Shown one piece after another: positions 1 to 64,000 of a stretch of DNA of 64,000 nt (position 1 is the stretch's first letter; the number at the start of each line of letters is the position of its first letter). The position numbers and the translations under genes were made by a program. The notes beneath the pieces were generated by a model. It had not been told where the DNA came from, searched no databases, and saw only the letters and a program-made list of their open reading frames with translations. Source of the stretch: Rhizodiscina lignyota (lineage: Eukaryota). The stretch is from contig ML978123.1 in the NCBI GenBank assembly GCA_010015805.1, positions 248,001 to 312,000 of the forward strand, written 5' to 3'.

Positions 1-402
1 TTTTGTCTGGAAGATTCGGTATGCGAGTCAATTCTACACTGTGCAGCTTGGAAAGCAGTTGGGGATCGAATGGATTTGATTGGCTCGGAGCTCACCTCCA
101 CCCACCCAGTCATGCATATCTGATTATCTGATTCTCGACACCCAATTTCAGTTACTCTGTTACACAAGCTCTTTGGTCTGGGCATTCGTGGCTGACATAT
201 CTACAAATACCTTGACCATTTGCTCTGCGGCTACACCCCCCAAAGTTGCAAATGTGACATGTCTTTAACTGCATCTCGACACGATTGAACCCGCTACTGT
301 CGCACGTTCTACAATGATGGAAGAACAAATATTTCGTTCAGCTTTAGACTACATGCTTTGGTCCTAAAAGAAAGAAAAGGAAAAAAAGAGAGAGAAGGCA
401 AC

Positions 403-2766
403 CTAAGGCGTGCCGCCACGACTGGATTCATCACTGGCCACTCCCTGAGATGTCTTTGTGTACGCGTTAACTAACACATCCAGCTTCGACAAATTTGGAT
501 CTTCATCAACCCTGATGATCGGAATCGGCCACTGAGACCGAATATAATGCTTCAGCAGTGGCGGGTCGTCCTCCGCCGAGCCCGTGTTGGTCGCCTCTTG
601 CAGCAAGGCGACGTCGTCCGGCTTCATGCGGTCGCGTAACAGACGATAGACCACCTCGGCAAGGTAGTAATTCTTTCTTTGGTCATGAAGTCCCTTCACG
701 CACAAGATCAAGGTCGAGCGCAAGTCATCCGGGGTAGATATAATCTCCTCACTTCTATTAAGAGCTTCGGACGCGGCATTTCCAAGCAATATCAGGAAGG
801 AGAGCATGAAGGGGTCGAAGGCGTCGAGGCTGTGTCGGAGATAGTAGAGACGTATGAGAGTCTCCATGCGGATTTTCGCGTTGAAGATGATATCTTGCGC
901 CGTGTTGTCTATCGCGAGCTCTGTGCATTTACCAGTGTCGCTGAGGATAGCGTGGGCTGCGGCGTGAGGAGTAAAGATCGAGGCTGTGGTGCTGAAGTAT
1001 TCGAGACTATCGCAGTAATTAGTCAGTGAGTGTTGAATAGCGCGAGGGTTACGAATGAGATGGCCACAAGCTTACTGTAGTTTAAGATGCATTGGTAAGA
1101 CGGAGTTACGAGGCGTCAGTGGTTCTGGTAAAGCCCCAAACCATTCGTCAAATCGAGATTTAAAGCGCTCAGCTTCACTTAGAGACAGCTGTCCATGAGA
1201 CTCGAGCTTGCCGTACAGCCGCTCGGTGATATCGTTCACGATGATTCGTAGACCGCAGAGGGAGCTGAAAAAGTATGGGAAGGACACCGGGTAGAGCGCT
1301 GAATCCTCATAGTATCTGATCCAGAACTCGCCGTACCAAGATGGGTCTGTGCTGGGGTCAGGTAGCGGGACTCGGGGCGGGGTCCTTGAGAAGAGGTGCG
1401 CGGAAGAAGTAGTAGGTCTCCATTCTGCATTCCTGTGTCAGCTATATTACGATTAATGTCAGCAATCTCCCCTCATTTACTGACACCTGGAAGCAGAAAA
1501 GAGCCCACGCTGTGAAAGCTCGCGCGTTGCGCCTTTTCCTGCTTCTTATATGGGGAGTCCTCAAAAATGCCTAGGTCATGGGCCATGGCAATGGCTTGTA
1601 TTCCGTACGAGAGACCAACTCTATCCATCCCGCTGGCATCATACAAGAAGTTTATAATGATCGCAGCTTGAATGGCCGTCAATTCGTTTGTTCCCTGATT
1701 GAGTTCCCAGAGCCTTTTGGCCTCGGCAAGGAATTTATACGGTAGGCTATGGGGGTTCCAGAATTGTGCGCGATTTGCTATCATACGATCACTCATCTGT
1801 AGACACCGTTAGCACCTGGCTCTCCAAGGCATTTTAGGCCCACTTACACACCCGGCAGAAAGTACAGCATTAACTAACATTGAAGAGCAGAATCGGCTGC
1901 GACCCGCGTTTAGGTCCTCTAAGAAATAGTCCTTTTGAAACATTGGCCACCACGGGTAGTCGTGAAGGAAGTATGCATGGAGAATCCTCCGCAGTAATGC
2001 GTCATCTGCACTGACAGTCGTCCACTGAGATACCTTCGCAGAGAAGAGTTTTGGATCGACAATTTCGGCGCTATGATAGGGCTTGAGGTACGGGCTCTTG
2101 AACTCAGAAGCTGTATCCTGCAACTAGCCCGCTGATTGTTGTCGTGATGAGTACGTGCTCTCGTATACGAGCGAGTCGAGGTATAAGTTATCTGATCTCA
2201 GGACGAATGTAGGCATGTCTCGCCTGTATGGTAGCTCATATCGCAATCGAGACTCCGGTACGACAGAAAGCTGGAGGAGAAGGTCCCCATCATGTACATA
2301 GCGTAGAATTTCGTCGGCGCTATGGCCTTGCCTGATCCTGTGAAGTATTTCAAGCGACTCTGGCTCTGTCTTGGTCTTAAGGATGTCGAACACTCCTTCG
2401 TAGGCTGAACGCTGATTGTTTAACTCGTTGTACCTTCGCTTCAAAGCTTGTGGACGGGTTTCGGTCCTATCAGTGTCATAACGGCACTCGCTGGACCGAT
2501 GGATGCATGCTGCGCATTTTGGACGTTCTGCGGTGCACTTCAAATGACGATGTTAATTCTTAGCACCTAACTGAGTAGATGGTTTCAGGTTTCCGTCGGA
2601 CCTTTGTTTTGCGCCCACGACAAGCATTGCATGCAACCCAGACAGTCGTCCTTTTGCTCTTTGTAACCGCGCTCTCCACGGCACCTAATCCCCTTGGCCC
2701 TGTGGCAGGTAAGAGAGGTCGCAAAGGGCGGTTCTCAGGGTTGGGAGGGCCTGTGTCAGTTGACAT
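403..2766 (-). pseudogene. Zn(II)2Cys6 fungal transcription factor with fungal-specific TF domain (NirA-like), apparently disrupted
   Basis: CNACRGRKTK|intron|CTAERPKCAAC...C zinc cluster; downstream HAYFLHDYPWWPMFQKDYFLEDL...FCSSMLVNAVL and YKFLAEAKRLWEL motifs. In-frame TAG at 2124-2126 between two same-frame ORFs; conserved-looking sequence switches frame near 1550 and near 1380. Confidence 0.75.
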
Positions 2767-3316
2767 AGGTGTAGGTGACGATTGCGTACTACTGGCAAGC
2801 TGAGTGCCTTGTACAGAAAGAGTGGCAGCTGTCGTGGCGTCATTGTCTGTTTATGCGCTTGTTCGCTCGAGTGGACTTGGGAAATTGACGGTCAAAGAGA
2901 GTTAAGGTCAGGGTCAGATCAGATCAACATAACTGAATAAAGGCGCGGAAACCGCTCCAGCCAATCAATCTTCGGTAGCGTGCAAGGGTTGCTCTTTACG
3001 AGAGACCTTCGGAGTATTCCGCCGCCAGTTTTCTATGAGCGACAGGTCACAGAGGTGCCCAGGGATCAACCAGTCTGGGGGCCTATGCCACCCAGACTTC
3101 GGTACCATGCCAACCAAACTCGTGGTTGAAGGGCAGTAGTTCCTTCCAGGTTTTCGTACCGTCTCGTCCCGGGATTCATCCGAGGTGTATCAGGTCATGG
3201 ACATCCGACGTCCGACTTTCAATATGACTGGAGGCCATTGGGCAATTGTAAGCCAGACAGAAGGTAGTTCCAACGACTCTACGGTTCATGGTCCTCATTA
3301 CTGTCTGTTTCTCATC

Positions 3317-4375
3317 ATGTTACACCTCCGCTTACGGGGCTTTTCACATCATCGGCGTTCTTTGAACGTGCTTCCTCACATACGACGATTCTGCCCTCAA
3401 GAGCAACTATGTGAGCGTCAGAATCCCAAGAGACTTGGCCATTTTTGGAATGCACAATACCGGTTGAATCACTCCCAAGCTTGGAGAGCTCTTTCTGCCG
3501 AGGACATGAAATCGTCCTTTGGCATCTCATCTCCACCCGCCGTCAAGTTTCCTGAAATCACCTTTCCTACTCCTCACATCCTGCTCGTAACCTTGAACAG
3601 GCCACGCTCGCTCAATTGTGTAAATACTGACGGCCATTACGAGCTGGAGGAGCTCTTCAAATGGTTCGACGACGAGCCCCAGCTTCGCTGCGCAGTCCTG
3701 ACGGGAGCAGGACGAGCATTCTGCGCCGGAGCGGACCTTAAGGAATGGGATCAAAGAAATGAGAAAAGAGCGCGCGGAGAGCTTGACGAACGACCTAGGC
3801 TGCCTCCGTCTGGCTTTGGCGGCGTCGGTCGTAGAAGAGGGAAGAAGCCAATCATCGGAGCAGTTAATGGAATGGCTTTGGGCGGAGGATTCGAGATTGC
3901 GTCGGCGATGGATATGGTCATCGCGGCTAGGAGTGCTCAGTTCGCTCTACCAGAGGTCAAGAGGGGGGTGGGAGCTCTTTCGGGTTTGCTACCGAGACTG
4001 CATATGATGTTAGGCAAGCAAAGAGCGCTTGAGATGGCACTCACAGGCCGGAATTTAACTGCGCAGGAGGGAGAGAGGTGGGGATTCGTGAGCGCTATAG
4101 TCGACGATGCGGCTCCAGAAGAGGATGTGATAAAACGACCGGTCGTACAGAAGGCATTGGAATATGCCGAGTGTATTGCGAACAACAGCCCCGACAGTGT
4201 TATTGTTATTCGCGACGCCATTATGTCGGTGTGGTACGAAGGCAATGTAGACACGGCCCACGATGAAGCGCACGACAAATGGGCAAAGAAGCTGGACGAG
4301 GGAGAGAACATCAAGGAGGGTGTTAAGGCGTTTGTGGAAAAGAGAGCACCGCGCTGGGTGAACAGCAAATTCTAG
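3317..4375 (+). CDS. Enoyl-CoA hydratase/isomerase (crotonase family, CaiD-like)
   Basis: LNRPRSLN, AFCAGADLKE, KPIIGAVNGMALGGGFE, FALPEVKRG, EGVKAFVEKRAPRW motifs. Start uncertain (ATG 3317 gives an Arg-rich leader; the downstream MKSSFG start is an alternative). Confidence 0.9.
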   Translation: MLHLRLRGFSHHRRSLNVLPHIRRFCPQEQLCERQNPKRLGHFWNAQYRLNHSQAWRALSAEDMKSSFGISSPPAVKFPEITFPTPHILLVTLNRPRSLNCVNTDGHYELEELFKWFDDEPQLRCAVLTGAGRAFCAGADLKEWDQRNEKRARGELDERPRLPPSGFGGVGRRRGKKPIIGAVNGMALGGGFEIASAMDMVIAARSAQFALPEVKRGVGALSGLLPRLHMMLGKQRALEMALTGRNLTAQEGERWGFVSAIVDDAAPEEDVIKRPVVQKALEYAECIANNSPDSVIVIRDAIMSVWYEGNVDTAHDEAHDKWAKKLDEGENIKEGVKAFVEKRAPRWVNSKF

Positions 4376-5552
4376 AGCTGGGAATTGGCACACCCCCGAA
4401 GCGCGGCCAAAGCCCAAAGCTCAAACGCCAAATCCGGCGCGAGTGCTTCCCCTTGCTATGGAGAGAAGATATGGAGAAAGTTGCAAGGCAGTCGTAGAGT
4501 GCGCCGTCAAAATAAAATGCTATGTCAAGATCAGGGGAAATACGCCGTGCAGGTATTTGCAGTATTGGTGTATGACTATATAATTGAAATAAGTTTTACT
4601 TACTATCGCCTTCGGGCATCGTGGGGTAATCGGTACAGAGATTAAACTGAAAAGAACGGGTACGGTTAACGTGTTGCAGGGCGGTTCGATCCCCGAAGGG
4701 ATCAAAATACTAACATTTAGGTGCCCAGTGACGGACAGCACCTTCTCGTGGTACTGGGTGTGAGTAATCTAAAAGACGAAACTAAGACTGTCCAATATTT
4801 TTTTGGCAATTTTTTTTGGTATAAAAAGTTGCTGGAAAAGATAGCTGTAAGTCTTCTCTCTGGTGTTTCACGCTCGCTCTTTTTGATAGGCGCTCGGACC
4901 AAATAGTGAAGCAGGGTGAGATTTCCAAAGGAGTTATGAATCTGGAACATATATACACGCCTCTCATGTTCCGCACAAAAGTACTGCTCTTCTATGTAGT
5001 CTAAGCTTCGTTTGCTTGCTTCGTTGCAAGGTGCGACCTATCTCGCCGACTGTTGCAAATATCACGGATAATGGCCGCTAAGCGTTTTCGGCGTGGTTGT
5101 CCGAAAGAGGAAATGGTGATGGTCCCGCAGCGTGAAGTAACTTCCTAGCATTGGAGCCGTCATTCAGCAACGACGTTTTAATCGCCGAAAAACAGCTGGA
5201 GGCCTTTCTGCAGAGAATAGTTTTGTTCTCTATGGTGATCGCCTGCATCTACACCAACTTGGGTATACCGAGCCCGCTTCAGCAGACCTTCATTATCGTC
5301 TCAACCCCGCAATTTATTCTCAAGAAGCTTCGCCAAACAGGGCGTATATACATCATTTCCACGCCGTTAAATATCTATCAAGCCGTAGCTCCAAGATGCG
5401 CTCCGGGGCATACTCAAAGATGTCATTCTTTTACCTCGTTACCTTCATTCCAACTACTCAACTCCCATGACGATCCAAGATTCCCGTCATCTAACGTCCT
5501 CCAGCCCCCCATTTTATTTAATTGGAGCGTGGTGGGCATACATTGAAGCACC

Positions 5553-6454
5553 ATGCGAGCGAATGAAGAGAAGTGGCCGACAGAGCCAGACGCACTCGCC
5601 CTCGAAGCCTGGTCTCAAGACTTCTTGGTCGGCGCTCTCGTCATTCTTGCCTGCGTCACCTTCGCCAACACGCGACGCGGTATTCTGCTGCACAAGTTCA
5701 TCCTGATCGAGATCATCTGCGGCATGCCTCACGGCACGTTCATCTTCGTGCCAGCACCAGGTTATAGTTGGTATCTCTCCAGTACCGGTATCTTGCTCCA
5801 AGTATCCTGGTGCATGCATAACGTCGTCGCATGGATGAAGAACAACCCGTTCTTGAGCCGCAAAGTCAGCTGGCTGTACATCGATACTGTTGTCCTGAGC
5901 TTCGCGTACTGGATTGTAGAGTGGTACGCCAGGTTCGGATATTTTGGTGGATAGAGCAATCTCTTTGTGCATACTAGACCTTATGAAGCACTGTTTCGGT
6001 AAGCTCTTGGTCAATTTATTCTGGCATTGGAACTGATAACTTGGACAGTGACCCTTGGTGGGTCTTTACGGTCGTCACTCTGTTGTACAATATCCAGAGA
6101 CGTTACGAGCTTAGCATGAAAGACATTATTCGAGTCTCTCCTCGCTTTGCAGTCTTGCTGATGTCCATGTGCATCTCACTCATCTTCACGATCCTCGACA
6201 TCCTCTCCGTTACGTCGGTCATCGCGTCAGACCTGACGGTTGGGCTGAAGCAAGTTCGCAGTTTCGCAGCGGTGTCGTTTTATTGCTGACAGTATCACAG
6301 TCCATACTGGAAGTTGGCTATGGTGTTTAAATTGTTGACAGACGCTATCATCCTGGACGATTTGAAGACAGCGTTGGATAGACTCAGCAAACTTCATCAT
6401 GAAAAGCTGGCGGCTGATTCGTCATTCTGCCGAGAGAGCGTTAGCATTTTATAA
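5553..6454 (+). pseudogene. Conserved fungal multi-pass integral membrane protein with premature stop
   Basis: Hydrophobic helices with LLHKFILIE, HNVVAWMK, RPYEALFR|DPWW and NPYWKL..FK..TD.IILDD motifs. TAG at 5952-5954 interrupts ...YFGG*SNLFVHTRPYEALFR. Introns 5999..~6048 (GT-AG) and 6250..6300 (GC-AG). Confidence 0.7.
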
Positions 6455-8581
6455 AGAGACAGGCAATATGACGACATTCAAGAGTTAGCATTAGACACGG
6501 TTCTGCCGTGGAATGCACGTGCTATTGGCTCCTCCGGTCACTGGATAGGTCCTCCATAGAAGAGTTGATGAAATCTCATCAAATCTGATTGGATCTAAAA
6601 AGAAAAGTATTGGGAAATGTCCCATCCGAACAGATTGAGAGGCCGATACGGCTCGAGAAATGTGCTGTCTGGCTGTGCGCACAGGGCGACGATTTAGCAC
6701 GGGGGAAGGCGGTGAGAGCGTTGAGCTCAATTCGAGCTCCCAAACCGTCATGAACAGGTCCAATTCGGGAAAGGGATCTCAGGACAGAAGAAAGAGATGA
6801 GATTCGTCTTTATTGAAGACTTTTCACAGGTCCATCCAGGAAACGAGGCTACTGCTCGTCTGGAGAATCACACCGCTGCTGCAGCGCCACAACCAAGCCG
6901 TCCGAGCTTTCTGTGGAGTGTGGAGTACCTTATCAGCATATCTAGTGGCTGCGGAGAAGAATCTGGAGTAAATCTGGGGTAACAAGACGTCGTTCGAGCA
7001 GTGTCCAAGAGTTGCGATCACTAGTCTTGCATCGGTGTTTCTGAGCGTGAGAATGCGGCTGAAGCGCGTACAAACGACGTGCATTGGGTCAGAAAAATAT
7101 GACTAGTAAAATTTTAGCCTGTCTAGATAGATGGAAAACGTGGTTCAATCCCTTGGCTTTAAGGAGCGGGAAAAGGGTGGCATTGTTGAAGCGCACGTCA
7201 GCCATAGAGAAGGCGCGCTACGAGCATGCGCGCAGAGTGACCTGTTGCATTCGGAAAAGCTCCACAAAAACATTTAATTTCCTGACGGCGTGGATTCAGG
7301 CGAAGCTATGTGCTCTTTCGGAGCAGCTCGGAATGGAGAGAACCTGCAGTCTATCTCCCCGGCGCAGAAGGCCTTACCAAATCGCCATGCCATACCGTGA
7401 GGATAGGCCCGAGCGGAGCGGTGACTTGAATGGGCAAAAACGTTTTGTAGAAGGCAAATCAGAACTGGGACAATTCTGAGTGGCTCGGGAGTTCTTCTGG
7501 AAGCCTTCTCTGCATGACTCTCACAGGGAGTCTGGGGTGAGACTGGCCGAACGATAAGCGCGCTTAAAGACCCTGAAGAATCGCTGCTAAAAATGGAGAT
7601 TCTGCAGCAAAGTCACTGCCGTTGAGACACCAAGTCTCGCCCCTAGCGAATTGCCACCCATAGGTACCTTGGAGGCCGGTTTCAGTGACCTGGGCTGGAC
7701 CTTCAGGGGAAGGAGAACATTGTTCTTCGAAACAGCCATTGACGAGGATCAACCCAGAGGAGATTGAGCGGATAGGGCTGTGATGGGCGATTGGCCATGT
7801 CTGTGATGGAAATTGGAGGGTTAGGAGCCGACTGATGAAGGCGCATAGCTTCGTTAGGCATATGCTAAGGCTCAAATTAACTTTGCGGCAATGGCAGCAT
7901 ATCTCTCAAAAGTGTTATACATGAAGAAATACGCAGATGCAGTGAGAGTGAAGAGCAATACCGCTTGTAGAGCTCCTGACTTTTTGTCGCAAACCTTGCG
8001 ATATCGAATTTTCACATGCTTCCCGCTTGTGGCATTGAAGATTCTTTGTTCTGGGAGCAATATCAGGCTCCGCAAGCGTCCAAGAGCATAGAGTTATCGA
8101 GAAGCACAGGTCTCCTACACATTTATCTACAGCATATCGCACGCTCAGACAAGTCGCCTCAGCCACGCGAATTGTTGGGCTTAGCGCCGTTGGCCTATCG
8201 GAGGCTGGCTCCTTGCGCGTGCACGGACCGCACCTCTTTTTTCACCGCCAGCATTTCTCTTACAAAAGCACAGCGCCCCCAGCCCAATTCTTTTCCAAAC
8301 TCCTTCTTTCCCCCCCCTCTCACCTCTCCGCTCTCAGTCTGCTGCAGACTTGCCTTTTGCGTTTCCTTGTCGACGGCAGCCTTTTGTCGTCTAGCACAGC
8401 AAATAGACCGTTCCTCGAAATACCCGCCACCAGCGAGTTATCGGGGGCCCACTAGAATTTTTTTTTCAACGCCCATCACGCAGAACGCGGGACACCACTC
8501 CTCCGCACTATATAATTGCTCTTCCACACCTCATTCATCATCTTTCATCAACTACACAGTCTTCCGAAAACTACAGCAAAA

Positions 8582-11500
8582 ATGGCTCCGGCAGTCGACG
8601 TTAAGGAAGCAGCTGCTCCCTCTGCAGCGACTGTCAAATCCGAGAACACCAAGTCCTTGAAGGTCTTGGAAGAGCTTCTGGCCAAGTTGTCCATCTCAAA
8701 GGCTCAAGATGAGATCAACGCCACTTCTCTGGACCTCGCAACCTTCATTAATGGTGACATCGAGCAGGCTGATGCGCCGACGAAGTAAGTTTGCCACCTT
8801 GAAAATCCTTATCGCGCATCTTCACACGATCGCATTTTCTGGACTTTGGCTAACAAATGATTTTGCAGGGCTGTCGAGCTCTTGAAGAAGCAACTCGGCA
8901 ACAAGAAGGATGCTCTCGCACGCGAGCGCGCCCTCGATGCCATCAAGGCGATCGCCTCTCACTCCACCGTCTCCCCCGCTGTCGAGCCGTACCTTGTCGC
9001 TCTCCTTCCCGCAACTCTCTCCGCGGTTGGCGACAAGATGGTACCGGTCAAGAACGCAGCACAGGCTGCTGCAGAAGCAATCGTCAAGGCGACCAACGCC
9101 AACGCCGTCAAAGCTATCATCCCACACCTCATCCACTCGCTCAGAAATGCGCAGAAGTGGCCCGAAAAGATGACGGACCTGAAGTGCATGGAGATTCTGT
9201 GCGAAAGTGCGCAGGCTCAGATGGCTTTCCGCGTTCCGGACCTGATTCCTGTTGTTTCCGACGCGATGTGGGACACCAAGCCTGAGGTTAAGAAGTATGC
9301 ATACGGCACCATGGAGAAGCTCTGCGCCCTCATCTCGAACAAGGATATTGAGCGCTTCATTCCGGAGCTCATTACCTGTATCGCCGATCCCCGCAAGGTT
9401 CCAGAGACGGTCCACTTGCTCGGTGCCACCACTTTCGTCACTGACGTCCACGAGCCTACCCTGGCTATCATGGTTCCTCTGCTCGAGCGTGGTCTCCAAG
9501 AGCGTGAGACTGCGATCAAGCGTAAAGCTGCCGTCATTGTCGACAACATGTGCAAGCTTGTCGAGGATCCTCAGATCGTTGCACCTTTCCTGCCAAAGAT
9601 GATGCCCAGCCTGACGAAGAACTATGACACGATGGCCGATCCTGAGGCCCGTGAGAAGACAAAGCAGGGTCTGGACACCCTTACCCGCGTTGGTGCCGTC
9701 AAAGATGGCAAGATCCCCGAGGTTTCACGAGCTGGCGACATTGCCACCGTTGCTGGTATTCTGAAGAGCTGCTTCAAGGAGACACCCGCGGCGAAGTTCG
9801 ACCCCATTGTTGAGTACGTTGCGGCGATTGGCGGCCAGCTCGTCGACGAGAAGGACACTGAGCAGGGCAACTGGGCCACGAACGCCACTCCTTACCTTGC
9901 TGTCATCGTTGGGGAAAACGATGCTCCTGCGATCACGGACTCCCTTCGCAAGCGTGCTTCCCCAGGCGTTGCCGAGGAGGAAGAATTCGAGCCTGATGAG
10001 GAGGAAGGTGAAGATCTGTGCAACTGCACGTTCAACCTTGCGTACGGTGCCAAGATCCTGCTCAACCAGACCCACCTGCGTCTGAAGCGTGGACAGCGTT
10101 ATGGTCTGCTCGGCCCCAACGGTTCCGGCAAGACCACTCTCATGCGCGCCATCAACAATGAACAGGTCGAGGGTTTCCCCAAGCAGAACGAGGTCAAGAC
10201 CGTCTACGTCGAGCACGATCTTGATGCTGCCGACACTGAGCAGACTGTTCTTAGCTGGACCATGAAGAAGCTCGAGTCCGTTGGTATCAACATCTCCCAA
10301 CCGGACGTTGAAGCCAAGCTTGTGGAGTTCGGCTTTGTCAAGGAGCAGATTGAAGCACCAATCACCTCTCTCTCTGGTGGCTGGAAGATGAAGCTTGCGC
10401 TTGCCCGTGCTGTGTTCGAGGAGCCTGATATTCTCATGCTGGACGAGCCTACCAACCATATGGACGTCAAGAACGTTGCCTGGCTTGAGGACTACCTTAT
10501 GAACTCGCCTTGCACTTCCATCATCATCTCCCACGACAGCAAGTTCTTGGACCACGTCATTCAGCACGTCATCCACTACGAGCGCTTCAAACTCAAGAGA
10601 TACCGTGGTAACCTCAGCGAGTTCGTCAGGCGTGTCCCGTCCGCCAAGTCTTACTACGAGCTTGGTGCCTCAGAGATCGAGTTCAAGTTCCCTGAGCCCG
10701 GTTTCCTTGAGGGCGTCAAAACCAAGGCCAAGGCCATTATTCGTGTCACCAATATGTCCTTCCAGTACCCTGGCAGCGCGAAGCCTCAGCTCTCTAACAT
10801 CTCCTTCCAATGCTCGCTTGGCTCTCGTATTGCTGTCATTGGCCCTAACGGCGCAGGCAAATCTACTCTCGTTAACGTGCTGACTGGCGAACTCATTCCT
10901 ACTTCCGGAGAGGTCTACCAACACGAGAACATCCGTATTGCCTACATCAAGCAGCACGCTTTCGCTCATATCGACCATCACCTCGACAAGACGCCTTCCG
11001 AATATATCCAGTGGCGTTTCCAAACTGGTGAGGATCGTGAGACTATGGATCGTGCGAACAAGATCATCACCGAAGAGGATGAGAACGCCATGAACAAGAT
11101 CTACAAGATTGAGGGAACTCAGCGCCGTGTCATTGGTATCCACTCTCGTCGCAAGTTCAAGAACAGCTACGAGTACGAGTGCTCGTTCGTTCTCGGTGAG
11201 AACGTCGGCCTGAAGAACGAGAAATGGACTCCAATGATGACTGCCGACAACGCTTGGATTCCTCGTTCCGAGATTCTCACTTCCCACGGCAAGATGGTTG
11301 CCGAGGTCGACCAGAAGGAGGCCCTCGCCAGCGGTCAATTCCGTCCTCTGGTCCGTAAGGAGATTGAGGCTCACGCCGCGAACTTTGGCCTCGATGCCGA
11401 GTTGGTTTCTCACTCCCGCATGCGTGGTCTCTCCGGTGGTCAGCGTGTCAAGGTCGTGCTTGCAGCTTGCTCATGGCAGCGCCCTCATTTGATCGTCCTC

Positions 11501-11869
11501 GACGAGCCGACTAACTACCTGGACCGTGACTCTCTCGGTGCCCTGTCCAAGGCTATCAAGAGCTTCGAGGGTGGTGTTATCATCATCACTCACTCGTCCG
11601 AGTTCACCAGGGACCTGACGGAGGAAGTCTGGGCTGTCATGGACGGCCGCATGACGCCATCCGGCCATAACTGGGTGCAAGGTCAAGGCTCTGGACCCAG
11701 ACTGACGGAGAAGGGCGAGGAAGAGGAGCGCTTCGACGCCATGGGTAACAAGATCGATGCGGCGAAGACAAAGAAGAAGCTCACCTCTTCCGAAGCCCGC
11801 AAGAAGAAGAAGGACCGTATGGCACGCCGCAAGCGTGGTGAGGAGGTCTTCTCCGATGAGGACGACTAG
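8582..11869 (+). CDS. TEF3: Translation elongation factor 3 (eEF3, ABC-F ATPase)
   Basis: HEAT-like N-terminus, two ABC cassettes ([19 protein letters not shown] and [19 protein letters not shown]), Lys-rich C-terminal tail, strong codon bias; intron 8785..8868 (GTAAGT...CTAAC...TGCAG). Confidence 0.97.
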
Positions 11870-12952
11870 ATGAATCAGACTGGACAAACTTTTCGTCTTT
11901 GCAATGTTATTACGATGCATCTGGGAGTGATGGGCTCTTTCATGATTTGGGTTTGCATATGCGCAAAAGCAGGGCTCTGACGTCGTTTCGATAGATCGAA
12001 CATAGATCTGTAGAAGGGGAATACGGCGTCCGGGGATGATGATAATGCGATGCTGTTGCTTGAGCAGTCGATGAACGCACCAAGCGTCTATAGACGATAG
12101 ACATAGAGGATTAGATTTATGGATTGAAGTTACAACTGTCTTTGTGCACATATGAGAATCGTGGGATACCTCAAGCCTCTTATCCGTCGATTTCACGCCG
12201 CTCGATCGGTCGGTGGAGCGCAAACATGAAAGCCAGAAATCCGCTGTGTTGACTAAGCATCATCTCATGTTCACAACAGAATTGAACATTGAATCCAATC
12301 TTCCGTGAGTTGAACTCTTCCTCATCAAACAGGAAATCCCACACAAAGTTATCTGCAAAAAACTTTGACCGATTCTGCTGCTGTGAGCGAAGTCAGCTAG
12401 GTTACACTGGCCAACAGCACGTCTTTCCTTTCTCTCCTGCTTTGGTCGTACTACTCGAGCCTATTATTCTGGCATGACCAGATCACGGATTCCATCACGG
12501 TCTTGTGCTTAGCACAAATGAAAACAGCTGCCGGAGCTCCACATATTCCAGACCTTATGAGGTGCATTTTCAAGCATTAAGACTTGCCGTACCAGTGCCG
12601 GACACAATGTCTGAACCTTCCGAACTTGACTGTACAAGGGCCGCGCAGCATTGCTTTCATTGCCGGCGTCACTCATAACCCTCTCCAGTCATCAATGTCT
12701 GCCGGAGCCTATATTTATCTGCTGTGAAACTTCTTTCTGTTCTAGGCTATTTCTCTATTTACGAGCCGAACTGTAACAATGCATGTGCCGAAGAGCAAGA
12801 GCGGCGACACCGACCAGTGATGCTGCCGGACCTGATACACTGATGGAAGAGAGCTCTATATTAAAAGAGCTCCTGCCATCGCGGACAGTTTATCCAAACT
12901 ATCGATCAAAGAGGGTCAAATTACAATAACATCCTCTTCAATTTCTCTCGCG

Positions 12953-13384
12953 ATGTCCAAAAACAACACGTCTGACAAGAGCTCGAACTCGGATGAGCGG
13001 ACTTATACAACTCTCTTATCTAATAATGGTAAGTACTCTGATCTTATGCCCCATCTCATATGGTGCTTGTCCTCGTGCTGCCGCATATTTTCATTTTCAG
13101 CCCTGTCGAATTGGAGAAATGTTAGGTTCCGGAAGGCAGATCAAAGCAGAGCTCACGTTTCAGCAGGGAATTTCGGGGATATCTTTTGGACACTAGCTCA
13201 GGGAACAAACGACAGACGCTTCTCCGCTCAGCGCCAGAGTGGATGTAGTGAGAGTGCGTGGTCAACTACTGCAACCGTTGGCAGTAATGGAGGGAAGAGA
13301 GGTCAGTGCACGTCGAAGAAAGCCTGGCAATACGTCGGAAGATCAATTTACCAACTGTCAGTAGCCTTACCTCAGCCAGGTTAA
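12953..13384 (+). CDS. Possible small orphan gene
   Basis: ATG 12953 preceded by TATA-like TATATTAA (~12857); in-frame 72-nt intron-like segment 13029..13100 (GTAAGT...TTTCAG); no recognisable domain. Confidence 0.25.
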   Translation: MSKNNTSDKSSNSDERTYTTLLSNNGKYSDLMPHLIWCLSSCCRIFSFSALSNWRNVRFRKADQSRAHVSAGNFGDIFWTLAQGTNDRRFSAQRQSGCSESAWSTTATVGSNGGKRGQCTSKKAWQYVGRSIYQLSVALPQPG

Positions 13385-15035
13385 ATGGCAAATGGCTCGA
13401 AAGCCCTTGGGACCGGTATTCTTTAGATTTCCTCAGACTCTATTGCCCAATATCTTTTTTCCTGCAAGGATTGTGTTAAAAATAACATTTCCAAAGAATA
13501 TACCTTGCGGGGATTAAACACAAGATGTTGGGCGCTGTATTATGGGAGCAGCGAGAGGACCAATATTTATTTGCAAAGCAAATTCCGAATCCAAGGTTAT
13601 GGAACATATCGTACTTGGGTAGTCGGCTTTCCTCAAGGGAGATTCCGCTACGCAACAGAAGATTAGCAGAGATGCCTTTATTTAAGCTCAATAACATGTA
13701 TTCCATTTCAAGGATGAGACTTCAAGTGCTGAGTGATATACTTTCTCGATTCATTGTCACTAACGAGTAACCAATTTCGGATCGTCTATGAGCAGATCTC
13801 CAATTTTCGGCAGCTTGCTCACCGCCGAAATATAGAGTCGCCACGTGCTGGTGCCACGGAGACGAGCGTGGAATTAGAGTAAGGGTTACACCTGGGGTCA
13901 AGGTTCCAGCTCGCGCCCGAGTTGAAGGTCGAGATACGCCCCGTGGGAGACACTTCTTTAATGCCTGCGGTTCTCAAGCGACGAATCTGGCGTACCATCG
14001 CGGAAATCCTCACCCCTGCTCTGTACCATTAGTATGCAACAACAGCAACAACAACAACCGGCAAATAACGTAACCATCTGTAAGTACAGAGTATTTCTCT
14101 TTCTATTTGGTGGTTGTGCTTGGTGGCAGAGGAGAGCGTAACGGAATCGTCGGGCCTGTCCAGCCTCACAGCGATCGCAAGCTCCTTCGGAGGAGAGCAG
14201 GTGTCGCTCAGAAGGTAGAGTTACTTAGCCCTAGGTAGCCCTATGGCAGTGAAGAGTTGTCTGTGATGTTTCGCTTAGGACCAGCCTGGAAGCATTAAAG
14301 GGGTTTCCTTCCCCATGGGGCGAAGAGTACCGAGATGCGATCCTTCCCGTCCCGCCCTTCGGTCATCTGGACTCGCTCCGTATCATGTTCCGTTACTGTA
14401 TAATCCACGTGCACTTTGCACATTCGTTTGCCTTCTTCGCAAATTTGCTGCCTTCTTCCAGCCCACGGTTAGCCAATGCCGCTCAATCGCTCGTAGGAAC
14501 CATGACTCCGACTTGCTCCATGTGTGCGGCAGACGCGAGCTGCATCAGTATTTGTGACAAGCATCGCTCGCATGACGCAGGTCAACGTTGACACTAACAG
14601 GTCTGGCGCTCCATTACACATGCAGCTTACTGACAATCCAAGCTGAAGGAGCCAACGTCGACGCTGCCGTACCTCTGTCGGCAGGGTTCAGGCTGCCTCT
14701 GTGCTTGCCGGAGTGCGGCTCTCGAGGCAGCTTGGAGCTGCCGGACCGCCCGACTTGCCTCTCTCCTAGATAATTCAACGCGACCGACGCATACCTTGTA
14801 ACGACAATTGGCACTTTTCGTGCCGGAGCATCTCATGAAGCGTTGCCACCCGGGTTTTGCTAAGCTCATTTTTGAGAGATAACCCTCTTACATTAGCTCA
14901 GCCATGCCTTAGGCGCCAAAACTGCAAGTTTAACAGCTCTACTTACGGCCCCCAACATATTCACAGTGTTGATTTCTTTCTATTTTGTCACACTATTACG
15001 CTCTCATCGTCATTTCTTTACTATAACTCCCACAG

Positions 15036-18000
15036 ATGTCTTTTTATCCTCACTCTGGGGCTCCTAGCAGTCCTTATTTCGCTCCGGCTCCCGAGTCAGA
15101 CGAAAGCCCTCCGTTAGGCAGTAATCTCGGCATTACAAGCGCGAGCTCCACATCTTCCACCGGTATGGTGTGGTTAGAGGGGACACCGCACCGTCCTCCC
15201 TTAGGCGCCGGCGTCACATTATCAACTGCCGGCAATCCCAGCATCTCTGGCGACCAATGGTCCTGGGACGCCCCATCGATCGCTTTCGAGACGAATGAAG
15301 AGACACCTGATCTGGAAGAGACGATGGGAGATGTTGAATCGCTGGTCGAAATGGATGTCGCGGAAGTCCAACCACAATGGGGTCTTGGAACGTCTGCCCT
15401 GTCGGTCAACGGCATCCCTCCTTTCGACATACATGGCGCCAGGGCCTCTCTTTTTACCTTTCAGGGCTCACACGTCGCACGCACAGATACTTTTGCTTAT
15501 GGGATTAATGATCCCGTGCCTTCACAAAACCTGTCATGGCCATCCATACCGATCCATGAGCCTCAGGCCACCAGTGCTGACCCATTGGGGCTGTACAACC
15601 CGGACTTTCTATCAGGAAGACCATTTGTACACATTAATGATAATGCCCGAGATACAAATGCCTCTCCTCTTGAGTTCAGAAGCGATATTCAGCAGTGGAC
15701 GAAGCAGCCCCTCTACGGTGACGTCCATACCGCCATTCTTCCCCGCCTTTACGATGTCCCCAAAGTCTATCCACCAGGAAGGTACTCCGACTTTGATATA
15801 CATTGTTGGCAAGAAGCTGGAGCGAAGAATTTTGACAGCCACCTTATTGGTCCAATTCCGCTTGATCAACCACAGCTCGCTGTCGATTCTCGTATTCCTT
15901 TGGCACTATCTTCACTGGCCAGAGATCCTCTTCCTGTCAACGGACCAGTCCAAGCCTGTCACCCAGGCATAGCTCATCGACATCCCACAGGCGTTCAAAA
16001 TGACTTCACTTTTATCCCATTAGAACCATGGGATGAGACTACCGGATTTCAGGATCCGAACAACCCTTCATATTTGAGATCGTTTCAACCCTTTCAAACC
16101 CCATTCACCTCTTTGGACAGCTCCATGAATAGCTCGGGACTCAGATTCGAGGGTCACCGCGAGCAAGGAGGCTCAAGCGAATATACAGCTTTTCTTTGCG
16201 ATGGACATGCTCAGTCCAGTCTCCGAAATCCAAACAGTCGAATTTATTCTCCATATGCTTTAACTGAGTCATCTAGATCATATGGCCCTAGTGGGAGCTC
16301 TGATAGTCTGCAACCAGAGTCCTTTCTCGGCCAGGTCCCCGCGAATGATCCTGCGGAGCAGTCAGTGGTCTCCGATCCAGTTCTCTCCCAACACCAACGC
16401 CGGCGACGCAAGACCTCCGCCTTCTTTCGGCATACTCCCTATACTATGACTGCACTTCGCAAATATCCATTGAATCGTGACCTCCCAACACATTTCCTAG
16501 TGCGACAGGAGAAGAGGCCGGAGAAGGGGAGCGGCAAGACTGTGACAAGGCAAAGGAACGCATGCCAACACTGCTCGACACAAAAAAGACATGTGAGTAG
16601 AAACCCTACTTTGAGTCTGTTTGACGTCTTGCTAACAACATCAAGTGCAACCCTCCTAACAAACGCCCGTGTGACTACTGTTTGTCCCTAGCGTCAGAGA
16701 TCCATCTCATCGCGCAACGTATCTGTTTCAAACAAAAAGAACGAGCGCTCGAATTTCGCAACATGATTCCGGGTAGGTTCTGTGGCTACGGCTAGTATCA
16801 GCTTAAATGCTAATGTTATGTAAGATTTCTTTAACATCAACGTACACAATCGGGACTTGGCGACGGGAGTCAAGAGCCTGGTTTTCAAACCGATAACCAG
16901 AAAGCTTGTCCACCCACCTTCAGAAATCAATGGCCAGGCCCTTCCAGTGAGAAGCGTTGCTCCACTAGAGGCTCAATTTGAATGCTGTCTGGATCTGCCG
17001 TCACTCATATCCCCTTCCACTGCTACCTCAGAAGTCAGTCTGACCAAAGAGATATGTGCAATGACCCACCAATTGCAGAAGAGAGGAAATGGGATATTCG
17101 AAGCCTTTGACTCCGGCCCGACACTCGAAGGAACTATAGACAGCGAAGGAGAAAAGAAGATCATCTCCGAGGAATTTGCGATTTTACTCATTGCCTTCGT
17201 CGCTGTTAAATTCTCGATGATGCCCATGTCAAAACGCAATGGCGCTAAGATCAGTGCGACCCCAAGTAAGTCTTCCAAATATGACTGCATCTATCTTCGA
17301 TAACTTGCGACGTCTAGCTGCAAACGGAGGGCCATTGAGAGATGTCTTTAACAAAAGAGATCTATTGCAACTGTATGCAGAGTTCGACCAATTTCGCATT
17401 GTTCCGAGCACGTTGCAGAGCGTTGAGGATATGATCCAATGGGGCATGTCTGACGTTGGGGAGAGAGCACGTCATGATCCTAAGAATGTCGAGCTCTGCC
17501 TTGACATTTTGCTCCTTTCTTATGTCGAGCACAATCAGGATCGACACAAGCAAGGAAATGTTCTAGTGAGTTTGCCTGAGATGCGTTAAGGACCAGTACT
17601 CTAACTTCCTCAGTGTTGCCTTGCGGAGAAAATCTCAAAGATGGCAGCGCTCAGCAAATTCCTTGACGACCGTGCACCCATCTACAAAGATGTCTTTGAC
17701 GAAACTCTCAGAGCCCACATGATCAATACATGGAGGTCGGCAAGAGTGGAAAGGGCTGTTAAGCGACAGTGGTTTACGCGAGCGGCAAAAGGGGTCACGG
17801 GGCTGGAGAAAGACATCCTCAGCATGATTGATATCGTCTTTGCAAAACCTGGTCGTCGTGTGACCCCACACTGCTCCGATCCCGTCATTTTCGGATTGTG
17901 TGTAAGGAGGATGTCACTCCATTACCGCCGCCAGTGTCTGAAGGGGTGCGAATTGTTTGGCAAAGGTACCCCAGTTGATCCAATTCTTCTCCTTCGCTTT

Positions 18001-18422
18001 TAATTTGATCTTGATACTGACTCATAGATTTAGACGAGGTTGACCGATTCGAGAATGGCGAAAAGATGTATGACTTGATGGTTAGACAGTACGTTCAGGT
18101 CTACGAAGGGACCCTTTCACCACTCTGCAAGGATTGGGATCGCGAAAAGCACAAGAGTGCCTTTGACTACGACGAAGGCCTGGTTCGCAAATTTGAGCAG
18201 TACAAGGCTGCGGAAGAGCATCATTGTGAGTGTTCTCCCAACTTTCAAAACAAGAGCTGAATATAGCTTTCAGATCATCATGAGCTTCGTAAAGAGTTCG
18301 ACGGCGTCTACCTTGCCCTTTTTGTCAACAAGGAAAACCAGAAGCATCATTCTTTGAAGAAGGAATGGCAGAGTTTTAGATTTTCACCAGAGTCAATCTC
18401 CCGAGGTTTCGGATGCTTGTAG
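15036..18422 (+). CDS. Multi-exon protein with internal Zn(II)2Cys6-like cluster (putative transcription factor)
   Basis: Long Ser/Pro-rich exon ending RQRNACQHCSTQKRH, intron 16593..~16645, then CNPPNKRPCDYC...IC. Further GT-AG introns at about 16772-16824, 17266-17317, 17565-17613, 17966-18026 and 18226-18273 join the successive ORF pieces; stop at 18420-18422. Confidence 0.6.
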
Positions 18423-18557
18423 GTAGTGCTGCTTTCCGCATTTGTGAGATATTAATTATCACTGTTTGAATTTTGTGGAATTAAACTGAAGAACTTGATA
18501 CGCTTCCTTCCTCACGCTTAATTTCATCCTGACAATACACTCCAGGCATGACTGCCG

Positions 18558-19136
18558 TTAAGGATCTTCTTCGTCCTTGATTACCACACCATCCCACTTT
18601 CCTCCTAGTCCATGACAAAACCGACAATGAAGACCTCTTCCCAACCCAGCGCATTCATCACAAGACGACTTCAGAATTCGAAACCCATTTCCTCGGCATT
18701 CCGCGCAAGACCAGCGTGTTGCAGATTCAGCTGACCCACCGCGTCCGGCACCTTTGCATAACGTACACACTTGGTGTCGCAGTCTGATTCCGTCGCCGTG
18801 ACAGGAGAAGCATGTGTACTTGCCCTGCCCTTTGCAGGTCGGGCAGGTCTCCCACTCCTGTTCTTGTTCTTGTACAGGGCCGCATTCATCCATGTCGTCG
18901 CAACTTTGATCCGAGGAAGCGTCGCCGACATCCTCAGAAAAGATGCACGAAGGATCATGCTCTACAGGACTAGTGGAGCGGCTATGGTCTGCAATAATTC
19001 GTTCCGCACATGTGCCGCAACGACGAGCTTTGTCGAAGTCGTTCCATCCAGTTGCTTCTCTACAGATGGAGCGGTGGACGCTGTCGGTTCCTATATCCAT
19101 GCCCCCTCGGCATTGGTCAGCTATTTGATCTACCAT
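18558..19136 (-). CDS. DnaJ-type cysteine-rich zinc-finger protein (six CxxCxGxG repeats, no J domain)
   Basis: CPTCKGQG, CFSCHGDG, CTLCKGAG, CAECRGNG, CDECAGLG, CRFCHGLG; no HPD motif. Confidence 0.75.
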   Translation of the reverse strand: MVDQIADQCRGGMDIGTDSVHRSICREATGWNDFDKARRCGTCAERIIADHSRSTSPVEHDPSCIFSEDVGDASSDQSCDDMDECGPVQEQEQEWETCPTCKGQGKYTCFSCHGDGIRLRHQVCTLCKGAGRGGSAESATRWSCAECRGNGFRILKSSCDECAGLGRGLHCRFCHGLGGKWDGVVIKDEEDP

Positions 19137-20656
19137 ATTTGTTCAAAGTATTAAATACCGGACTACGTCCAACAGTAATGCAGTATCGGACGATGATGGA
19201 TTGAGTTTAAATATTGATGAGCGCTCGGGAACATTGACCGGATGTCAGAAGATTCGCCGTTCATTTATACATTGAGTTTTAGGCGATCGTAAGAGTCTCT
19301 CCAGCACAACATCCTGCTGAGTTTCGAGAAATCTGTATGGCTCGATTTCTAGAGTCCGGCGAGCCGCTCAGGTCGCCTGCACGGCGCCCACCACGCGCAT
19401 GGGTAACGAAAAACATGAGAAGAGCGCAGGCCCATCGTTGATTTGATGAATCAACTCGGAACTGAATCGTGTATAATGTTCGGGCGTGTCAGGCTCGGAA
19501 TCGAGGCAGACGGTAAGGAAAGTCGTCCATTGCCGGAGTGCAAATTAATTTCTTGTGACTTGCCGGACCAGAACCTAACAAGGCAACGGCCTAGGCTGGC
19601 TTCTGGTCTTGGTTAACCGCACTTCTCGCTCCGTGGCCTGATTCGACGAGTCTCCAGCGCCTGAACGGAGCGCGGCCACGTTGAACAAGGATTTCTGGTC
19701 CGGCAACCGATGCCTGCAGGACAGGTGGTCCGGCAATGCAAGGCCACGTTTGAGTACTTACCAGCTCACTTACATACCACTATAAAGAATTATTTTAATA
19801 TCGATCACAATATGCGTTAATTGTCGCAACCCCTTTGCCGTGCGTTCGGTTTTTTCAATTTTGGCGCGTTAGCCTTAGCATACCCTGCCTGACTCATTCT
19901 AGGCCTCGTTGTCGCCGCCCGCCCTGCCATCGAAGCCGGAGACTTCAAGTCGCAGCTTGTGTACTAGTGTACTGAGCAAGCATACTCAACAGCTACATTT
20001 GCAGTCAGTAGGCACTGTGTTGAGACGTATTCTGGCTAGCAGAGCATACACACTTTGCGAGCACATGGAATCCTCTCCGATCCAAACGTTCCCTTTTGTG
20101 CCCTATCGGTAGTTCCGAGCTGAGGGCACAATCTCGTTTGTAGGTGAAACAACCACCATTCGCGTCGATTAAGGGACCCAAAGTCGTTTTATGTTTATAG
20201 CACCATTATCTCCGTGCCGCGTTTCTCTAAACTTCAAACAACAGTCCGGGATTCTTGTCCAGCTAGATGGCCAACTGTTCGATCTACACGACCGTCACTG
20301 AGCGCTAGATCTACCGCTCACGTTTTCCATGTGCCTTGAATTGCGGCTCTTCCACTTCGCCAGAAATTGATCTGCGTGATTGATTTGACTTCGACATGCT
20401 CATTTGACCTTCTGCCTGCCTCATGCTACAGTAGCTTGGCCTTCCGGCGCAATAAATGGAGCTATCGTCGACACTCTCTAAATTCTCATTCTTCCCACTT
20501 TTCACTGCACGCTCTCTTTCTTTTGCCTCCAGTCACTCGTTTATTCTCTTCATATTGTCATCTTCACTGTGTGAAGCTGGGACGCCCTTTGTATAACATT
20601 CATCACTCTCCCTTCTGAACTCGAGGCATCAAAACCTTATTACTTGACTCGAGACA

Positions 20657-21649
20657 ATGTCTGTCACTCTCAAAGCGGCAGCCTTGTTGGGCATCTTTGC
20701 TAGCAGTGCTCTCGCTCACGGCACTGTCAGTGGCATTCGTGCTGATGGCGTCTACAGCGAAGGATGGCAGCTCTCGTACTACTACGACATTCAAAACGGG
20801 GTAGCGTTCCCTCCGACTCCAGGCTGGTACGCAGAGAATCTCGACAACGGCTTCATCTCACCAGACAATTACACCGACCCCAATATAATTTGCCACAAGA
20901 ACGCCCGCAACGCCAACATCACAGCGACGGTCAAGGCCGGCGGGACCATAGACTTCTTGTGGACTCCCTGGCCTGCTAGCCACATCGGGCCTGTATTCAC
21001 ATACGTCGCCAACTGCGACGGCAACTGCTCGGCTGTGGACAAGACAACGCTTGAATGGGTCAAGATTGACGAAGGAGGTATCAACTTTGATACTCAGACA
21101 TGGGCAACTGCCGATCTGATCGCCAACAACAATACCTGGACGACCAAGGTACCCTCGACCCTCGCTGCCGGACAGTACGTGTTCCGACATGAGATCATTG
21201 CAATGCACGGAGCCGAGGCTGAGGACGGTGCGCAAAACTACCCGCAGTGCCTCAACATCGAGATCACAGGCTCAGGGACGGACAAGCCAGAGGGAACACT
21301 TGGAACGAAGCTGTACACCCCCACAGAGCCTGGCATTCTCTTTAACCCATACACGACCCTCACGAACTACACGATTCCAGGTCCTCCTCTGTACAGTGGA
21401 GCGTCGACTGCGGTTGTCTCAGCAGTCGCTTCTTCCGGTGCCGCCACATCTGCTGCTTCTTCCTCTGCTGCTGCTACATCGGCCACTTCTGCGGCCACGG
21501 TTACTCCGCCGTCCAGTGCAGCAGCGCCTGCCAGCACTTCAACCGCCCCTGGTGCCTCCGATGTAGCTCCTTCGAGCTCCAGTTCTGCTTTGACATCTGC
21601 ACCATCCGCGTGTAAGCGCAGGCGTCATGCTCGTGACATTGTTTCCTAG
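20657..21649 (+). CDS. AA9 (GH61) lytic polysaccharide monooxygenase, secreted, with Ser/Ala/Thr-rich tail
   Basis: 20-aa signal peptide then N-terminal His (HGTV), [32 protein letters not shown] motifs. Confidence 0.95.
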
Positions 21650-22272
21650 GTGGGATGGACAATGAGACCGCCTGAGGCTGAATTTGGATTCTTGTATATA
21701 GTTATACTGTTGAAGGACGGCGAGGCGAGGAAAGGATTGAGTTCCATTCAATGTACATATGCTATTTTTAGACACCGTTGTCTCCCATTGGAATAAAGTC
21801 GATGACTTTTGAAAGGGTGATACGTCCTTTTGCGAAAAGTGTCTCATCTGTGCGAACCTCCTGATACAGTAATCAGTTCAAGTGAGACATGTTTTTCCCC
21901 ATGTTCCGCCACGGCGAGTGTCGAGAATGCTGAAGTCAGAGGTAGGACACCACCAGAGCTATTTTGCCATGGTAGGAACTCTTATGCAAACCACATATTC
22001 TCCACTCTCGCGTTTTCCTTAATACCTCTAATTACAAAGCAAAGGCTATGAAATATTAATTCTAAAGTGTATCCCTCGACTTCTTCGCATGTGTATTCTC
22101 TAAGTAAAATCTGTTACGGAGGTATTCCGCAACCTGCTGACCAATAATCCCTTTTCTCCTGTACAACGCTTCATTTACCAAACGATTAGTATTCTTATTA
22201 ATATTTCGTCTGCTCATCTTTCTTTTGCATATTTCATGTGTTGGTTCATCTAAAACCCCGATTTTCTATACA

Positions 22273-23007
22273 ATGTCTTCTACTTTCTCGTCTACATCAT
22301 TTACTTCAAATCCGATCATCTCAAGACCACCGCCCTCTGCGGTTATTTACGATCTTAGCTCTCCCACTCACACAACTATAACGTTACCCGTAGGATCCTT
22401 ATGGTCCAGTGAGTTACATTGGCATGAGCGGCACACAGAGTTTCTGCGCGTGATCAAAGGCTCAGTCCGCGTCCGACTCGACAATCGCAGCTTCGTTGTC
22501 AAAGCCCCAAAGGAGTCAAATGAAGAGGCCATTGTACGCGTTGACATCGGCGTACGACATGAGTGGAAACGGGCAGACGCGGATGAAGCGGCGGGAGAGA
22601 AAGACGAAGAGGAGGTCATTGTGATTGAAAGCACCGAGCCGGCAGACACGGAGAAGAGGCTCTTCTTCTGGAATTTGAACGGTGTCATTCTTGAGGCGCA
22701 GCAAGGTTCGACACGAGAACAGCCGAAGTTTTTGGCTGCTCTGATGATGGAATGGCGGATCATGTTGCATTTATTCGTCATTTTCAAGGGACTGGATAAT
22801 TTTCCTGTGTTTTGGGATCTTAGCACCAAGCTCAGTGGCGTCGGGAGCGGCTTGAGAAGCGCAAAGAGAGCAGAAGGGTTAATCACACATGGCATCTTTT
22901 GGCTCGTGAGAATAGCGGGTGCTGCTCTGGGAATGAGGGCGGTGGAAGAGAGGTTCACTCCTAAAGAACTCTACTTGGAATGGAAATCCTCAAAGAAGGA
23001 TCTGTGA
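22273..23007 (+). CDS. Cupin (RmlC-like) domain protein
   Basis: LHWHERHTEFLRVIKG and GVRHEW cupin motifs, followed by KRLFFWNLN; ATG at 22273. Confidence 0.75.
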   Translation: MSSTFSSTSFTSNPIISRPPPSAVIYDLSSPTHTTITLPVGSLWSSELHWHERHTEFLRVIKGSVRVRLDNRSFVVKAPKESNEEAIVRVDIGVRHEWKRADADEAAGEKDEEEVIVIESTEPADTEKRLFFWNLNGVILEAQQGSTREQPKFLAALMMEWRIMLHLFVIFKGLDNFPVFWDLSTKLSGVGSGLRSAKRAEGLITHGIFWLVRIAGAALGMRAVEERFTPKELYLEWKSSKKDL

Positions 23008-23091
23008 TTTCTCAATCTGTACCAACCGGGAAAACTTCTTTTGAATCGCATTATTCAAAGATCGAGTCTCATACTCCCGATCCATCTCGGT

Positions 23092-26000
23092 TCATTGTGG
23101 CAAGCTGATTTCTGTACAGCCTTTGAGTAATCGCCCCCACACTGCCTTGCTTCGAGAGTCCTCGTTATTGCTCTCGATCCCAATCAGCGTTTGCCTGTCG
23201 CCGATGATTATCACGCCAGCTCTTGCTCGTGTCATGGCAACGTTCAGACGCCGCATATCGTCCAGAAACCCGAGTTTGGAATGAACATTGCACCGCACCG
23301 TAACGAAGATGATAATATCCGCTTCACGGCCCTGATAACCATCAATGCTGGAGACTGTATATTTTGGGAGCGCCGATTGTAGCTTTTCTCTCTGTCTCGC
23401 GTATGGCGTGAGGATCGCAATGTCCGAGTCAAGCGGAGTTGGATTTTCTGCGGGACTCGTTGCCGACTCAGGCGCGGAAGAAAGGAGCTTGCAGGTCTGT
23501 CGACACACATTGATTTGCCCATCATTTGACTTCGACTGACCCCCAAGATCCTCAGCGTCCGAGCACTGTATGAATACCTTGCGGGAGTTGGCTGGCCAAG
23601 GAAATTTCGATGCTGTGAGCGGTATCGTTTCCGCGCTCTTTGCTGTCCCAAGTTTGCTCTCATAGAATTCTGCTGAACTGAAAGCACATATGTCTGGGTG
23701 CATTCTGTATTGAGTATCCAGCATAACCCTGGCAATACCAGGGCGCTCCGGCATGCCGTAGTGTCGTTCAAAGAGGGATATATGGTAGTCGACAACCGCA
23801 GCATGTTTCTGAACTGTGGCTCGGAGCTGAACATGGTCGCCAACTAGAATGGCACGCGAACATCCCTTTGTCAGAGGTATCAAGCTCGCCGGTTCTGTCT
23901 GCTGAGAGGCTTCGTCGATGAGTACAACGTCGAAGAGTTCTTGACGAAGCAGGCCTAGCGCAGCGCCTACGCAGGTAGTAAAGACTAGCCTGCTCTCTTC
24001 AACTCGTTTCTGAGCCAACTTATAACCTGAAAAACTGTTTGAGATCTCTTTGCCCACCATCGCATCACAAGTGAACTCGCGTAAGGTGCTTGAGACTTTG
24101 CTAAGCTACACAGCAGTCAGCCGAATCCAGATTGGATAAGCCACCCCAAGAAAGAGGAGCTGTGAAACTCGATTCTGCTAATGAGTAGGGTAATGCTTAC
24201 CGTTGTTGATACCCTTAGTGGCTTGACACCGGTCAACTCTGGACCTTGCTCCATGATAAATCGTTGCAAGATGTTGTCAACGGCGTTGTGGGTGGGTGCT
24301 GTCACTAAGAACCGTTTATGTGGCAGCTGAATGAGCAACTCCTTCAATATAGCAACAATGGTCTTCGTCTTTCCTGTTCCCGGCGGGCCCCACAAGAATG
24401 ACAGAGGGTTTGTCAATGCAGCCGCAAGAGCTGTGTTCTGACTCTCGTTGAGTGCATCGCTATATTTGATGTCCAGCTTGCCCCCAGTGAATTCGATTTG
24501 GTTCTCTTGAAGGCCGACAAGGCTAGCGTACAGCTTGCAATTCGCTGTTTTTCCGGCGTAGAAGACGGTTACGGCATCGAACATTGCCTTGCTGGTAACG
24601 AAAGATCCGCAATGAGTCGGGATCCAGCTACATTCTTTTGCATACGATGGGATGTTATGCAAGCACCGGAACCTGGCCGATCCCAACTCGGAGTTTATGA
24701 CAATCGCATCCATCGAGTACGGTTTGGATATCGGGGCGTTTTGGGGCGGATCCGATGCTCGTAGCCGGACATGGTCACCGGCTCTTAAGGCGTGGACCGG
24801 AGAATCAATGCGCACCGTGGCTTTTACGACACCAAATCCCTCGTCGAGACCATCTGGTATCAAATCCAAATACACTCTTGAGGTTTTGCTAGCGCTTGTA
24901 GCCTCGTCAATATGATCGATCGCAATCCCGATGATGCTTTTGACGAATTGCTGGATGACTGGCAATCTGCCAATTAGTATTCTGCTCGTTTCAGGCTCGA
25001 TGCACTCTAGAAGAATATCTAAGGCCGTTTCCGGATCCTGAACGGAGAGCGCGACAAGCTGTACAATCCCTGAAAGGTCTTGCATAGACATATGCTTTAA
25101 CTCCCGCAGCAGAATTAGAATCGGATCTCGAATGAACGCTTGATGTGAATTGGCAGCAAGAATCAACTGCCTCAGTAGAAGGGGCGCAGTATGCACCAAG
25201 TCATCCTCCAAAGAATCCTTATGGGCTGCCCAAGTCTGTGACTTGAAGAAGAGTGGTACCAAGTACACTACATTCGGGAGGAAGGTCAGAAGAGAGCTGA
25301 CTACTTTGTTCTGCGGAATTGCGCTATTTGGTCGATTGTCAAGAAGATGGGTGTAAATTTCGCGGAGCCGAGTCTTTTCATCCAGGTCCTTGAGCAAAGT
25401 CAAGATATCGAATATGGTGTTAATCGAGGTCAGATGTTGAAATTTGGAGAGATTGTGATCGCGCATTATTTCCGCTACCGATGGATCAAGCTCAGCCCAG
25501 TCGACGTCCTTGATGCTTGGAATCCGGTACTCCTTCTGTTGCTGCTCGAACAGAGGAAGAACCTCGTCAGTGTCAACATAGTGCAACCATTGATCTAGCA
25601 GTTGCATGGACTTGACATCTCTGTTGCTGATGACGAAGATTTCCTTGACCTTGTCAGTACACGGTGCTGCGCCTCGAAGTATTACATACCGCAGCCAGAA
25701 TACCCGCTCTGTTCATCCTACCAACATGTGTTTGGATATCTTTCCCGATTTTTTGAAGAGCGACGCTCGCTCTGCAATCAAAGTTGACTCCTTCTTCGAC
25801 CGTTTGGTGCCTCTGCCTTCTCCGGTCGCCATTGTTCTTGATGTTGCGATGAGACGATTCATCAGACTGGCTTCGAGTTAAGTACACGAAAGTGTTTCCT
25901 CTTTTCAGCTCATAAAGTTGAAATGTTGACTCGTCGCAATATAATCTGAAGTTAACCTTTGTTGGAGTTGCTCTATAGTGCACCGATTGGGACCCTTGTG

Positions 26001-28476
26001 ACTGAGGAAATGCCAAAACGCGTACGCTGGCATCAACTTGAACTTCACTGGCCTTTGGAATTTTTTGTGGAACGTATATGGCCAGTGTAAGACGCTCGTC
26101 TGGTTGCAGGATTATCAGCTTCTTGTGGAATACCTCTAAAGAGCGACATGCCGAGTGGAGAAATTGGCCCATTCGCTCCGTGGCCGAACTGAAAACTGGC
26201 TTCCAGTGGAGAGCATGATGGTCCAGCTTGAACCGGCTCAACTCTGCCGGCTCGAGCAATGATGACTGCAACAAGCCGTTTCTGACCAGACTTGGGAGCT
26301 GTTTCGACGAAGGAAGTGTGCCGAGCATCCAGATCTGTTGCTCATCACTGAGCTTACTGAAGTCAAAGAACGGCGCAAACTCTGTGATGTCGGCATTGTT
26401 CCGGGTGCACCAACGAAGTGTCATTTGGATAAGTTCGAACTCAGATACAGCAATTCTGTCCCTGCTCAAGAGTAAATCCATAGCATCGACCTCGTAATCC
26501 AAGCAAGACAGGTTGCTTGCAGTCTCAGCTTCAATCTTCTCTTTGGCCGCAGCGTGCAAGACATCTAAAATAAACGGTGGGGATGTCTGGGGAGGTTCCG
26601 GCGGATCTTCGAGATTTACAGGAACTCGGATGCGGTTGCCATCGACGCACTGGGAGAAGAGTCGATTTAGCTGTTGACACTCTGGACTGAGTGGACCTTT
26701 GAGTCTCGCCCACTTCAGATACAAGTTCTTGACCCGACCGAGGGAGGCATTGGTATATCTTGCAAAGAATTCAGCTCTATCATCATCAGTGATCTGATTG
26801 AATGATATTGGTTCCTTCACTCCGGGATAAAGAGCGGGCTGGGAAATTAGGCGTGGAATGATATCTGGATCCCAAGTCACGAAGACTGGTGCATTCTGTC
26901 AGTTATATGTAAACACTGCCGTTATCTGGGAAAACGATGGAAAAGAAAATAGCAAATGTCTTTGTGCACTCACATTTATCGCCATCTAGGTCACCACCGG
27001 ACATTAAGTCGGCACTCGGTCTCTTGCCGCACGTGGGGAATACGATACAGTCGATGAGGTGCGCAAACTCTGGAACATCCACAGCTTTGAACTTTTGCAA
27101 ATCGCCAGGGTGCAGGCAAGGGTTCCTGGTCACCATAACTTCGGTATTCATTATGGTCATTGCCCGACCATCGCCGTCCAGCGTGGTTCTCACGAAGCAG
27201 GTGCCTGGCTTGAGAATTCCGTTCGTACCAGGTTCGCCAGATGGATCACAGATTCCAAAGAGCAGCCGAGACTGCGGAATTAGGATGCGACATCTCTGTT
27301 CATTGTATTTGTTGAGCATTCGAGCATGTTCCTGTTTGATTAGACCCCGCAGGTCTCGGTGAACAGACGGTACGCCATCTATGAGAAGTCTCTCTGCAAG
27401 ATCGAGCCGGTTGAGATACGAGAGAAATTGAAATGCGGCTCTGTTATCCCCTTGGACGGCTTTATGTAAGAACTGGAGATATGTGTCCTGTTTCTGTAGT
27501 ATTGTCTCAACAGCTACTCCGAGAGAGTTCAGCAGTAGAACAACTTCATCGTTAAGGTAGCCGAAAGCATAAGGCTAGAAGCAGATCAGCAATTATTCTC
27601 GTAGAGCACTGCAATACTACTTCTTACCTTGGAATATTCAACTACAGATAAGGAGAGATCCTTTGCATCGCTAAACTTTTTCATGGAAGCTCGAAATTGA
27701 ACCTGCGTCTGCCCTTTTAGTTCTGGACAGAGTGTCAGTACCCCTTTGTAGCCTCGGTATCGAATCTGGAACACCGATGGGAGGTATCTCTTGTTCCTGA
27801 ACGCAATATTTCGTCGCTGAACGAGTTGTCTTGCCAAGGTCGCCGAAATCCGCCCACAGCCGTCAGTGAACATGTAGTCTCCAGAGGTGATATCATCGAT
27901 ATCTTCACAGCGATTGGGTGAAAGTTCTAGGGCCATATCTGCACTCGAAAATAAGAGGCCGATACGTTTCGCTTTCTTGCCGACAGATTTGAGCTTCGAA
28001 AAGTCGCCCATCGCTTCGACTTTGACGGATATTTCCTGCTTGGTAGCCGCAAACATAAAGCAACTTCTTGACTTGAGCTGACTGTTGCTATGGCCGAAGA
28101 AGTGGTATCTCACGCCATTGAGGATGATCCCAGTTTTTAGAAGTCTCGCAATGTAGTCTGCCGAATCTCTTCCCGGAGCTAATCGAAGGGGGTCATTAGG
28201 ATTCAACTTCGGCTCCCGTAGGCGAAAGTCTGCAAAAGAGAGTAACATGAAACGGTGGAGAGGGTCCGAACGAGTGACTCTGGTGGAAGGGGCATTTTCA
28301 AGTCGCAATTGAATGCCCTGCTTTGACAGCGATGACACTAGCTGAATAGACTTGACAAGTCCAGCGTCGTCAAGTTTATCAGCACGAGGGAGATTCGGAA
28401 CGGTAAATTCCCATTTTGTGTCGTTCGCAAGTATTTCTTTCTGTAGTGTGCTCACAGGAAACCGAAGTTTGCTCAT
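23092..28476 (-). CDS. RNA-dependent RNA polymerase fused to C-terminal Upf1/DNA2/NAM7-like SF1 helicase (~1700 aa)
   Basis: Exons 28476-27628, 27574-26974, 26885-25690, 25643-24201, 24105-23092 (5103 nt, in frame across canonical GT-AG introns). RdRP motifs FFGHSNSQLK, FTDGCGRIS, PSVFQIRYRGYKG, VTRNPCLHPGD, SGGDLDGDKFFVTWD; helicase motifs GPPGTGKT, APTHNAVDN, DEASQ, GDHVQL, QYRMHP, IDGYQGRE, RRLNVAMTRA. Confidence 0.93.
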
Positions 28477-28699
28477 GGCGAGTTGGACCGAGTTGGTTTG
28501 TGGCGCTTTCGCAGCAGCATGAGAGAGTCGAAGGAAGAGTACGAAGAGCCTAGAGGATCGAATGGCTTGTTCGATTGCTTGTCCTATTTAGGTGGATGTT
28601 GCATATGCTGTGTAACCACGTGAGATTCGCACATCAAACGGTCTGACACTCTAAATATTGGCTGTTCGCGAGGCTCAAAGTAAACCCCACAAGTTCAAA
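28477..28699. promoter_or_regulatory. Short divergent (bidirectional) promoter between RdRP-helicase and AAA_28 genes
   Basis: 223 bp between two divergent ATGs; palindromic CACGTG at 28617-28622. Confidence 0.5.
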
Positions 28700-29323
28700 A
28701 TGGGGGATCCTAAGAATATCTTTGTTATTGGTGCTCAGTGCACAGGCAAATCAACCCTAGTCAATGGTCTAGAAGGGCATTTCTCACAGAGTCTCAGCCT
28801 TGCTCCAAGTCCCAGCATCATTCGGGAGGTTGCACGTTCTGTGCTCCATAAATACGGCTTCACTCGAGATGACATCTTGAACTCTCCTGAGCGCGCCCTA
28901 CAACTGCAAGAAAAAATCCTGGAAGCTCAATTTGAAGCTGAGGGCGCTATCTTAGACGACCTAACAACAAAATGGTACATTTCCGACCGGTCTGGCCTGG
29001 ATCCAATCGTCTACGCCTACCTGTATGTCAGTGAAGAGTCTGCTCAGAGACTGCTTGCGTCTCCGATATGGACAGCATTAGAAAGCAATATGAAAGGAGG
29101 ACTCGTGATCCTTTGCGAGGCTGGATGCAGCTGGCTTGTTGATGATGGGACGAGGCTGATGCCAAAAGACGATAAAGACTGGGAGAGAGTGGACTTGGCT
29201 TTCAGGATGCTACTCGATATGCGAGACATTGAGTATATCTTGCTACCTCGCGATATGAAGGACCTTGAGCGGCGGATTGAGATTGTTGTAGAAGCCCATG
29301 GATCGCAAGTGCATGGCATGTGA
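28700..29323 (+). CDS. AAA_28 (NadR/Ttd14-like) P-loop nucleotide-kinase-fold protein
   Basis: N-terminal Walker A IFVIGAQCTGKST, IIREVARSVL, LQEKILEAQ, YISDRSGLDPIVYA, LVDDGTR and LERRI motifs; ATG 28700 is in frame with the 28658 ORF. Confidence 0.85.
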   Translation: MGDPKNIFVIGAQCTGKSTLVNGLEGHFSQSLSLAPSPSIIREVARSVLHKYGFTRDDILNSPERALQLQEKILEAQFEAEGAILDDLTTKWYISDRSGLDPIVYAYLYVSEESAQRLLASPIWTALESNMKGGLVILCEAGCSWLVDDGTRLMPKDDKDWERVDLAFRMLLDMRDIEYILLPRDMKDLERRIEIVVEAHGSQVHGM

Positions 29324-30356
29324 GATGCAGGTAGAAATCATTGAGGCTGGAGTTCCCCCTGAGAAAAGTTACTTGTCCATAAATGGTTAGCGCGCTACAA
29401 TAGGAGGCCAAAGCAGAGGTTCCGACTGTTCATCCGGCTCCATCGAACTCTCCAGCACAGTCGAACGTGTGTACCTGCACATGATCGCGTATTATGCCTA
29501 AAAATTACCTTAATTTTAAGCCTCATAAGCACCTTTCGCTACATCTCTCAGGGGGCAGAGCTGTTGGGCGTTGACGGCGCTTGAGGCTCCTTGCGCAATG
29601 GCCGAACCGACTCAGCGGATTTCTCGATTGGATCCTGAGGAGGCTTGAACAACACTGAATAGGCGCCGATGACATTCTCCCCATATTATCGACATCAGTT
29701 TCTGGTGTTACTTAAGTATGAAGTCTTTTGCTGATTTGCCATCAACATGCCGTAAATTTACGGGAACTGCAAGGCAATTCGTGGCTTTCCAACGCCGCTC
29801 ATCTAATGGATATCAAAGGTACAGCTCTCACGAGGCTGCAGATTTTGCGACGACACTCCGCGCTTCTCGAGCACGTAACCTTTGTTGGACCCAAAATAGA
29901 TGGTTTAGAATTGGCAGGATTGGTTCCATACCAACATACTCCGTCGTAAACGCTGAGCTGCCCCTATCAATGTTGAAATTGCTCGGTGCTAACAGTTCCT
30001 ATGAGAAATGATTCGGAGAGGTGGAACTTACCAGGGCAGTGAGGCTATGATTGTGAAGGATTTTACTGTATTGGATCTCAGTTTGGAAAGAGATGGAAGC
30101 ATTTCGTGTTACAAGCACTGAGCCTCTTATTCACTTCAATGTTTTCCGCTATGCACGCCTCTAGAGCTTGACTTTCGCTATGCCTCCAAACGCCCAACGT
30201 GTCGCACTTGTTACCGTGGGGTTGTGCATGTCTGCCAACTCCTGTAAACTCCCAACATCTTAATTCCTGTACTTCGATGGGATCTTGTATGGGCGAGTCG
30301 CTGGGCCAAATGTACGCCATTCCATAGTTGTTCAACGAGTTGAGAGCAGTCATCCA

Positions 30357-31049
30357 TCAATCGCTGTCGCTCCCACTTCCGGTCGGTCCGTCGTCGTCGT
30401 CCTCCTGCACGACATCGTCCGACATCAGGAACGAGTACTCCGCCTTCTGCAAGAAGCTTCGCAGCTCCGTGTTCCTCGGATCTACGAGGTCGAACGGCTT
30501 CAGCTTCGCCTTGTTCCGTATTCTGCAGTATCATTAGCCTTGCCTTCACCTCCTACGCATCTACCCTCTCTCAAAACTACATGCACATACCTAGGATCAC
30601 ACCCCGCATCCACCAAAATCTCCACCACCCCTCTCACCCTCTCCTCCCCCAGCTCCTCCTTCTCCCCCTTGTCCAGCCCATTCACCCACCGCACCGCCTT
30701 ATGCAGCGGCGTGTCGCCCTCCATGCGGTCCAGCGGGTCGACCTCCAGCCCCTCCTGGTCCAGCAGCAAGTCCAGCACCTCGTACGCACCGCATGCGGCT
30801 GCAACGTGCAGCGCGTGCGCGCCGATGCCGTCGGTGCTATGGTTGAGCACGTCAGTGAGTTGGGAGGGGCTGAGGGAGAAGTGGTCTTTGGAGTGGTGCA
30901 GCAGGTCGGAGAGGAGGTCGGTGTTGTTGCGGCGGCAGGACTCTAGGAGGAGTTCGCGGGGGGTGGCGCCCTGGGAGGTGATCAGTATGGTGGAGCGGTG
31001 TGGATATGGAAGTGTAGGATTAGGAATTGTGAGGTACCTCGTCTGCCAT
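30357..31049 (-). CDS. Small conserved ankyrin-repeat protein with acidic tail
   Basis: MADE|GATPRELLLESCRRNNTDLL...HALHVAA...GDTPLHKAV...LVDAGCDPR|IRNKAKLKP...DDDDGPTGSGSDSD*; two introns. Confidence 0.85.
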
Positions 31050-31410
31050 GGCCGCTTGAGATTTCTGGAATATGTTTGACTTTTTGGAGAGGAAGATTGA
31101 AGTTGATGAAGGAGATCCTCTTAGTAAGGAAGAGGACACCAGAAATGAGAAGAGAGAAGTGACTGCTTTGAAGTTAGAATTAAAGTTGAGGTGAGTAAGT
31201 GACTGAAGTCGCAGATTGGCGCGCGTCTCGAATGGCGCAGACTGACTGCAGTTGTCCAATGTGGCACGGACGCGTCGGCAAATGCCACGCTCCGATACCT
31301 CATGATTTATCGATAACAGCCCAGCTTCATAATTTTTCAACACTGCATCAACAAGAGTCAGAAGAGGGATTGACAGCTCTCTGAAGGCCCTTTGGCTCTA
31401 TTCACACAAG

Positions 31411-31891
31411 ATGTTGCTCTGTAAGTTTCCTCCTCGACATCGTATCTGCTCAGCATGCCTAACGCGCCTCACAGTCTGTCCAAATTGCAGCAACATGCTG
31501 CTCGTCGCGCGCACCCCCTCCACCACCGTCAACGGCGTCGAAGACCCCAGCTCCGGCCAGAACCGCTTCGAATGCCGTACGTGTCCGTACGCCTACGCGC
31601 TCGACGGCCGCTATTTCGAGCGCAAGTTCTTCCGCGCCAAAGTTGCAGAGGATGTGGTGGGTGGTTCGGAGGGCATCAAGGACAGGAGCAAGACTACGAG
31701 TGAGTTTTCACTCGAAGCAGGATGATGCGAGAGACAGGATATATTCTCTGATACAGCCAACAGTCCAATGCACGAACGAGAAGTGCGACGGCCAGGAGGC
31801 GCTGTTTTACCAGCTGCAGATTCGAAGCGCGGATGAGCCGATGACGAACTTCTACCAGTGTGTCAAGTGCAAGAAGGAGTGGAGGGATTGA
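31411..31891 (+). CDS. RPC11: RNA polymerase III subunit C11
   Basis: MLL|xCPNCSNML...RFECRTCPY N-terminal Zn ribbon and TFIIS-like FYQLQIRSADEPMTNFYQCVKC; two introns. Confidence 0.93.
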
Positions 31892-33056
31892 TCTTTTGCG
31901 TGTGTTCTGATTTGGCGTTCAGCGGCATGGAGCACGAGCATTGGGCGGCGCAGTTCTGGATATACCCATTTGTGTTTAACAGGAAACCTTCCCTGGAAAA
32001 GATAGCTGCGCTTTATGGAAGCCAAAAGGGGGAATATGATTGAGATTCGCTCTCTACTGAGATTTACTAAACTTGTTAGAGCCATGTGAACTGGTCAGAT
32101 TCGAGCTAACGTATATTATATAAAGCCTTGGGATTCCTGTCGTGGCCATTGGCATCGCCATCACAACAGCAGCACGTCGTCCTATCGTGTGGGCCACAGC
32201 CTTCCATTACGCTGGGGTGCCGAATTTTACTTCCTTGATTTAGCAAGATTCCTAAAGTGTTTCAGAGATGCTCTCGTTTATGTTGAAGAGGGTGAGCTGT
32301 TATTTCTGCACTTTCGACCTTCATCGGAGAACAACCTCTTATATCTCTTCTATTAAGATGGATTGAGCCTGCCAAAGCCGTATGAGCAGGTTGATTTCGA
32401 GCCAACATATATCATATAGAGTTTTCAGATATTCTCTCGTCCATGTTGAAGAAGGGAAACTGTACCTTTCAACCTTTATGGTAGATCGGCTCGCTTTATC
32501 TCTCCCACGAACACAGATTAAGCTCATAAAAGCCGCGTCAGCCGGCTAATATTTAGCCAAAGCACAGCAAATCCACCCTTTAAAGACGCTATCGCTTGTG
32601 CGGAAGAACAGTCCTCAATTATGCTGCATATCACAGGCAATATCGTGGAGAGCTTGACAACATGAAATAATGCCCGAGTAAGTTAGAGAAGGTGTACGAA
32701 TAAGTCTTGCTCTTCAACACCAGCGAGGTATCTGTAAAAGCATGATTTGATATGATCGAGACTGTATTTGGTAAATATGCACGACTTCAATATGCACGGT
32801 CTACATTGTCTGAAGAGGGTATAACACCCTGAATTTTCAGCCCATGCTATCCGTCGCTCAATGACTTACTTCAGCACCCTCCACCTATGCTGTTTCTAGC
32901 AGCGTCTGCCTCTCCATATTCCATCCCCAGACCTCATTCGCCTTCAGGTTCTCCTAAAGTGCTCGGCGGTCCCGGGTATCGGCCGTGCTGGACGGAGTAC
33001 CGCTCTTTCCCGAAGGATTCACGCTTTTCGAGGGTAAATGTAGCTCGTCTACTCTT

Positions 33057-33458
33057 TCAATGTGCCTCGAAGCTGGCAGCGACATTCCTCTCCATCATGG
33101 CGAACATCAACTCGGGCAGCTTGATGTCCTCGCGGAACTGGCGCTGCTGCAACAGCTCGAGCGCCTTGAGCGTCGGGCCGGGGTACGTCAGGTACTTGAT
33201 GTACTTGGGCTCGCGCCAGTACCGCAGGTAGTCGAGGTAGTTGATGAAGGCCGGGTCGTCGAAGTACTTCTGGGTGGCGAGGTAGTTGAGGTATTCTGGG
33301 TTCGCGAGGCTTTGTACGAACTGTGGTGGGAGTTGTCAGCTCTAGAGTATTTGTTAAGGACGCGTCAAGCTCGCGACGCGTACCTCGAGCTCCAGCTCGA
33401 AGCGCGAATAGCCCCCGTAGCAGGGCTCTGGAGGATTTTGGGGTGTTTGGTCGGCCAT
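33057..33458 (-). CDS. MED31: Mediator subunit 31 (SOH1)
   Basis: Read from the reverse complement: [74 protein letters not shown]; one intron. Confidence 0.93.
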
Positions 33459-34048
33459 TGCGATTGTCGGTGAGGTTGCAACTTGGTAAGCAATTTGAAA
33501 TGAAGTGGTGAGGGTGGAGCTAGAGGCTAGAGCGGCGCACAGACGCGAGCTATGAAGCGCAGATGGCAGTGCGTTGCGGGAGGGGCGTGGTGGAGGAGGT
33601 GGCGTGAAATTCGAAGCTCGAGCTCGCCGTCCAAAAGCCTCCGATGCAGGAGAAGCTCTTGGCCCCGCTCCCGCAAATCGCCAGGAACGCTTTGCTGGGA
33701 CCCGTGGCAGCTGGCCAATTTCCTAGCACAATGGCATTGTCCGCCGCATGCACCGAGGAGGTAGTCCGCTTCATGTCGCGGCTGCAGTGTGTAATCAGAG
33801 CAATAAGGCAGTGTCTGTCATGCGCGCCTCGTGACTTCCCCGTATTCACTAGGCATTCACTGCTCAGGCGAGAGCGGGCCTTGGCGCAGGAGCAAGCGAG
33901 CGCCAAGGCTGGAGGTGGTGGTGCAGTGGCAGTGGCAACCCAATCGGCGCGGACGAGCAGCGCTGTCGCTGCCTCTGCCTGCCTGCGCAATTCCTGTTTC
34001 CTCTGCCTCTCCGCCAGCACGCAGCGATCGTCGCGGCGTGCGGCGTAC

Positions 34049-34077
34049 CTGACTGACTGACTGCCTGACTGACCTGA
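34049..34077. repeat. Imperfect (CTGA)n microsatellite
   Basis: ctgactgactgactgcctgactgacctga in the MED31/PAL1 divergent intergenic region. Confidence 0.7.
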
Positions 34078-34794
34078 GAGCTGGCGGACTTGCATGGCCC
34101 GCCGCACGGCGAGTGAGGGCTACCCGCTAACTTCTAACCAGTTCGCGTGCGCCCTGACCAGCCAGACGGCCCCTGCACATCAGGCCAGAAGCACGGAGGA
34201 GAGGCCAATCGTCACACCTGATCTTCTTCACGAAACGCACCGCGCACAGAAGGCGTGCCTGCGTGAAGTCGACGCTCAAAGACACCCGTCCCCTGCCCTT
34301 CGCCGTCCCCTTCCTCTTCACTCCACTTCTCGCAATACATACCCTTTCGCACCGCTACTGTATTCTGAGTAAATTGCATTTCAATCGGCACGAGCATTCA
34401 CCACATTTACATTTCCGACCAGCGCGCCGATCTCACCCACGTCTCCGCTCTCGAAACCCCCAAGACCCCTTTCCTTGCTCCGCCCACGCCTCGCTGCTCG
34501 ATGCAATCAACCCTGATACACCGAGCCCAGAGCGCGTGAAGCATTGTCTACATTCTTGCCCTCCCCGGTGGGCCTGCAGCGCGCATAAGCAGCAGCACCC
34601 TCTTCTTTTTAATTTCCTCCCCGCTCCTCTTTGTTCCTTCAATCTTTTCCGCGCCGCACGCAAAACAAACACGGCGAAGCACGCGCGCACGAGATCCACC
34701 AACCTTCACCTTCACACTCGCCTCCCTCGCAACCTCGCAACGATCAAACACTGAGCGACGCCCAGCTGCGATCGGCACCGACGCCCAGCGAATC

Positions 34795-37065
34795 ATGGCG
34801 CTCGCTCCGCCAACGAATGCCCCGGGTACGTGTGTCCCTGAGACTGTGCATCCAATCCAATACATCATACTTCATGCCCGCTAGCGTCCGCCAACCTGTT
34901 TTAACCCTCGCTGCGGCCCACAATCCCTTCTACCAGGCTGCGATAAGGAGAAATTCAATATGAGTACTGACGTTGTTCCTTTTACTTCAACAGACCGACG
35001 TCCTCCTGTGCCGCCTGGCCTGAACCTGAGTCTCAACTCCAACAACCCGTTCCGCAACCGCGCGAATTCGCCTGGACTCCCGTCACCAGCTTTCGCGTCA
35101 CCAGGCGCTCTTCCTACTCCAACGATCAACAGCGAGCGACCAGCGTCGAGAAATCCCTTTCTTGCCGCCTTCGAGCAGGAGACAAACAATAATCTGAGGA
35201 ACATGGCTGCGGGTGACACAGGACGCTCGTCGTCCCCGCAGCAGAATGCGTTGGACAGCAATACCAGAGAGCTCTTCGTACGTCCACCCGATCCCTGGCA
35301 GTGACCTGCAGATAAGCCACCACCCCAAATATTTCTCGCCTGATACCGCATTTCCTTTTCTAAATTCTCACACGATATCTGGCTACCTGCAGCGCGCCTC
35401 CACAATCATGGACGCCAAATTCGAGGAATTCATTGCATTGTTTGCTAACTACCCGCGCCTGCAGAACAACTTGACCCTGAGTGACAAACAAACCCACATC
35501 GGTATGTCTTGGCAGGAGCGCAACATTTGAAATCGACTATCTGACAATCTCTCTCAGGCGCGGCGCGTGTGAATGCTCCACAGCGATCAGAGACACTTCC
35601 AGTCGCAGGTCACAGACCACATCGCTCCGATGAAGACAACCAATCGCGCCCTGATGGCGGTCGACGACCATCGCGTCCACATGTTCTGCCCTCGAACGAA
35701 GATCCGTTTGCTAGCCCCGAAAGGCGCGAGCGACGCGAACAGAACGGCCCAGGCCCTCGCCCAAGGAGGACAAACTCGGAGTCCTCTGTTCACCGACCAA
35801 TGACTGAGGAAGAGAAGCGAGCGCGCGATCAGAGGCGACGCGAGAGGGAGCGAAGACATCGCGAGCGTGGCGAGAGAGATCGCGATGGCAAGGATGGCAA
35901 GGATGGCAAGCCGCGTGAGAGAAGTAAGAGCAGTCGGCCAAGGAAGCCCAATGCGGGCTTGGACTTGATCGACAAACTCGACGTCACGGGGATATACGGC
36001 CCTGGACGTAAGTTTAGAAATCCCTTTGGCCCTAATATCTCCCCTAGTACAATAGTTGCTCTAACAGCTACCCTTGAAGTCTTCCACCATGATGGACCGT
36101 TTGACGCGTGCAATCCGCACCGCAACCGCAAGAGGGATGTTCGCGCCCCGATGCAGGCCTTCCCAACCGACTCGAAGAACAACACGCTCGGAGGCTCTGG
36201 CCCGTTGAACAAGAACTTCGACCTGGATCGCATCCGCGGTACCGGTACCGAAGGCTATGAAGACTATTCTTACGCACCGAACCGCACCAATGGCAACAAC
36301 TACCATGCTCAGACTGGCCGTAAGTACAGTTTCGAGCGCGAGCGCGCCCCAGGCGTAGGTCAGTTCGACCCCTTCTCCAAGACGGAACTCCAGCATGGTG
36401 AGGAATCAGTCGGTCTCGGCACCAGCACCTTCCTCGAGGGAACCCAGGCCAGCCGCAGTGCGATGCATCGCCGGGACAGCGAGAACGACAACGTCATTCG
36501 TGCGAACGGCGTCGAGGGATTCCAAGGCGGCAATGGTAATGCAAGCGGACTAACTCGTAAGAAGTCCCTCGCGCAGCGCTTTCGCGCGATGAGCCAACCC
36601 AAGCGCGGCGACAGCTTCAATGGCCAACCCGGCATCCCTGGCGCAGGCGGCAGCCCGAAGGATCCTTCTTCCCCTGACAGCCCCCCTCGCAAAGGATCTG
36701 TAACCACGACTGTCAAGCCAGTCTATCCGGCCAGCGCAGGCGGACGCATTGGAGGTCAGGTCGGCGATAACAACCCCTTCTTCGACGAGTATGACGACGC
36801 GTTTGAGCGGAAGGGCGCGAGTATCCGTGTTGCAAATGGCGGTGCGGACATGGAGAATGGCACTGGGGGCGGAAGAGAGAGACCGATGCAGCGGACCAGG
36901 GACAGGGCGCCGAGCAGTCCGATGAGGGGCGTTGCGCTTGAGAGGAGGGCTACGAATGACGGAGAGACGAATGGCTTTGGTGGCGGTGCTGCTGGAGGTG
37001 CGCCAGTTACTGGTGGTGGCTTCCTGAATCGGGTTAAGAGCTTGAAGGGACGAAAGAAGACTTGA
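34795..37065 (+). CDS. PAL1: Pal1 cell morphology/endocytic protein
   Basis: SNNPFR and RNPF motifs, LDLIDKLDVTGIYG|xFHHDGPFDACNPHRN...APMQAF, HGEESVGLGTSTFLEG, FLNRVKSLKG; introns at about 34826-34992, 35278-35464, 35502-35557, 36008-36079. Confidence 0.85.
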
Positions 37066-38009
37066 ACAGCTGAAGGGGCGTGAGTTCGAATTGAATCGAT
37101 GAAGTGAAGAGTAAGTCAGGTCAATCGATTTGAGGTCTTTGAAGCATCAAGAGCATTCTGGCGCAAAGTCATACGCGAGCATGGCGGACGGCGGTTCTGG
37201 GGAGGTCCAAGGATGGTTCAAGACGTTTCTGAAGAAGTATTCAACAGGCGGTGTCCTGTGTGGATCGTATAAGCGGAGAAGTGCTGTTGCACTCTCCATA
37301 GCATAAGCAGCTGCGCATGAAGCTGCCGTAGTCTGAAGTCGTCATCATGGACGAAAGAAATTGACAGCTGTCCATAGCATATCTTACACTATATCATCAG
37401 TTCAGAAATTCTTGGATTCGTGTTGTGTAGAGTGTTCGGTCGATGGAAAGTAGCTCCTTGACTTTAGAGACCAACGGGTTTAAGAAACATCCAGGATTCA
37501 CCAAGCCGTCTACTCAAAAGCAATCCCCTCTTCCTCGTAGAGCTAGCTCTACGTGAAAGGCTTGTGCCGCACACGAAGCTCTGTAACACTGCGGCAGTTC
37601 CCAGTGTTTGAAGACCTGCGCGCGAAACCTGAGAATTTGCCTGAGGAATCCTTCACCAACTGATATGTATTTTACATCATGAGTACAGATGACGATGAAC
37701 CCTCCATTCATCACCCCAGCTACAACTGCTCAGCTAACAATAGTGTAGTACTCTCCTGCTGGCCTTAAAATAAGTGGTACGTCCAGGCCGGCAGCGATAA
37801 CTAGCACATCATCTAGATAGACGGTCTGATCGGTGGTGCTAATATAGCCCGACTGGACTGTGAACATCCATCGGATACGAGACACCTCGTATGCCTGCCG
37901 CTCTCCCAGGAGGCACTTCGCTCATCCGCGCAACTGTGTCCTTTGGCTCTGGTGCACCTGCTTCTGGCGGACTCTTGCGCTTTCGACCACATTTCCCCTC
38001 CTAACACGT

Positions 38010-39796
38010 CTACGCCCTCTCGTTCACCTTAACCATGAGTTCAGGCTTCTGCCACAAAACGTATACTTTTTGCTGCTCCATCCATTTCAACTCTTTGTCG
38101 ACAAGCTGTAAGTCGAAGTTAAATATGATTCGGGCAAGAATGAGTTTCATCTCTGCATATGCGAGGCTGGACACGAAGTAGTCAGCGATCTTGTTACGCT
38201 CAATTGAGCTAGCTGCAGTCATAGAGCAATAAGATTCGGGACTTACTTGCGACCCAGACAATTCCGCGGACCAGCCGAGAAAGGCTGTAACACAGCTTTT
38301 CGGTCGTCGTTGAATTTCTCATCTTTGTTTGGAAGGAACCTCTCCGGGATGAATTCATGCGAGTCGACGAAATGCTCGGGCGAGACACCCGCAGCCCATT
38401 GAGGGATCCCAACGACAACCTTTCACATGGATCAGCTTTTCGATGAAGAGTTGAGGCCGCAAATGCAAAACGCAACGTATGGACTTACCTTGCCAGGAAC
38501 GTGGTATCCACAGATGGTAGTGCCCTCAGGAGGAGTAACACGCGAGAGTGCAACCGGAACAGGGGGGTAGAGGCGTAACGCCTCTTCGATTACAGCAAGA
38601 AGATAAGGAAGTGTGTTGACCTTTATCATAATATTAGTAGAGTCTACAAAAATTGGGTTCTCAACAAGATGGCTTTTGCATACTTTGACCATGGTAATAT
38701 CATCCTCGCTTTCGAACGCACTCCGCACCTCGGCGTTGAGCTTCTCCAGTACCTTTGGGTTCCTCTGAAGCAGATACGTGCACCCAGCAAGCAAAGTCGC
38801 TGTGGTCTCGCTACCTGCGATCATGAGAATGTTGAAAGTCAATCTGATCTCTTCATCAGACATCATGGCTTTCTCGTCCTTCTCGGAATTCTGGTACAGC
38901 ACTTTGCCCAAGAAATCCGGCCTGTCGAGATCACCAGATTCACTCCGTTTCTTAACAGCCTTGTCACAGAATTCTCTCACCACCTTCTGCCGTGTACCAG
39001 AGCGGAAGGCCAGGACGAAGAGCATAACTATCGGTCGGAGGACCGTGATGTTGCCAAGCTCTGATAGAATCACAAAAAGATTCAAGCCGGAAAAGAATGC
39101 CTTGATCCACGGGTGCGTCGTGCGTGTTCTAAGGGCGTCGAATGATTGGGCGAAAGACAAATCTCCCACAATGTCGAATGTAGTCCAGTTGAAGTACAAG
39201 GCCATGTTTGAAGGTCGGCCCTCGCGTGCGTCCTCGCGCATATTCGAAACAAGAAGGTCGATGTACAGTTTGATGAGGGGCTCCTGCTCCCTCAACTGTT
39301 CGACGTCAGAATCAATAGTAGCCATGTGGCTGTGGGGAGCACCTACAGCTTTTTCTGAGAACGCGTGGCTGAGGCCTTTCCTCTGCCTTGCGTGAACGTC
39401 ATCTGGCGCATTGATGATGCTGTACGCCCCTTTCTTATTGGCGCCTCCTCGATTGAATTTGGCCATTTGCGGGTGGCCTTGTCGATGCATGTAAATGTCT
39501 TTCCAACAATTCTCGCCAATGAATGACAATTGGTTAGGTTTGATGCGGACAACTTGGCCATACTTTGCGTGCAACTGTTCATCCAACGTGTGCCTTTTGC
39601 CCCGCATTGACCAAGTTGCGTAGTACAAGGACGTCGCGGCGGCAAGCTTAGGTCCAGGGAAGCTGCGAAGGGGATGAAAGAAGATGTTATAGATGAAGGT
39701 GTAGGCCGTGTGAAGAACAATAAGAATTAAGCCGGTCGTCAGCAAGTAAGGTGAGCTCTGCCAAATTAGGCTCCAAAGAGCAAAGGTGTGCGCCAT
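38010..39796 (-). CDS. Cytochrome P450 monooxygenase (CYP65/Tri11-like type)
   Basis: N-terminal TM + FFHPLRSFPGP, AGSETTAT I-helix, EALRLYPP, FIPERF, QPFSAGPRNCLG heme motif, LAYAEMKLILA; several introns. Confidence 0.93.
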
Positions 39797-40189
39797 ACTG
39801 AGCCAGGTAATGGGACGAAAGAGACTCGAAACAGATGCAAAGAGAAGAGTAATGGCGAGACGCGGTGTCTAAATAGCTAAATAGTTAAGGAGGCAACAGA
39901 ATTTCTCAAACATCAGCGCGGCCTCGTGTACAAAAAGGGTAAACGAAGTAGGCGGGACGGAGGAGTACGACAGCTGGCTACCTACGGCATTTGGGCGGCA
40001 ATAAAGAAGATGGGCAAGGAACACATTCCCCTGCAATTCCAGGGTTGGTGTAGTGACCTCCATGTAAGAAGAGCCTACACAACTAGTATTTCCTGTTATA
40101 TTTGACGCTAAATGCGTATAATGAAATCCCTTAAGGACCTAAGGTACTAACCTACAGATACAAGGTAAGTCATTGTGTTTCGTTGCAAA

Positions 40190-40492
40190 TATACACAAAT
40201 TGCATCAATCCATAGCCGTCTCTTCTGACGCCTCTCTCGAAGTCGTCTCAAGGCAGCTTCGAGGTTTGGTGTGACCAGAATCGTCCCCCCGTCGCATGTG
40301 CAGGAATAGAGAACCCCAGACGTATGAAAACGCCTCATAGCTGTTTGAGCGGCGTTCCGAATCATCTAATGGAATTTCGCGCAGAGTGTATCGGATTGGG
40401 GATTTCAGCATCGGAGCAGGAAGGAGTTCAAGAACTCTGATCGAGCGCTTCGTTGAGAGATGGCTGTACTGGTAACACTCTTCTGTCGCCAT
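40190..40492 (-). pseudogene. Truncated HET-domain (HET-6-like) gene remnant
   Basis: YQYSHL...IRVLELLP...YEAFSYVWG, frame change near 40310, then VTPNLEAALRRLR...RRLWIDAICV, after which homology ends in AT-rich sequence. Confidence 0.8.
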
Positions 40493-41133
40493 TGCGGACA
40501 TGTGGGAACACAATTTTGATCATCAGCCTTGATTGCAGAAGAAAGAGGGGTTAAGAAGGAGCTTCGCAGAGAGCAAAGATATATACATATGTCCCGGAGA
40601 TTGTTCGGCGAAATTGGCACCCCCTGTACAAATTCGATTGCGGACTTCATCTTGCAGGTTTGGATGTACCAACCTTCATGTTGATATGTCAGTTTCCCTA
40701 AACATTATTATTTAGATGGTATAAAATGCAACAATTCACAAGAGAAGAGTCGCCCAGATCGCACTTATCGCTTGGCAGATTCCAAGCCAGTCGCATCGGA
40801 TGGCCGCCACAACAGATTGAGCGCCGCCATGACGCTCCAGAATCGCTTTCACGTTTCCTCACGGCTGTTGATGACTTGCGATTAGCTTTGAGCCTAAGTC
40901 TACGACCCTGAACTTGCCTATCCGCATGTGAGATCGCGCTGCCCACGCCGATCCGACATCGTCATCAACCCTGATGGCCTGGCCGCGAACGGGACTTACC
41001 TTCATGTCCATGGCAATGCAAAGTGCCCATCAAATCAATTTATATTCATTATCTCAATGTCTGGTCTTTCGTTTCAAAACAATTGTAACTGTCTCAGGGC
41101 ACTCCGTCTTCACACTCTTTATCTGTCGGCAAG

Positions 41134-43666
41134 ATGATTGTCATGTCTACAGTAACTCTGTCGAAAGACTTGTTCGATGTCTATGAAAGCTACAAAAAGG
41201 CCACCATCCAGGTCATTCGTTGGCTCTCGCGAAACTCGGGATGCGACTATGAAAGAGGATATCTTAGCTCTATCAATGAGCTTCGGTATTTTGCCGACTA
41301 CGTAATCCTGAACCAGATCGAGATTCCGGACGACCTGATTCGAGTATTTCGACTTGCAATTCGTGCTCGGAAACGCCTTACTTGCTTCTACAAACGTAAA
41401 GGCGCCGACAATGATTCAACGGAAGCTCATGTTTACTTCAATGAAACTTTTGAAAGCGTCTTTCACGATCTCAATCACTGTCGAAGAAGATCCCTTTCTA
41501 GTTGTTCTTCTACGAATTCCATAGACGCTTCGTCACAAATGGTGGTAGAATCTGCAAACCTGTACAGCTGTCTTGAAACGGCCAACAATGAGGCCGATTT
41601 ATCAACTGAGATGACGAACAATATCGAGGTTTCTGCGTCGTATCAGCTTGATGTCAGTCCGCAGAGCAAGAAAAGAAGGGGCTGTGACTGCGCGCCGTGT
41701 GGACCATCAATTCAGGACGATACTTTAGAAGAAACAACAAATATCTACTCATTCCTTTGGGTAAGTAGCATTCCCAAAACTTGGAGTCTTGTGTACTCTG
41801 ACGCTCTAATACAGCAATTGAACCACCTTGCTGCTTTTGTCAAGCAATCATTTCAGCATGCTGCACACGGTACTCAGCCTCTAATTGTTGCCGCAACCGC
41901 GACGAATGCGGCATACCAATGCGCTACGTCGCTGGGGCCAGTCTTGTGTAAATACGAGATATACAACCCGGAACAGTTGCGGGACCGTTGCCCGGACACT
42001 CTAGCAGATGCTTTTTCGCAAGACACGATCAACACTGATGATAATGGCCGTATTATTCCCGAACAACTGGCCACTTTGCAGATTATATGGGAAGAGTTGT
42101 GTCAGTTCAAGCTTTCCAGGAAGGACGAGCCATCTTATTGCTGCCCGTGCAAAACTTGTGGCGGTCTATCCGCCAAGTTTCCAAAGCACGATCCAAAGGA
42201 CTTCTTCGGGCTTGACCCGATTGAACGAAATGATGCAACAAATGATTCGCACATTCGAGCAGCTTACCAGGCGTTCTTGCGAGGCATCTATGAAGAACTT
42301 CGGAGCTTCGGCCATCATGTCAAAAGGGTTGCCTTTCTTAAAGACTTTGAAGATTTCATCTTGGAGAAGGACACTTGTGTCGTCGGTCAACGCGATTGCT
42401 GCACCCTCTGCTTCGGAATTCACCTTCTTTACGAATCTTCCAAAAGTTTCCACGACTCTGCTGGCCGTTCGGAAGATTCTCACAATTCCCAAGAGCCAAA
42501 GAGTGGGACAGGGTGCATGTCATCGCCCCGCGTGCACTCACTCAAATTCGCATGTGAGCTATTAACGCAAATTAAAAAGACCTTGGAAGGTGGAAATGTG
42601 CCTTGCACGTGTCTGCAAATCAACGGGTCGAGCGTCGTATCCCTTCTCTTGGAGACTACCGGCTCACTCAATGGCTTCGTGAAAACGCCTCGATTCGATC
42701 TCTTCTACCAGGCTCCATGGGCATGCGGTGCGCACGAGCTTGGGCACCTTGCTCAGTGCTCTGATGTTGGCTCCAAAACATGGCATTTCTCTTACTTGGT
42801 TGGGACATTGCTGCATGCATATAATGCTCTGGTACAAGCGAAGCTTTTGGACCCGACCGCGATCCCCCTTCTCGAGGCTCTTTGCGAGCTGTATGAGGAC
42901 GTTCTTTTTATGGGAAAGCGGTCAAACAATAACGTGTTTAGCTGCTGGCAGAGATGGGCTGGCGGCAAGGTCGTGCGTCCTCCGCACAGGTCCAAGACAG
43001 AATTGAATCAGGTTGCAACTACAGATAAGAAATGGCATCTATGCTCCATCCCAGACCCCAGCGGAGGAGGAAATCGCTGGAGCCGAAGCTTTGATCCACA
43101 GAGGATCTCATTATTTTCGACTTTGGCGGCCCGCTCAGCGTTGGACGATGAGGTTGTGGCATGGATCTATCTGCCGCCGGAGAAGAGACACAGGGTTCGT
43201 ACCTCTTCACACTCTCGAGTCCAGATTCAAAGACGTCCAAGCTAACCATAATCCTCATTAGTACCAGGACAAGGACATTTTCCGCGCCAAAGAGCTGTTC
43301 AAACAAGAACCCCTCTTGGCCCACTACGTCGAACGCGTGCAAGCCGCGCTTCTCGAAGAATACCAAGGTTCTTTCCCGGTCGCACGCATCAATTATATCG
43401 CTATTTACGAAGCTTGCGTACAAACAATGCGGCGCATCAGCGATGCGAATCATGATGAGAAATTAGAGTACATCTGCAAGTGCCCAGCGGAGGCGTGTTT
43501 GAGGGAGTGTGATATCTTCCTCAAGCGTCGCTTCATGAACAGCTCGAGGCGAGGTGTTGAGATCAAGGACAAGAAAGCCTGTGACAGTTTCATTGAGCAC
43601 CTGATAGAGGGTTTCGGGGGACACAGCATAGAGGATTTCCTGTGGGATGTCTCCGCTCATCGTTAG
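41134..43666 (+). CDS. DUF6604-like domain protein, Cys-rich
   Basis: N-terminal YESYKKAT..VIRWL, AIRARKRLTCFY, AHVYFNETF pattern; introns at about 41761-41814 and 43192-43261; C-terminal ARINY. Confidence 0.7.
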
Positions 43667-43728
43667 CACTTATGCTGAATGAGTAATTTTTGTCTTGCTT
43701 TTCAATGGCTTACCTCTCATTAAATCTC

Positions 43729-45108
43729 CTACTTCCCCCCTGCAGGTCTAATTCCCATCTTGAACACAGGACTCTCTTTAAAATTCGCATAGTCATGGAA
43801 AGCATCCGTTTGTGCTGTGGATATTGCGACTTCTTTTCCCCTTTCCACAACTCCCTCATCGTATTGTTTGAGCGCCTCACCAGGAGACAATTTGCCTTCT
43901 TGAACGGCAATCATTTGCGTCACAAATTCATCAGCGTCTTTAATGGCAAGATTCCCGCCTTGGCCGCGATGGAAGGTCATGCTATAGATGTCAGCCCGAT
44001 ATACGCAGATAACCTGAGGCAGCAGATCCTACCTATGAGCAGCATCTCCAGCGAGCGTCACTTTGCCCCCATGGTTATCCCATGGCTTTGTATGCCATAT
44101 CCTGAGCTGATCCTTCCCAATCGGGATGTCATCTGGTAGCCATTCCACGACAGATTTGTACGGATCCGCCCAGCCATCCATGCGCGCCCTCAGCCTCTCG
44201 AGTCGATTTTCTGTATTCTCAAAGTCCTCCCTCGTTGTGAGAGGCCATGTCGTAAGGAGATAGAATATCCAGGTCTCCGGTTTCTCCTGAATCGGCTTAT
44301 CAAGAAGGAACAGTCCAATGTACATGTTCTTCGGATGTGCTGACGCATCAACGTTGGGGTTCATTTCCTTGTCGAGCCATACCGCTTTTTCAGCGGGGAG
44401 GGTGAATGGGAAATTCATGAAGGCGTATGGCATCACTTCCTGGTCTGCCACTTCTCCAAGCAGCCACCTCCGCACACGGGAAGCACCTCCATCTGCTCCT
44501 ATTACGACGTTACCGGTTTCTGAGGTACCATCCTCGAAATGCGCCGTGACTCCAGAATCATCGGTAGTGATGTCGGTCAGCTTCTTGCCGTATTTGATAT
44601 TGAGGCCTTGAGCCAGATGCTTCTTCGTCTTTTGGATTTGCATGCGGCGGATGAGGGGCATGTGAGCTTCTGTCATAGCCTTTCCCGTGCTGCCATCGCG
44701 TATCAGGATGCCTTTCTGTCCAGCCGCTTCTGCGGTGAGGTCTTTATCTGGCTGGCATGCTTGCAAGGTGGTATACAGCTCTGGCGGGAGGAGCTTCTCA
44801 AACAATGGATCTGCCCAGCTCAGAGTGATGCCCCAATTCCGGCCCCGTGGCGCCGTCTCTCTGTCAACTATAACATGAGAGACCCCATTCTACAAACAAG
44901 TAAGCTGATGTCTTTGACAGAACCCATAATAAGGGAATCGAGCTAGTTGGTAGCATCGTCTAATTTGGTAATACCTTCTTTAAGCCTTGAGCGATGGTAA
45001 GTCCTGCAAGGCCTTAATAGGTTCATTAGCGATGCAAAGTTGGATCCTTCGAATGGAAATGCACTCACCAGCACCTATAACAATGACGTGCAATGGTTTT
45101 TCGCTCAT
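43729..45108 (-). CDS. FAD-dependent monooxygenase (aromatic hydroxylase type)
   Basis: MSEKPLHVIVIGAG|LAGLTIAQGLKK Rossmann start, VIGADGGASRVR, VTLAGDAAH|MTFHRGQGGNLAIKDA; several introns. Confidence 0.92.
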
Positions 45109-45706
45109 TATCGAATTCTTATTGGATACTGCTGCTGCTTTGAGACAGGTACCTTTTCAAGATGTTCGAAATGCTTTTCCAGAAGCGTACTCGCTGGATG
45201 TTCACACTCGGTCGATAAACAGAACCCTCGAGCTCCAAACTGCGGAATTATCAAGTCCAACAAGGCTGATAATCAAGTGCGAGAAAGCAAAACAGTGTTC
45301 AGAATTTAGAATACGGAGGCTGAAGCAACAGACCAATCAGCTAGGATACGCAAACGCGGGGAGCCGACGAAAATATCAAGTCCCACGACAGGTAACAAGA
45401 TTCTGCTGAATAGGTATTGATCGAACGATTTCGAGTTTTCGAGGTGTAACTACGAAGCCACAATTTGGTGTGTGTTTGGGAATTTGAGCAGACGTTGTTG
45501 CGAGCTTACGGTTGACTCCCCGAACGATCGGCATCGGTGGTGACTTCCAAGATCAACGAAGGTTCCGTTGAGGAAAGAGCCTTGCAGAGGATCTTGAGTG
45601 AGAGTTAGTTCCATTGCTCCGGAACTGCTCCTCAGGTTAACGAGCTCCGCGTCACATTTGTTATCGTCTCCTCGCCATTTGCTCGTTCGCTCAACCCCTT
45701 CCAAAG

Positions 45707-46691
45707 ATGGACTGGTACACGAACCCTGGCGTAGTGCAAAAGGATTGGAGCAAAGAAAACCTCCAGGAAGTAAGGAAGCCTATCACTGCTCCTAAATTCA
45801 GTTTCCGCGTTGCTCAATCTATGAATATTTTAGTTGAGGCGAAAGCTCATTACCGCAAACCACGTGCTCCATAACCATGGCGTGGTCGACGCGTACGGTC
45901 ACATATCAATTCGACATCCGCAAAAAACCGAAATCTACATCATGTGCGGGTACATGGCGCCCGCTATTGTGACGAGCTCAGACGACCTGATTGAGTACTG
46001 GGTCAAGGACTCTTCAACTGTGGATCCGAACGCGAAGAAGGGCTACTCGGAGAGGTTCATTCATGGTGAGGTCTTCAGGATGTTCCCGAGCGTCAATTGC
46101 GTGGTGCATAGTCATGCAGAAGACGTATTACCATACGTGACAAGTGGCGTCCCTTTACTGCCAGTCTTTCATATGTCGGGCTTTCTTGGTAAGCCATCTC
46201 GTCCATGAACCGAAGTATGCTATTTCAGTCCACTGATAGCAAAACCAGGAGACGACGTTCCAGTCTTCGATATAGGTGAAATGTATGAAGCAGGAGAGCA
46301 GCAGGACCTTCTCGTCCGTAATGCAAACCTTGGAACCGGTCTAGCCTCAAGGTTCAGAATCGACGCGCAATCGACGTCGTCGGATCCAGAGCACAATGTA
46401 GTCCTTATGAGACGGCATGGCTACACAACACACGGCGCGGACATTGAAACTGCCGTATATCGTGCGATTTACACAAAAATCAACGCCAAAGTTCAGACAG
46501 ACTCTATGATGCTTCGCCAAGCGTTCCAAGCAAGCACCGGTACGCAAGCATATGCAAAGTTCAACTTCGAGCCATTGACAGAGGATATGCGCACTGGTTG
46601 CATGAAGATGAACACTGGAACTCAAGACAAGCCCTGGAAATTGTGGGTGGCTGAAGTAGAAAAGTCGTCTCTGTACATCAACCGTGGATAG
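45707..46691 (+). CDS. Class II aldolase/adducin-domain protein (decarboxylase-like)
   Basis: ITANHVLH..VVDAYGHISIRHP, YSERFIHGE, VVHSHA, VLMRRHGYT; introns 45770-45833 and ~46189-46248. Confidence 0.9.
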
Positions 46692-46759
46692 ATGATTAAA
46701 CAGAACTACTGGTGCATAAGATACGAAAGAAAAGTTCTCCACCGTGTTGTTACAAGTTC

Positions 46760-47609
46760 TTAGGCTGCGACGCCGGTAATCCACTCTGCGCCAGCTTTAA
46801 CAATCTGCTCTACCACTGCGAGCTCCTCGTCATTTCTCGGCGCGTACACCATTGTCCATCCCTTCTGGACGAATGTCAAGGGAAAACGCTGACCCCAGTT
46901 TGCCTCTATGACTTTCCGTGCATCCACTTCACTCAGCCAGACATGGAGGCTGTTATCTGCCGGGTGCGCGTGTGCGATTTCGTGGTTCAACATTCTATCT
47001 TTCGCAATCGGATTGAGCGTTGGGACATCCGCTTTCGCATAAAGCCCATCTGTTGTTTTCCCCTCTGTATGTGACAGCTTGATTTCGAATGTCTCAGGAT
47101 GCGAGTCCGCAATAGTCTGCATGAGGGATTGAAGCTTTGTACGCGTCGAGGGGTCGATGCTCTCAGGTCGTTGGCGTTGGGGCATGGTGCGAGGCATGAT
47201 CTTCGGACGGTCTCCAGCGCGCTCCGGTAAGGGGTTCTTCAGGAATGACGGGCCATCTTTGCTGAGGTAGGACGGATCAAGGAGGTTCGGACCCAGAATA
47301 TTGTGGTAGACTCGGATCAATGTCATTCGCATATAGCCTCTAGAAGCACTCAGTGTCAGTGCGACGTTCGTGCCTCGAACATAACGCCAATTGAAAACCT
47401 ACAACCAGTTTGGCGGTGTACCACCGGTACCGAATGCCTTCCAAGCATAGTAGTCGTTGAGCGTCCTACGAACTTATGAGTTCGTCATTCTTCCTTTTCG
47501 GAGATGGGATAATTGACCATGCAACGCCCAAGACTGCGGTCGTGCAGACGCCAGTCAAGACTGGTTGAGCGCGCGCAACTGACACCGCTCGATTATAAAA
47601 CTCTTCCAT
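46760..47609 (-). CDS. DUF5519 / luciferase-like domain protein with N-terminal membrane anchor
   Basis: N-terminal hydrophobic stretch, DYYAWKAFGTGGTPPNW|GY, LPERAGDRP..PQRQ, EIAHAHPADNSLHVWLS, WGQRFPL, VYAPRNDEEL; two introns. Confidence 0.8.
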
Positions 47610-47974
47610 AGCTGTAGGGTTAGGTTTAGAGGCGTTTCGGTTTCTAGGGAATATTCAAATTTCGAATTGCATCAATAGACAAAAGATAGTCAGCTTCGGG
47701 AGGTTGTTTATAGCTCTCAGATCTCCGCCTTGGCGCTCGTGCGAGAGCAGGGGCATCTTCCATCCGCCATGTCTGCAGGCTGTTTGCTTCATTTCCTCCA
47801 TCTGTCTTCGACTGTCCATCTTCATGAGCTGGGGTGCTTGCTAATCGTTGTTATCGGCCGAAGCGCGTTCGGATGTCCTTCACACATGCATCCGATGATT
47901 TCCTTATGTAAACCGCTATCAAAACATGGAAAGCAATCTCTCCGTACACTCAGCTAGGTTAGTAGGCTTGGCAT

Positions 47975-48123
47975 GATGACTCAGCAGAAATAACACCTCG
48001 CTTAACCTTGGCTCAACTCTGCTCAGTCCTGCACTGCCACTGCTCGTGCTCTACCGACTCTTGCTCAGCCGTGCTCAGTCGTGCTCAGTCGTGCTTAAGT
48101 AGGGACTCAGCCTAGATCACTCA
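47975..48123. repeat. Degenerate ~10-bp GCTCAG-core array, possible DNA transposon subterminal relic
   Basis: ttgctcagcc gtgctcagtc gtgctcagtc gtgcttaagt (48061-48100) plus gctcaactct and gctcagtcct upstream; followed by TpA-rich sequence. Confidence 0.55.
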
Positions 48124-48816
48124 TGCTTATTGTTCTGTTTCTGGGATCTCTTCGCTTTCGTGTCGCCTTCGACAAAATGCTGTCAAGTTTACGCGACCAT
48201 CTTGGGGGGACCAGTTCTAGGACCCCCTTTAAAATCGGACGAATCCTTGAAGTGATGTCTCAAGCACTCTATAGCCTGTTTATAGCTAATCTTATAATAT
48301 GCAGTGTTAGAGTTGTTCCTTTAAGTTTCCACAGAATGTCTACAACACAGATTAAACCGGGATTATGCTCCTTAAACGTAGTGAAATTAAACTGCTCGTA
48401 AGTTAAGCAAGAAGTGCTCGCGTTAATTGTATGATTAACGCCGCCAATTGGGTGCGCGTCGGCAGACAGTAGGTATCTGAAGACATGCTTATCTGGCTAG
48501 CTAGTACGCATCGTAATAGCTAGACAAAATCTCCTCATCCCAGCCAGTATTATGCCCAGCCCGAATCTAAGTATCCGGACTCCGGGAACAGCCTTGAGTG
48601 ATTCAGACACCTTTATACTTTCAAGCCAAGATGCAGCTGGACAGTACAGAATAGAAATTGAGGGGCCGCTGTTAATCATGCCGCTCTAGTGGCTCAATTA
48701 TGAACCTTGCCACGAAGCTCGAAAGGTTACTCTGCCAGCGTAGATTGAGGCAAGATGCTAGTCACATTGAAGGATCTAATTAGCGGCTGAAATTGAACAT
48801 CATTAGTAACGTAATC

Positions 48817-51130
48817 TTATTGCGAGCGAAATATTGGCGTACAGCTCTGTGGGTTGAGATCAAGTTTTTGAAAGTCTCGCAATATAGTGAGGCCTTTTTC
48901 TAGGGTTTCCATCTTCTCCGTCAACTTCTGACGTTGCACAGCGGACCGTTGACTCTCGGCTGCGATTGAATGGATATGCGAATCATCCATATCGAGCACG
49001 GACTCGGCTGAAAACAAAGATGAGAGCTTCTGGACCACACATTCTTCAATGATTGCAGTGCTGACTGTCTTAATAAGGTCTTCACGAGCAACCTAGGAGG
49101 TGTCAGTATCATGACAGTCAAGATATTCAGAACACGAAACAAACCCGGTAGTATGCCTGCATGAAGTCTGTGGCACATGAACTGGCATATTCATCCATGC
49201 TGACTTGGAGGTTGGATAACAGCGTCTGCTTAAATGATGCCACGTTCAGCGCATATGTCTGTCTTCCTGCAAGAAGCCACCCGTCTCCAAAGAATGCGCT
49301 CAAAGCACAATTTAGCTCTTTTTCTCGGCGTTTTTCCTGCATCTCCTGGACGATGTTTGTGAGTTCATTGTTGTACGTTATGGGATGCCCAAAGCGGTGC
49401 GAGTGTAGGATTGCTGCCATTTTGGCGTCCACTTCACACTTAATCACGTCCATCCTAGGGTTGATCCAAAGAGCAAGCAGCCGAGCTTTCGTGTGCTCAT
49501 CCGAAGTATCCTGCAGAATTGTGCAAAGAACCGTGTAGGTAGCATTGACTATCACTTTGATGCATTCTGTGACCATCTCTTCCCAGGGACGACATTGTTC
49601 ATGAAAGAGATCTCCAACGAACAATGGGTTGAAGAGGCCTGAGAGTTCTCTTCCACGGCTTCGACGAAGACGATTTATCGCCTGCACAAGATAAGCCTCT
49701 CGAGTGATTCTTTGCACTTTATGCGTTGCAGTCTTCTCTAGATCGTTGACAGCATTTCCATTGACAGTCGAATTAGGGGCGTGGTCGTTGCTATCGTTGT
49801 CGCTGTGGAATTCGGATTCGTGCTGACTGTGTCCATGGTCGTCATGGCTCGAATGATCATCATTGTTGGCTTCCAGAATATCGTAAGTGTGCCCACGTGC
49901 TCGAATATCTTCCGCGAAAGTTGTCAATGTGTTCTGTATCACTGCACGAAGGCGTTTTTGATAGCCATTCTCGGTCATGGCGTCTTCAAAGAAAGGATGC
50001 GTGTACGTCCCATCGATAGTGTCCTTGAGACGTTCATTGAAGAGACGACTGACCTCCAAAAGATATCTTCGCTGTTGAGAAACAGTGCTTCTAGCAGCTC
50101 CGAGGCTAGCTAGCCTAGGTTCACATTCCCGGATGCCGTTATCGATTTGTTGGATAACGTTTGGAAGTTGAGAGATAATGTGATCTCGAAGGACTTGGCT
50201 GAGTCTCTCCTTCAGAAAGTCAATACCAAGGCTTCCCGGGTCAACAGCTGTCCACACCCCTTCTTGAAAAAATTGTTTCTCCTTTCTATTACGCGCTGCT
50301 AAAGTAATGTTCCTCTCTGGAAAATCACGATTGCGGAGGACGTGCCATCCAAGTTTGAAGTGGACCTCGTTATTTTGAGCCAGTCTAACATAGAATTCCT
50401 CGCTTTCGGAGCCTGGGTGAAGGGTATCTGGCTTTGTGATTAGACCAAGTGTCCTCTCTCCTGAAGGGTCTATCCTTCGCGCCAGACGTGTGACCGCTTG
50501 ATTATTGAAATCATTCCTTGCGGACACTACGGCGAGGATTATGCTCCGTTCATTCTTCATGTACGACAGTACAAGAGACTTGACAACATCAGCATCAGCT
50601 TCTGACTGATACTTGCTTCCTGCCTGATACAGGCCTGGCAGATCTACAAGAGTAAGATTTGGGTGATTCGGGCCTGAAAGATCAATCCGCAAGATATCCG
50701 AACTGAATGTCTTTTCACCATCGCGTATACCCATCTGAGCTTCGGCTTTCTCTATAGCTCTAGAAAGGCTGATACGAGCAATGTGTTCGATGCCTTGCAG
50801 GTCATCGAGCACTTGGATTCTTTCCTGCTCTTTTATCTGTTCAGAAACCAAGCTTTTGACGATGCTGGACTTGAATGTACTGGTTTCATTGTGGCGAAGA
50901 ATAACCTCGGTGGCAAATCGAGTACAGACTGTGTCTTTCGTAGGAAATGGCATGTCCGATATTGCTTCTAGGACCGAACTCTTGCCGGACGACTGTTCTC
51001 CGCACACAATGATCTGAGGTAATTCCACATATTCACTGATGCCTTGGGAACGTAGTTCGTCGATTACGTCGAGCACTTTCTTCGTGTCGGCAGATTGGAG
51101 AGTCGTCAGGCTGTTGGTGTTGGGAGTCAT
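48817..51130 (-). CDS. Dynamin-superfamily GTPase, Mx-like fungal type, with C-terminal GED
   Basis: LPQIIVCGEQSSGKSSVLEA, CTRFATE, LTLVDLPG, LITKPD, RGRELSG, HPITYN; intron 49093..49144 joins the GED exon (VAREDLIK...R.KL.EK...LEKGL). Confidence 0.92.
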
Positions 51131-52171
51131 GTTTCAAGATTGGTAAATTCAGACTAATTCTGCTGCAATAGTGTATGGAGGAGAGAGAAGGTGAGACGCG
51201 AAGCAAAGGAATCGGGACGATGCAAATCAGCTACCTACAAGTACTGTAGGCTTATATGCTTATCAGAGCATGTATAGAGAGGTGGAAAGGCAGGAACACC
51301 ACGGCAGCGGTGAATAGAATAAGGCAACGGAATGCATCATAACATGCATTTTCCGGTCAGCCAGCTGATATGGAAGCCTTGCAGATCTTGTGTCCAAGCC
51401 TGCATGGGTTGAGTTCTAGATAGAAAGAAGATGGAATCTGACCGGAAGGCATGATGTCACATGTCAGGCGTATGATGACTAATAGGTGGTCAGAGGTATC
51501 TAGAACTCCAGCAGTTTGCCTGAAAGATCTTCTCCTGAGCCGCAAGGTGTCCCTGCAACTCGCTTTAGCGCTCGTATTTGCCAGCGCATCTGTGATACTA
51601 CACAGTCCAGCTCAAGAATGCTCAGGTAGTCACTTCGCCTACATCATTGCTCCACATATTGCACAGCAATGACTCGAATACTTCGGAGAAGGAATCTCTT
51701 TGGCAGCAGACTTTCAGGAGATAGCACTTGCTTCTCGTCAATACCGTAGATTGAGATCGTCCTCATTCCGCAAATTGCAGGTGCAAGCACCTCTAAGAAA
51801 TCAAAGCCTACTGGTTTCCTCCAATCAGACTCCCTCTCAAGCATCTACAGTAATGACATGTGGCGCGTGGCCAAACTCAGGAAACTCATGTCAAAAAAGT
51901 GTGAATGTCAGCCTTTTCGACTGACCTCTTACGTGTTGTTTGACTATTCGTATATGTACTGTGGTTATAGGTAATGGTAGGATATTGGTCGCGCTCTTAT
52001 CAGCTTGTCCAAACGACACGGACACAGCACACAATAGGCCTGTAAGCCAGAATGATCACCTCGCGAAAAGCTACGCCGAGAACTCGAGGAATGGGTGATA
52101 GCAAGCTGACGACAGTATATAGATGAGCATTATCCCTACGGGAGACAGTTCTTTAGTAAATCTCGTCCAGG

Positions 52172-52270
52172 GAGGACACTGAGAGGATACTGAAAGGATA
52201 TCGAGAGGATATCGAGAGGATATCGAGAGGATATCGAGAGGATATCGAGAGGATATCGAGAGGATATTGA
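52172..52270. repeat. 11-bp tandem minisatellite (GAGGATATCGA), 9 units
   Basis: Five perfect units 52205-52259 flanked by four degenerate units. Confidence 0.95.
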
Positions 52271-52355
52271 CATATTTGAGTCAGATAGGAGAGCCCATCT
52301 GCTGAGCCTATCGTTCTTCCAATTCGATTCGCTCTTGTACCAAAGTTGATTAGAT

Positions 52356-52627
52356 CTAATCTGGTTTGTGCATGCGTGCAGATGGCCCACTCTTCTTAAG
52401 TCTGCCATATCTTAGTTCGCAAGCTCGGTTGGTTCTGTTTGGAAGACTTTTTGCAATGTCATCCCAGTTCGGTTTGGATCCAGGCTTCACGAGACTAGTA
52501 AGCTTTTGATCTTCGGCAGATGTCCATAGCCTCGGCAGCGCTTGAAGTGGTCCTTTCGCTGGAAGGGTGTTTCTGCTTTGAGGGGTTCGTTGCAGTGCGT
52601 GTGCTTGATTTTGGAGGCGCATTCCAT
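52356..52627 (-). CDS. Myb/SANT domain exon (probably the last exon of the upstream HET gene)
   Basis: WTSAEDQKLTSLV...WDDIAKSLPNRTNRACELRY Myb repeat, preceded by CTAAC...TAG acceptor at 52628. Confidence 0.65.
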
Positions 52628-53005
52628 CTATGTCATGTTAGATCCTCAACAATACTGGGTTCAATTCGACCGACATTCGCCTAGCTTATATAGAACATAT
52701 TTCTTAGAGCCCAGCGTGGGTTCAGACTCAAAACTGATTGATCGTTTCACGTTGTCCTCTTTAGAAACGTTCGCATCGACAAGCTCTCGTGTACTTGCGA
52801 TACACACTGGTCGTTCAGGAGCAAAACGTTCTGACATGGTTCCGCTTCTTTCTCGTTTTAGTGCTGAAATCGAGATATCACTTGTTACCGTGTCTAAAAT
52901 GTCATCGGCTTTATCAGCAAGTTTTCTAAGCCGACCTGTAAGGAGATGCTCGTCCTTGGAATGCGGTAATGATGAGAAGTCTACTCATTGTTAGTCACTC
53001 GCGAA

Positions 53006-53818
53006 TCATGAGCCAGATTCGGCTTTTTCGACTGTAGCAATACCATGAGTTATTCGCAGGTTCAATGCATCTTGGTGTGTTTGCCGTTTTGCTATCTCTT
53101 CCCTGAGTCGCAGCATCGCGTGCTCTTCTCCTTCACCATAGAGAGTTGGTAAGAAAACTCCAAACAGTCCCCACAGACAGTACGCCTTATCCTCCTTGCG
53201 CGTTGTCTTACGTTCAACTGCCCAGCGCATTCGCTCCTCGATATCCAATTCGAAAAGACTCTGACCTCTCAGAGCTTGTATAGCAATAGAAGTAATCGTA
53301 TGAATTTCCTGCTCTAGTGACATTTTACTGCCCAGTCGCTTACCCTCCCTGGAAAAGAACTCAACCACAGGTGGTGCTAGCAGCTCCTGTAAGGTCCAGC
53401 CTCGAGTAAACCATCGGCTGCGTCGGAAAGCTTCCTCCCATGTTATTCGATATTTCTCGGTGTCAGTGACTTCGTCAGGCACATGTACATCCGAAAGATA
53501 CACATAACACTTGACAGCCCGCTTATACCACTTGAACATCGAATTAACCGCAGTGGCGAGCTCGTCACTGGTTGATTTATCAATGCAGCAGGTATCTACC
53601 CAGGAGTATTCGATATTATCCTCGGCGGCCTTGTCCATACAAAATGTAATCTTTGCGAAGCCAGTCTTTCCGTTGCTATTGCCAGCCAGAAGCTCATTGT
53701 ATGTGACTTCGTTGCCGTCACTCCAGGTATGAGAGAGGATAGCATATCGAGGAGGATCGTCGTCGTCGAAGAGGGTCAGCTCTACGTGGCCGGTCGGCGA
53801 GCGCTTCAGCAGGCGCAT
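53006..53818 (-). CDS. HET-domain protein (HET-E N-terminal type)
   Basis: MRLL...PPRYAILSHTW...WVDTCCIDKS..ELATAVNSMFKWY..AVKCYVYLSDV...SRWFTRGWTLQELLAP...RKTTRKEDKAYCLWGLFGV..YGEG; may continue by splicing to 52356. Confidence 0.92.
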   Translation of the reverse strand: MRLLKRSPTGHVELTLFDDDDPPRYAILSHTWSDGNEVTYNELLAGNSNGKTGFAKITFCMDKAAEDNIEYSWVDTCCIDKSTSDELATAVNSMFKWYKRAVKCYVYLSDVHVPDEVTDTEKYRITWEEAFRRSRWFTRGWTLQELLAPPVVEFFSREGKRLGSKMSLEQEIHTITSIAIQALRGQSLFELDIEERMRWAVERKTTRKEDKAYCLWGLFGVFLPTLYGEGEEHAMLRLREEIAKRQTHQDALNLRITHGIATVEKAESGS

Positions 53819-54354
53819 GGTTAAGTCCACATGTTCTAGTATGAGCAAAGAAGTATGGTGTATGAGCTGTCATTTCGCATAGCGCCAGCTTGATGGGAGA
53901 CAGCTGCGCACATAGCACAACTCTTTATGGTTTGATCACAGCCTGGTGGTCGATCTCAACTGTGTCAGCCCCCACAGGCCGCCAGTCTACAACTTAGATA
54001 AGCTTCGACAGGCATCAACTATGGCGCAGCACAGCTCGTCTTGATGTGGCTTAGCCTCGATGTTATAATACAGGCTGATATCAGCACGCTAGCCATTCTT
54101 AGGTTTTAGGGGAGCTGGGGCTGTGGATCAGTTGCATCGATCCCCACACAGGTAACAGAGCCTACGGGAAGCCTTTTAGTGCGCAGATCATAGATAGGTG
54201 AAAAGCTGAGGCTAGATTCTACACTAAGGAGGGCCTTCTAAATAGGTTGCGGGTGCACGTGCACGCAGCATCTAGAGCCTCCGAGTGCCAAGAAGTACCC
54301 GTGGCGTCGACAGGTAGGGAGTCCCGAATTAAGGCACTATCAAGGCCGAATCAC

Positions 54355-54490
54355 GCTAGCTCAGGCTGCGCCCATCCCAGCTCGCGGCAGCTCAGGCTGT
54401 GCTCAAACTTGCTTATGCATACTCAGTGTGGCTCAGCCACAGCTCAGGCTGCTGACTCAGCGCTCAAGTTACACCCCTGCGTAACTCACG
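54355..54490. mobile_element. Degenerate GCTCA array ending in CACCCCTG; possible hAT-like transposon end relic
   Basis: Several gctca/actca cores in ~130 bp, terminating at CACCCCTG (54472-54479; reverse complement CAGGGGTG fits the YARNG hAT terminus pattern). No transposase seen. Confidence 0.35.
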
Positions 54491-55573
54491 CCCAAAAGCA
54501 GAAGTAGACTTTATATGAGGTTACTTTGTCCTTGAGTATATTCCGCTATGCGCGACGGAGCGCCTATCAGGATATCCCGGTACCAAGCGTTTCCACTTTC
54601 CATTAGTACTGCTCTCCTCAGTTCCATCATTTGCGAACAGTCCGTACTCGCGATCTCTCATCATCTCCCTTCAAGCTCGCAGAGTTCACCCACCGGAACA
54701 TATCAATATTAGCACTGGATCACTTCCACGGAACATCCGGAAGCCAATGAAGTAGTAAGACCATGATACCCGACCCATCAGGCGGCCGTATCTCTCATTA
54801 TTTGCATTCCTTTACTGTGCAGGAGATAGTGCGAGTTATCGTCAGTGGCAGTAGAGCTTGCATTGAAAACTTGTAGAAAGAGATGGACCAAAGCAGTGTA
54901 TTAGAAAGGCACTCAAACACGGCTTCTACCAAAGGATCTGGAGACATTTATATATTGAACTGGGATGCCTGAACAAAGCATGAAACCGGGCCGGCAAGTC
55001 AAAAGACTTCCAATTAGAAATTAGGAGAGAATCACCCATGCTTGGGATATACGCATCCTACGATGATCACCTGTCTGGAACGATTCGACCGCATTTCAAA
55101 TTGGAATATTTGTACAGAATTGGGCGTAAGTATAAGATGGCAATGAGGATGACTCTGATGAATACTTGAAAGTTCTCGTATACTAATTGGGTTGGAGATA
55201 GAACACGAGTGATTCCACTGACTCTACACTTTGCCTCTACTGGCTCTTAACATCCTAGATGAATCTCGTATATCTGTCAGACTGTCACAGTCTTTGCAAG
55301 TTCATTTCTACTTTGCTTGTGTTCTGTATCCTGTATCTAATGCTTCGCCTCTCGGCAACACGAGGCATATGACACATGACCATCAATAAAACCGACAGTA
55401 TCAAGACGCCCTTGACTCAACCAACTTTTCCACCTTCATAACTTCTGTTACCACACAACTAATGATTCCTCTCGGCGAGAGTTCTAGCGGCAATCTCCGG
55501 TTACGTGTCACGGCAAAATCTCTTTGAGATGATACTTCAATACGATAGCTATACTACCTTAGATTCTACATAG

Positions 55574-56110
55574 ATGACGTCGAACACAAACACGCAAACC
55601 GCTCGCAGCTTAATGGATCTGCCGATGGAGCTACGCCAGGAGATCTTCATGGACGCCTCCAGGGTGGTACTACCTCTGAAAGCCCTACGGCCCCTCGATT
55701 CCATGCGCCAACAGTTTAGGGATGCGCGCAATGTAATCTGTGCTCTAGTGTCTTTGAATCGGCAGGCAAGAGCAGATATGGGCCATATCGTAAAGTTCCG
55801 CGAGAAAGAGTGGAGAGCCATTCGCCGCTATCATAACTTCGGTCATGTTCACGTGCCCCATGAAAGCCGAGAAGTGCAGGTTACCGTCGCTTGGCACCCT
55901 GGATTGAATCTCAGTATACAATACGTGGCGCATCTCGTGCGCATCCTCAAGGCTAAAGAAAACCTCCGTACAATACAGGTGCAGGTTACGTGGCCAGGAA
56001 CTATGCATCAAGCCGGCATATTTGGATATAAGGATCGGACCATACAATCAAACGGAACATGGAACCGATTGCGAAGGGATTCTGAATTGGATATGACATA
56101 TAGAGGATAG
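55574..56110 (+). CDS. Hypothetical protein with N-terminal F-box-like motif
   Basis: SLMDLPMELRQEIF matches the L..LP.E.R..I pattern; remainder unrecognised. Confidence 0.5.
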   Translation: MTSNTNTQTARSLMDLPMELRQEIFMDASRVVLPLKALRPLDSMRQQFRDARNVICALVSLNRQARADMGHIVKFREKEWRAIRRYHNFGHVHVPHESREVQVTVAWHPGLNLSIQYVAHLVRILKAKENLRTIQVQVTWPGTMHQAGIFGYKDRTIQSNGTWNRLRRDSELDMTYRG

Positions 56111-56618
56111 AAAAATAAAGAGAGGTTCGGGGTCTAAAAAGATCTGTAAAGCAACTGGCTACATACACTGAATTCTTCTCCTTTGCTTAATGGATCTTGA
56201 TAAGGGTCATCAAAACTATGTCTAGAACTAAATTCATTTGGCTGCCTCATATGACCTGTGAGTTTATGCTGCTCCGTATTGTGAGATAAAAGGACGAAGT
56301 TGGCGTTTACATGTGAAACTCGAATTCCGCCGGCGGAGCGGAATCTTCAAAATGCTTGGCGAGGCGACCTGCTTCCCAAGGCCAGCTTGGGTACACGTCG
56401 AAAGAAATATCAAAACTCCAAATGCCACACATTGCCATTCTTTTACAGTTTCTAGGTACCAGCTGTACGATGCTTCTCGCATTCCCTTGGTGATCTTTTC
56501 ACAACGTTCATAGCCATATTTTGAACTTTCCGCGAATCCTCCGACACCACTCCGTCATCCAACAATCCCCTTGAACATTTCCCCCGTATACGTTCACAAC
56601 CGCCGAAAGTCTCTCACG

Positions 56619-59033
56619 ATGCCTAGAATTCGTCCAACGACCTCAGGCTATGCTCGCATAGCGCAGGCGGAGGAAGAGGAGGAGGAGGATCCGCTTCAAT
56701 ACCACGACGAAGAAGATCCATACAATGCGCCAACTTCAATGTCCACCCCTGGGGCGAGATTTGCACCCATACAGCCAACACGGTCGCGGGGAATGGATGC
56801 AAGTGGAAGCACAACTCCAGTAAAGTCAAGGCGGTCATCAGGGCCTCTAAAAAACCGACCTCGACGAAGCAATTCCGGCGTAGATATAAAGGCAATCAAT
56901 GCACGATTGGAACGATGGGCGGATGAGATTGCATCCAAGTTCAAGAGACGGCGGAGGGATAGAGAATCTGATGATGAGCTGCCCGAAATAGAACATTCAG
57001 TTTTCCAGGCGCCGGAGGGGATAAAGCCTGTGACCGCTGAGGACTTGGCTGCCTACGAGGCAGAGCCAGGAACGCGGCTCTCCAAGCTCGAGTTTGACGA
57101 CATTGTGGAGAGCGTGAGGGTTGCCATAGAGCTTGGGACCCATCCGAAGCTCATTTCACAAGGCAGCTCTGGCAGCTACTTTGCACGTAATGGCGATGGT
57201 AAAGTTGTCGGCGTTTTCAAGCCGAAGGACGAGGAGCCTTACGCTTCAAGGAATCCCAAGTGGACCAAATGGATACACCGAAACCTTTTCCCATTCTTCT
57301 TTGGACGCGCTTGTTTGATACCTAATCTCAGCTATATTTCGGAAGCAGCAGCGTACGTTCTCGACACGCAGTTACGAACTAACATTGTTCCATACACAGA
57401 CATTGTATCATTATCTTCGAAATCTTTCCATTACGACTTTTGGGACAGGCGAGCTTACTATCGAAAACGGAAGCCATTTCCTGAGAAGGTTGGCAGCTTT
57501 CAGTACTTCCTCAAAGGCTACAAAGATGCAACTGTGTTCCTAAAAGAGCACCCATGGCCCGACCAGCAAAATAGCCATTTGCAGTCTGGATCAACTTCAA
57601 GAAAGAAAAAACGTCGCTGGGCGGAAGACTGTAGACCTGGTGGAGCAAAAGAGTCTGACGATGAGGACGATTACAACCATGGCCGCCAACAGTCTTCTAG
57701 TCAGGAGCGTCACAAGAGGGACGTGTTTTGGACGGAATCCCTTCAGCAGTCATTTCGCGAGCAATTAGAGAAACTCGTCATTCTCGACTACATAATGCGA
57801 AATACCGATCGTGGATTGGATAACTGGATGATCAGGATCGACCGAAGAACACAAGAGGTCGATATCGTTGTGGATCCTCCAAAGCCTTACACCGATGCTC
57901 AAGATGAATCTTCACACTCCTCAAATGGTCATGTCATCTCTGAAGCCGACGCATACAAACGCCAGCAACCAATGTCTACCACCTCACGTTCTTCAACTCC
58001 TTCTACAGCTACCCCGGAAGCGTCCGTTTCACTGGGGGCAATTGATAACAGTCTCTCTTGGCCTTGGAAGCACCCAGACGCCTGGCGTTCTTATCCTTTC
58101 GGATGGCTCTTCTTACCCGTATCACTCATTGGCCAGCCATTCTCCGAAAGCACCAGACAACACTTTCTCCCTCTTCTCACCTCAAAGAAATGGTGGGCAG
58201 AGACACAACTCGCTCTCCGCAAGTGCTTTACTGTAGACTCGGATTTCCAGGAGAAGATGTACGCAAGGCAAATTGCAGTAATGAAAGGGCAAGCCTGGAA
58301 TGTCGTAGAGACGCTCAAGACGCCTGACCACGGACCACTTGAACTCACTAGAAGAACTAGAGTATGCGTGTGGGACGACATTGTCGATATCCCCGTTGTT
58401 CCCGTGCCCCTGCGCGCTTCGAGTCCAGACATCCGAAAGCGCGCGCAAGAGCGGGAACGGGACCGGCGGAAGAATGTCGCATTTGATGAAGAGGACGAGA
58501 TGGATATTAGCGCCGCAAGAGATCAGGCAGCAACGCCAACAAGGCAGTCGCAGGATCTCCTGGGCCTGGGAAGTCCATCGCTAGAGGAGAATCGGTTCAA
58601 CATGTCGAGGCATAGTAGCTCCAATAATGTTCGCGACAGTCTAGATTCGATGAACGGACCCTTGTCCCCATCTGCTGTCCAGCAGATTTCCTGGTCTGCG
58701 TCCACCAACACAGTGCCCAAGTCCTTCGCGTCTTCTCAAAGGGTGAGACCGGCACCGTACCAGTCACGCATGAGCTACGAAGAGCCGCGACGATATCAGC
58801 GACAGCAATTGAGTCCTGAGAGCCGCAGAAGGAGACTCAGCTTGCAGATGCGTAGGGGCAGTAATGCGCTGAGCGCGGCATTCGGACTGGGTGGCGATGG
58901 TGATGCTGAGGGAGATGAGGATGGAGATCTGGGGTATAGTGCTGCGGAAGGGAGGGAAGGTATGAGGAAGAAAGTGATTATGGAACGACTGGAGACGGTG
59001 AAAAGTAAAAAGCCGTTCTTTGAGTGGTGTTGA
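56619..59033 (+). CDS. LSB6: Phosphatidylinositol 4-kinase type II
   Basis: ISQGSSGSYF, VFKPKDEEPY, FFGRACLIPN.SYISEAAA, LVILDYIMRNTDRGLDNW, AIDNSLSWPWKHPDAWRSYPFGW. Confidence 0.95.
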   Translation: MPRIRPTTSGYARIAQAEEEEEEDPLQYHDEEDPYNAPTSMSTPGARFAPIQPTRSRGMDASGSTTPVKSRRSSGPLKNRPRRSNSGVDIKAINARLERWADEIASKFKRRRRDRESDDELPEIEHSVFQAPEGIKPVTAEDLAAYEAEPGTRLSKLEFDDIVESVRVAIELGTHPKLISQGSSGSYFARNGDGKVVGVFKPKDEEPYASRNPKWTKWIHRNLFPFFFGRACLIPNLSYISEAAAYVLDTQLRTNIVPYTDIVSLSSKSFHYDFWDRRAYYRKRKPFPEKVGSFQYFLKGYKDATVFLKEHPWPDQQNSHLQSGSTSRKKKRRWAEDCRPGGAKESDDEDDYNHGRQQSSSQERHKRDVFWTESLQQSFREQLEKLVILDYIMRNTDRGLDNWMIRIDRRTQEVDIVVDPPKPYTDAQDESSHSSNGHVISEADAYKRQQPMSTTSRSSTPSTATPEASVSLGAIDNSLSWPWKHPDAWRSYPFGWLFLPVSLIGQPFSESTRQHFLPLLTSKKWWAETQLALRKCFTVDSDFQEKMYARQIAVMKGQAWNVVETLKTPDHGPLELTRRTRVCVWDDIVDIPVVPVPLRASSPDIRKRAQERERDRRKNVAFDEEDEMDISAARDQAATPTRQSQDLLGLGSPSLEENRFNMSRHSSSNNVRDSLDSMNGPLSPSAVQQISWSASTNTVPKSFASSQRVRPAPYQSRMSYEEPRRYQRQQLSPESRRRRLSLQMRRGSNALSAAFGLGGDGDAEGDEDGDLGYSAAEGREGMRKKVIMERLETVKSKKPFFEWC

Positions 59034-59614
59034 TTGGGGCATGGGATATTGGTATTCTTTCGGTTGTTCGGTCCGAACTAGCGGTCTAGCATTATCATTG
59101 GCGCTGGTTGTATGAGTGTGCTGGATACTGCTGTTTGTATGAGAATAAGCAATTCACGTGAAAGAGACACATAGTCAACGATCAAAACATTTTTGGTGGT
59201 CTCGTTGAAAGTTTTGATGACGACAGAGCACTGGTGTTGTGATTCGTCTCACACTTATTGATGGACCGAGCCGCCACCAGAGCCTCAAGACCCCTGTCGC
59301 ATCAGCGGTCGCTGCCTCTGACCTTCAAGACTCACCACCCATGGACGCGACATTTAATTCTCCCTTCTCAGCTCTTTCCATCTTCACTCCTCCTCTTCAC
59401 ACAATCATTCAACGCTGGGGCCTTAAATCATTCACACGGCCAGCGTTCTTCCTCCCTGAATCTTTGCGCACCCCTTCACTCGGCGGCGCACCTCTTATAT
59501 TCGATTGCCACATTCACTCTGGCCCAAATCGAAACTGGATCACGACAACTTCCGCCTATATAAATCCACCAACCTCCTCGATTGACTAATCTTTTTCAAC
59601 CTCTTGCAGTTGAC

Positions 59615-62600
59615 ATGAACCCGGCCCAACTACTGAACCCCAAGGCCTTTATCAAGTCAAAAAAGGGTACTACTTATTCTTTTTACCTCCCAACTTCTCC
59701 CACCTTCTTCAATAACCTCTATCACCAACAACCTTCTTCAACATATTTCCCATCTTCGATCTCATAGACCAACAACAAGTGAACATCATCAACGACTTTT
59801 ACTCTCACGTATCTCTCATCTATATCCGCATTGACATTGTCATCTGTGGCGATGGAAGGGAGCACATCACATTTCCGAGACAGCTCTCCGGCCCCTCTCA
59901 GTGTCAGCGGCGCTATCGAGGACAATGGTGATGGTGACTACGGTCTTTCACTCTACGACCATGCTCTGGTCGCGAATGACAGCAGCTCTCGCCAGGACTC
60001 CTTCGCCACTTCACTAAGTCACGTGGCTGCAGTTTCAGGGCTAACAAATATTGAAGATGCAAAGAAGCCGAGTAAGGATGCTTCTCTTCAAGATGGCGTT
60101 CAACCCATCACCACCCCGACTTTCGATCCATCCGCCTTGCTTAATCCAAGATCTGCGAAGCGCCCAGCACCCGAGTCCGAGCCCAGCAAAGACGCGCCAG
60201 CGCATCAGACCACCGCATCAGAGTCCTCGGTAGGTATGGATTCTATGCTTGAGCGCGTGCACAATGTTCAGCAGCGTCAAGACCAGCCTTTGAGCAAGAA
60301 GCGCAAGGTCCAACCTACCACGACAGAAGAAGTGGAGGAAGAAGAGGTACAAGAGCCAGGAGCCAAAACCTTTGAGGGCTTTGGGACAGGTAGCATGCTG
60401 TCCGGGTACATCAAAGAGCAGCGGGCCGAAGGACAGAAGGAGGCTATCTCGAATGGCAGCGCTGCTGCTGTCATTGACTTGACGAATGGTGAGATATACC
60501 GATCGCTTTGATGGATTACTTTGACTGATGGGCATAGATGACGATACCAAAGATAATGGTGACGACGACGATTTGATAGTTCTTAGCGACAACAGCAAGC
60601 GCGAGGTCTGCCTTGGTCGAATCGATGGGGCCGCTATCAACGTGCACGTGGTTCCAAGCCCCGGCAATTGGAAGGGCGCAGCTGGAATATTCCCGGCTAT
60701 CAAAACGAAACTCCAGAGGACGGTTGGTCCAAACAACCTTATCATTTCGGCTTTCGACCCTACAGGCAAACTGTTCGGCAAAGTTGACTTCCGAGTGGCC
60801 CGAGTGCTTGCACCACTCATGGACCCGCAGCATCCAATGAAAGTCCGCGCTGTTGCTCGAATTGACGTGCGAAAAAGACTGCATGGTGAAAACCCCGGAC
60901 AACCAACATCTCAGAATCTACCTCTACAGTTGAATATCTGCGCACCCCGATGCCATGCGGAGAGCATTGGAAAATTCCTTAGTCAACGCAATCTCTGGCT
61001 TAGAGCCCCCAAGTTTCTAGAGAAAGGCATGGAAATTGTCAACCCCCATGATCCCAAGAAGGTGGCTCGTCCACTTGGCGGTGCAACAACCTCTGGTATC
61101 GTTAGCAGTGGTCCAGGGTATATGACCCGAACAGTCGAAGAAGTCCGCAGCGAGGTTCTTGGAATGTTTGACTCGCTAACAAAAGATGACGATATACCGA
61201 TACGCAAACAGCCTGATAAGATCACAACTAAACTGCTTCATCACCAGGAACAAGCACTGTGGTTTCTCTGGGATCGCGAACAGCAGCGCGATATTGAGGA
61301 TGAGAGCGACTCGGTGTCTCTTTGGCGAATTCATCACCGCAAGAACGGCACGCAAGTCTATTACAATGTCATCTCCGGGCATGAGTATGCTCAAGAGCCT
61401 GATCCCCCTCTTGGCGGCATCCTCGCAGATGTTATGGGACTTGGCAAAACTTTGAGCATCCTCTCACTCATTGTCGACACTAATCTTCAAGCGAGGAAGT
61501 TTGGCAGGGGTCATGCTCCAGAAGACCTCAAGAGGAACATGAAAGGAACGCTTCTGGTATGTCCTATGAGCACAACTGCCAATTGGGAGCAACAAGTCAA
61601 GCAGCATCTTGCTCCAGATACGCTAAAGGTATTGATCTATCATTCATCGAACCGCACCAAAGACTATGAGGACTTAGCGATGTATGACCTCGTCATCACT
61701 ACGTATCAGACCATCGCTGCCGACTTCCGTCGCAGCGAGGATTCCGCCAAGCCTCTGCACGAGGTGAATTGGTTCCGTATCGTGCTTGATGAGGCGCATC
61801 AAATCCGCAACGCTACTACTGGCATGGCATTAGCAGCGTGCGCTTTGTCCGCAAGCCGCCGCTGGGCTGTTACAGGAACTCCGGTCCAGAACCGACTTGA
61901 AGACTTGTTCGCGCTCCTCAAGTTCCTTCGACTTTCTCCGTTCGATGATAGGCAAGGCTTTCACCAGCACATCATTGCGCCATTCAAGACTGCCGATCCA
62001 GAAATTCTGCCCAAGGTTCGACTGCTTGTGGACAGCATTACTCTTCGACGCCTCAAGGACAAGATCGATCTTCCACAGCGACATGACAATTACGTATACC
62101 TCGACTTTACGGCTGACGAGCGCAAGCTTTACCAATTCTTCGCCCAAGAATCTGCGAAACAGATTAGGATTGCTACCAATGGTGGCACGAGTGGACTCAA
62201 GAACAAATCTTTCGCCCATATGCTCAAGTGCATTCTCCGTCTTCGACAGATCTGTGCACATGGCTTAGATCTTCTTACGGATGAGGATATCAAGATGACG
62301 GAAGGCCTCAGCGCGGACAATGCTATCGACATCCTCGACGAAGACGATGATGACAACGGCGTAGAGCAGAAGCCAATCATGACTAAATACCAAGCATACG
62401 ATATGGTCGGCCTGCTTCGCGAGAGTGACATGGCAGTTTGCTCTAAATGTCGGAATGCAATCGACGTCAACGAGGCCAAGCCCGCCGGTCCAGAGGAGCC
62501 AGCCCCAGCGATCACCGTCGAATCATCAGAAACTGAAGAGGAAGTAGTCGAAAACACCCTCGGCTTCATGACTCCCTGCTATCAGATCATCTGCCCAGCC

Positions 62601-63400
62601 TGTATCGACGACTTCCGCAAAGAGATTGACGATAGGAGGGCCACCGAAAAGCCAGACTGCGCTACTTGCCCTCTCTGCGAGCAGTTCATCCGTGTTGGAT
62701 TCTACGAATTGAAGCGCGATGAGCTTCGAGAAGACCAGGAGGCTCGACGACGCCTCAGGGATGATCCGAAGGCAGCGAGAAAACTGGGTCGGTACAGTGG
62801 TCCCCACACGAAGACCCGTGCTCTTGTGGACTCATTGAAGATCGACGAAGCCTGGAGCAAGGAGCATCCTGATGAGGCGCCCATCAAGAGGTAAGTTCCC
62901 AATTCTACCAAAGCTTGTATATAAAGCTGACGTTCCACAGCGTTGTCTTCTCCGGCTGGACTTCCCACCTCGACCTGATCTCCATAGCTCTCACAGCCAA
63001 CGGCATCAAACACTGCCAACTCGTCGGCAGCATGTCCCGTACCCAGCGCGCCTCCGCACTCTACACCTTCGCCGAAGATCCCACCGTGACGGTCATCCTG
63101 GTGTCCATCACAGCCGGTGGTCTTGGTCTCAATCTCACCGCGGCAAACAAGGCATACGTGATGGAGCCACAATTCAATCCAGCTGCCGAGGCGCAGGCTG
63201 TCGACCGTGTGCATCGTCTGGGCCAGAAGCGCGATGTGTACATCACAAGATACATCATACAGAACAGCTTCGAGCTGAAGATGGTGGACCTGCAGAATAA
63301 GAAGAGGAAGTTGGCTGATTTGACCACTGGCAAGGGCAAGTTGAACAGGTCGGAGGAGCTGAAGAAGAGTCTTGAGGATCTCAAGGATCTTTTCAAGTAA
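59615..63400 (+). CDS. SNF2-family helicase with RING finger (Rad5/Rad16/HLTF-like)
   Basis: GGILADVMGLGKT, RIVLDEAH, RWAVTGTPVQNRL, interrupted RING (CSKC...CYQIICPAC...CPLC), GGLGLNLT, QAVDRVHRLGQ; introns ~60489-60537 and 62891-62940. 5' end ambiguous (59615 or 59852). Confidence 0.92.
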
Positions 63401-63843
63401 ACTTGCCGGATGACCGACGAGGAGGCGTCAATGGGAACTTGCAATGGGTTATTTGATTTTGGATGGACGGAGTTTCTCTCATGCATGTTTAACGGCTAGA
63501 CACACTGATCGGCCTGGGAAGGTTGAGTTCACCAGCATGAAACCTCAACTAGATGGGACGGCGTTTTATTTCCGTGGTAACATCAGCATATTTTCGAAGC
63601 CACAGCTTCCTGCACAAAAGGCTTCGGAAAATATCTGCTCCCATTTTGAGGATTCCAGGCATCATACAAGCGTCTCATGTATACTAGATTTAAGACTTCT
63701 GGCTTTCTGGCTAATGAGGATGATTGGCGTTCGATACGTCATCGTCTATATCATTCTAGCCCGCATGATCTCAAATGATTGGTGCTGCAAATAGACGATC
63801 TCTTTCAACTCTTATGTGCAAAGCATAAGCGACCATCACCATC

Positions 63844-64000
63844 TCATGAACTCTGTGCCTCAACCGTCGTCTTCTTCCCCTTCCTTGAGCGTTTCTTCTT
63901 CCCGCTCTTCTCAATCCTTCCATCCTTCACACCACCATCTACCCCACCCTTCGCGCTTCCACCATTAGGCGCATCAATCTTCACACCCTCCTCATTGCCA
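63844..64000 (-). CDS. 3' end of a gene running off the window (Gly/Lys-rich C-terminus)
   Basis: Open frame GNEEGVKIDAPNGG...SGKKKRSRKGKKTTVEAQSS* with stop at 63844-63846. Confidence 0.5.
   Translation of the reverse strand, partial: GNEEGVKIDAPNGGSAKGGVDGGVKDGRIEKSGKKKRSRKGKKTTVEAQSS

Follow-up and report, generated by a model that had tools for sequence, protein, structure and literature searches.

A predicted one-chain RNA polymerase-helicase protein of Rhizodiscina lignyota belongs to the FgRdRp5 family of ascomycete moulds

The window analysed here, a 64,000-nucleotide stretch of Rhizodiscina lignyota contig ML978123.1, contains on its minus strand (28476-23092) sequences for a cellular RdRP followed by sequences for an SF1 helicase. 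Do these encode a single polypeptide and, if so, is it the separate, uncharacterised silencing or antiviral branch that an earlier note on this DNA proposed? Joining of open reading frames combined with Pfam searches gave five exons, connected by GT..AG introns, and a 1700-aa protein, read from an ATG at 28476 to a stop codon at 23094-23092. The gene limits, the exon number and the canonical splice sites given in the earlier note were all reproduced. Each of the four introns, which separate five stop-free blocks, carries a CTGAC or CTGAT branch motif. Intron 3 has two acceptors 6 nt apart, both in frame (an intron of 40 or 46 nt and a protein of 1702 or 1700 aa, respectively); the 46-nt form is favored because of the family consensus (..AA joined to EIYVISNRD) and the deposited model. 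Note that the residue numbers of DLDGD, Walker A and VLIDEA follow the 1702-aa version.

Table 1 Features of the RdRP-helicase gene (positions within the window)
Feature	Position	Strand	Remarks
Whole coding region	23092..28476	-	1700 aa in 5 exons; coordinates include the stop codon
Exon 1	27628..28476	-	aa 1-283; N-terminal part of RdRP
Intron 1	27627-27575	-	53 nt
Exon 2	26974..27574	-	aa 284-483 and one further nt; catalytic region of RdRP
Catalytic DLDGD motif	26978..26992	-	aa 478-482; at least 90% conserved in 62-row alignment
Intron 2	26973-26886	-	88 nt, phase 1
Exon 3	25690..26885	-	aa 484-882; end of RdRP, then BACK-like helices and a TLDc-like domain
BACK-like helical module (weak assignment)	26194..26508	-	exon-3 aa about 126-230
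TLDc-like beta-rich domain	25690..26169	-	exon-3 aa about 239-398; protein aa about 720-882
Intron 3	25644..25689	-	46 nt, phase 0, GTATGT..CTGAC..AG; separates RdRP half and helicase half
Exon 4	24201..25643	-	aa 883-1363; hinge, helical domain, 1B barrel, stalk, RecA1 start
All-helical domain, ~13 helices	24894..25517	-	secondary structure of exon 4 fold model
Beta-barrel (1B-like) plus stalk helix, Upf1-like helicase type	24540..24863	-	exon 4 fold model
Walker A GPPGTGKT	24366..24389	-	aa 1303; G, P, P, G, T, G, T invariant in 62 rows
Intron 4	24200-24106	-	95 nt
Exon 5	23092..24105	-	aa 1364-1700 plus stop; remainder of RecA1, then RecA2
34-nt stretch spliced out as 'intron' in deposited model, actually coding	23706..23739	-	P0001 tail mapping and AAA_12

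The Pfam scan bore out an N-terminal RdRP core with an intact DLDGD (PF05183) and C-terminal SF1 helicase motifs (AAA_11/AAA_12). Exons 1, 2 and 3 matched PF05183 contiguously (profile positions 13-238, 244-440 and 442-556; E 5.7e-46, 2.6e-45 and 4.8e-12; 157.8, 155.7 and 45.8 bits versus a cut-off of 23.8), covering positions 13-556 of 582, with the tail (442-556) falling in the first 112 aa of exon 3. The N-terminus is short, as had been noted, but the match begins at aa 61, so that about 60 residues rather than the ~110 given earlier precede the RdRP; this shortness is common to the whole FgRdRp5-type family. Among solved structures, Arabidopsis RDR2 comes closest to the catalytic exon (1.8e-22), and the tail, the only RdRP part that was folded, superposes on ZmRDR2 852-970 (Z 6.7). 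Unlike Arabidopsis and maize RDR2, the Rhizodiscina protein has neither the N-terminal RRM nor the long N-terminal region, and it has an extra C-terminal ~1100 aa. By these comparisons the predicted polymerase resembles plant RDR2 more than QDE-1, consistent with statements in PMC4515635 and PMC4870495.

In the helicase half, the AAA_11 match is divided between the end of exon 4 (3.3e-17) and the start of exon 5 (5.3e-23, profile 185-255), and exon 5 carries AAA_12 (1.7e-48, profile 1-194 of 195); both families score above threshold. VLIDEA was found at aa 1426, helicase motifs I, II and VI are present, and in the 62-row alignment GPPGTGKT, DEASQ, QGxEAD and RRxNVxxTRA each show conservation of 90% or more. 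The closest match is Upf1/NAM7 (E 6.6e-42), whereas ZNFX1 is the weakest SF1B match (1.6e-19). The fold model of exon 4 (pLDDT 89.3, pTM 0.83) contains a barrel and stalk that, over model aa about 190-483, match Sen1 (Z 9.9), SETX (Z 9.4), Upf1 (Z 9.1) and ZNFX1 (Z 8.0); Foldseek matched this model to Upf1 with E 3.4e-7. The region ahead of the barrel is all-helical, and searches with this helical domain found no specific relative, the matches being to helical repeats in general (Z at most 7.7). No zinc-binding Pfam family, and hence no Upf2-binding CH zinc-knuckle domain as in Upf1 proper, was found in any exon at E up to 0.01, nor did the Pfam scan of the exons detect NFX1-type zinc fingers. 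Profile positions 90-184, the middle of AAA_11, had no match, which suggests that the insertion there is missing or short. Upf1/NAM7 is the best match in both sequence and fold for the helicase core, 1B barrel and stalk, but the fusion protein differs from it in these two respects and in its wholly different context. The helicase is predicted to be a Upf1-like SF1B enzyme composed of a 1B barrel, stalk, RecA1 and RecA2; of the earlier description as Upf1/ZNFX1-like, only the Upf1 part holds.

Are the two halves in fact one gene? The competing view is that two neighbouring genes were mis-merged, the RdRP stopping inside 'intron 3' and the helicase starting at a Met 14 codons into exon 4. Intron 3 is tiny (40-46 nt) and terminates the RdRP frame if unspliced, and the early Met of exon 4 ('SMQ') is frequent in the family consensus ('SMR'). 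Some annotations do split the orthologous locus, giving a 648-aa 'RNA/DNA helicase, putative' in A. fumigatus A1163 and a 623-aa RdRP piece plus a 683-aa piece in F. culmorum. The helicase half also stands alone in six of the 120 listed homologue records, each beginning at the exon-4 boundary; these six may be ORF fragments, and helicase-only products are likewise compatible with them. However, an intron was found at the identical codon in five genomes (46 nt in Rhizodiscina; 48, 51, 60 and 61 nt in the others), in every case in phase 0 with GT..AG ends and a branch motif, and its sequence is unrelated between Rhizodiscina and the metagenome relatives L002, L001, L008 and L006. A gap of ~46-61 nt is too small for a terminator plus a promoter. 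Moreover, most raw ORFs examined from relatives lack the gap: of the short raw-ORF records (ena/lgn/jgi), 32 of 36 were examined at junction 3, and 24 of these 32 read seamlessly across it, six translate an in-frame insert (V first, Q or K last) placed exactly at the junction and two failed to match the junction motif. Residues between the acceptor and the candidate Met are conserved: EIxVISNRD lies immediately 3' of the acceptor, with N9 and D11 invariant in the 62-row alignment, and as it is upstream of the first Met of the frame it can be translated only after splicing to exon 3. Among the matches listed, 114 of 120 homologues cross junction 3 within one BLASTP HSP, and in each of the 12 scanned fragments a single record holds both the end of PF05183 and the beginning of PF13086. 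We consider the two-gene explanation very improbable; the comparative sequence data argue that the RdRP-helicase fusion is real.

The deposited Rhizodiscina lignyota protein (P0001) is 100% identical to the new model over aa 1-1485. Its tail maps to 23874-23740 and then, in a different frame, to 23705-23247, whereas the Pfam AAA_12 match and the full-length homologues continue uninterrupted through 23706-23739. By this mapping a spurious 34-nt intron costs the deposited gene model its AAA_12, an apparent error newly recognised here.

The fusion aligns with FGSG_09076, which is FgRdRp5 of Fusarium graminearum, in a single HSP with 44.7% identity (model 18-1700 to 21-1705). The two proteins agree in domain order and length (1700 aa versus 1721 aa for FgRdRp5), the family-specific linker is colinear and the motifs lie within 1-3 residues of one another (Rhizodiscina/FGSG_09076: DLDGD 478/476, Walker A 1303/1302, DEA 1426/1429). 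Both are closer to plant RDRs than to QDE-1, as PMC4515635 states for FgRdRp5, although FgRdRp5 comes from the Sordariomycetes and the Rhizodiscina protein from the Dothideomycetes. In a tree of family members only, the Rhizodiscina protein falls inside a Dothideomycete clade with support of 100, and orthology was likewise judged from comparisons within the family. PF05183, PF13086 and PF13087 are all present in 109 of the 120 listed homologue rows. The family was found in six Pezizomycotina classes, from Pezizomycetes to Sordariomycetes, with the RdRP and DLDGD conserved across them, and the same RdRP plus SF1 helicase design is widespread in ascomycete moulds, occurring in gene models of well over 100 Pezizomycotina species. 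The Rhizodiscina protein has RdRP, AAA_11 and AAA_12 in order on one ~1700-aa chain, as is described for Fgrdrp5 in PMC11237814. For FgRdRp5, helicase and AAA domains at the C-terminus have been in print since 2015 (PMC4515635), and a knockout with sRNA-seq was published in 2024 (PMC11237814). By sequence the Rhizodiscina gene is thus assigned to the FgRdRp5 family, and its architecture is one already described rather than a new branch, contrary to the earlier proposal; membership of an already characterised group with this architecture is an outcome that the earlier note had itself named as refuting it. The premise that characterised fungal RdRPs are all stand-alone was also wrong, as FgRdRp5 has a helicase on the same chain.

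The linker between RdRP and helicase appears to carry a further module. The exon 3 fold model had an overall pLDDT of 80.7, mostly 84-96 across a TLDc-like domain. In VIA comparisons the top six matches of this domain were all TLDc structures (Z 8.6-10.8, rmsd 2.8-3.3, 142-157 residues aligned) and the best non-TLDc match dropped to Z 6.7; Foldseek gave a probability of 0.99 but E 0.016, and the ESM atlas a score of 0.90 to a TLD/BACK cluster. Pfam TLDc (PF07534) had no match in exon 3 of the Rhizodiscina gene at E up to 1, and was found in one of 13 scanned proteins (E 0.013, 15.8 bits, below the cut-off of 24.5). The adjoining helices gave a weak VIA match to the KLHL11 BACK domain (Z 5.7, 83 residues aligned, 19% identity); Pfam BACK (PF07707) weakly matched one of 13 scanned relatives (E 0.14), and in the ESM atlas the top cluster for the linker had BACK in 93% of its members. 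These models suggest a BACK-like plus TLDc-like module, the BACK part being weak. The modelled fold at aa about 720-882 is shared with BTB-BACK-TLDc and TLDc proteins (NCOA7, OXR1/2, mEAK7, TBC1D24 and Rtc5p), but the Rhizodiscina protein lacks a BTB domain and the sequence similarity is under Pfam thresholds. The passages on FgRdRp5 in PMC4515635 and PMC11237814 name only RdRP, DEXDc and AAA and there make no mention of such a linker, and a narrow literature search found no paper connecting TLDc with a cellular RdRP. Four of the six TLDc structures matching the linker are V-ATPase-bound. For this reason V-ATPase-bearing endomembranes are a candidate site if the conserved, modelled module were a docking device that sites dsRNA synthesis, not a passive spacer, a reading we regard as speculative and improbable. 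Were it true, family members would carry out RNA surveillance at targeted sites, coupling a Upf1-like detection of foreign or aberrant RNA to siRNA production on the spot.

The S. pombe RDRC consists of Rdp1, Hrr1 and Cid12, and the Hrr1 and SAD-3 helicases belong to the ZNFX1 group. In the RDRC, as in Neurospora SAD-1 with SAD-3, a cellular RdRP is partnered with an SF1 helicase in silencing (helicase roles described in PMC11237814). Those partners are separate polypeptides, whereas the Rhizodiscina pair is on one chain and lacks a poly(A)-polymerase-like part. The Hrr1/SAD-3 group was compared through its solved relative ZNFX1 alone, and since this was the weakest SF1B match and NFX1 zinc fingers were not detected, the protein does not appear to be a simple fusion of RDRC partners. 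With an intact RdRP and SF1 helicase motifs on one predicted polypeptide, the idea of a hard-wired polymerase-helicase is reasonable; what falls away from the earlier RDRC-like pair is the identity of the helicase, which is Upf1/NAM7-like. Helicase and cellular RdRP likewise share one chain in Dictyostelium (RrpA-C), peronosporomycete oomycetes, Hydra and Nematostella, as reported in PMC3661229 and PMC4791657, but as described there these have an N-terminal SF2 DEAD-box plus helicase-C and RDR-gamma-type polymerases, in contrast to the C-terminal SF1B Upf1-like helicase of Rhizodiscina. The Pezizomycotina RdRP-helicase is a fusion independent of these.

How might such a protein work? We think it likely that the FgRdRp5-family chain, with its plant-RDR/SAD-1-like RdRP, BACK/TLDc-like module, helical domain and Upf1-like helicase, acts in siRNA production. 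The helicase would load onto single-stranded target RNA and spend ATP either stripping proteins and secondary structure or releasing product, and the tethered polymerase would copy the target into dsRNA, from which Dicer would make siRNAs. The BACK/TLDc module and helical domain would probably be a rigid spacer or a partner-docking surface, and the fusion would be the functional counterpart, on one chain, of complexes in which a polymerase and a helicase work together. Upf1-like helicases travel 5' to 3' and polymerases read their template 3' to 5', so the two motors could not simply co-travel on one strand, and that they cooperate is something we infer. A functional analogy is coronavirus nsp12 and nsp13, in which the 5'-3' SF1B helicase opposes the direction of the polymerase yet is reported to accelerate synthesis through duplex RNA (PMC13190607); nsp12, however, has the unrelated viral palm RdRp fold, and nsp12 and nsp13 are separate proteins.

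Loss of FgRdRp5 reduces exonic siRNAs (ex-siRNAs) and impairs ascospore maturation and discharge, although the phenotype is partial (discharge was 47.6% of wild type; PMC11237814), and FgRdRp5 is said to be non-critical for hairpin-RNA silencing (PMC4870495). The protein could instead be an RNA-surveillance enzyme in which the Upf1-like helicase leads, in mRNP remodelling or decay and possibly ribosome biogenesis, and the polymerase marks or tails targets rather than amplifying silencing. The helicase is closest to Upf1/NAM7, database names of family members are often 'related to NAM7', and PMC11237814 describes both an enrichment of ribosome biogenesis among the genes down only in the Fgrdrp5 knockout and a network tying FgRdRp5 to NAM7 and NMD factors. 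The Pfam scan found no Upf2-binding CH zinc domain, however, DLDGD and the entire RdRP are conserved over six classes and the knockout lowers ex-siRNAs, and we judge this role unlikely. A dedicated antiviral module, whose helicase senses or unwinds mycovirus RNA and whose polymerase makes dsRNA for antiviral siRNAs, seems somewhat less likely again. Hypovirus-derived siRNAs are predicted to target FgRdRp5, and such a role was proposed in PMC4870495 and tabulated in PMC6764512, but what these sources offer is target prediction only, the phenotype published in PMC11237814 concerns development, at the sexual stage, of strains free of virus, and the sequence contains nothing virus-specific. A role in making siRNAs stays the preferred reading.

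As a discovery the architecture adds little, since a chain of RdRP and SF1 helicase was already in print for F. graminearum. The comparative evidence that both halves lie in one reading frame is of value given that the gene is split or truncated in some reference annotations, among them the model deposited for this locus. The family is old and RNAi inventories may overlook it; some A. fumigatus papers, for example, count RrpA and RrpB only. The TLDc-like domain of the linker would give a concrete handle for finding partners.

Between 28587 and 23092, the minus-strand stop-to-stop ORFs form five long blocks. Their initial join gave four GT..AG introns of 53, 88, 40, and 95 nt, each of which contains a CTGAC or CTGAT branch motif. 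An earlier note made from the sequence alone had proposed five exons with canonical splice sites joined in frame, and its gene limits agree exactly with the start and stop codons of the joined coding sequence. Pfam scans placed PF05183 (the RdRP family) on exons 1–3 over contiguous profile positions 13–556. AAA_11 is split between exons 4 and 5, and AAA_12 falls within exon 5; every score greatly exceeds its curated cut-off. The DLDGD, Walker A (GPPGTGKT), and DEA box motifs are intact in the model, and the RdRP core plus SF1 helicase content claimed in the earlier note is thereby confirmed. The neighboring genes look unrelated to RNA silencing.

Features of the RdRP-helicase gene and its neighbors (window positions)
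Feature	Position	Strand	Remark
AA9 lytic polysaccharide monooxygenase	20648-21646	(+)	E 7.8e-68
Weak cupin ORF, convergent	22141-23004	(+)	stop separated by 84 nt from that of the RdRP gene
RdRP-helicase CDS	ATG 28476 to stop codon 23094-23092	(-)	joined ORF blocks
34-nt segment spliced out in deposited model P0001	23739-23706	(-)	inside exon 5; coding here
Candidate internal Met, 14 codons into exon 4	about 25602-25604	(-)	'SMQ'; family consensus 'SMR', common in family
Intron 3, adopted form	25689-25644	(-)	
AAA_28 P-loop protein, divergent	28655-29320	(+)	likely ATG 28700, 223 nt from RdRP ATG

The deposited Rhizodiscina lignyota protein of this locus (P0001, 1638 aa, named 'RdRP-domain-containing protein') matches exon 4 of the model with 100% identity and agrees with it along residues 1–1485 except for a two-residue gap. 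The gap corresponds to an intron 3 acceptor located 6 nt further downstream. At junction 3, the boundary between the RdRP half (exon 3) and the helicase half (exon 4), 61 homologues have a consensus in which AA is followed directly by EIYVISNRD, the two extra residues being absent, and the nearer AG used in the 40-nt version is just 4 nt past the branch A. For these two reasons, we adopted a 46-nt intron 3 and a protein of 1700 aa; the earlier estimate of about 1700 aa stands. Removal of the 34-nt segment in P0001 causes a frameshift that ends the protein at 23247 with loss of AAA_12. The AAA_12 match is continuous across this segment (E 1.7e-48, profile 1–194 of 195) and full-length homologues also align through it uninterrupted in BLASTP. 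Because both cross the segment, the deposited 3' end is wrong and the unspliced exon 5 of the earlier note is right.

Whether the locus encodes one polypeptide or two turns on junction 3. A search of sequencing runs gave a single one that contains this stretch, a 17.9-kb DNA contig without joints that is probably the source assembly, so the question was addressed by comparison among relatives. If intron 3 is left unspliced the RdRP frame terminates, and the Met early in exon 4 could be an internal start that would give a helicase-only product. Against fusion, the orthologous locus of Aspergillus fumigatus A1163 and of F. culmorum is divided into separate products in some annotations. In favor of fusion, a single BLASTP HSP covers junction 3 in 114 of the 120 homologues listed, the exceptions being six proteins of 879–934 aa that start at the exon-4 boundary (P0012, P0059, P0099, P0102, P0104, and P0107). 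Moreover, in a 62-row alignment the segment EIxVISNRD directly after the acceptor is conserved, with N9 and D11 invariant. As this segment lies upstream of the first Met in the exon-4 frame, it can be translated only if joined to exon 3.

The whole gene is colinear in nine metagenome loci (L001–L009), which represent about five distinct genes. An uninterrupted ORF over junction 3 had been expected in these loci and was rejected, an intron being present at the identical codon. The intron 3 sequences of L002, L001, L008, and L006 (48, 51, 60, and 61 nt, respectively, vs 46 nt in the window) have GT..AG ends, a CTRAY-like branch and phase 0, as in the window. They are mutually unrelated and contain in-frame stops, and the flanking exons are conserved on both sides. 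Introns 3 and 4 of L001 are both in frame, and L002–L004 (locus nt 3311–5257) lack intron 2, which leaves exons 2 and 3 as a continuous ORF. Judging from these alignments, intron positions are conserved in the family and intron presence is variable.

We also read 32 of the 36 short ena/lgn/jgi records, which span model residues of about 485–1367; P0097, P0103, P0113, and P0119, in which the match is split near residues 950–960, were left out. Six records carry inserts of 16–21 unconserved residues at junction 3, beginning with V (GTN) and ending with Q or K (CAG/AAG), and the records are therefore intron-naive ORF calls. Passage through the junction is seamless in 24 of the 32, so the end of the RdRP and the beginning of the helicase belong to a single physical ORF in those 24 genomes. 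The junction motif was unmatched in the remaining two. All 12 fragments scanned with Pfam have PF05183 and PF13086 together in one record. The comparative evidence is strong and argues that the RdRP-helicase fusion is genuine and the gene real.

An initial search returned proteins of about 1700 aa with PF05183, PF13086, and PF13087 from Dothideo-, Leotio-, Sordario-, and Lecanoromycetes. A second search with the Zalerion member as query gave 620 proteins at E <= 0.001, 120 of which were listed. The matches listed added Trichoderma, Fusarium, Colletotrichum, Epichloe, Chaetothyriales, and Aspergillus (including A. fumigatus), plus the Pezizomycetes Ascobolus and Kalaharituber; Trichoderma reesei (P0130, TRIREDRAFT_55637) and Ascobolus immersus (P0168) are non-pathogenic members. 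All three Pfam families are present in 109 of the 120, 10 are shorter and lack AAA_12 and one has only the RdRP. Both catalytic centers and the linker between them are conserved over six classes. A tree built with FastTree from the window model and 49 full-length named members chosen out of 181 (50 rows in all) follows the fungal classes, with the window protein inside a Dothideomycete clade (support 100). A pseudogene was ruled out by the intact motifs, conserved throughout, and a viral or transposon origin by the cellular-type PF05183, the introns, and the class-following tree.

Among the second-search matches was P0153, 'FGSG_09076 [Fusarium graminearum PH-1]', which is FgRdRp5, the namesake of the RdRP-helicase family. 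The model and FGSG_09076 align in one HSP (residues 18–1700 vs 21–1705) with 44.7% identity, and their motifs lie at nearly equal positions (DLDGD 478/476, Walker A 1303/1302, DEA 1426/1429). FgRdRp5 falls in the Sordariomycete clade of the tree, which contains family members only, without outgroup RdRPs; the proposed orthology rests on end-to-end colinearity that includes the family-specific linker.

Three sequences in the tree are placed outside their own class. P0005, from the Sordariomycete Monosporascus sp., is nested within Pleosporales (support 100) and shares 59% identity with the window protein and only 45% with the Zalerion protein, and P0023 and P0026 from Coleophoma spp. (Leotiomycetes) are nested within Dothideomycetes (support 98). 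Horizontal transfer, old paralogy or contamination could account for these. Note that many A. fumigatus strains have a fused model of 1655–1687 aa (the P0181 cluster), and that the same 90%-identity cluster includes a 648-aa record of strain A1163 labeled 'RNA/DNA helicase, putative'. In the accessible parts of the A. fumigatus RNAi papers, two RdRPs are counted, RrpA and RrpB only.

The solved structures best matching the C-terminal half of the helicase are UPF1/NAM7 (6.6e-42 to 2.6e-38), followed by Chaetomium SETX, Sen1, IGHMBP2, and DNA2, with ZNFX1 last (1.6e-19). A Pfam scan of the exons found neither CH nor NFX1 zinc domains. Hence, of the 'Upf1/ZNFX1-like' helicase of the earlier note, the Upf1-like part holds and the ZNFX1-like part does not. 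For the catalytic exon, the nearest solved structure is Arabidopsis RDR2 (1.8e-22) and QDE-1 is a distant match (2.5e-10 to 3.4e-8), consistent with the printed trees.

The two enzymes are separated by a 640-aa linker for which neither Pfam nor the PDB gave a match at sequence level. Exons 3 and 4 were each folded with 61 homologues (pLDDT 80.7 and 89.3, respectively). In the exon 4 model, a hinge of low confidence and a domain with about 13 helices are followed by a beta-barrel, a stalk, and RecA1. The barrel, stalk, and RecA1 superpose on Sen1 (Z 9.9), SETX (9.4), Upf1 (9.1), and ZNFX1 (8.0), and structure searches with the helical domain gave generic helical-repeat matches only. In the exon 3 model, the RdRP tail superposes on ZmRDR2 852–970 (Z 6.7) and a helical segment weakly matches the BACK domain of KLHL11 (Z 5.7). 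The best six structural matches of the beta-rich domain, with 142–157 residues aligned, are all TLDc: NCOA7B (Z 10.8), OXR2 (10.7), mEAK7 (10.1), Skywalker (9.5), Rtc5p (9.2), and Oxr1 (8.6). Foldseek gave the same TLDc ranking at an E of only 0.016. The nearest named families in an ESM atlas feature search were BACK+TLDc clusters (score 0.90), with 163 of 256 features shared; true family members typically share slightly more, 170. The Pfam TLD and BACK models had one hit apiece among 13 scanned proteins (E <= 1), both below threshold and at the predicted positions. These models suggest that exon 3 likely contains a TLDc-like fold; the BACK assignment is tentative. A full-text search for TLDc with RNA-dependent RNA polymerase found only two co-occurrences, both unrelated, and the portions of the Fusarium FgRdRp5 papers available make no mention of a TLDc-like linker.

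The available text of the 2024 mBio paper (PMC11237814) describes Fgrdrp5 as an RdRP with DEXDc (1277–1478) and AAA PF13087 (1475–1677) domains forming 'a separate branch'. Its expression rises in sporulation and sexual stages, and the knockout has ascospore discharge at 47.6% of wild type, immature ascospores, and lowered exonic siRNAs; the authors leave the role of the helicase domain for exploration. FgRdRp5 is also a predicted hypovirus-siRNA target for which an antiviral role was speculated (PMC4870495), and is listed with 29% identity to SAD-1 (PMC6764512). On these partial accounts, the earlier suggestion of an uncharacterised branch is largely overturned, FgRdRp5 having the same architecture. 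Ribosome-biogenesis genes are reported to be down in both the Fgrdrp5 knockout and the A. fumigatus rrpA/B double knockout, a parallel that may be coincidence. A different fusion, in which an SF2 DEAD-box helicase at the N-terminus is joined to RDR-gamma polymerases, is described for Dictyostelium, oomycetes, Hydra, and Nematostella (PMC3661229, PMC4791657). In amphioxus (Branchiostoma), the RdRP candidate BL02069 reportedly carries AAA_12 as an extra domain (PMC6396948), which hints that an RdRP-SF1 helicase fusion may also be present in an animal, independently or by shared descent.

In the mechanism proposed here, the helicase would load onto single-stranded target RNA and use ATP for target clearing or product release, and the tethered polymerase would make dsRNA for Dicer. 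One caveat is polarity, since a Upf1-like helicase travels 5' to 3' and a polymerase reads its template 3' to 5'. The helicase would therefore have to work in front of the polymerase on a strand that is duplexed or bound, engage the product strand instead, or act prior to hand-over. Coronaviruses offer an apparent precedent for helicase-polymerase coupling at opposite polarity (PMC13190607).

The R. lignyota gene is a further member of a known and already partly characterised family, and its helicase is Upf1-like rather than ZNFX1-like. The value of the finding lies in the corrected gene model, the age of the family, its patchy annotation and the TLDc-like linker, and is otherwise modest.

Follow-up and report, generated by a model that had tools for sequence, protein, structure and literature searches.

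Do an RdRP-helicase gene and a small P-loop kinase gene that stand head-to-head in Rhizodiscina lignyota only happen to be neighbours, or do they form one functional unit? The locus is part of a 64,000-nt stretch of contig ML978123.1 (assembly GCA_010015805.1, positions 248,001 to 312,000, forward strand), which was analysed as a whole and is termed the window below. A first-pass annotation, made from the letters alone, had described the two ATGs, the 223-bp gap between them, a CACGTG palindrome in this gap and a 207-aa ORF with its motifs. All these statements hold.

The larger of the two genes is located on the minus strand and comprises the following features:

23092..28476, minus strand: RdRP-TLDc-helicase fusion gene; spliced frame open, product 1700 aa
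28476-27628, 27574-26974, 26885-25690, 25643-24201 and 24105-23092, minus strand: exons of the five-exon model, stop included
26536..28296, minus strand: eukaryotic RdRP domain PF05183 (Pfam), residues about 61-600
26992-26978, minus strand: DLDGD motif of the RdRP, residues 478-482, intact
Residues about 610-700, minus strand: helical segment ahead of the TLDc-like domain (AF2 model)
25569..26208, minus strand: TLDc-like domain, residues about 710-907, across intron 3 (predicted structure and Foldseek)
23095..24452, minus strand: Upf1-like SF1 helicase core, AAA_11 and AAA_12 (Pfam and motifs)
24389-24366, minus strand: helicase Walker A motif GPPGTGKT
23919-23902, minus strand: helicase Walker B motif IDEASQ

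All four introns (53, 88, 46 and 95 bp) have GT..AG borders, and the 1700-aa model is identical to the deposited protein P0121 across residues 1-1485. PF05183 was detected in exons 1-3 (E 2e-46, 5.3e-38 and 6.3e-11; 159, 131 and 42 bits vs. a cut-off of 23.8). The nearest solved relatives of the RdRP domain are plant RDR2 (E 1e-22) and, in second place, QDE-1. The DLDGD motif corresponds to DxDGD, the catalytic motif of cellular RdRPs, and its residues D478, D480, G481 and D482 are invariant in 31/31 aligned fusions. The helicase part is composed of AAA_11 in exons 4-5 (64 and 82 bits) and AAA_12 in exon 5 (E 1.5e-48, 165 bits). Among solved structures, UPF1/NAM7 (E 6e-42) comes closest to it, followed by SEN1, IGHMBP2, DNA2 and ZNFX1. 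PF05183 and a helicase family occur together in 94 among the 120 relatives listed, and the list includes the Fusarium gaditjirri member P0240.

The region between polymerase and helicase was modelled with AF2 (residues 601-920, pLDDT 82.4). Foldseek matched the model to the TLDc domains of NCOA7, OXR2 and TBC1D24 with E values between 2e-4 and 7e-2 and TM scores on the target of 0.56-0.68. NCOA7 was the best match (E 2e-4, TM on target 0.67), and mEAK7 was also matched. The middle domain of the fusion is, according to this predicted structure, a TLDc fold. The Pfam TLD profile yielded no match at E 0.01 or better in exons 3 and 4, which were scanned separately and whose junction the domain straddles. 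The five-exon model corrects the deposited model of the fusion gene, and the TLDc-like domain is an addition to the architecture known so far.

A fusion of RdRP and helicase is not new. FgRdRp5 of Fusarium graminearum (FGSG_09076, about 1700 aa) carries a C-terminal DEXDc/AAA region (SF1 helicase) behind the RdRP domain and belongs to a separate RdRP branch nearer to the plant RDRs, so that, according to the accessible portions of the two papers, this type has already been published (PMC4515635, PMC11237814). The fusion in the window has the same architecture, and here, too, RDR2 is the best solved match. The accessible portions of both papers mention neither a neighbouring AAA_28 gene nor a TLDc-like domain (PMC4515635, PMC11237814). 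In the accessible supplement, FGSG_09075 is given as a transcription factor (PMC11237814), and the gene ids FGSG_09075 and FGSG_09077 were encountered in no main text of the open-access and bioRxiv literature. As far as the accessible text goes, the FgRdRp5 knockout affects exonic siRNAs and ascospore discharge, and no mechanism is given (PMC11237814).

The second gene reads in the opposite direction:

28700..29323, plus strand: AAA_28 (NadR-RNK-like) kinase gene; single ORF, 207 aa, intronless
28730-28756, plus strand: Walker A motif GAQCTGKST, residues 11-19
28826-28837, plus strand: motif EVAR
28982-28993, plus strand: motif SDRS, residues 95-98
29141-29155, plus strand: lid motif DDGTR, residues 148-152

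Its product matches Pfam AAA_28 (PF13521) with E 3.7e-24 and 86.2 bits at a cut-off of 27. Across 32/32 sequences, 22 motif residues are invariant. Among them are the P-loop, the acidic residue E43 about 26 residues downstream, DRS and the lid Arg; the role of E43 is putative, by analogy with deoxynucleoside and polynucleotide kinases. Such conservation is that of an enzyme under constraint with a conserved active site, as judged from the alignment. The first-pass annotation had assigned the protein an NMP-kinase-like fold, and structural matches confirm a fold of the NMP/nucleoside-kinase kind: NadR ribosylnicotinamide kinase was found with Z scores of 18.5 and 17.7, at an rmsd of 2.6-2.9 across 180 residues, followed by thymidylate and deoxynucleoside kinases with Z 14-16.

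The RNK domain of bacterial NadR is the best match in both sequence and fold, and Walker A, the Walker B Asp and the DDGxR lid are shared and align with the NadR motif positions (PMC7221760). In contrast to NadR, the fungal kinase stands alone, i.e. it consists of the kinase domain only and has neither the NMN adenylyltransferase (NMNAT) nor an HTH domain. The NadR equivalog level is not reached (TIGR01526, 19.4 bits vs. 341; NF005988, 16.7 vs. 201). A search for longer AAA_28 forms returned one match, a 651 aa protein from Curvularia with AAA_28 only, and the best 150 of 941 matches in an AAA_28 profile search contained P450-AAA_28 and ricin-lectin as the only fused forms. AAA_28 fused to RdRP, helicase or NMNAT was found neither among the longer forms nor in the best 150 of 941. 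Drosophila TTD14, according to the accessible text a GTP- and phospholipid-binding protein, is an AAA_28 member like the fungal kinase, yet an animal trafficking factor without RdRP context (PMC4624897). A complex prediction with fusion residues 600-1390 and the AAA_28 protein, run without alignments, had a score of 0.00, which has no bearing on binding either way.

Is the neighbourhood of the two genes conserved? With the AAA_28 profile, 80 loci were retrieved, of which 27 fungal-type loci with at least 900 bp upstream were retained as informative. The fusion lies head-to-head with the kinase in 22 of these and in tandem in one (L031); L038 is either a deleted or a chimeric version of L006, while three have no fusion neighbour. 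After collapsing at 90% identity, the fusion is adjacent in 19/21 lineages (18 head-to-head, one tandem). The metagenome loci originate from few campaigns and were selected by means of their kinase, so that the counts refer to kinases with a fusion neighbour. AAA_28 homologues unlinked elsewhere, named in the first-pass annotation as the outcome contrary to its proposal, are thus the opposite of what was found. Among 11 named genomes, the two genes bear successive locus tags or accessions in 10: Saxophila tyrrhenica, Coleophoma crateriformis, six Monosporascus strains, Alternaria sp. BMP 2799 and Stemphylium lycopersici, which span three classes, Dothideomycetes, Leotiomycetes and Sordariomycetes. 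The exception is Monosporascus sp. MG133. Since the fusion has been kept adjacent in 19/21 lineages and 10/11 named genomes, the pairing is not due to chance.

None of the other neighbours in the window is conserved. The 234 flank ORFs of the window had zero matches at E <1e-8 in all loci, and the flanking genes vary from locus to locus. The proposal of a linked two-gene module is borne out in this respect. Fusion tree and kinase tree comprise the same three clades, and the pair is present even in the deep clade L027, L029, L031 and L032, where kinase identity is only 32-35%. For the deep clade L026-L034, the nearest Atlas clusters of the kinase are Ascomycota-dominated. As far as the compared sequences tell, the linkage between fusion and kinase is ancient and specific to these two genes. 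The kinase was also found without fusion neighbour in L019/L020, L037 and Monosporascus sp. MG133, and can therefore function apart from the fusion.

Linkage might also be maintained by the region between the genes, which contains the following elements:

28477..28699, no strand: divergent promoter region between fusion and kinase, 223 bp between the ATGs at 28476 (minus) and 28700 (plus)
28610..28616, minus strand: conserved promoter element GTGTAAC (reverse complement of GTTACAC), abutting CACGTG
28617-28622, no strand: CACGTG palindrome, intergenic

CACGTG had been noted within the presumed shared promoter. As a regulatory site it was rejected: the palindrome occurs 13 times in the window vs. 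13.3 expected, and in only 2/21 orthologous intergenic regions. The adjoining element GT[T/G]ACAC is present in 14/19 head-to-head promoters, against a background frequency of 0.043 per 250 bp for GT[TG]ACAC, and the exact 7-mer GTTACAC was detected in 12/20 intergenic regions, whereas 100 shuffles gave no more than 7. GT[T/G]ACAC is missing from all four deep-clade loci, L002 and L013. Repeats around the gene pair are confined to short chance matches.

Divergent gene pairs may persist via promoter sharing alone. Accordingly, two functionally unrelated genes could be tied together passively by an indivisible bidirectional promoter, in which a break at any point would harm one gene or the other. 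The very tight spacing (208-260 bp in 14/20 loci measured), the single central conserved element, the failure to find a fused form of the two proteins and the occurrence of unlinked kinases are what such a tie would predict. However, adjacency in L031 has outlasted an inversion of the fusion gene, and the L031 pair can consequently not be held by a shared promoter. Furthermore, the pair has been retained in the deep clade, where the motif is missing and the genes are 124-313 bp apart, and no other neighbour survived equal divergence. Passive linkage is therefore considered rather unlikely. A selected, co-regulated and divergently transcribed two-gene module of filamentous ascomycetes, in which a kinase for nucleosides or 5'-OH groups would work for the RdRP-helicase pathway, is the reading that we regard as probable.

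What could the kinase do in such a module? In three loci (L002, L031 and L032) a concentrative nucleoside transporter (CNT) is encoded downstream of the kinase. A nucleoside transporter next to a kinase mirrors the uptake-plus-trapping logic of NadR with PnuC; the fungal transporter differs in being a CNT and not PnuC. A Cid/MTPAP-like nucleotidyltransferase adjoins the fusion in L032 only, among the loci scanned, and no nucleotidyltransferase of the Cid12 type was found beside the pair in the window.

The S. pombe RDRC is composed of Rdp1, the helicase Hrr1 and Cid12. It resembles the fungal pair in that an RdRP is combined with two further activities, an SF1 helicase and an enzyme that handles nucleotides. 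In contrast to RDRC, a single polypeptide in the window comprises polymerase and helicase, a kinase takes the place of the nucleotidyltransferase as third activity, and the genes of the pair are physically linked, while a Cid-like neighbour is limited to L032. The FgRdRp5 study, in its accessible text, names Hrr1 and SAD-3 as helicases of RNAi (PMC11237814). By analogy, a complex similar to RDRC could form in which the AAA_28 protein, bound to the fusion, adds a third activity by phosphorylating the 5'-OH of template, primer or product RNAs. The invariant set of 5'-OH-kinase motifs (P-loop, E43 in its putative role, DRS, lid Arg) would be compatible with such an RNA-end kinase, and the nucleotidyltransferase in L032 is an echo of Rdp1-Hrr1-Cid12. 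However, kinases of small molecules (NadR RNK, thymidylate and deoxynucleoside kinases) rank first among the structural matches, and the transporter neighbour suggests a free nucleoside as substrate. No polynucleotide kinase was among the 50 best structural matches, a result that leaves these enzymes as candidates. On balance, an RNA-end kinase subunit appears unlikely.

In vertebrates, viperin is paired head-to-head with the nucleotide kinase CMPK2. The first-pass annotation had drawn on this pair and viewed the locus as a co-regulated RNA-defence cassette. Read as a counterpart of viperin-CMPK2, this would be an inducible antiviral cassette in which the kinase supplies an immune effector with nucleotides. 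In both cases, a gene with nucleotide-kinase fold diverges from one for a nucleic-acid-directed enzyme, and the predicted TLDc fold of the fusion resembles NCOA7. Small-RNA responses of F. graminearum to hypovirus infection have been studied, as the accessible text reports (PMC4870495). In contrast to viperin-CMPK2, other enzyme families are involved, and the window locus comprises no radical-SAM or other effector gene. Defence islands are usually patchy in distribution, whereas inheritance of the pair is stable and looks vertical. Moreover, the FgRdRp5 phenotypes published in the accessible text are developmental, i.e. they concern ascospore discharge and exonic siRNAs (PMC11237814). An antiviral cassette is consequently regarded as very improbable.

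The two-gene module would operate as follows. A polymerase of the FgRdRp5 type and a standalone NadR-RNK-like P-loop kinase would be expressed divergently from a compact promoter of ~220-260 bp with GT[T/G]ACAC. Both genes are inherited together, and they would be co-regulated and act in a single pathway. The most likely reaction of the kinase is transfer of a phosphate to the 5'-OH of a nucleoside-like compound, which in some lineages may be imported by the nucleoside transporter encoded downstream. The enzyme would thereby supply or modify a nucleotide for the RdRP-helicase while small RNAs or dsRNA are being made. If the published FgRdRp5 phenotypes are a guide, the setting might be sporulation and sexual development.

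A bolder version assumes an ancient nucleoside-to-RNA module that leads from the transporter via the kinase to the RdRP-TLDc-helicase. In this case, the product of the kinase would be an unusual nucleoside with a 5'-phosphate, e.g. NMN or an analogue, which the polymerase would use as non-canonical initiating or terminating nucleotide. This is a long shot. If true, it would mean a fungal RdRP pathway biochemically distinct from canonical Dicer/Argonaute amplification.

In the open-access and bioRxiv literature, neither a kinase partner of any RdRP complex nor the pairing of the fusion with AAA_28 was found described, in agreement with the earlier view of the pair as undescribed. Outside metabolic clusters, pairs that stay adjacent over Pezizomycotina classes are rare. 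Among fungal RdRPs, the polymerases of FgRdRp5 type form a branch of their own that is widespread and has hardly been studied. Our comparisons suggest that this polymerase of RNA silencing may have in the kinase a partner that has so far escaped notice. Conserved beyond every other neighbour, the kinase is a concrete candidate cofactor of the FgRdRp5-type polymerase.

The region holds two divergent genes, an RdRP-TLDc-like-helicase fusion and an AAA_28 kinase:

28476-27628, 27574-26974, 26885-25690, 25643-24201 and 24105-23092, minus strand: exons of the fusion gene, open frame of 1700 aa
28700-29323, plus strand: AAA_28 kinase, 207 aa, no intron (E 3.7e-24)

The four fusion introns (53, 88, 46 and 95 bp) are all GT..AG. 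The five minus-strand open segments match PF05183 RdRP (E 2e-46, 5.3e-38 and 6.3e-11), AAA_11 and AAA_12 (E 1.5e-48). Residues 1-1485 of the product are identical to the database protein P0121, publicly named 'RdRP-domain-containing protein [Rhizodiscina lignyota]'. Past residue 1485, the deposited model runs out of frame via a spurious intron and loses AAA_12. Exon 5 (23092-24105) is an uninterrupted ORF with the full AAA_12, and the total of 1700 aa resembles the size of the relatives.

A profile built from 28 AAA_28 orthologues was used to search metagenome contigs. Eighty loci (L001-L080) were taken with at most 10 kb per side, and the five window exons were sought in them by tblastn. Thirty-six loci (L043, L044, L046, L047, L049-L080), many of which come from marine or sediment records, were set aside: they match the kinase weakly (23-35% identity, in some cases over part of the query only), and no RdRP match was found in them. 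Among the 44 fungal-type loci, 17 with less than 900 bp upstream are uninformative and 27 informative. L015 was counted as uninformative because its homologous upstream sequence extends only 213 bp before the contig end. The loci had been chosen via the kinase; counted from this side, the fusion lies head-to-head immediately upstream in 22 of the 27. In L031 it lies upstream in tandem orientation, and in L019, L020 and L037 no RdRP was found. L038 is a copy of L006 (96-98% nucleotide identity) lacking L006 2336-5706, a stretch that comprises the RdRP half, the promoter and the N-terminal end of the kinase; this points to a deletion allele or to an assembly join. When lineages were collapsed at 90% kinase identity, with partial rows assigned by hand, the fusion adjoins the kinase in 19 of 21. 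The linked pair proposed in the first-pass annotation is thus borne out, and public annotations are in line with it. The two genes have consecutive locus tags or accessions in Saxophila tyrrhenica, Coleophoma crateriformis, Alternaria sp. BMP 2799, Monosporascus ibericus plus five further Monosporascus strains, and two assemblies of Stemphylium lycopersici. Five further pairs (Massariosphaeria, Lophiostoma macrostomum and three others) are on equal-sized contigs. In Monosporascus sp. MG133, fusion and kinase are located on separate contigs.

Only the fusion-kinase pair has survived among the window's genes across the loci. Of 234 ORFs with 60 aa or more from the window flanks (8-23 kb and 29.3-45 kb), none had a match in the 80 loci at E <1e-8, and the Pfam families that flank the pair in the loci themselves vary between lineages. 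The following window neighbours share synteny with none of the 80 loci:

20657-21649, plus strand: AA9 lytic polysaccharide monooxygenase
22225-23007, plus strand: weak cupin-like ORF
30500-30850, minus strand: ankyrin-repeat ORF
31411-31891, plus strand: RPB9/TFIIS zinc-ribbon gene (RNA polymerase subunit-like)

Other neighbours were seen in some of the loci. In the Pleosporales-like L007, a DDE_1 transposase ORF (10928-12604, plus) lies directly 3' of the kinase. A cytochrome P450 gene is the downstream neighbour in the Pleosporales-like L006 (6423-8050, minus) and L025 (6557-7018, minus), and P0415 and P0424 are P450s fused to an AAA_28 domain; this may reflect lineage synteny or merged gene models. 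L032 carries a Cid/MTPAP-like nucleotidyltransferase ORF (3174-3773, plus; PF22600, E 7e-11) about 1 kb past the helicase end of the fusion, which recalls Cid12 of the fission-yeast RDRC, and farther out an APH-family kinase ORF (216-1574, plus).

Trees were built for the exon-3 region of the fusion (28 rows: window, 15 loci and 12 named proteins) and for the kinase (32 rows), both excluding duplicates and partial rows. They share three groups: a Dothideomycete-centred one with the window, a Leotiomycete/Sordariomycete one and a deep clade on long branches (L026-L034). Each of the four informative loci in this deep clade keeps the pair together, with the fusion head-to-head in L027, L029 and L032 and in tandem in L031. 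Neighbouring genes in the clade are eukaryotic, e.g. ATG11 and CBP80-like genes, and the nearest clusters are Ascomycota-dominated. In the fusion tree, the Sordariomycete Monosporascus falls with Pleosporales and the Leotiomycete Coleophoma with Dothideomycetes. This could be due to old paralogous pairs or to transfer of the unit.

The gap of 223 bp between the start codons, read from the sequence at first, was confirmed; among 20 loci in which the spacing was measured, 14 show 208-260 bp. The CACGTG palindrome, which the first-pass annotation had noted in the presumed shared promoter, is attributable to chance (13 in the window vs 13.3 expected; in orthologous regions, 2 of 21). Another element is conserved: 12 of 20 intergenic regions contain the 7-mer GTTACAC, vs at most 7 in 100 shuffles. 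GT[T/G]ACAC, with a background rate of 0.043 per 250 bp, occurs between the two genes in 14 of 19 head-to-head lineages, window counted, mostly 87-255 bp ahead of the kinase start codon. In the window it directly abuts CACGTG:

28610-28616, minus strand: GTTACAC, inverted

GT[T/G]ACAC was found in none of four deep-clade lineages. The L032 intergenic region (about 9870-9995) lacks GTTACAC but contains the palindrome GTTACGTAAC, which we take to resemble a bZIP site. The main rival reading, a passive linkage through an indivisible promoter, has to be weighed with this spacing and motif on one side and the tandem pair of L031 on the other; we judge it unlikely.

The catalytic motif DLDGD is intact in the window fusion and does not vary among the 31 aligned relatives. 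The polymerase part is closer to plant RDR2 (E 1e-22) than to QDE-1 (E 1e-10). The helicase part is Upf1-like (UPF1/NAM7, E 6e-42 to 1e-38, then SEN1, IGHMBP2, DNA2 and ZNFX1). The region between them is well conserved but has no Pfam match. For residues 601-920, the structure prediction (pLDDT 82.4) suggests a helical segment and, after it, a TLDc fold that resembles NCOA7, OXR2, mEAK7 and TBC1D24 (best E 2e-4, TM on target 0.67):

25569-26208, minus strand: predicted TLDc-like fold of NCOA7/OXR/TBC1D24 type (structure model, Pfam-negative)

Among the best 120 exon-4 relatives, 94 combine RdRP and SF1-helicase families, 25 shorter entries have the helicase only and one the RdRP only; the named taxa are Dothideomycetes, Leotiomycetes, Sordariomycetes, Lecanoromycetes and one Aspergillus. 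According to passages of two papers, FgRdRp5 (FGSG_09076) of Fusarium graminearum, which belongs to a separate branch, combines an RdRP with DEXDc and AAA domains; it is needed for normal ascospore discharge and affects exonic siRNAs (PMC4515635, PMC11237814). It has the same RdRP-helicase architecture, so this type of fusion is already published, whereas a TLDc-like domain is unmentioned in those passages. An antiviral cassette, the variant put forward in the first-pass annotation, seems very improbable to us.

Every motif first quoted for the kinase is present. Its AF2 model (pLDDT 91) resembles NadR ribosylnicotinamide-kinase domains best (Z 18.5 and 17.7; Foldseek TM 0.66-0.68), with thymidylate and deoxynucleoside kinases next (Z 14-16). 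NadR is likewise the top match when solved structures are searched with a profile; the P-loop, E-x-A-R segment, Walker B Asp and DDGxR lid align (NadR motif positions from PMC7221760). Twenty-two motif residues are invariant in 32 of 32 kinases, including the deep clade with 32-35% overall identity. NadR itself was rejected: an adenylyltransferase domain is absent, and NCBIfam NadR models score far below cut-offs. In three loci from two very distant clades, the kinase is closely followed by a gene for a concentrative nucleoside transporter (PF01773/PF07662/PF07670):

L002 8015-9151, minus strand
L031 5561-6025, plus strand
L032 11243-11710, plus strand

The transporter is a possible third component of the ancestral cluster. 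Because of fold, motif and transporter together, we infer a nucleoside-like 5'-OH as the substrate to which the results point; RNA ends would be a less likely one. That the kinase is an RNA-end kinase subunit, a further variant, appears rather improbable. L019/L020 form the one fungal kinase lineage that is clearly unlinked; an Ap4A phosphorylase gene is located upstream (L019 920-1357, minus; L020 2-403, minus), and their terminal branch is the longest of the kinase tree (1.05 vs median 0.33).

While the fusion itself is known, no description of its pairing with the kinase, of the conserved promoter element or of the TLDc-like domain was found in open-access papers and preprints. Two observations count against a tight functional tie: among the matches examined, no kinase is fused to RdRP, helicase or NMNAT, and in three cases the kinase is unlinked from the fusion. 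Nevertheless, a selected, co-regulated module is favoured because the linkage goes far back, is specific to this pair and has withstood one inversion, and because the kinase is strongly constrained. From linkage we infer shared function: the kinase probably serves the RdRP-helicase pathway.
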